NCBI GenBank assembly: GCA_036522715.1
Contig: DATDFH010000170.1
Coordinates: 1 to 14,914 of the forward strand
Length of the DNA: 14,914 nt
Direction: 5' to 3'
From: Verrucomicrobiia bacterium
Lineage (GTDB): Bacteria; Verrucomicrobiota; Verrucomicrobiia; Limisphaerales; JACQFS01
Made by a program: the position numbers and the translations under genes. Of this stretch, positions 1-14,914 are shown piece by piece. Each line of letters opens with the position of its first letter. Within the stretch, counting starts at the first letter, position 1. Under the pieces are notes generated by a model that did not search any database, was not told where the DNA came from, and was given only the letters and a program-made list of their open reading frames with translations.

Positions 1-734
1 AGCGACGGTTCGTAAAGGCCGCGGTCGATGTTCACCGTGTGTTCGCTACCGTGCTCGACATACTTCAGCGCCTTCCCGTCGAAGCGGCAGCGCACGACGG
101 TCGTGAAGTATTGCTTCGCTTTGATCTCCTTCGCGTAGATCGGCAAGAGAATGTCGCCGTTGTCGAGATCGACGCGCTGGGTGCTGCCTGCGCCGGCGCA
201 GGCGAACTTCGGTTCGTCCGGCATCTTCATCCGCGCCCACGAAGTCCACGTTAACGCCTTCGGGTCATACGCCGACCACACTGTGTCGCGCGGGCGGACG
301 GCCATGAGGACATCGTTCGAGTAGAAGACAGTGTGGCCGGTGGCGAGCAGCGTGCCGGAGCGCGCGTGCCACTTGGGCGTGAAGTCGCAGATGCCCTCCT
401 CGACCTTCGGCCCTCGCGGGTGGCGGCCGAGCGTGTTGGTGTGCGTGACCACCGGCGACCACGTGCGGCCGAGGTCGGGCGAGACCAGCGAGGCGATGGG
501 GTAAAACACATCGCTGCGCGCGACGTTCCATCGCTGCATCGTGAGCACGACAGTCGGCATCGGTCCGGGAATCGCCCCCGCGCGCGGATGGAACCAGCAC
601 AGTTTCCCGTCGAAGTCATCGTTCACGACGTCGAGCTGCACGCGGTAGGCAACAGGTTTGACAACTTTGTCTGCCGCGAAGGCGCTGGCGCACGCGAGAA
701 GAAGCAAGGCGGGGACAAGCGAGAAGGATTTCAT
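1..734 (-). CDS. Secreted BNR/Asp-box repeat protein (sialidase-like beta-propeller glycosyl hydrolase). Partial: the 3' end runs off the window start.
   Basis: Not in the ORF track because it has no stop inside the window. Hand translation of the reverse complement from ATG at 734 runs open to position 1. It begins MKSFSLVPALLLLACASAFAADKVV, a classic signal peptide. It contains a canonical Asp-box SPDLGRTW (S-x-D-x-G-x-T-W). A different frame from the track's 251..619 ORF. Confidence 0.7.
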   Translation of the reverse strand, partial: MKSFSLVPALLLLACASAFAADKVVKPVAYRVQLDVVNDDFDGKLCWFHPRAGAIPGPMPTVVLTMQRWNVARSDVFYPIASLVSPDLGRTWSPVVTHTNTLGRHPRGPKVEEGICDFTPKWHARSGTLLATGHTVFYSNDVLMAVRPRDTVWSAYDPKALTWTSWARMKMPDEPKFACAGAGSTQRVDLDNGDILLPIYAKEIKAKQYFTTVVRCRFDGKALKYVEHGSEHTVNIDRGLYEPS

Positions 735-773
735 GGGCGGCATGGAACTCAGACGCGGACCAACCGGCCGGCT

Positions 774-1442
774 TCAATACCACTTCGAGGTTACCGCCGG
801 CGGTTTGTGGTTCGCGAAATGATCGAGGACCTGCGCCGGCCGCTCGGCGACGTGGTAGAAATGCCGGTACTCCGCCTTGGTGAAGTTGTGCGCGTAAAGC
901 TGCTCGAAGAGTTCCAGCAGCGGATTGAAGAACCCGTCCACATTGAGGAACGCGATGGGTTTCTGGTGCGTCTGGAGCTGGCGCAACGTGAGCACTTCGA
1001 GGATTTCCTCCAGCGTGCCGAAGCCGCCGGGCAGCGCCACGAACGCATCGGCGCGCGCCTCCATGATTGCCTTTCGCTCGCGCAAGTCCTTCGTGACGAT
1101 CAACTCGTCGGCGGCTTCGTAGGCGATCTCCTTCTTGCGCATGAACTGCGGGATCACTCCGATCACGCGTCCGCCATGCTGGTGAACCGCGCGCGCCACG
1201 GCGCCCATCAAGCCGACATTGCCTCCGCCGTAAACCAGCACGATGCCGCGTTGCGCGAGCAATCTGCCAAACTCCTCCGCCGCGGCGAAATATTTTGGCG
1301 CGACCGCGTTGCTCGACGAACTGTAAACGCAGATGGCTTTGAGCACGGCGCAGTGTGCGAACAACGAAAACGGCGCGGCAAGTCGCAACTCGCCGCGCAG
1401 GTTGTTTGTTGGAGGGGGACGCCAGACGGACGAGTTCAGCAT
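774..1442 (-). CDS. LOG-family protein (cytokinin riboside 5'-monophosphate phosphoribohydrolase / TIGR00730 lysine-decarboxylase-like).
   Basis: Contains the LOG signature PGGFGTLEE and the Rossmann-like GGGNVGLMGAVA. The ATG at 1442 overlaps the upstream gene's TGA (ATGCTGA), implying translational coupling and supporting this start despite a ~35 aa N-terminal extension relative to typical LOG proteins. Confidence 0.85.
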   Translation of the reverse strand: MLNSSVWRPPPTNNLRGELRLAAPFSLFAHCAVLKAICVYSSSSNAVAPKYFAAAEEFGRLLAQRGIVLVYGGGNVGLMGAVARAVHQHGGRVIGVIPQFMRKKEIAYEAADELIVTKDLRERKAIMEARADAFVALPGGFGTLEEILEVLTLRQLQTHQKPIAFLNVDGFFNPLLELFEQLYAHNFTKAEYRHFYHVAERPAQVLDHFANHKPPAVTSKWY

Positions 1443-1888
1443 CCGTCCGGACGGACGTCCGCCGTCGAACCGTTGCGTTTCAACTTCGACAGCAATTCTT
1501 CCGGCTCGTCCGTGCCGAGGGCAAAACGCCTGCCGTTGCTCAGCGTGATGGCGACGGCGTCGAAGCCCGAGACGTTGTAGAGCCAGCCGAAGCGGCTCAG
1601 GTGGATGCCCCAGCCCTCAAGGAAGTTCGTGCGCACGACGCAAATCGAGGCGATGTCGGCCAACGCGATGCGCTTGCGGATCAGGCCCGGACCAAAACGC
1701 CAGTGCAGTTCGCTGCCAGTGATTTCGATGGTGAGCGAGTGAAAGAGCCACGCGGCCAGGACGAGAATCGGCACAGCAATGAGCAGTGGCTTGGTGGCAA
1801 ACCAGCCGAGCAGGGACATGCCGGCGGCCAGTCCGAGCATTGCGACGAGGATGAATGTGCCGCGTTGGGTGTGTTCGTAGGATTTCAT
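1436..1888 (-). CDS. Small membrane protein with two N-terminal TM helices followed by a bacterial PH-like (bPH_2/YdbS-like) domain.
   Basis: ATG start at 1888. There are two hydrophobic helices (FILVAMLGLAAGMSLLGWF and LLIAVPILVLAAWLF) followed by a ~90 aa soluble domain. This architecture is typical of DUF304/bPH_2 proteins. The call rests on the architecture only. Confidence 0.55.
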   Translation of the reverse strand: MKSYEHTQRGTFILVAMLGLAAGMSLLGWFATKPLLIAVPILVLAAWLFHSLTIEITGSELHWRFGPGLIRKRIALADIASICVVRTNFLEGWGIHLSRFGWLYNVSGFDAVAITLSNGRRFALGTDEPEELLSKLKRNGSTADVRPDGC

Positions 1889-1903
1889 GATTCAGGTTGG
1901 GTT

Positions 1904-1932
1904 GGGAGCGGCTGCACGAGGCAGCCGCTCCC
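1904..1932 (-). terminator. Perfect 12-bp GC-rich hairpin (GGGAGCGGCTGC-ACGAG-GCAGCCGCTCCC) between the SPFH gene stop and the PH-membrane gene start. Putative intrinsic terminator or attenuator.
   Basis: Read directly from the sequence. It is a 12-bp perfect inverted repeat with a 5-nt loop. A T-rich tract (GTTTGCACTTTGGTT) follows on the plus strand, but no U-tract follows in the minus-strand transcript direction. Confidence 0.4.
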
Positions 1933-1949
1933 GTTTGCACTTTGGTTCA

Positions 1950-3320
1950 TTACCGTTGTGCCGCCGTGGGCACTGGCATCTGGAACAGGATGTTCGGCCC
2001 GGCCGCGCCGCCGCCGCCAAGCCACCATTGCGGGAAGCGGCCGTCCCACTTCTCCACGCGCGCCTTCTCGACTTCGAGCGTCTTGAGCTGGAGCAGCAGC
2101 GGATTGTTCGCGGCCTCCTGCGAGGCTTTGTTCACCTCGCGGATCGCCTCGGCCTCGGCCTGCGCGGCGGTCTTGCGCGCGTCGGCCTGGCCTTGTGCTT
2201 CGCGGCGCGCCTTTTCGGCCGTGGCGTTGGCTTCGAGTTCGATGCGTTCGTTTTCCTTCCGCTGCGCGTCGAACTTCGCTTCGGACACGACCTTGAGTTG
2301 TTGCGCGATGAACGTCTCGTCGATCGATTTCTGGATCGCCGGGTTCTCGTAGGTCATGCCGCCGAACATCCCGACGGTCGTGACGGTCACGCCGCGCGTT
2401 GCGAAGAACGCGGTCACGTCCTGCTTCACCTCGTCCACGATTTCCTGTTTGCGCGAGCGCAACTGGTCGAGCGGATATTTCGCCGCGACTTCGGCCGCGA
2501 CCTGCTGGATGCGGCCGCGCACCTCGTTGTCCATCACGTTCGCGAGCGAGCCGCTCGGATACCAGTAGAGGAATTTCGCCGCGTCCTCCTCCGAGATGAA
2601 GGCGGTGCAGGTGAATCCCATGCTGAACCCGACGCTGTCGGCGCTCTCGATCCAGATCGCCTTGTCGCTCGCGCCGCCGCGGTTCAACTGGCCGACGGAC
2701 TGCGGGCCTTGCGGCGTGGTCCATTCGCGCGTGAGCGGCGAGCGGTTCACCTTCACCAGGCGCACAGTCGGAATCCACCGGCCCGTGTATTCGAGCCGGC
2801 CTTCCTGCGACCAGCGATGCAGAATCTGCACGCGCTTGGCCGCGACCTTGCGCTGGAGGAGATAATCCTCGGACTGGAACTTCGCCTGTTGGCCGGTGTC
2901 GCCTTCGAGCGGGATGAGGAAGCCGGTCTCCGAAGTGTCGATCTCGACGAACTCCGGCTTGTCATACGGCTTGATGCAGCCCGTGAGCAACAACGCGGGC
3001 AACAGCGCGAGCACGGCGGTCTTTGCCGCGTTCCGCGCCTGACTGCGCCGCTGCCACTGCGCGGCGATCCAACTTGCGCCGCGTTTCAACCACGGCGCGA
3101 AGCACACCCACGCCGCGAGCAACGTGAGTGCGCCCGCCGCGAGATGCGCCGCGTCCTTGAGCGACTCGAATGTGCGCAACTGCGCCGCAGCGGCGTTTCC
3201 GCCGTTGAGTTGTTGCACGGCCAGCGCGGAGGCAATGCCAGGCTGGCGCGCGTTGAGCCACACGGTTTCCGCCGTCCACACGGCGCCGACGATCAATCCA
3301 AACACAATGATGCGTTTCAT
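1950..3320 (-). CDS. SPFH/band-7 (stomatin/prohibitin-like) membrane protein with a C-terminal coiled-coil.
   Basis: The track ORF extends to 3374, but that start is a TTG. The ATG at 3320 (MKRIIVFGLIVGAVW...) gives an N-terminal TM helix typical of SPFH proteins. The central part shows SPFH-like conservation. The C-terminus has an Ala/Glu/Lys/Arg-rich coiled-coil (AKFDAQRKENERIELEANATAEKARREAQGQADARK...). Confidence 0.75.
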   Translation of the reverse strand: MKRIIVFGLIVGAVWTAETVWLNARQPGIASALAVQQLNGGNAAAAQLRTFESLKDAAHLAAGALTLLAAWVCFAPWLKRGASWIAAQWQRRSQARNAAKTAVLALLPALLLTGCIKPYDKPEFVEIDTSETGFLIPLEGDTGQQAKFQSEDYLLQRKVAAKRVQILHRWSQEGRLEYTGRWIPTVRLVKVNRSPLTREWTTPQGPQSVGQLNRGGASDKAIWIESADSVGFSMGFTCTAFISEEDAAKFLYWYPSGSLANVMDNEVRGRIQQVAAEVAAKYPLDQLRSRKQEIVDEVKQDVTAFFATRGVTVTTVGMFGGMTYENPAIQKSIDETFIAQQLKVVSEAKFDAQRKENERIELEANATAEKARREAQGQADARKTAAQAEAEAIREVNKASQEAANNPLLLQLKTLEVEKARVEKWDGRFPQWWLGGGGAAGPNILFQMPVPTAAQR

Positions 3321-3698
3321 AACCAACACCCACGATGTGCGCGCGCCCGCGCGCCGCCGCTGACGCGAGGTCAACTTCGGCCACGACGAGGCAACGGCGC
3401 GACGGAGCGCACGCGTTGTTGTGACGGGGTGATCAGATGGTGTCCCGACATCGGGACCCTAGAGGATCGCCCTTCCAATTGCCTGCGAGGTTAGCTGACG
3501 GGCTTGGTCCTGGAAGTGACCTTGGCGATGGTTGCCCACCGCCGTTCGCCCCGTCCGGAAACTCATTCCGGAATCTGGATCCCCCGCGCCGGCTTGTAGG
3601 AAGGCAAACCGGCTTCGGCTGCTACTTCAGACGGGATAGCGAATCGCATGAAATGCCGGCGTTGTCAAATGGGCGGTGGAAACACCAGCAAACAAGGG

Positions 3699-4001
3699 CT
3701 AACGGGCTGCTTTGTCGAATTCGTCGAGCGGCGAACTTGTGATCGCACCGCGGTCATCAAACACGTTGAGGAAGAAAGTCAGTGGGCGTTCCTTGGATAA
3801 CGCGGCGCGGATTTGGTTGCCGGAATTCCCGGCCGGCACGGCCCGCCACTTGCGTTTCTCGTAGGAACGGGAGCACTGGCGAAGCAAAGCTCGCCGCGAG
3901 CGATGGGCAGGGAGGTTTTTGAACGGCGCGCCTACGGTGGCGCCGCTGCTGGTCATTTCGCCGACGCTCGCGAGCGAGATACGAAAGTGAGGCAGGCTCA
4001 C
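3699..4001 (-). CDS. Hypothetical small protein. Doubtful: GTG start and Arg-rich.
   Basis: It is the only ORF of size in a ~400-bp gap and lies on the same strand as its neighbours. The start is a GTG and the composition is partly GC-frame-like. It could be non-coding. Confidence 0.2.
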   Translation of the reverse strand: MSLPHFRISLASVGEMTSSGATVGAPFKNLPAHRSRRALLRQCSRSYEKRKWRAVPAGNSGNQIRAALSKERPLTFFLNVFDDRGAITSSPLDEFDKAAR

Positions 4002-4097
4002 GGTCGCCGCCTTTTCCGAAGCAGGACCGACAGCGTGTCCGCGCTTGGATCTCGATCCGCTCGTGGTCGAATTTTGTGAGCGTGGAGCAGCCGTCGC

Positions 4098-5582
4098 TTA
4101 CTGGCGTCCGGTGCGATGCAGCGGCACGAACGTGTGGTCGAACACGTAATCGCCCACATGGCGTCCGAGAACGATGCTCTCCGTTTTGTCGAAGGACCAG
4201 TGGATGCCGAGATAGATGCGGCTCTGGCCATTCTCTTCCTCCGCTGCGGAAAGCGACGGGAAACTGCGCGGGATCAGCGGGCGCACATTGCCGTGATTGT
4301 CGCGCGTGACGCCGTTGAACTCGTCCGAGACGAACGTGAATGGAATGTCGTCAGTCCCGTAAAAACGGCGCAGGACCTGAAAGAGTGCGGCGCCGAATCC
4401 GGCATGGCCCGACGGATACGCCGGGAAAGGCGGAGTGAAGTTCGGCCCCGTTAGATTGCTGGCCGGGGCGCCGAGCGGTGAGAAGGTCGGATCGCCGGCA
4501 GTGTTGGCATTCCCGTCGCCCGTTCCGGTCGGGCCGGTGCCTGGATCGGATTCGCGGATGCCGGTGATCGGGCGCCAGAAATCATAGAAATACTTCGACT
4601 CCCAAATCGCTATGCCGGCGTCGGCCATCGCGACGTTGATCAAGGCCAGGAGCCGCGCCAGTTCGAGATCGCTTGAGCCCATCTGGTCGGCGATGTGAAC
4701 GGCGATCTGGTTATACAATCGCGGCGGGGCGCAAAGGCTGGGAGTTCCGTCGTAGGCCCAAAAGATGCCGGCGTGGGTCTGGTCTGGCGTGCGAAGCGTC
4801 GGCGTCACCACACCGTCGCCGCCCAAGGCCTTCACTTCGTTGTAAGCCGCGGTGTATTGCGGGCTGTTCATCGCGGGCGGAGGCGGAACGCGGAACTGGC
4901 TGCCTGAACTCAGAACGAACGGGAGGCATTCGCCCCAATGCGCGCCCAGAGCCAGCGGAATTTGGCTGATGGGATCCTTACGCCAATGGCCGGCCAGGTT
5001 GCTCGTGATGTACCCCTCGCCGACGCGAGGTTCGGGGATTTCCGAGCCGTCGTTGGCTTTGAAAACAAGGATTGCGAGGGCGGCCTGCCTGCCCAACGCG
5101 ATCCCGACCGCCTTCGCGTTCTTGTTGTTGACCTCGGAAAGGTCTTCGGCCAACCGCGCGTCGAAACTCGCGGCCTGCGAAGGAAAGAGCGCCGCGAGCG
5201 TGTCATGCGCCGCCTGACTGATGGCGGCCTGCATCGAGAGCGGGCCGGAAGGCGCTCGCAGGCCCGCGTAGCTGGTGTATCCGCCGACCGCCGCGTTCAC
5301 TGTGTCGAAGATCGCGATGTGGACGATGGCCATCGCCCGGCTGGCGCGGCCCGGCCCGAGCTGTTCGCGGGCATTTGCGTGGTCGAAACCGCTGGCGTCG
5401 ATCGCGATTTGATTCCAGCGGCGGACCGAATCGAGACCTTTGCGCGGCCCTTGGCGCGGACTGGCGTCCAGATTTGGGGCGGCCTTGTAGAGCGGGCCGA
5501 AAGTCGCATTGAGTTCGTTGGCAGCCTGGCCCGCGAAGGCGGAGAGAGCCAGGGTGAGTGCGAGCGTGCAGGATGATTTCAT
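4098..5582 (-). CDS. Secreted PAP2-superfamily protein, vanadium-dependent haloperoxidase-like / acid-phosphatase-related.
   Basis: Signal peptide MKSSCTLALTLALSAFAGQA. All three PAP2/V-HPO active-site motifs are present in order: K-x6-RP (KYFYDFWRP), PSGH (AYPSGHAGFG) and SR-x5-H-x3-D (SRIYLGIHWSFD). A ~300 aa N-terminal domain is consistent with the V-HPO two-domain architecture. Confidence 0.75.
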   Translation of the reverse strand: MKSSCTLALTLALSAFAGQAANELNATFGPLYKAAPNLDASPRQGPRKGLDSVRRWNQIAIDASGFDHANAREQLGPGRASRAMAIVHIAIFDTVNAAVGGYTSYAGLRAPSGPLSMQAAISQAAHDTLAALFPSQAASFDARLAEDLSEVNNKNAKAVGIALGRQAALAILVFKANDGSEIPEPRVGEGYITSNLAGHWRKDPISQIPLALGAHWGECLPFVLSSGSQFRVPPPPAMNSPQYTAAYNEVKALGGDGVVTPTLRTPDQTHAGIFWAYDGTPSLCAPPRLYNQIAVHIADQMGSSDLELARLLALINVAMADAGIAIWESKYFYDFWRPITGIRESDPGTGPTGTGDGNANTAGDPTFSPLGAPASNLTGPNFTPPFPAYPSGHAGFGAALFQVLRRFYGTDDIPFTFVSDEFNGVTRDNHGNVRPLIPRSFPSLSAAEEENGQSRIYLGIHWSFDKTESIVLGRHVGDYVFDHTFVPLHRTGRQ

Positions 5583-5869
5583 GGGCGCTGTTCGGTTGGG
5601 TCGTTAAACGGCATATGCGTTCATACTGGCGGAAGCCCGTGGCAGGGCGGGTTTGACGGCGACGCTACTGAAGACGGGCAGGGTAATCAATCCCAGAGTT
5701 TGCCAACGGCTGACAGCCGGCCTCACAATTGAGAGGAAGTCAGTCCATCTCCCACGCTTTGCAAACGCACGTCGCCCCGGCTCTTCGCCGTCGCGAGTCA
5801 TTGACGCCGGGGACGGCGCGCTCATAATCGAGTCACGGTTCAAAGAATCTCTGCTCGAAACTGCCTCGC
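5583..5869. promoter_or_regulatory. Divergent intergenic promoter region between the V-HPO-like gene and rhaEW. It contains a 7-bp inverted repeat CCCCGGC(5775-5781)/GCCGGGG(5806-5812).
   Basis: A 287-bp non-coding gap separates divergently oriented genes. The inverted repeat was read from the sequence. No regulator gene is present in the window. Confidence 0.3.
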
Positions 5870-8062
5870 ATGAAAACCTACCACTTCGTCAACAACCTCT
5901 GGAAGGACGCCGAGTTCGCCAAGCTCTCCAGCGTGGACCGCCTCGTGTATCGCTCGAACAAACTCGGCGCCGACCAGCGCATCACCAACACCGGCGGCGG
6001 AAACACTTCCTCGAAGCTCATGGAGAAGGATCCGCTCACCGGCGATCCGGTTGAGGTGCTGTGGGTGAAAGGCTCCGGCGGCGACTTGCGCACGAGCACG
6101 CGTGAGAATTTTTCTTCGCTCTATCAGTCGCGGCTCATCGGCCTCCAAAAGATTTACGCCGCGCGCAAAGACAAGGGCCTTAAGTCGCAGGCCGAGGACG
6201 ACATGGTCGCGGCCTACAATCACACCACGTTCAACCTCAACCCGCGCGCCTCGTCCATCGACACGCCGTTGCACAGCTTCATCGCGGCGAAGCAGGTGGA
6301 CCACATGCATCCCAACGCGATCATTTCCATTGCCGCCTCCGCGCGCTGCGTCGAGCTGACCAAGGAAATCTTCGGCGGCGAAATGGAATACGTGCCGTGG
6401 ATGCGTCCCGGTTTCGAGCTGGGCCTGGCGATGCAGGACATCTGCGCCAAGAACCCGAAGGCCACGGGCATCATGATGGGCCAGCACGGCTTCATCTCGT
6501 GGGCCGATGACGACAAGGAATGCTATCTACGCACGCTCGACTACATCGAGAAGGCGTCGGCTTACATCGAGAAGCAGTATCAGGCGAAGGGCGGCGACAA
6601 GGCGGCGTTCGGCGGCGCGAAGTTCAAGTCGCTCTTGCAGGAGAAACGCAACGAGGTCTTCGCCGCCATTCTTCCGTGGCTGCGCGGCCAGGTTTCGCAG
6701 CAGAAGCGTTTCATCGGCACAGTGCAGGACGATGAGAAGATTCTCCGCTTCGTGAACTCGAAGGATGTGCCGCGCCTCGCAGAGTTGGGCACGAGTTGTC
6801 CCGATCATTTTCTCCGCACGAAGATCAAGCCGCTCTACGTGGATTGGAACCCGCAGTCCGAGGACATCGCCGCGCTCAAATCGAAACTCGGCGTGGGGCT
6901 GGAAGCGTATCGCAAGGACTACGCGGCGTATTACAAGAAGTGCAGGCACGCCAACTCGCCCGCGATGCGCGACCCGAATCCGACGGTCATCCTGATCCCC
7001 GGCTGCGGCATGATCGCGTGGGGCAAGGACAAGAGCGAGTCGCGCGTCACCGCCGAGTTCTATAACTGCGCCGTCGAGGTCATGCGCGGCGCGGAGGCCA
7101 TCGACAAGTACATCGCACTGCCGCAGCAGGAGGCGTTCGACATCGAGTATTGGCTGCTCGAAGAGGCGAAGCTCAAGCGCATGCCCGCCGAGAAGGAACT
7201 TGCGCGGCAGATCGTCATCGTCGTCGGCGCCGGCAGCGGCATCGGTAAGGAAGTGGCGCACCGGTTGGTGAAGGATGGCGCGCACATCGTCTGCGTCGAC
7301 CTCAAGCTCGACGCCGCACAGGCCACCGCGAAGGAGATCACCGACAAATACGGCGCCGGCATCGGCGTGGCGGGCAGCGGCATTTCCAATTGCGGCGTCG
7401 CCATCGGCCTCGCGTGCGATATCACCAAGCGCGACAGCGTGCGCGGAATGCTCGACCAGGTGGCGCTCGCGTACGGCGGCTTCGATTCCATCGTCGTGAC
7501 TGCCGGCATCTTCGTCGCACCGGACACGACCGGACGCATTCCCGACGACAAGTGGTCGCTGACTTTCGCCATCAACGTGATGGGTTCCTACCTCGTGGCC
7601 GACGAGGCGAAGAAGAACTGGCTCGAACAAGGATTGCCCGGCAGCCTCGTGCTGACCACCAGCGCCAACGCCGTCGTAGCGAAGAAAGGTTCCGTCGCCT
7701 ACGACACCTCGAAGGCTGCGGCGAATCATCTCGTCGGCGAACTCGCCGTGGAACTCGCGCCCCTCATCCGCGTCAACGGCGTCGCACCGGCGACCGTGGT
7801 GCAAGGCTCGGCGATGTTCCCGCGCGATCGCGTCGTCGCCAGTCTAGCCAAATACGGCATTGCCTACAAAGACAGTGAATCCAGCGACGCGCTGACCGAG
7901 CGGCTCGCCAGGTTTTACGCGGACCGCACGCTGACGAAGAATCCCATCACGCCCGCCGACCAGGCTGAAGGTTTCTTCCTGCTGGTTTCAAACCGCCTCG
8001 CCAAGACGACCGGCCACATCATCCCAGTGGATGGGGGATTGAGCGACGCGTTCCTGCGGTGA
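5870..8062 (+). CDS. rhaEW: Bifunctional L-rhamnulose-1-phosphate aldolase / short-chain dehydrogenase (lactaldehyde dehydrogenase), RhaEW/YuxG-type.
   Basis: 730 aa. The N-terminal ~440 aa has a class II aldolase/adducin-like domain. The C-terminal ~250 aa has an SDR domain with glycine-rich NAD(P) motif VVGAGSGIGKEVA and catalytic Y-x3-K (YDTSKAAANH). Length and domain order match TIGR02632-type fusion enzymes. Confidence 0.85.
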   Translation: MKTYHFVNNLWKDAEFAKLSSVDRLVYRSNKLGADQRITNTGGGNTSSKLMEKDPLTGDPVEVLWVKGSGGDLRTSTRENFSSLYQSRLIGLQKIYAARKDKGLKSQAEDDMVAAYNHTTFNLNPRASSIDTPLHSFIAAKQVDHMHPNAIISIAASARCVELTKEIFGGEMEYVPWMRPGFELGLAMQDICAKNPKATGIMMGQHGFISWADDDKECYLRTLDYIEKASAYIEKQYQAKGGDKAAFGGAKFKSLLQEKRNEVFAAILPWLRGQVSQQKRFIGTVQDDEKILRFVNSKDVPRLAELGTSCPDHFLRTKIKPLYVDWNPQSEDIAALKSKLGVGLEAYRKDYAAYYKKCRHANSPAMRDPNPTVILIPGCGMIAWGKDKSESRVTAEFYNCAVEVMRGAEAIDKYIALPQQEAFDIEYWLLEEAKLKRMPAEKELARQIVIVVGAGSGIGKEVAHRLVKDGAHIVCVDLKLDAAQATAKEITDKYGAGIGVAGSGISNCGVAIGLACDITKRDSVRGMLDQVALAYGGFDSIVVTAGIFVAPDTTGRIPDDKWSLTFAINVMGSYLVADEAKKNWLEQGLPGSLVLTTSANAVVAKKGSVAYDTSKAAANHLVGELAVELAPLIRVNGVAPATVVQGSAMFPRDRVVASLAKYGIAYKDSESSDALTERLARFYADRTLTKNPITPADQAEGFFLLVSNRLAKTTGHIIPVDGGLSDAFLR

Positions 8063-8092
8063 TCGAAGGGCCGACTGGCCGGTGAAACTCCG

Positions 8093-9379
8093 TCAGCGCA
8101 ACGTACGATCGAGACGCGCTTGGTGATAAGCGTGCCGTTGTGCCGGGCTCATCGAGTCAAAATCCGGCGAACCATCCGCGCGTTTGGGCCAATCACCCGA
8201 AGCAGATGACGTAAGAAGGCTCCCGCTTTTTCTCTCAACTCCCGCCGGCTTGGTGTTTGCGAGGGGATTGTTCCTTACCTCGACCGTCGTGCGCCGCGAC
8301 GAACTGCTGTCGTAGCTCATTACCTGATCGGTGAGCTTAAGGTCGTCATCCAACGAACGGTGCGGCTTGATGCCCTTGCTCTGAAGCACGCCGTGGTAGG
8401 CGCGCACGGCTTCCTCCGGCGTCACCTTGCCGTCAGTGATGAGCCGGAGCATCTCGATGAACGCGAGCTGGTGTTCGGCGTTGTTGATCTTGCGGCCGTA
8501 GAGCGCCACACGCGCGCCGTATTTCTGCGCGTCGTGAATGAGCTTGAAGGCGTCGTAGGTCGTGCCGGCGCTGCCGCCGAGAATTCCGACGACGAGGTTC
8601 GGATCGTATTGCGCAAGTTCCTCCATCGCCTTCGGTCCATGATAGACGATTTTCAGAAAGATGGGCCGGCCCGATTCCGGCACGCCGGCGAGCGTGCGGA
8701 GGATGTTGTCGTTGATGAACTCGCCGAGTTTTTCCGGCGCGATGCCGCTGTCCACGTTTGGATCGAAGACTTCGAGGAAGTGACGGAACTGCTTCCGCTC
8801 CGCCTCCTCGCGAAATTCCTTGTACCACAACAGCGCCTCGCGGTCCTGTTCGAGGTCGTTGACGTAGGTGATCGAGTAGAGGCCGAGGTTCGCGCCGGGA
8901 AATTCTCCACTTCCGTCGCGCTCACACTCGACCTCACCGCATTGGATGTGATCAATGCTCGCGCTGCGAAACGGCTGACTCGGCTCGCGCGTGTAACAGC
9001 CGTGGCGCACGGCCCACACGTCGGTGGTGTCATTCGCGCGTGCGGCGGGCGTGACGTGCGAGTCCTTGAACAAGCCTTCCTTGATCGTGAGCTGCTCGTT
9101 CACGTAAGCGCTCATCAGCATGATGTCGATGAGTCCCTGGTGCGTGACCTCGCGGATGATGTCGAGGAACTCCGGCAGGTTGCGGTATCCGAATTCATCG
9201 CGCGTCCAGACTTCGGGGGAAAATTGCGCCGGTCGAGCGCCGCCTCGCGCGAGATAGTTTCGCGGTCCCGGTGAGCGCGCGCCGAAAGCCATGTCCGCAT
9301 CCTTCGCGTCGGCGATGATGAACGCGCGCGACGAGCGGTTGGCTTTGATCTCAGCGAGCTTGGCGTCGAGGGATTTCAT
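8093..9379 (-). CDS. Class I aldolase-type TIM-barrel protein (DhnA/FbaB/LacD-like family) with a ~75 aa low-complexity C-terminal tail.
   Basis: ATG at 9379. There is a C-terminal family-like motif GARVALYGRKI (compare FbaB ...LILGRKAF). Residues KIVYHGPKA contain a lysine at a position plausible for the Schiff-base Lys. The Ser/Arg/Pro-rich tail SYDSSSSRRTTVEVRNNPLANTKPAGVERKSGSLL... looks disordered. The family assignment is from memory of motifs only. Confidence 0.5.
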   Translation of the reverse strand: MKSLDAKLAEIKANRSSRAFIIADAKDADMAFGARSPGPRNYLARGGARPAQFSPEVWTRDEFGYRNLPEFLDIIREVTHQGLIDIMLMSAYVNEQLTIKEGLFKDSHVTPAARANDTTDVWAVRHGCYTREPSQPFRSASIDHIQCGEVECERDGSGEFPGANLGLYSITYVNDLEQDREALLWYKEFREEAERKQFRHFLEVFDPNVDSGIAPEKLGEFINDNILRTLAGVPESGRPIFLKIVYHGPKAMEELAQYDPNLVVGILGGSAGTTYDAFKLIHDAQKYGARVALYGRKINNAEHQLAFIEMLRLITDGKVTPEEAVRAYHGVLQSKGIKPHRSLDDDLKLTDQVMSYDSSSSRRTTVEVRNNPLANTKPAGVERKSGSLLTSSASGDWPKRADGSPDFDSMSPAQRHAYHQARLDRTLR

Positions 9380-9389
9380 CGGATACGTG

Positions 9390-10310
9390 TCACGAATTCT
9401 TCGTGATCAGCCAGTCCGCTAGGCCCGCGCTCACGACAAGTTTTGCGAGTTCATTGGGGCCGATCACTTTAACGGAATTGGACGATTTCGGGTGCGACAT
9501 CTTGCCGTCGAAGGAATGGGCAACGAAAAAAAGTCGGTTGTGAGTTTTCGTCCGCTTCAACTCGTCGATGTAGTCTCGGACTTCATTGCTGTTCGAGCGC
9601 GATTTAATCTGTACAACCGCCCGCTCACCAGTAACGGGGGCGACGAGGTCCAAATCCCAACTCTTCTCGGTTTTCCCGCGCACACCTACGCGACGCCAAC
9701 CAGCTTGCACAAACACAAGGTCAACGAGAATTTCGAAGTCACCCCAGGTCAGATTTTGGATGAGAGGGACGAGGCAATTCTCCAGAGCGTACTTCGCAGT
9801 GTTGGCTCTTCTCACTTCGTCGGAACGCTTGCCGTTAATCCTGTCGATTGCGTATTGCCGCTCCTTGACTCGACATATAGTCCCGCGAAAGCCTCTCATC
9901 TGTGTGAGTTTTCCGCTGAGGGAGTCTAAGCTGAGACGCTCTCCCTTAATGTCAGTGTCGTGCCACTTTCCGATCACTCTTCTGATCTTCGTACCGTCGC
10001 GAAGCCGTCTTACCTTTTCCTCCGCAAAGCACCACCACATCCGAGACGCGTAAAATGTCAACCAAGCAGTCTTCGTGTTACGGGTATAGAAAAGCCTGAT
10101 TTGGTTGGTAAACTCTGTGGCCTTCCCTTTCGTTTTTGACCTTAGGTAGAATTTCCGAACCCTACTCCACTTTTCCGTGAGACAGTCATCGTGGTCTGAT
10201 TCTCTGAATCCGAGACGGATTGTTTGGGCGTTTTCAATGCAGTCCTGCTCCCACTGTCCTCCCGAACCCAATTTGATGTAGTAGATTTCGCTCGGCGAAA
10301 TTGCTTTCAC
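9390..10310 (-). CDS. Two-domain protein: an unknown ~170 aa N-terminal domain fused to a C-terminal Mrr-like PD-(D/E)xK restriction-endonuclease domain (Mrr_cat-like). Likely horizontally acquired.
   Basis: The C-terminal region FEILVDLVFVQAGWRRVGVRGKTEKSWDLDLVAPVTGERAVVQIKS matches the Mrr catalytic-core pattern (D...D-x-D...Q-x-K). GC is markedly lower (~50-52%) than flanking genes (~63%), with A/T-ending codons. The start is a GTG preceded by the SD-like AAGGGA, which native neighbours lack. Confidence 0.6.
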   Translation of the reverse strand: MKAISPSEIYYIKLGSGGQWEQDCIENAQTIRLGFRESDHDDCLTEKWSRVRKFYLRSKTKGKATEFTNQIRLFYTRNTKTAWLTFYASRMWWCFAEEKVRRLRDGTKIRRVIGKWHDTDIKGERLSLDSLSGKLTQMRGFRGTICRVKERQYAIDRINGKRSDEVRRANTAKYALENCLVPLIQNLTWGDFEILVDLVFVQAGWRRVGVRGKTEKSWDLDLVAPVTGERAVVQIKSRSNSNEVRDYIDELKRTKTHNRLFFVAHSFDGKMSHPKSSNSVKVIGPNELAKLVVSAGLADWLITKNS

Positions 10311-10335
10311 GTTTATCCCTTCGCTCTTTCGCGTC

Positions 10336-11379
10336 TCATTTCATCTGCGCTAGAATCTGGTCTGTGATCGCCTGCACGGCCTTCTCCGCTTCGGAATCGT
10401 AGCCGACTGTGGCTTCCTGTTTCGCGGGCACGGCGCAGGTGACTCCGGGGCGCCAGTCGTCGTTGTCGCACAGCTCGCACTCCTTGAGGCCGTAACGCGG
10501 ATCGGGAATGCCGAGGGTCTGCTTGATCTTGAGCAGGTCCTGAAGCTGGCCGGTGGTCATTGTCTTCGGCGGGACGCCCAGTTGGTTGGTCACGAGCACC
10601 GTGTGGCAATAGGCCTCGATGATCTCCATCTTGAAGTAGGCGTCCTCGACGTTGTTGTGGCTCCACGAGACGACGCCGTGATTGGCCATGAGGATGGTGT
10701 TGTGTTTGTCCACCAGTTCGGCGACGAGCTTGCCCATCTCCGGCGTGCCCGGCGTGCGATACGGCGCAATGGCCACCGACGCGAACACTTCAAACTCCGG
10801 AATCATGCACGACGGCGGCACCAGTCCGGCGATCGCGAAGGCCGTGCTGTACGGCGGATGGCAATGGCACGTCGCGACTGCCTTGGGCTGCTGCTTCATG
10901 ATCTGGAGGTGCATCAGGATTTCGCTCGTGCGCTTCTTCACGCCGGCGAGTTGGTTGCCCTCAAAGTCCACGAGGCACATGTCCTCGGGTTTCATGAAGC
11001 CCTTGCTCACCAGCGTGGGCGTGCACAGCGCGATGTCCTCGCCGACGCGGATGGCGATGTTGCCGCCGTTGCCGTCCACGTAGGCGCGCTGCCACAAGCG
11101 GCGACCGATTTCACAGAGTTGTTCCTTCAACGCGTGGCAGTAGGGCGAGTTGAAGAGTGCTTCGAGTTCGGCCTTCGGCGATTTGGAATTGAGCTGCTTC
11201 GCCGGCGCGCTTGTGGAACCACTGACGGCGGGCGCACCGGAGGCACCGCCGCGGCGTTGTAGGTCGCGGAGCATGTCCCTGGCGGACGGCGTGTAAACGG
11301 CATCGCCTGGCAGGCTTTTCAAATCGCCGCCGCGGGCGAGCACGGCCTCGATGTCTTTGGCGCTGATTACGTTCGTCAT
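10336..11379 (-). CDS. Class II aldolase (L-fuculose-/L-rhamnulose-1-phosphate aldolase family), BMC-associated, with a ~75 aa N-terminal extension and a ~45 aa C-terminal extension.
   Basis: The core carries the Zn-ligand motifs H-x-H (ATCHCHPPY) and a third His (MANHGVV), as in FucA/RhaD. The N-terminal extension has a short helix (SAKDIEAVLARGG) plus a Gly/Ser/Ala/Pro-rich linker. The C-terminus ends in an amphipathic helix (EAEKAVQAITDQILAQMK) resembling a BMC encapsulation peptide. The ATG at 11379 overlaps the upstream BMC-P stop (ATGA). Confidence 0.85.
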   Translation of the reverse strand: MTNVISAKDIEAVLARGGDLKSLPGDAVYTPSARDMLRDLQRRGGASGAPAVSGSTSAPAKQLNSKSPKAELEALFNSPYCHALKEQLCEIGRRLWQRAYVDGNGGNIAIRVGEDIALCTPTLVSKGFMKPEDMCLVDFEGNQLAGVKKRTSEILMHLQIMKQQPKAVATCHCHPPYSTAFAIAGLVPPSCMIPEFEVFASVAIAPYRTPGTPEMGKLVAELVDKHNTILMANHGVVSWSHNNVEDAYFKMEIIEAYCHTVLVTNQLGVPPKTMTTGQLQDLLKIKQTLGIPDPRYGLKECELCDNDDWRPGVTCAVPAKQEATVGYDSEAEKAVQAITDQILAQMK

Positions 11380-11681
11380 GGGTTGAAGGGGTTGTAAAAA
11401 ATATCGTCCACCAGCGCGGCATTGATGGCATCCACTGGCGTGGGTGCGTCGAACGGCTGCGCGGCCTCGCGGCCCTCGATGTAGCCGATGGTCTGGCCAA
11501 CGCCGCCGCCGAGAGCGTCATACACGACCAGGCTCGGGTCTTTGCTCAGGCCCGTCGGCGTCTGGGTGCCGCGCTGAAAATGTTCACGCGTGAATGGCGA
11601 GACGATGAGCCAACGCGCGCCGACCAGCTCGGGCGCCGCCTTGCTCAACGTGACGCGACCGATGACGGAGCCGAGCTTCAC
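11376..11681 (-). CDS. BMC vertex (pentamer) protein, EutN/PduN/CcmL family (BMC-P), paralog 3.
   Basis: MKLGSVIGRVTLSK...LVVYDALGGGVGQTIGY is the typical PF03319 pattern. The GTG start overlaps the preceding BMC-P stop (GTGA). Confidence 0.8.
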   Translation of the reverse strand: MKLGSVIGRVTLSKAAPELVGARWLIVSPFTREHFQRGTQTPTGLSKDPSLVVYDALGGGVGQTIGYIEGREAAQPFDAPTPVDAINAALVDDIFYNPFNP

Positions 11682-11956
11682 ACGGCCACCCCCGGTTCGA
11701 TTTCGTCCACGACACCGACGACCAGCCAGCGCACGGGACTTTTTTGATCACCGACGGCATTGCGCGCGGCAGAACCATCAGAGGAGATGACGACGCGCTG
11801 ATGCATGCCGGCACCGTGCGAATCGATCGCGATTTGCGGCGCGCCCTCGGCATCGCCGGCGTGATTGATCGGCTGACAGATCACAAGCCGCCAGCCCTCG
11901 AAGCTCGGATGCTTGCGAGTCGCCACGACATTGCCTTCAACACGCGCGAGGAGCAC
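11678..11956 (-). CDS. BMC vertex (pentamer) protein, EutN/PduN family (BMC-P), paralog 2.
   Basis: MLLARVEGNVVATRKHPSFEGWRLVICQP... is PduN-like. The GTG start lies 3 nt after the aldehyde dehydrogenase stop. Confidence 0.75.
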   Translation of the reverse strand: MLLARVEGNVVATRKHPSFEGWRLVICQPINHAGDAEGAPQIAIDSHGAGMHQRVVISSDGSAARNAVGDQKSPVRWLVVGVVDEIEPGVAV

Positions 11957-11959
11957 GGC

Positions 11960-13456
11960 TCAATAGATCCTCAGGTTGTCCACCATCACGCAGCGACGGA
12001 CGCGCGTAAAGGTTTTCGGATTCGTCACGCCTTCGCCGGTCGGCGTGGCGATGGAGTAGCTCAAGTAACCCTCGCCGCCGAGGCCGAGACCGGCCATGCA
12101 CGGGCCGTTCTTGATGAACAACGTCGTGTCGAGCGCGCGGCCCATCGCGGTCATCGCCTCGACGTCGTGCGAGTGGATGATGCTCGTGTGCTTGTAGCCG
12201 TGCTCGGCTTCGAGCGAATGCGCGACGCCTTCCTCCAGGCTCTTCACGCGCGTGATCGGCAGGAAGGGCATCATCTGCTCCTCGACGACGAACGGATGGT
12301 TCGCGTCCGTCTCGGCGAAGAGCAACTGCGTGCCGGCCGGAATGTTAACGCCGGCCGCCTTCGCGAGAACACCGGGGTCCTTGCCGATGAAATCCTTGTT
12401 CACCGAGGCGTGCGGACAGCCGCCGCCTTCGCCGGGCTTGAAGGTGAACGCCGCCTTCGTTAGCGCGTCGAGTTGGGCATTGCTCAACTTCACCGCGCCG
12501 TTCTGCTCCATCTGCGACATCAATTTGTCCGCGATGTTTTCGAGCGCAAAGACTTCCTTCTCGCCGATGCAGAGCAGGTTGTTGTCGTAGCTGGCGCCTT
12601 GGATGATGGCCTTGGCCGCACGCTTCATGCAGGCGGTGTCATCGACGAATACAGGCGGGTTGCCGGGGCCGGCGCAGATGGCGCGTTTGCCGGTCTGCAT
12701 CGCGGCCTTCACCACGCCGGGACCGCCGGTGACGAGCAACAGCCGCACGGCGTCGTGCTTACACATGGCCGCGAAGCTTTCCATCGAGGGCTTCTCGATG
12801 GTGGTCGCGATGTTCTCGATGCCGGTCTCGCGGTAGATGGCTTCGTTGTAGGCGCGCACCGCGGTGGCGGCACAACGCGCGGCGGCCGGATGCGGATTGA
12901 ACACGGCGGCATTCCCAGCGGCGCAGATGTTCACGATGTTGCCGCTCAACGTCGGGATGGAATGCGTGCTCGGCGTGACCGCGCCGACGACACCGAACGG
13001 CGTGTATTCCTCGAGCGTGATGCCGTGGTCGCCGCTGCGGCCATCGGGGCGAAGCCACTCCACGCCGGGGACGAGTTTGATGATCTTGAGCTTCTCGATC
13101 TTGTGGTCGAGCCGGCCGATCTTCGTCTCGTCGAGTTCGAGTTTGCCCCACGCCTCGGCGTTGGAGTCCGCCATCGACTTGATGATCTCGACGATCTTCA
13201 CGCGCGCGGCGACGCCGGCCTTCTGAAGTTGCAGGAAAGATTCCTGCGCGGCGGCGCAGGCTTCGTTGGCGTCCTGGAACACGCCGAACTTCCCGCGCAA
13301 CGCGGGCTTGCCGTTCGTTGAATTCTTGCCGCCGCAGCCGCAATCCTGCCTCGGTGCGGGAGCGGGAGCGGATTTCGCCGCTGGCGCTGCGCCGCCCAAA
13401 CGGCCCAACACTTCGGTGACAACGTCTCGAATCAAAGTTTCGTTCACGGCACTCAT
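11960..13456 (-). CDS. CoA-acylating aldehyde dehydrogenase (PduP/EutE-like) with an N-terminal BMC encapsulation peptide.
   Basis: N-terminal MSAVNETLIRDVVTEVLGRLGG is an amphipathic helix, followed by the Ala/Pro-rich linker AAPAAKSAPAPAPRQ. This is the classic encapsulation-peptide-plus-linker arrangement (compare PduP MNTSELETLIRTIL...). Catalytic Cys context NLLCIGEKEVF. The ~500 aa length fits the family. Confidence 0.9.
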   Translation of the reverse strand: MSAVNETLIRDVVTEVLGRLGGAAPAAKSAPAPAPRQDCGCGGKNSTNGKPALRGKFGVFQDANEACAAAQESFLQLQKAGVAARVKIVEIIKSMADSNAEAWGKLELDETKIGRLDHKIEKLKIIKLVPGVEWLRPDGRSGDHGITLEEYTPFGVVGAVTPSTHSIPTLSGNIVNICAAGNAAVFNPHPAAARCAATAVRAYNEAIYRETGIENIATTIEKPSMESFAAMCKHDAVRLLLVTGGPGVVKAAMQTGKRAICAGPGNPPVFVDDTACMKRAAKAIIQGASYDNNLLCIGEKEVFALENIADKLMSQMEQNGAVKLSNAQLDALTKAAFTFKPGEGGGCPHASVNKDFIGKDPGVLAKAAGVNIPAGTQLLFAETDANHPFVVEEQMMPFLPITRVKSLEEGVAHSLEAEHGYKHTSIIHSHDVEAMTAMGRALDTTLFIKNGPCMAGLGLGGEGYLSYSIATPTGEGVTNPKTFTRVRRCVMVDNLRIY

Positions 13457-13473
13457 AGTCTGTTCGCCGCCTG

Positions 13474-13788
13474 CTACTGGGCTTTCGCGCTGTAAATTTG
13501 TTTCCCGAGCACATCCACGGTGTCCACGATGCCGATGATGACGGCGTCCACCGGGGCGTCTTTCATGCCGCCGGCCAGGCGGGCGCTGCTGCCCTGACAG
13601 AACATCACCAGTTCGTTGATGCCCGCGCCGACGGTGTCCACCGCCACGATGGTGTTCGAGCCGGGGCGGAATTTCGTGGGATCCTTTTCATCCACCAATT
13701 GCGGTCGGAGCAGGAGCAGCTTGCGGCCGTTCATGCTGGCCTCTTTCTTGGTCGAGACCACCGAGCCTTCTACGCGAGCGAGGAACAT
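13474..13788 (-). CDS. BMC vertex (pentamer) protein, EutN/PduN family (BMC-P), paralog 1.
   Basis: MFLARVEGSVVSTKKEASMNGRKLLLLRP... closely resembles the PduN N-terminus. ATG start. Confidence 0.85.
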   Translation of the reverse strand: MFLARVEGSVVSTKKEASMNGRKLLLLRPQLVDEKDPTKFRPGSNTIVAVDTVGAGINELVMFCQGSSARLAGGMKDAPVDAVIIGIVDTVDVLGKQIYSAKAQ

Positions 13789-13851
13789 GGTGTTAAGGAA
13801 TTTACAGCAATCGGCAATCGGTGGAGGCCGTCACGGATTGCGCATCACTCG

Positions 13852-14142
13852 TTACGTTGTCCGCTTCTTCGGCAGGACCGCGTCCACGTCGTTGTGCGGG
13901 CGGGCGATGACGTGCACGCTGACGACTTCGCCCTTGATGGCCTTGATGGCTTGGGCGCCGGCGTCGGTGGCGGCCTTCACGGCGGCGACGTCGCCGACGA
14001 CGACCGCGGTGACGAGGGCGTTGCCGACCTGCATCATCGGGCCGGCAAGCTCGACGTTCGCGGCCTTGAGCATCGCGTCGGTGCCCTCGACGAGGGCGAC
14101 GAGGCCGCGGGTTTCAATCATTCCAATTGCTGGTTGTGCCAT
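13852..14142 (-). CDS. BMC hexamer shell protein (PduA/EutM-like, PF00936, BMC-H).
   Basis: [28 protein letters not shown]...[19 protein letters not shown]...[16 protein letters not shown] is near-colinear with PduA motifs. Confidence 0.9.
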
Positions 14143-14186
14143 AGTTTAGTTGATGGTTGATGGTTCGGAGAATTGGTGAGGAGTAA

Positions 14187-14914
14187 TCAATTTCGACTTT
14201 CGAGCAGGCGCTTCGCTTCGCGTGCGACGACGAGTTCCTCGTTCGTCGGAATCACCAGCACTTTCACGCGTGAGTTGGTGGCGCTGATGACCGCTTCGGT
14301 GGCGCAGGTGGAATTGTTTTTCTCCACGTCGAGCACGATGCCGAGCTGGTCGAGGTTCGCGCAAATCGCGGCGCGCAGTTCCGCGCGGTTCTCGCCGATG
14401 CCGGCAGTGAAGACGATGGCGTCGGCGCCGTTCATCTGGAAGAAGTAGCCACCAATCCAGCGACGCGCTTCGCTGACGAACACATCGATCGCGAGCTTGG
14501 CCTTGGCGTTGCCTTTCGCAGCGGCATCCTGGATGTCGCGAATGTCGTTGGAGAGTCCGCCGCTGAGACCTTTGAGGCCGGCTTCCTTCGAAAGCTGGCG
14601 TTGCGCTTCCTCGACGGCGAGGCCGAGAGTTTTGGCGGCGTAGGGCAACGCTTCTGCATCGAGATCGCCGACGCGGTTGTTGTGCGGCAGGCCGGATTGC
14701 GGGCTCATGCCTAGGCTGTTGCCTATGGCGACGCCGTTCAGGATCCCCGTGATGCTGGAACTGCCACCCAAGTGACACGAGATGACTCGGAGCGGCGCGC
14801 CAGTTACTGGAGACTTGCCACCGCTCACGTAAAGACTCTGCGCCCGCGATGAGACGTCCGTCCGTCCGAACATTTCCGCGCTGCGTTCGGCGATGAACTT
14901 GTGGCTCGCGCCGT
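14187..14914 (-). CDS. ackA: Acetate (acyl) kinase, C-terminal ~240 aa. The 5' end lies beyond the window end.
   Basis: VFTAGIGENRAELRAAICANLDQLGIVLDVEKN and VLVIPTNEELVVAREAKRLL match the conserved AckA C-terminus. The ORF is open to the window edge; the ATG at 14873 is internal. Confidence 0.85.
   Translation of the reverse strand, partial: GASHKFIAERSAEMFGRTDVSSRAQSLYVSGGKSPVTGAPLRVISCHLGGSSSITGILNGVAIGNSLGMSPQSGLPHNNRVGDLDAEALPYAAKTLGLAVEEAQRQLSKEAGLKGLSGGLSNDIRDIQDAAAKGNAKAKLAIDVFVSEARRWIGGYFFQMNGADAIVFTAGIGENRAELRAAICANLDQLGIVLDVEKNNSTCATEAVISATNSRVKVLVIPTNEELVVAREAKRLLESRN

Follow-up and report, generated by a model that had tools for sequence, protein, structure and literature searches.

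A candidate compact type IV restriction endonuclease housed in a verrucomicrobial microcompartment operon

A 306-aa open reading frame (ORF) set among the genes of a microcompartment operon in a Verrucomicrobiia bacterium probably encodes a modification-dependent (type IV) restriction endonuclease, a compact enzyme whose single chain would both recognise modified DNA and cut it. The DNA analysed, hereafter the window, comprises 14,914 nt of contig DATDFH010000170.1. In the mechanism we propose, a PUA-like barrel in the N-terminal half of the protein would flip out a modified base and hold it in an aromatic pocket, a long helix would connect this barrel to an Mrr-type PD-(D/E)xK nuclease (E193, D197, D219, Q234-x-K236), and the nuclease would then cut the DNA close to the recognised base. 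Host DNA that is unmodified, or modified in a different way, would be no substrate, so that such an enzyme could dispense with a methyltransferase. The nuclease most likely entered the operon in one verrucomicrobial lineage, straight after the aldolase gene. Since then purifying selection has most likely maintained it in some lineages, with clean losses in many. The original prediction, made from the nucleotide sequence of the window, was thus essentially right in its reading of the gene, and the feature is older than it looks.

Gene, operon and composition

The gene set of the window is that of the fucose/rhamnose microcompartment locus of Planctomycetes and Verrucomicrobia (PVM), and the ORF and the neighbouring operon genes are all on the same strand (Table 1). 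The class II aldolase next to the ORF is the signature enzyme of the PVM microcompartment, and the core alcohol dehydrogenase of such loci is predicted to be an Ldh-type dehydrogenase (PMC4207490). A tblastn search for a lactate/malate-dehydrogenase-type gene found no Ldh-like sequence in the window.

Table 1 Features of the microcompartment operon and of the candidate endonuclease in the window.
Feature	Position	Strand	Details
Conserved 428-aa operon gene	8093-9379	minus	Downstream neighbour; no Pfam family
Spacer, ORF to ATG of 428-aa gene	9380..9389	minus	10 nt
Whole ORF, candidate single-chain modification-dependent restriction endonuclease	9390..10310	minus	306 aa; GTG start, TGA stop
Predicted Mrr_cat PD-(D/E)xK nuclease domain (C-terminal)	9393..9755	minus	aa 186-306
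Catalytic core codons	9603..9656	minus	D219 (9654-9656), Q234 (9609-9611), K236 (9603-9605); invariant in 53 homologues
Upstream acidic residues	E193 9732-9734; D197 9720-9722	minus	Invariant in 53 homologues
Long linker helix, reader to nuclease	9756..9821	minus	~aa 164-185; helix 163-184 in the full-length model (model numbering)
PUA-like (EVE/YTH-like) beta-barrel, predicted modified-base reader (N-terminal)	9822..10307	minus	aa 2-163
Spacer, aldolase stop to ORF	10311..10335	minus	25 nt; Shine-Dalgarno-like AAGGGA at 10316-10321
Class II aldolase	10336-11379	minus	Upstream neighbour in 5/5 carriers; Pfam Aldolase_II 6e-43
EutN/BMC-P, third of three	11376-11681	minus	Pfam
EutN/BMC-P, second of three	11678-11956	minus	Pfam
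Aldehyde dehydrogenase	11960-13456	minus	Pfam Aldedh
EutN/BMC-P, first of three	13474-13788	minus	Pfam
BMC-H	13852-14142	minus	Pfam BMC
Acetate kinase fragment	14187-14873	minus	Pfam Acetate_kinase

The gene had been described as lying on the operon strand, separated by 25 bp from the aldolase stop and by 10 bp from the start of the next gene, with GC falling from ~63% to ~50% over its length. The exact coordinates agree with this placement, and the fall in GC is borne out. GC and GC3 of the ORF are 51.2% and 61.6%, as against 61–67% and 70–87% in the neighbouring genes, the deviation amounts to z = −8.4 relative to fourteen other windows of 921 bp (mean 63.0%, sd 1.4), and the sliding-window GC minimum of the whole window falls inside the ORF. 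Codon usage likewise marks the gene as compositionally foreign, with a CAI-like index of adaptation to the window’s genes of 0.42 for the ORF and 0.61–0.78 for the others.

The GTG start is supported by homologue alignments, which begin at residue 2; on a near-identical contig (L002) the JGI gene call is 216 aa long and begins at an internal ATG. AAGGGA precedes the GTG by 5 nt, a spacing conserved in one related operon (L001), while the motif is not conserved in another (L086). The assertion that no other gene nearby has a Shine-Dalgarno-like site is nearly true, since only one comparable purine run was found, a GAGGA at about −16 before the second EutN gene.

The downstream spacer leaves no space for a terminator. 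Scanning with a sigma-70-like model, which may not fit verrucomicrobial promoters, detected no promoter-like sites between the genes, and intergenic terminator-like sites were as numerous as expected from shuffled sequence. Together with spacers of 7–30 bp upstream of the gene in all operons that carry it, the missing promoter- and terminator-like sites lead us to infer that transcription from the operon promoter probably extends through the nuclease gene. The gene had also been noted to lack flanking integrases, transposases or repeats. This holds at the scale of the window, where the scanned ORFs include no integrase or transposase and a search for flanking repeats or att-like sites returned only short two-copy matches at chance level.

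Nuclease and reader domains

Mrr_cat (PF04471) is the sole Pfam family to match the ORF protein, and hence there is no match to Mrr_N. It aligns with aa 184–290 at 24.8 bits (gathering score 21), and the protein contains the motif D219-L-D221 ... Q234-I-K236, in agreement with the D-x-D...Q-x-K core first recognised by eye. All 53 aligned relatives match Mrr_cat above the Pfam threshold (best E 4e-10), and within the nuclease half of their alignment E193, D197, D219, Q234, K236 and H265 (ORF numbering) are invariant. An AlphaFold model of the whole protein (pLDDT 91) gives the C-terminal domain a restriction-endonuclease-like fold. Possession of an Mrr-type nuclease domain alone does not make an enzyme modification-dependent, as LlaGI illustrates (PMC3874153).

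The first ~165 residues match nothing in Pfam, NCBIfam or the sequences of the PDB. None of the 53 members has an N-terminal Pfam family, EVE, YTH and ASCH included, even at E ≤ 5; PDB sequence searches with the single protein and with the 53-member profile gave no useful match; and an hhalign comparison of the N-domain profile with unverified YTHDC1 and YTHDF2 sequences gave a null, uninformative result. Structure prediction, in turn, returned a PUA-like pseudo-barrel for aa 2–163 (pLDDT 95.8, pTM 0.90). The best structural match of this model is the EVE-HNH restriction enzyme VcaM4I (8.9), and further matches include the YTH domains of YTHDF1, MRB1, YTHDC2, CPSF30, YTHDC1 and Mmi1 (7.0–8.6), PH1033 (7.7), 2ar1 and 2gbs (entries titled hypothetical proteins; 6.6–6.7), the McrB N-domains of T. 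gammatolerans (bound to m5C DNA; 6.6) and S. marinus (6.5), an ASCH domain (5.9) and THYN1 bound to 5mC DNA (5.6). The first match without a PUA-like fold is an unrelated ribosomal protein (4.9). The modelled fold and its matches to VcaM4I, YTH and McrB N-domains are consistent with the PUA/EVE-like modified-base reader that had been put forward as speculation. The 53-relative alignment is conserved from end to end, and K13, L14, G15, G18, H40, W48, F74, Y75, W83, T85, F86, W93, W116, G133, G143, C146, Y153 and N159 are invariant in its N-terminal half. The eight aromatics among them (W48, F74, Y75, W83, F86, W93, W116 and Y153) would be compatible with a base pocket.

The resemblance to YTH domains could also point to an enzyme directed at RNA, in which the reader would recognise a methylated base in rRNA, tRNA or phage RNA and the PD-(D/E)xK domain would cut the RNA. 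RNA reading and cleavage have reportedly been proposed for YTH-containing CoCoNuT systems. We regard an RNA target as distinctly unlikely here, because the characterised Mrr-cat or Mrr-like relatives EcoKMrr, MspJI and LlaGI all act on DNA as restriction enzymes (PMC3874153), modified DNA is also what VcaM4I, the top structural match, and the McrB N-domains bind (PMC7897488), and no RNA-metabolism genes are found among the neighbours. DNA is accordingly retained as the presumed target of the candidate restriction enzyme.

History of the nuclease in the operon

Eighty orthologous loci were fetched from species representatives with the 428-aa gene as anchor. All of them belong to Verrucomicrobiota MAGs, several of which are mislabelled, and in 64 of them the aldolase and the 428-aa gene are both present. 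A nuclease homologue is absent from every one of these 64, which leads us to reject an ancestral member of the operon, and tblastn (E ≤ 5) detected no nuclease remnants in the carrier-free operons. The original prediction had named a native-GC homologue in orthologous loci as the observation that would speak against a foreign gene; none of the 64 loci has a homologue at all, and low GC is kept in all carriers.

The nuclease was found in five diverged metagenomic operons, in each case directly after the aldolase stop. The window and its 99%-identical twin L002, whose nuclease is 100% identical to the window protein, count as one of these; nuclease identity to the window protein is 74.5% in L001, 64.5% in L086, 61.5% in L097, where the next gene is an Ldh-type dehydrogenase, and 61.1% in L098. 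Between the window and L001 the nuclease shows dN 0.158, dS 1.37 and dN/dS 0.115, values like those of the flanking genes (dN 0.11–0.23, dS 1.0–1.5). Over the ten carrier pairs, moreover, nuclease identity tracks aldolase identity (r = 0.78) and the same two pairs are closest. Because the nuclease has co-diverged with its flanks in five carriers, we reject a recent insertion. The fresh parasitic insertion originally envisaged is in conflict with this shared position, the co-divergence and the purifying selection.

In the representatives nearest to each carrier the nuclease is missing; their aldolases are 85–90% identical, closer than those of any carrier to another. Sliding comparison of the flanks with L001 and with non-carriers revealed a faint excess of identity toward L001 over the ~70 C-terminal residues of the aldolase, whereas the opposite flank showed no such excess. 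The most economical explanation is a single old insertion, followed by vertical descent under purifying selection with many clean losses, or by a long-lived presence/absence polymorphism. The nuclease cassette could also have spread by homologous recombination.

Persistence at one site raises the question of whether the protein belongs to the microcompartment operon proper, natively or through domestication, and serves metabolism or regulation there. The shared strand and tight spacing would fit such a role, as would the common position in five diverged operons with a dN/dS of ~0.12 and the use of the slot that the Ldh-type dehydrogenase fills in canonical PVM loci (PMC4207490). We nonetheless consider this very improbable, given the absence from all 64 representative operons with both flanking genes, the foreign composition in every carrier, a nuclease fold whose active site is intact, and relatives of ≤55% identity that reside outside microcompartment loci, in unrelated surroundings across many phyla and also on plasmids. 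Least credible of all is the idea that the gene arrived by horizontal transfer and is now inactive and in decay. Decay might produce the low GC, the poorly adapted codons and the frequent losses among relatives, but the ORF is intact in five carriers, its catalytic and core residues are all invariant, and dN/dS is 0.115 at a dS above 1.

The foreign composition has outlasted this long residence. GC3 values of nuclease and adjacent aldolase in the five carriers are 0.62/0.83, 0.63/0.79, 0.47/0.76, 0.55/0.82 and 0.42/0.69, so that the nuclease lies 17–35 points lower in 5/5 carriers. Synonymous sites between carriers are saturated (pS 0.63–0.88), yet the low nuclease GC3 persists. This might be explained by selection that favours poor codons in a dangerous gene, or by re-introduction of the gene time and again. 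Three further suggestions go beyond the basic reading of a type IV enzyme. The N-domain may form a distinct, sequence-orphan clade of PUA-like readers whose target, for example 6mA in DNA or a hypermodified phage base, lies outside the specificities of known modification-dependent enzymes; the position behind the aldolase may couple nuclease expression to induction of the fucose/rhamnose microcompartment; and persistent poor codon usage may have been selected to hold a dangerous nuclease at a low level. That a new base specificity, microcompartment-tied expression and codon-limited nuclease level all apply together is a tentative reading that we think unlikely to hold as a whole.

The slot between the aldolase and the 428-aa gene is itself a hotspot for small genes. 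It is empty (≤150 bp) in 26 of the 64 representative loci, contains a native-GC Ldh-type dehydrogenase in 28 and holds other cargo in the remaining 10, and such cargo also stands beside the Ldh gene in L077 and L084. The inserted genes encode PIN/DUF3368 proteins, an IS200-like Y1 transposase, a PDDEXK_3 (GxxExxY) nuclease, a DUF1963 protein, beta-carbonic anhydrases, a GH116 glycosidase and a 23S_rRNA_IVP protein. This variety of cargo indicates that the nuclease is one of many tenants of a permissive junction. Palindromic repeats were observed in two of the empty spacers (L006 and L014).

Distribution and genomic contexts of the family

A search of 5.8 billion proteins recovered at least 676 full-length homologues of ~305 aa with 45–74% identity, from organisms as different as Salinivibrio, Flavobacterium and an archaeon. 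With the N-domain alone as query, phmmer against 1.84 billion representatives returned at least 775 clusters (50% identity), nearly all with the same architecture of ~300–325 aa. Longer variants (390–470 aa) were considered as carriers of extra effector domains and rejected; their additional N-terminal pieces (DUF6508, Ldh_2, AIG2) are unrelated and probably represent gene-call fusions. A literature search found no experiments on this family.

Relatives of ≤55% identity are solitary genes in unrelated places outside microcompartment loci, in many phyla and on plasmids. One lies on a Flavobacterium chromosome between OmpA and patatin genes, another among the transfer genes of a CTnDOT-like conjugative element close to an AcrVA2-like gene, a third in an island with an integrase, a reverse transcriptase, Fic and a type I/IIG methylase; others adjoin a ScoMcrA_N protein and an integrase, or Fic genes. 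MmeI-like, type I restriction-modification and toxin–antitoxin genes are further neighbours. Plasmid members, annotated as ‘hypothetical protein’ or ‘restriction endonuclease’, were found on 116 plasmids, 101 of them from Klebsiella and 74 conjugative. A member on a Sinorhizobium plasmid does attain the GC of its host. The family is absent from 50,697 phage genomes and occurs in two of 2.9 million viral contigs.

In ~12 unrelated contexts examined there is no conserved partner and no adjacent cognate methyltransferase, and the methyltransferases nearby are parts of complete type I or IIG systems. The single-protein module that had been proposed is matched by homologues that are solitary, without a methyltransferase and often in defence or mobile surroundings. 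A reader and a nuclease without a cognate methyltransferase is the organisation of a type IV enzyme, and these surroundings suggest a role in defence.

Solitary genes in mobile contexts, with Fic and toxin–antitoxin genes as neighbours, might also be expected of a modification-independent nuclease toxin, an abortive-infection gene or an addiction-type selfish gene, whose N-domain would recognise a particular sequence or structure of DNA or bind a small ligand. Such a gene could persist by hitch-hiking in a useful operon or through post-segregational killing. A patchy distribution with many losses would fit, lasting poor codon usage could keep a toxic protein low, and PUA-like domains are known in toxin–antitoxin systems too (PMC7641849). 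Against this, the ~12 contexts hold no conserved antitoxin or immunity partner, strong purifying selection extends across the whole reader domain with its many invariant aromatics, and the closest structural matches of the N-domain are modified-base readers of restriction enzymes. On balance we judge a toxin unlikely and prefer a modification-dependent restriction endonuclease.

Provided that the enzyme is active, its family would be a very common but uncharacterised group of compact nucleases dependent on modification, as its numbers of clusters and of Klebsiella plasmids attest. Standard profiles miss the reader domain, and an active family would therefore be a candidate tool for mapping epigenetic marks and would play a part in the traffic of plasmids and phages. 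Should a novel base specificity prove true, an enzyme of only 306 aa would be of practical use. The operon also indicates that defence-type genes can last long inside a metabolic operon, at a cargo-collecting junction rather than in a classical defence island. Nothing here overturns current understanding, and the location of the gene is odd but explicable.

Comparison with known systems

The suggestion of an undescribed single-gene defence system is not sustained. Type IV activity had already been predicted for EVE-PD(D/E)xK fusions (Bell, Wolf, Koonin 2020; PMC7641849), and they and other PUA–nuclease fusions are established or predicted members of this type (PMC7641849, PMC6765204, PMC7897488, PMC3874153). 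The ORF is a candidate new member of this already predicted kind of enzyme and not a new system, distinguished from the predicted EVE-PD(D/E)xK enzymes by an N-domain that escapes the Pfam EVE and YTH models.

There is also a weak resemblance to the candidate PDC-S02. Its PADLOC HMM matches the ORF at 19.2 bits (E 1.7e-4) over profile positions 27–278 of 299, and weakly matches 26 of the 53 relatives (best 3e-9). PDC-S02 is likewise a single-gene candidate; the matches span nearly the full length, with marginal scores. PDC-S02 is itself an unvalidated defence candidate, one representative of which gave no protection against T4, T5 and T7 in E. coli B (bioRxiv 10.1101/2024.09.26.614923).

EcoKMrr, the classical type IV Mrr enzyme, shares with the ORF the Mrr_cat family, the D...QxK variant of the active site and the solitary gene without a methyltransferase. 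Its presumed DNA-binding domain is Mrr-N (PMC3874153), whereas a PUA-like barrel is predicted for the ORF. In YTH/EVE-McrB fusions a GTPase and a separate McrC nuclease are needed, in contrast to the reader and nuclease joined in one chain here. VcaM4I and TspA15I combine an EVE domain with an HNH catalytic domain (PMC7897488), where the ORF has an Mrr-type PD-(D/E)xK domain, and sequence identity between the readers is 6%. The MspJI family has an identical layout, with a PUA-like (SRA-like) reader and an Mrr-cat nuclease (PMC3874153). MspJI and AspBHI, modification-dependent endonucleases of type IIM/IV, are larger (~390–450 aa, against 306 aa), their SRA-like readers differ from that of the ORF, which is closest to EVE/YTH, and sequence similarity is not detectable. 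All the same, MspJI/AspBHI, VcaM4I and the predicted EVE-PD(D/E)xK class follow the same reader-plus-nuclease logic as that proposed for the ORF.

A variable slot directly downstream of the aldolase

The junction between the class II aldolase and the 428-aa gene, the same site at which the predicted Mrr-type nuclease lies, is a variable slot in the PVM microcompartment operon. Across 64 representative loci from the set L006-L085 the junction is empty in 26, occupied by a lactate/malate-dehydrogenase-type (Ldh-type) gene in 28, and filled by other cargo in the remaining 10, with such cargo also found beside the Ldh-type gene in L077 and L084. The cargo includes PIN/DUF3368, IS200-like Y1 transposase, PDDEXK_3 nuclease, DUF1963, beta-carbonic anhydrase, GH116, and 23S_rRNA_IVP genes, and several of these have a GC content below that of their flanks. 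The empty spacers of L006 and L014 are 72–140 bp long. They consist of short repeated palindromes (CACGGATT.../...AATCCGTG; AAATCCGAA.../...TTCGGATTT) that look like REP-like elements.

The nuclease occupies the position taken by the Ldh-type gene in 28 other loci. In PVM loci the Ldh-type enzyme is predicted to be the core alcohol dehydrogenase (PMC4207490), and no gene of this type was detected anywhere in the window or in carrier locus L001. Both genes are present in carrier L097, in the order aldolase, nuclease, Ldh.

Composition of the nuclease gene and provenance of contigs

In each of the five carriers, GC3 of the nuclease is 17–35 points below that of its neighbouring aldolase. The gene has not ameliorated in these carriers, although their synonymous divergence from one another is saturated. 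Contig L002, from a different sample, matches the window without a single difference for 5.4 kb and then, at its end, departs from it at 52 positions in 312 bp; this segment is either a mosaic created by recombination or the product of a chimeric assembly. Among the GTDB MAG records bearing this verrucomicrobial operon, several have Klebsiella pneumoniae, Bifidobacterium, Proteobacteria, Haliangiales, or Akkermansia muciniphila as their title, and are evidently mislabelled submissions.

Coordinates of features in the window, orthologous loci, and nuclease relatives
Feature	Sequence	Position	Strand	Remark
Conserved 428-aa operon gene	window	8093-9379	(-)
Nuclease in carrier	window	9390-10310
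Nuclease in carrier	L001	1892-2812
Nuclease in carrier	L086	600-1514
Nuclease in carrier	L097	287-1213
Nuclease in carrier	L098	171-1094
428-aa gene with early stop	L086	1526-2184
Junction example	L013	5495-5998
Junction example	L015	2525-2971
Junction example	L022	5576-5962
Junction example	L023	680-1615
Junction example	L033	5262-5930
Junction example	L047	2361-5426
Junction example	L077	5499-5906
Identity with L002	window	6469-11920
Mismatch segment with L002	window	6157-6468
c-di-AMP (ydaO-type) riboswitch	window	3465-3630	(-)	Rfam 64 bits; gathering score 38
SPFH/Band 7 domain gene	window	1950-3374	(-)	474 aa
LOG/lysine-decarboxylase-like gene	window	774-1442	(-)
Long ORF, probably spurious	window	333-1580	(+)	GC1 > GC3
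Long ORF, probably spurious	window	1887-3494	(+)	GC1 > GC3
Fic neighbours or DUF2779/nuclease/DUF4357 trio	L087	6201-7364
Fic neighbours or trio	L091	199-1140
Fic neighbours or trio	L095	4249-5928
Fic neighbours or trio	L004
Fic neighbours or trio	L093
Plasmid family member, example	NZ_CP061701.1	6276-7193
Operon-bearing records, evidently mislabelled	L007, L008, L011, L016, L018, L019, L023, L031, L035

Other genes and elements of the window

The conserved 428-aa gene matched no Pfam family and resembles class I aldolase and ADH-synthase models only faintly. It has at least 581 relatives in verrucomicrobial genomes, which adjoin microcompartment genes in the loci examined. Its copy in carrier L086 has a normal start (MKSLDAKLAEIK...) and a stop after 19 codons, beyond which similarity is lost; either the gene has become a pseudogene or been rearranged, or the contig is misassembled here.

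Elsewhere in the window, a c-di-AMP riboswitch lies directly upstream of the SPFH/Band 7 domain gene. Two long plus-strand ORFs without Pfam matches overlap minus-strand genes that do have them (the LOG/lysine-decarboxylase-like and SPFH genes), and are probably spurious antisense ORFs.

Relatives of the nuclease in other contexts

A nuclease-family member with 38% identity is carried by large plasmids of Klebsiella, 101 in all and most of them conjugative (hits H8-H20). On pC39-334kb, where it is annotated as a 'hypothetical protein', it sits between the RepB replication gene and a Ter/VWA/PP2C cluster. Fic-family genes occur near members of the family in three unrelated contexts, and in two loci the nuclease stands within a DUF2779/nuclease/DUF4357 trio adjoining type IIG enzymes.

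Follow-up and report, generated by a model that had tools for sequence, protein, structure and literature searches.

The minus-strand genes between positions 10336 and 14914 of the window, the stretch of 14,914 nucleotides analyzed here, are the downstream two-thirds of a PVM-type bacterial microcompartment (BMC) operon from an uncultured soil member of the Verrucomicrobiae. Judging by the genes it contains, their order and the taxon, the locus very probably encodes the published PVM-type metabolosome for fucose and rhamnose, which operates via lactaldehyde (definition and pathway: PMC4207490, PMC6620236, PMC8217296), the shell proteins being compared by positional orthology to Planctomycete loci. 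As a PVM member the locus adds little, since the organelle type is already known: experiments have characterized it, catalogues list it from hundreds of genomes, and its Verrucomicrobia form with three hexamer and three pentamer proteins has already been described. The sole part of the locus that may be new is the gene at the end of the operon, which codes for a 428-residue protein that we call P428.

Extent and gene order of the operon

The operon is transcribed on the minus strand, from position 14914 downwards. The source contig (35.4 kb, from a soil metagenome) ends within ackA at window position 14914, which is why the window opens inside the kinase gene and lacks the 5' part of ackA. The remaining part covers profile positions 199-392 of 392 in PF00871 (E 6.5e-56) and scores 191.6 bits with NCBIfam TIGR00016; full-length orthologues have 396-397 aa in L002 and L003, the complete syntenic loci of close relatives, whose CoA-acylating aldehyde dehydrogenase (AldDH) is 90-93% identical to that of the window. 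A profile search with PF00936, PF03319, PF00171, PF00596 and PF00871 recovered all seven minus-strand genes that a preliminary description of this DNA had listed, in the order given there (Table 1). Gene families, order and spacing can be read directly from the DNA. Intergenic distances from ackA to the aldolase gene, taken from open reading frame coordinates, are 44, 63, 17, 3, -4 and -4 nt, in agreement with the range of 4-nt overlaps to 63 bp reported earlier. The accompanying count of nine genes is right only when one continues along the run as far as 8093, across gaps of 25 nt (aldolase to the 10310-9390 gene) and 10 nt (from there to the 9379-8093 gene); within 10336-14914 there are seven. 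The convergent gene beyond (NF006189, 1085.6 bits against a cut-off of 634; TIGR02632, 1006.6 bits) does not belong to the operon and provides a rhamnose-catabolic context; in L002 it has the same orientation and lies two genes downstream of P428.

Table 1. Features of the operon and its convergent neighbour, in window coordinates.
Feature	Position	Strand	Remarks
ackA, 3' part	14187..14914 (ORF 14912-14187)	-	C-terminal 241 codons; acetate/propionate-family kinase; PvmG position
BMC-H	13852..14142	-	96 aa; single PF00936 domain, 76 bits
BMC-P paralog 1	13474..13788	-	104 aa; PF03319, 99 bits; PvmH position
CoA-acylating AldDH	11960..13456	-	498 aa; PF00171; PvmJ position
BMC-P paralog 2	11678..11956	-	92 aa; GTG start; PF03319, 94 bits; PvmK position
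BMC-P paralog 3	11376..11681	-	101 aa; GTG start; PF03319, 55 bits; PvmM position
Class II aldolase	10336..11379	-	347 aa; PF00596, 147 bits; PvmN position; signature enzyme
Mrr-type nuclease-like gene	9390..10310	-	306 aa; PF04471, E 2.6e-5
P428 ("hypothetical protein", operon end)	8093..9379	-	428 aa; predicted class I aldolase TIM barrel
Bifunctional rhamnulose-1-phosphate aldolase/short-chain dehydrogenase	5870..8062	+	730 aa; convergent neighbour, outside the operon

In the relatives, the full locus consists of a divergent deoR gene, PTAC (PduL, PvmB), BMC-H, BMC-H, ackA, BMC-H, BMC-P, AldDH, BMC-P, BMC-P, aldolase, sometimes an Ldh-like gene (PvmO), and the 428-aa gene. PTAC (PF06130) and DeoR occupy the expected place in L002, L003 and most of 39 near-complete loci, so that the suggestion of a PduL gene upstream of ackA is borne out in L002 and L003, and where a second BMC-H was to be looked for, the relatives have two further BMC-H genes. 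PTAC, these two BMC-H genes and deoR are absent from the window, cut off by the end of the contig within ackA, and we infer this upstream third of the operon from the relatives only. Upstream sequence of 9 kb or more is available for 45 related genome loci, a set with nine Planctomycete loci in it, and 39 of the 45 contain at least nine of the ten core genes in the same order. The synteny spans two phyla: the order of enzyme and BMC-P genes recurs in those Verrucomicrobia loci whose upstream sequence is long enough and in the nine Planctomycete loci, which differ in how many BMC-H genes they have and in how these are ordered. Most of the 80 related genome loci carry a Verrucomicrobia label and nine a Planctomycete label, and the approximately nine others (Proteobacteria, Klebsiella, Bifidobacterium/Bifidobacteriaceae, Haliangiales, "bacterium" and "metagenome") look like MAG binning errors.

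Shell genes and locus type

The BMC-H protein of the window is EutM-like in NCBIfam and, by comparison with the relatives, the third BMC-H of the locus; in Verrucomicrobia loci, the orthologue at this position shares 80-96% identity with it. As the contig end cuts ackA, the shell-gene count of the window is incomplete. The earlier statement of one BMC-H and no BMC-T gene describes the window correctly, but "only one BMC-H" is a truncation artefact, since the relatives have three, at a BMC-H to BMC-P ratio of 3:3. Such a set of three BMC-H and three BMC-P has already been published for Verrucomicrobiota (PMC8857213). Every PF00936 gene of the window, and of L002 and L003 as complete relatives, has a single domain and 91-97 aa, and neither the window nor these two loci contain a BMC-T or tandem PF00936 gene. 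At least one locus classified as PVM, in a Phycisphaeraceae genome, does have a BMC-T, of 207 aa (PMC8217296 supplement).

The three BMC-P paralogs, which the preliminary description had already pointed out, are real and, judging by their sequences, old. Upon alignment, paralogs 2 and 3 are 37% and 29% identical to paralog 1, respectively. In Planctomycete loci, each of the three best matches the BMC-P gene at its own position: for the first BMC-P, paralog 1 gives the highest score of the window paralogs in nine out of nine of these loci, and paralogs 2 and 3 have positional orthologues in all complete loci. Paralog 3, the most divergent, overlaps each of its neighbours by 4 nt. The triplet, together with the lack of BMC-T, had been regarded as the hallmark of the PVM type, but it is not confined to PVM, as HO, SPU, ACI, FRAG, MIC4 and MUF2 loci also have one (PMC8217296). 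PVM loci combine the triplet with an occurrence only in Planctomycetes and Verrucomicrobia (PMC8217296 supplement). From the feature list of the type, we find here the PF00596 aldolase, the PF00171 AldDH, the PF00871 kinase, the BMC-P triplet and a taxon within Planctomycetes/Verrucomicrobia. The original PVM-type interpretation therefore stands, by gene content, order and taxon, and the complete relatives have three BMC-P genes and no BMC-T gene.

Other aldolase-containing metabolosome types with a BMC-P triplet have to be considered in place of PVM, namely MIC4, MUF2 and ACI (Sutter et al., 2021). All three share with the present locus an AldDH, the triplet and a PF00596 aldolase with a C-terminal encapsulation peptide; MIC4 and MUF2 additionally have PTAC, MIC4 loci also have a PF00871 kinase, and no AldDH is more closely related to that of PVM than the MUF2 enzyme (PMC8217296 supplement), so that the enzyme set alone does not separate the types. 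What separates them is their BMC-T and/or PduS genes, satellite loci and other phyla: MUF2 has BMC-T proteins and its aldolase is usually in a satellite locus, ACI has its AldDH on a satellite locus, and all three types occur in other phyla. By contrast, L002 and L003 contain no PduS and no tandem PF00936 gene and hold everything in one operon, and the closest relatives of the window are mostly labelled Verrucomicrobia, with the gene order conserved in Planctomycetes. We therefore consider it very unlikely that the locus belongs to MIC4, MUF2 or ACI. Even more improbable is a PVM-like/GRM5 locus, in which lactaldehyde would be reduced and the resulting 1,2-propanediol dehydrated by a glycyl-radical enzyme. 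GRM5 does share the class II aldolase as signature family, likewise with an encapsulation peptide at the C-terminus, but its gene order differs, the taxon here is Verrucomicrobia with a BMC-H to BMC-P ratio of 3:3, and no glycyl-radical enzyme or activase (PF01228, PF04055) is encoded within 10 kb in L002 and L003. The absence of PF01228/PF02901 genes in the relatives is largely decisive against the GRM5 reading.

The PVM locus of Planctopirus (Planctomyces) limnophila is said to have been described by Erbilgin and colleagues in 2014 as comprising pvmB, D, E, G, H, J, K, L, M, N and O. We compared it by its description, with sequences from Planctomycetales MAG loci as stand-ins. It has the same enzyme order (kinase, BMC-P, AldDH, BMC-P, BMC-P, class II aldolase), the same BMC-P triplet, encapsulation peptides at the N-terminus of the AldDH and the C-terminus of the aldolase, and upstream the DeoR regulator and PTAC that are seen in the relatives of the window. 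However, the present locus has an extra BMC-H between the kinase and the first BMC-P, which makes three BMC-H where two are stated for P. limnophila; the second and third BMC-P are not separated by a PvmL-type gene, and the aldolase instead bears a motif of about 38 aa that resembles the N-terminus of such a gene; and PvmO is missing.

Verrucomicrobial PV-BMC loci (Ca. Fucivorax/Mariakkermansia, Lentimonas, Limisphaera) have the same enzymes together with three BMC-H and three BMC-P (PMC8857213, PMC13608581), and the window locus is another member of this group. BMC proteins have been found in Verrucomicrobiota metaproteomes from algal blooms (PMC8857213), and shells or BMCs have been seen in Limisphaera grown on rhamnose (PMC13608581). 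The window differs from the published loci of the group by its origin from a soil metagenome, by the insertion of an Mrr-like nuclease gene and by the lack of an Ldh-like gene.

Predicted cargo enzymes and proposed pathway

The AldDH (NCBIfam NF011927, 596 bits) has an N-terminal encapsulation peptide at about residues 5-21 (NETLIRDVVTEVLGRLG), followed by a linker rich in A, P and S that extends to about residue 55; Cys296 is the candidate catalytic residue. The N-terminal helix, NETLIRDVVxEVLxRL, is conserved in both phyla and the linker varies, in line with the encapsulation peptide postulated earlier for this enzyme. At E<=1e-50 the AldDH has 7992 homologues, of which the best 120 are 85-100% identical; among the matches listed, the nearest relatives are named Verrucomicrobia or Limisphaerales. 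The class II aldolase has the reverse arrangement, with a catalytic domain at residues 86-261 (candidate metal ligands His172, His174 and His234) and, after a variable linker, a C-terminal helix that is conserved in both phyla and contains the encapsulation peptide AEKAVQAITDQILAQMK. C-terminal encapsulation peptides on BMC aldolases have been published (PMC4594438; PMC4207490). An N-terminal extension of about 80 aa bears the motif of about 38 aa mentioned above, which aligns with the N-terminus of the gene that lies between the second and third BMC-P in Planctomycete loci. As the aldolase scores below every NCBIfam equivalog cut-off (the best being 3-oxo-tetronate 4-phosphate decarboxylase, with 119 bits against 250), its substrate specificity rests on context. 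The AldDH and the aldolase are predicted to be loaded as cargo via the N-terminal amphipathic helix of the former and the C-terminal helix of the latter.

The pathway is taken from the published PVM model, from which we infer substrates, flux and encapsulation. L-fuculose-1-phosphate or L-rhamnulose-1-phosphate would enter a shell made of BMC-H hexamers and BMC-P pentamers, where the aldolase would cleave it to DHAP and L-lactaldehyde. AldDH would convert lactaldehyde with CoA and NAD+ to lactyl-CoA, PTAC would free the CoA and yield lactyl-phosphate, and the kinase would turn the latter into lactate and ATP. That growth on L-fucose or L-rhamnose requires such a locus and that shells form on these sugars comes from the literature (PMC4207490, PMC13608581, PMC8857213); the rhamnulose-1-phosphate aldolase/dehydrogenase gene next to the operon lends this some support from context. 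In the model, NAD+ is normally recycled through conversion of a second lactaldehyde to 1,2-propanediol, a step for which this locus has no gene: the lactaldehyde reductase that had been anticipated (PvmO, Ldh-like; PF02866) is found neither between aldolase and P428 nor elsewhere in the window. The lack of PvmO leaves the locus without the gene for NAD+ recycling inside the shell, a point against the PVM reading. PvmO is present in 27 of 62 related loci and so is variable within the group, and its absence is not disqualifying.

The inserted nuclease gene and P428

The gene downstream of the aldolase matches Mrr-type PD-(D/E)xK nucleases over residues 184-290 and, weakly but over its full length, the PADLOC candidate PDC-S02. 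It is a window-specific insertion into the spacer between aldolase and P428, not a part of the organelle: it is absent from all 82 other related loci, the insertion site in L002 is a spacer of 21 bp, and its GC content is about 0.53, against 0.60-0.65 in its neighbours. Homologues are scattered across phyla, the best full-length match being 74% and the next about 50% identical; a record of 216 aa is 100% identical over 71% of the query. Selfish genes are scattered in the operon, among them nucleases, PIN toxins, an IS200-type transposase and 23S-IVS-type proteins. Their presence in an operon that is otherwise rigid is a small, clear case of how mobile genes come to occupy spacers between conserved genes.

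Of 71 loci from two phyla, 62 have P428 downstream of the aldolase, be it immediately or with Ldh or an inserted gene in between. It is 82-87% identical among the best 120 relatives and 57-59% identical to its Planctomycetes counterparts, and the exact protein of the window is on record in a Verrucomicrobiae MAG. P428 has no Pfam match at E<=0.1, and its NCBIfam hit, ADH synthase, reaches 17 bits against a cut-off of 241-299. It models as a (beta/alpha)8 barrel closest to the DeoC/LacD/FbaB group of class I aldolases, and our prediction is a TIM-barrel aldolase of class I, with Schiff-base chemistry and of the LacD/FbaB/LsrF type. A profile search against the PDB gave a partial match to LsrF (E 0.0016), in which the phosphate-binding motifs of beta7 and beta8 align and the GILGG motif falls on LsrF 223-229. 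Lys243, invariant in the 31-sequence two-phylum alignment (A3) and located on a predicted strand 20 residues before GILGG, is a candidate Schiff-base lysine; as its counterpart we propose Lys203 of LsrF, which we take to be the catalytic residue of that enzyme, the equivalence being drawn from a gapless count. P428 is 10-15% identical to the DhnA, FbaB, LacD, LsrF and YihT enzymes (PF01791 clan), and differs from them by insertions (residues 42-62) and by a C-terminal linker and helix of about 70 aa, which are absent from the known enzymes.

It is possible, though we would not call it probable, that P428 functions within the organelle as a second ketose-1-phosphate aldolase that releases an aldehyde and may be encapsulated via its conserved C-terminal peptide. 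Its linkage to PVM loci in both phyla, its place in the same tightly spaced gene run of the window, the match of its beta7/beta8 motifs to LsrF and the position of Lys243 all speak for such a role. So do two relatives fused to PfkB sugar kinases, a locus (L018) with D-lyxose isomerase, ketohexokinase and P428 in a row, and a Planctomycetales locus (L079) in which P428 directly follows the third BMC-P and no class II aldolase is found in 21 kb. The C-terminal helix, conserved behind a variable linker (about residues 356-396), is a further argument. However, this helix differs from typical encapsulation peptides in its basic character and its small number of aliphatic residues, and is also retained where P428 is not beside BMC genes. 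Moreover, nine of 71 loci have P428 without an upstream class II aldolase, core PVM genes are wholly absent from four of the 45 loci with at least 9 kb upstream, and a cytosolic role for P428, with DHAP or some other sugar phosphate as substrate, is equally conceivable. We therefore put forward only tentatively that P428 may represent an unrecognized class I ketose-1-phosphate aldolase family that is a conserved component of PVM loci in Verrucomicrobia and Planctomycetes alike, and that would serve the organelle either as a second aldehyde-releasing enzyme of a different mechanism or as a DHAP-handling partner.

Together, the data confirm that soil Verrucomicrobiae carry a fucose/rhamnose metabolosome beside a cytosolic rhamnulose-phosphate aldolase/dehydrogenase. 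If the proposal for P428 is true, the PVM core would be one enzyme larger and the accepted list of PVM enzymes incomplete. If P428 works in the organelle, the model of lactaldehyde generation and the range of sugars that feed it would need to be revised.

A PVM-type operon shortened by the contig end

From the window end down to position 8093, the minus strand carries an uninterrupted series of closely packed genes, whose families were identified by profile searches (see table). From ackA to the class II aldolase the gaps are, in order, 44, 63, 17, 3, -4 and -4 nt; the Mrr-like gene and the gene for a 428-residue protein continue the series with gaps of 25 and 10 nt. Profile searches and ORF spacings bear out the order and tight packing of the seven genes named in the preliminary description. 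Its count of nine genes holds when the Mrr-like and 428-aa genes are included, but only seven lie within 10336-14914. The three separate BMC-P shell protein genes that it noted are present; when aligned, they share only 29-37% identity. A scan of 7900-14914 detected nothing resembling a promoter, and its terminator-like sites were as frequent as in shuffled sequence, making both results uninformative on operon boundaries.

Features of the window and of related loci
Locus	Feature	Position	Strand	Family or remark
Window	LOG-family protein	774-1442	minus	PF03641
Window	Long ORF, probably spurious	1887-3494	plus	
Window	SPFH/Band_7 gene	1950-3374	minus	
Window	c-di-AMP (ydaO-type) riboswitch	3465-3630	minus	Rfam RF00379, 64 bits (gathering 38)
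Window	Vanadium-haloperoxidase/PAP2-like protein	4098-5582	minus	494 aa
Window	Bifunctional rhamnulose-1-phosphate aldolase/short-chain dehydrogenase	5870-8062	plus	
Window	428-aa gene	9379-8093	minus	no Pfam family
Window	Mrr-like gene	10310-9390	minus	C-terminal Mrr-type nuclease domain
Window	Class II aldolase	11379-10336	minus	PF00596, 147 bits
Window	Aldolase N-terminal extension	11142-11379	minus	residues 1-80
Window	BMC-P, third	11681-11376	minus	55 bits
Window	BMC-P, second	11956-11678	minus	94 bits
Window	Aldehyde dehydrogenase (AldDH), acylating EutE/PduP kind	13456-11960	minus	NF011927, 596 bits
Window	BMC-P, first	13788-13474	minus	PF03319, 99 bits
Window	BMC-H, single domain	14142-13852	minus	PF00936
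Window	Acetate/propionate-family kinase (ackA)	14912-14187	minus	PF00871, C-terminal half only
L002	Rhamnulose-1-phosphate aldolase/dehydrogenase with neighbours	14497-21121		
L018	Isomerase, kinase and 428-aa homologue	8134-11254		one strand
L030	Carbonic anhydrase-like gene, beta class	9339-10001		Pro_CA, 181 bits
L031	Carbonic anhydrase-like gene, beta class	1718-3074		
L070	Carbonic anhydrase-like gene, beta class	8358-9064		
L078	RpiB/flavoprotein-like gene	7787-8413		
L079	428-aa gene directly after third BMC-P	9699-11185		
L082	RpiB/flavoprotein-like gene	6854-7675		

Because the contig ends inside ackA, PduL and further BMC-H genes are visible only in relatives. AldDH homologues number in the thousands, the 120 listed being 85-100% identical; the exact sequence was found on one 35.4-kb soil-metagenome contig (ENA ERZ923669), and the window lies at the contig end. 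We collected related loci by using an alignment of the 428-aa protein to scan genomes, one from each species. At least 600 stretches matched, and 584 of the 600 listed encode a relative. The best 80 loci mostly bear Verrucomicrobia labels (63-91% identity to the 428-aa protein), nine are labelled Planctomycetes (57-59%), and the few with labels from unrelated taxa appear to be misbinned. When all operon genes were mapped by tblastn onto these loci, their order proved constant throughout, and 39 of the 45 loci that have at least 9 kb of upstream sequence hold nine or more of the ten core genes. In the Planctomycete loci, each BMC-P paralog of the window best matches the gene at the equal position, so that the triplet is orthologous across the two phyla.

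The long contigs of two close relatives, L002 and L003, show the complete locus: a divergent deoR, followed by PTAC (the PduL-type phosphotransacylase, PF06130), BMC-H, BMC-H, acetate kinase, BMC-H, BMC-P, AldDH, BMC-P, BMC-P and class II aldolase. The 428-aa gene closes the locus in both, preceded in L003, but not L002, by an Ldh-like gene that follows the aldolase. In both relatives PduL stands upstream of ackA, where it had been expected, and the supposed single BMC-H is a truncation artefact, since both relatives have three. The window locus lacks the lactaldehyde reductase (PvmO) that had also been anticipated; 27 of 62 related loci have it.

Sutter et al. catalogued 285 PVM loci, restricted to Planctomycetes and Verrucomicrobia, and named their parts PvmB, D, E, G, H, J, K, L, M, N and O (PMC8217296); Verrucomicrobiota with three BMC-H and three BMC-P genes were already described by Orellana et al. 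(PMC8857213). Gene content, gene order and the matching loci in relatives all support the original assignment to this type. The proposed hallmark, a BMC-P triplet without BMC-T, fared less well: the triplet is there, but HO, SPU, ACI, FRAG, MIC4 and MUF2 loci share it, and a BMC-T occurs in at least one locus classified as PVM, so that these features alone are not diagnostic. The nearest rival type, MIC4, has four enzyme families in common with the window locus; it differs in being found in other phyla and in having a PduS/PduT pair, which was not seen in L002 or L003. The data therefore place the window locus, shortened by the contig end, among the PVM loci already catalogued, and the system is a known one.

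Elsewhere in the window, the c-di-AMP riboswitch lies directly upstream of the SPFH/Band_7 gene and is overlapped by the long plus-strand ORF; the LOG-family and haloperoxidase-like genes are unrelated neighbours.

Proposed pathway and encapsulation

The lactaldehyde pathway outlined here follows the published PVM model (PMC6620236), and on rhamnose Limisphaera makes shells (PMC13608581). Inside the shell, the aldolase would cleave fuculose- or rhamnulose-1-phosphate to DHAP and lactaldehyde. The dehydrogenase would convert lactaldehyde to lactyl-CoA, from which PTAC and the kinase would yield lactate and ATP and recycle CoA, while reduction of a second lactaldehyde to propanediol would recycle NAD+. 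The metal-site histidines of the aldolase are retained, as an H-x-H (His172 and His174) and a later His (His234), and the dehydrogenase has a Cys in an NNLLCIGEKE context; going by FucA and PduP, we take these to be the candidate catalytic residues.

The AldDH N-terminus NETLIRDVVTEVLGRL is kept in both phyla and leads into an Ala/Pro/Ser linker that varies; the conserved aldolase C-terminus AVQAITDQILAQMK is preceded by a variable linker, and a similar helix is found at the N-terminus of PTAC in relatives. Encapsulation peptides have been described with this make-up, a conserved helix with a variable linker (PMC4594438). As a hydrophobic-moment scan did not single out known encapsulation peptides, the argument rests on helix conservation versus linker variation. 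These sequence features fit the published pathway, with putative substrates and putative encapsulation.

Verrucomicrobial PVM aldolases also carry an N-terminal extension of about 80 aa with a motif of about 38 aa, VISAKDIE...LPxDAxxTPSARDxLR, which had no match when scanned alone against Pfam. The aldolases examined from Planctomycetes, 277-302 aa long (336 aa in one ORF call), are shorter and do not have the extension. In Planctomycete loci, an RpiB/flavoprotein-like gene separates the second BMC-P from the third and begins with the same motif; this gene is missing from Verrucomicrobia loci.

Convergent to the operon is a bifunctional rhamnulose-1-phosphate aldolase/short-chain dehydrogenase gene. 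In L002 such a gene is accompanied by a PF00171 aldehyde dehydrogenase and LutABC lactate-utilisation genes, so that a cytosolic route from lactaldehyde via lactate to pyruvate adjoins the compartment route.

Insertions in the operon spacers

The Mrr-like gene is lodged in the short spacer that separates the aldolase from the 428-aa gene, a site at which L002 has a spacer of 21 bp. The GC content of the gene is about 0.53, against 0.60-0.65, and no counterpart was found in any of the 82 other related loci. Homologues are scattered over unrelated phyla, the best full-length match being 74% and the next about 50%; a search for repeats flanking the gene, direct or inverted, gave nothing above chance-size matches. 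The gene is a recent insertion and stands outside the organelle's parts.

Sporadic small genes also sit in various operon spacers of L003, L005, L009, L010, L012, L015, L017, L019, L045, L052, L059, L065 and L068, mostly with GC below that of the surroundings. Pfam confirms an IS200-type transposase (L009), a PIN/DUF3368 protein (L012), a PD-(D/E)xK PDDEXK_3 ('GxxExxY') protein (L015), 23S-rRNA-intervening-sequence-type four-helix proteins (L015, L059), an N6/N4 DNA methylase (L068) and a Bro-N protein (L003); similar ORFs in the remaining loci were assigned from resemblance only. In three Verrucomicrobia loci a carbonic anhydrase-like gene sits within the operon, either following the aldolase or separating ackA from BMC-H; Pro_CA was confirmed for that of L030. 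These intra-operon insertions, outside the interval of the preliminary description, are worth a note.

The 428-residue protein that closes the operon

In 62 of the 71 loci with enough upstream sequence, the class II aldolase is followed by the 428-aa gene, either directly or after an Ldh-like or an inserted gene. The product of the window's 428-aa gene is entered in NCBI under a Verrucomicrobiae MAG and called a hypothetical protein. Pfam returned no family, a PDB sequence search no match, and NCBIfam only sub-threshold matches to ADH synthase. The closest 120 relatives listed are 82-87% identical, and an exhaustive search gave 1081 cluster representatives, two of them fused to PfkB sugar kinases.

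Structure prediction from relatives at least 82% identical reached a pLDDT of 40; with an alignment of 50%-cluster representatives, AlphaFold gave a (beta/alpha)8 barrel at pLDDT 81.5. In the family profile, a GILGG...GRK region aligns to the strands that bind phosphate in LsrF (E 0.0016), and 20 residues upstream of it is a conserved Lys243, presumably at the position of the LsrF catalytic lysine. L018 has no BMC context; there, a D-lyxose isomerase (PF07385) is followed by a prokaryotic ketohexokinase (PF25270) and then by a 428-aa homologue, a trio that looks like an isomerase-kinase-aldolase pathway. In the Planctomycetales MAG locus L079, the 428-aa gene comes straight after the third BMC-P, and no class II aldolase was found across 21 kb.

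In both phyla the C-terminus has a variable linker of 40-60 residues, then a conserved WP..DG.PDF..MT..ER.AY...RL.R; this terminal peptide is basic and atypical of encapsulation peptides, and work inside the compartment is possible, if somewhat doubtful. Although it lies outside the interval first described, the 428-aa gene is the most interesting item of the locus, and we infer that it encodes a ketose-phosphate aldolase.
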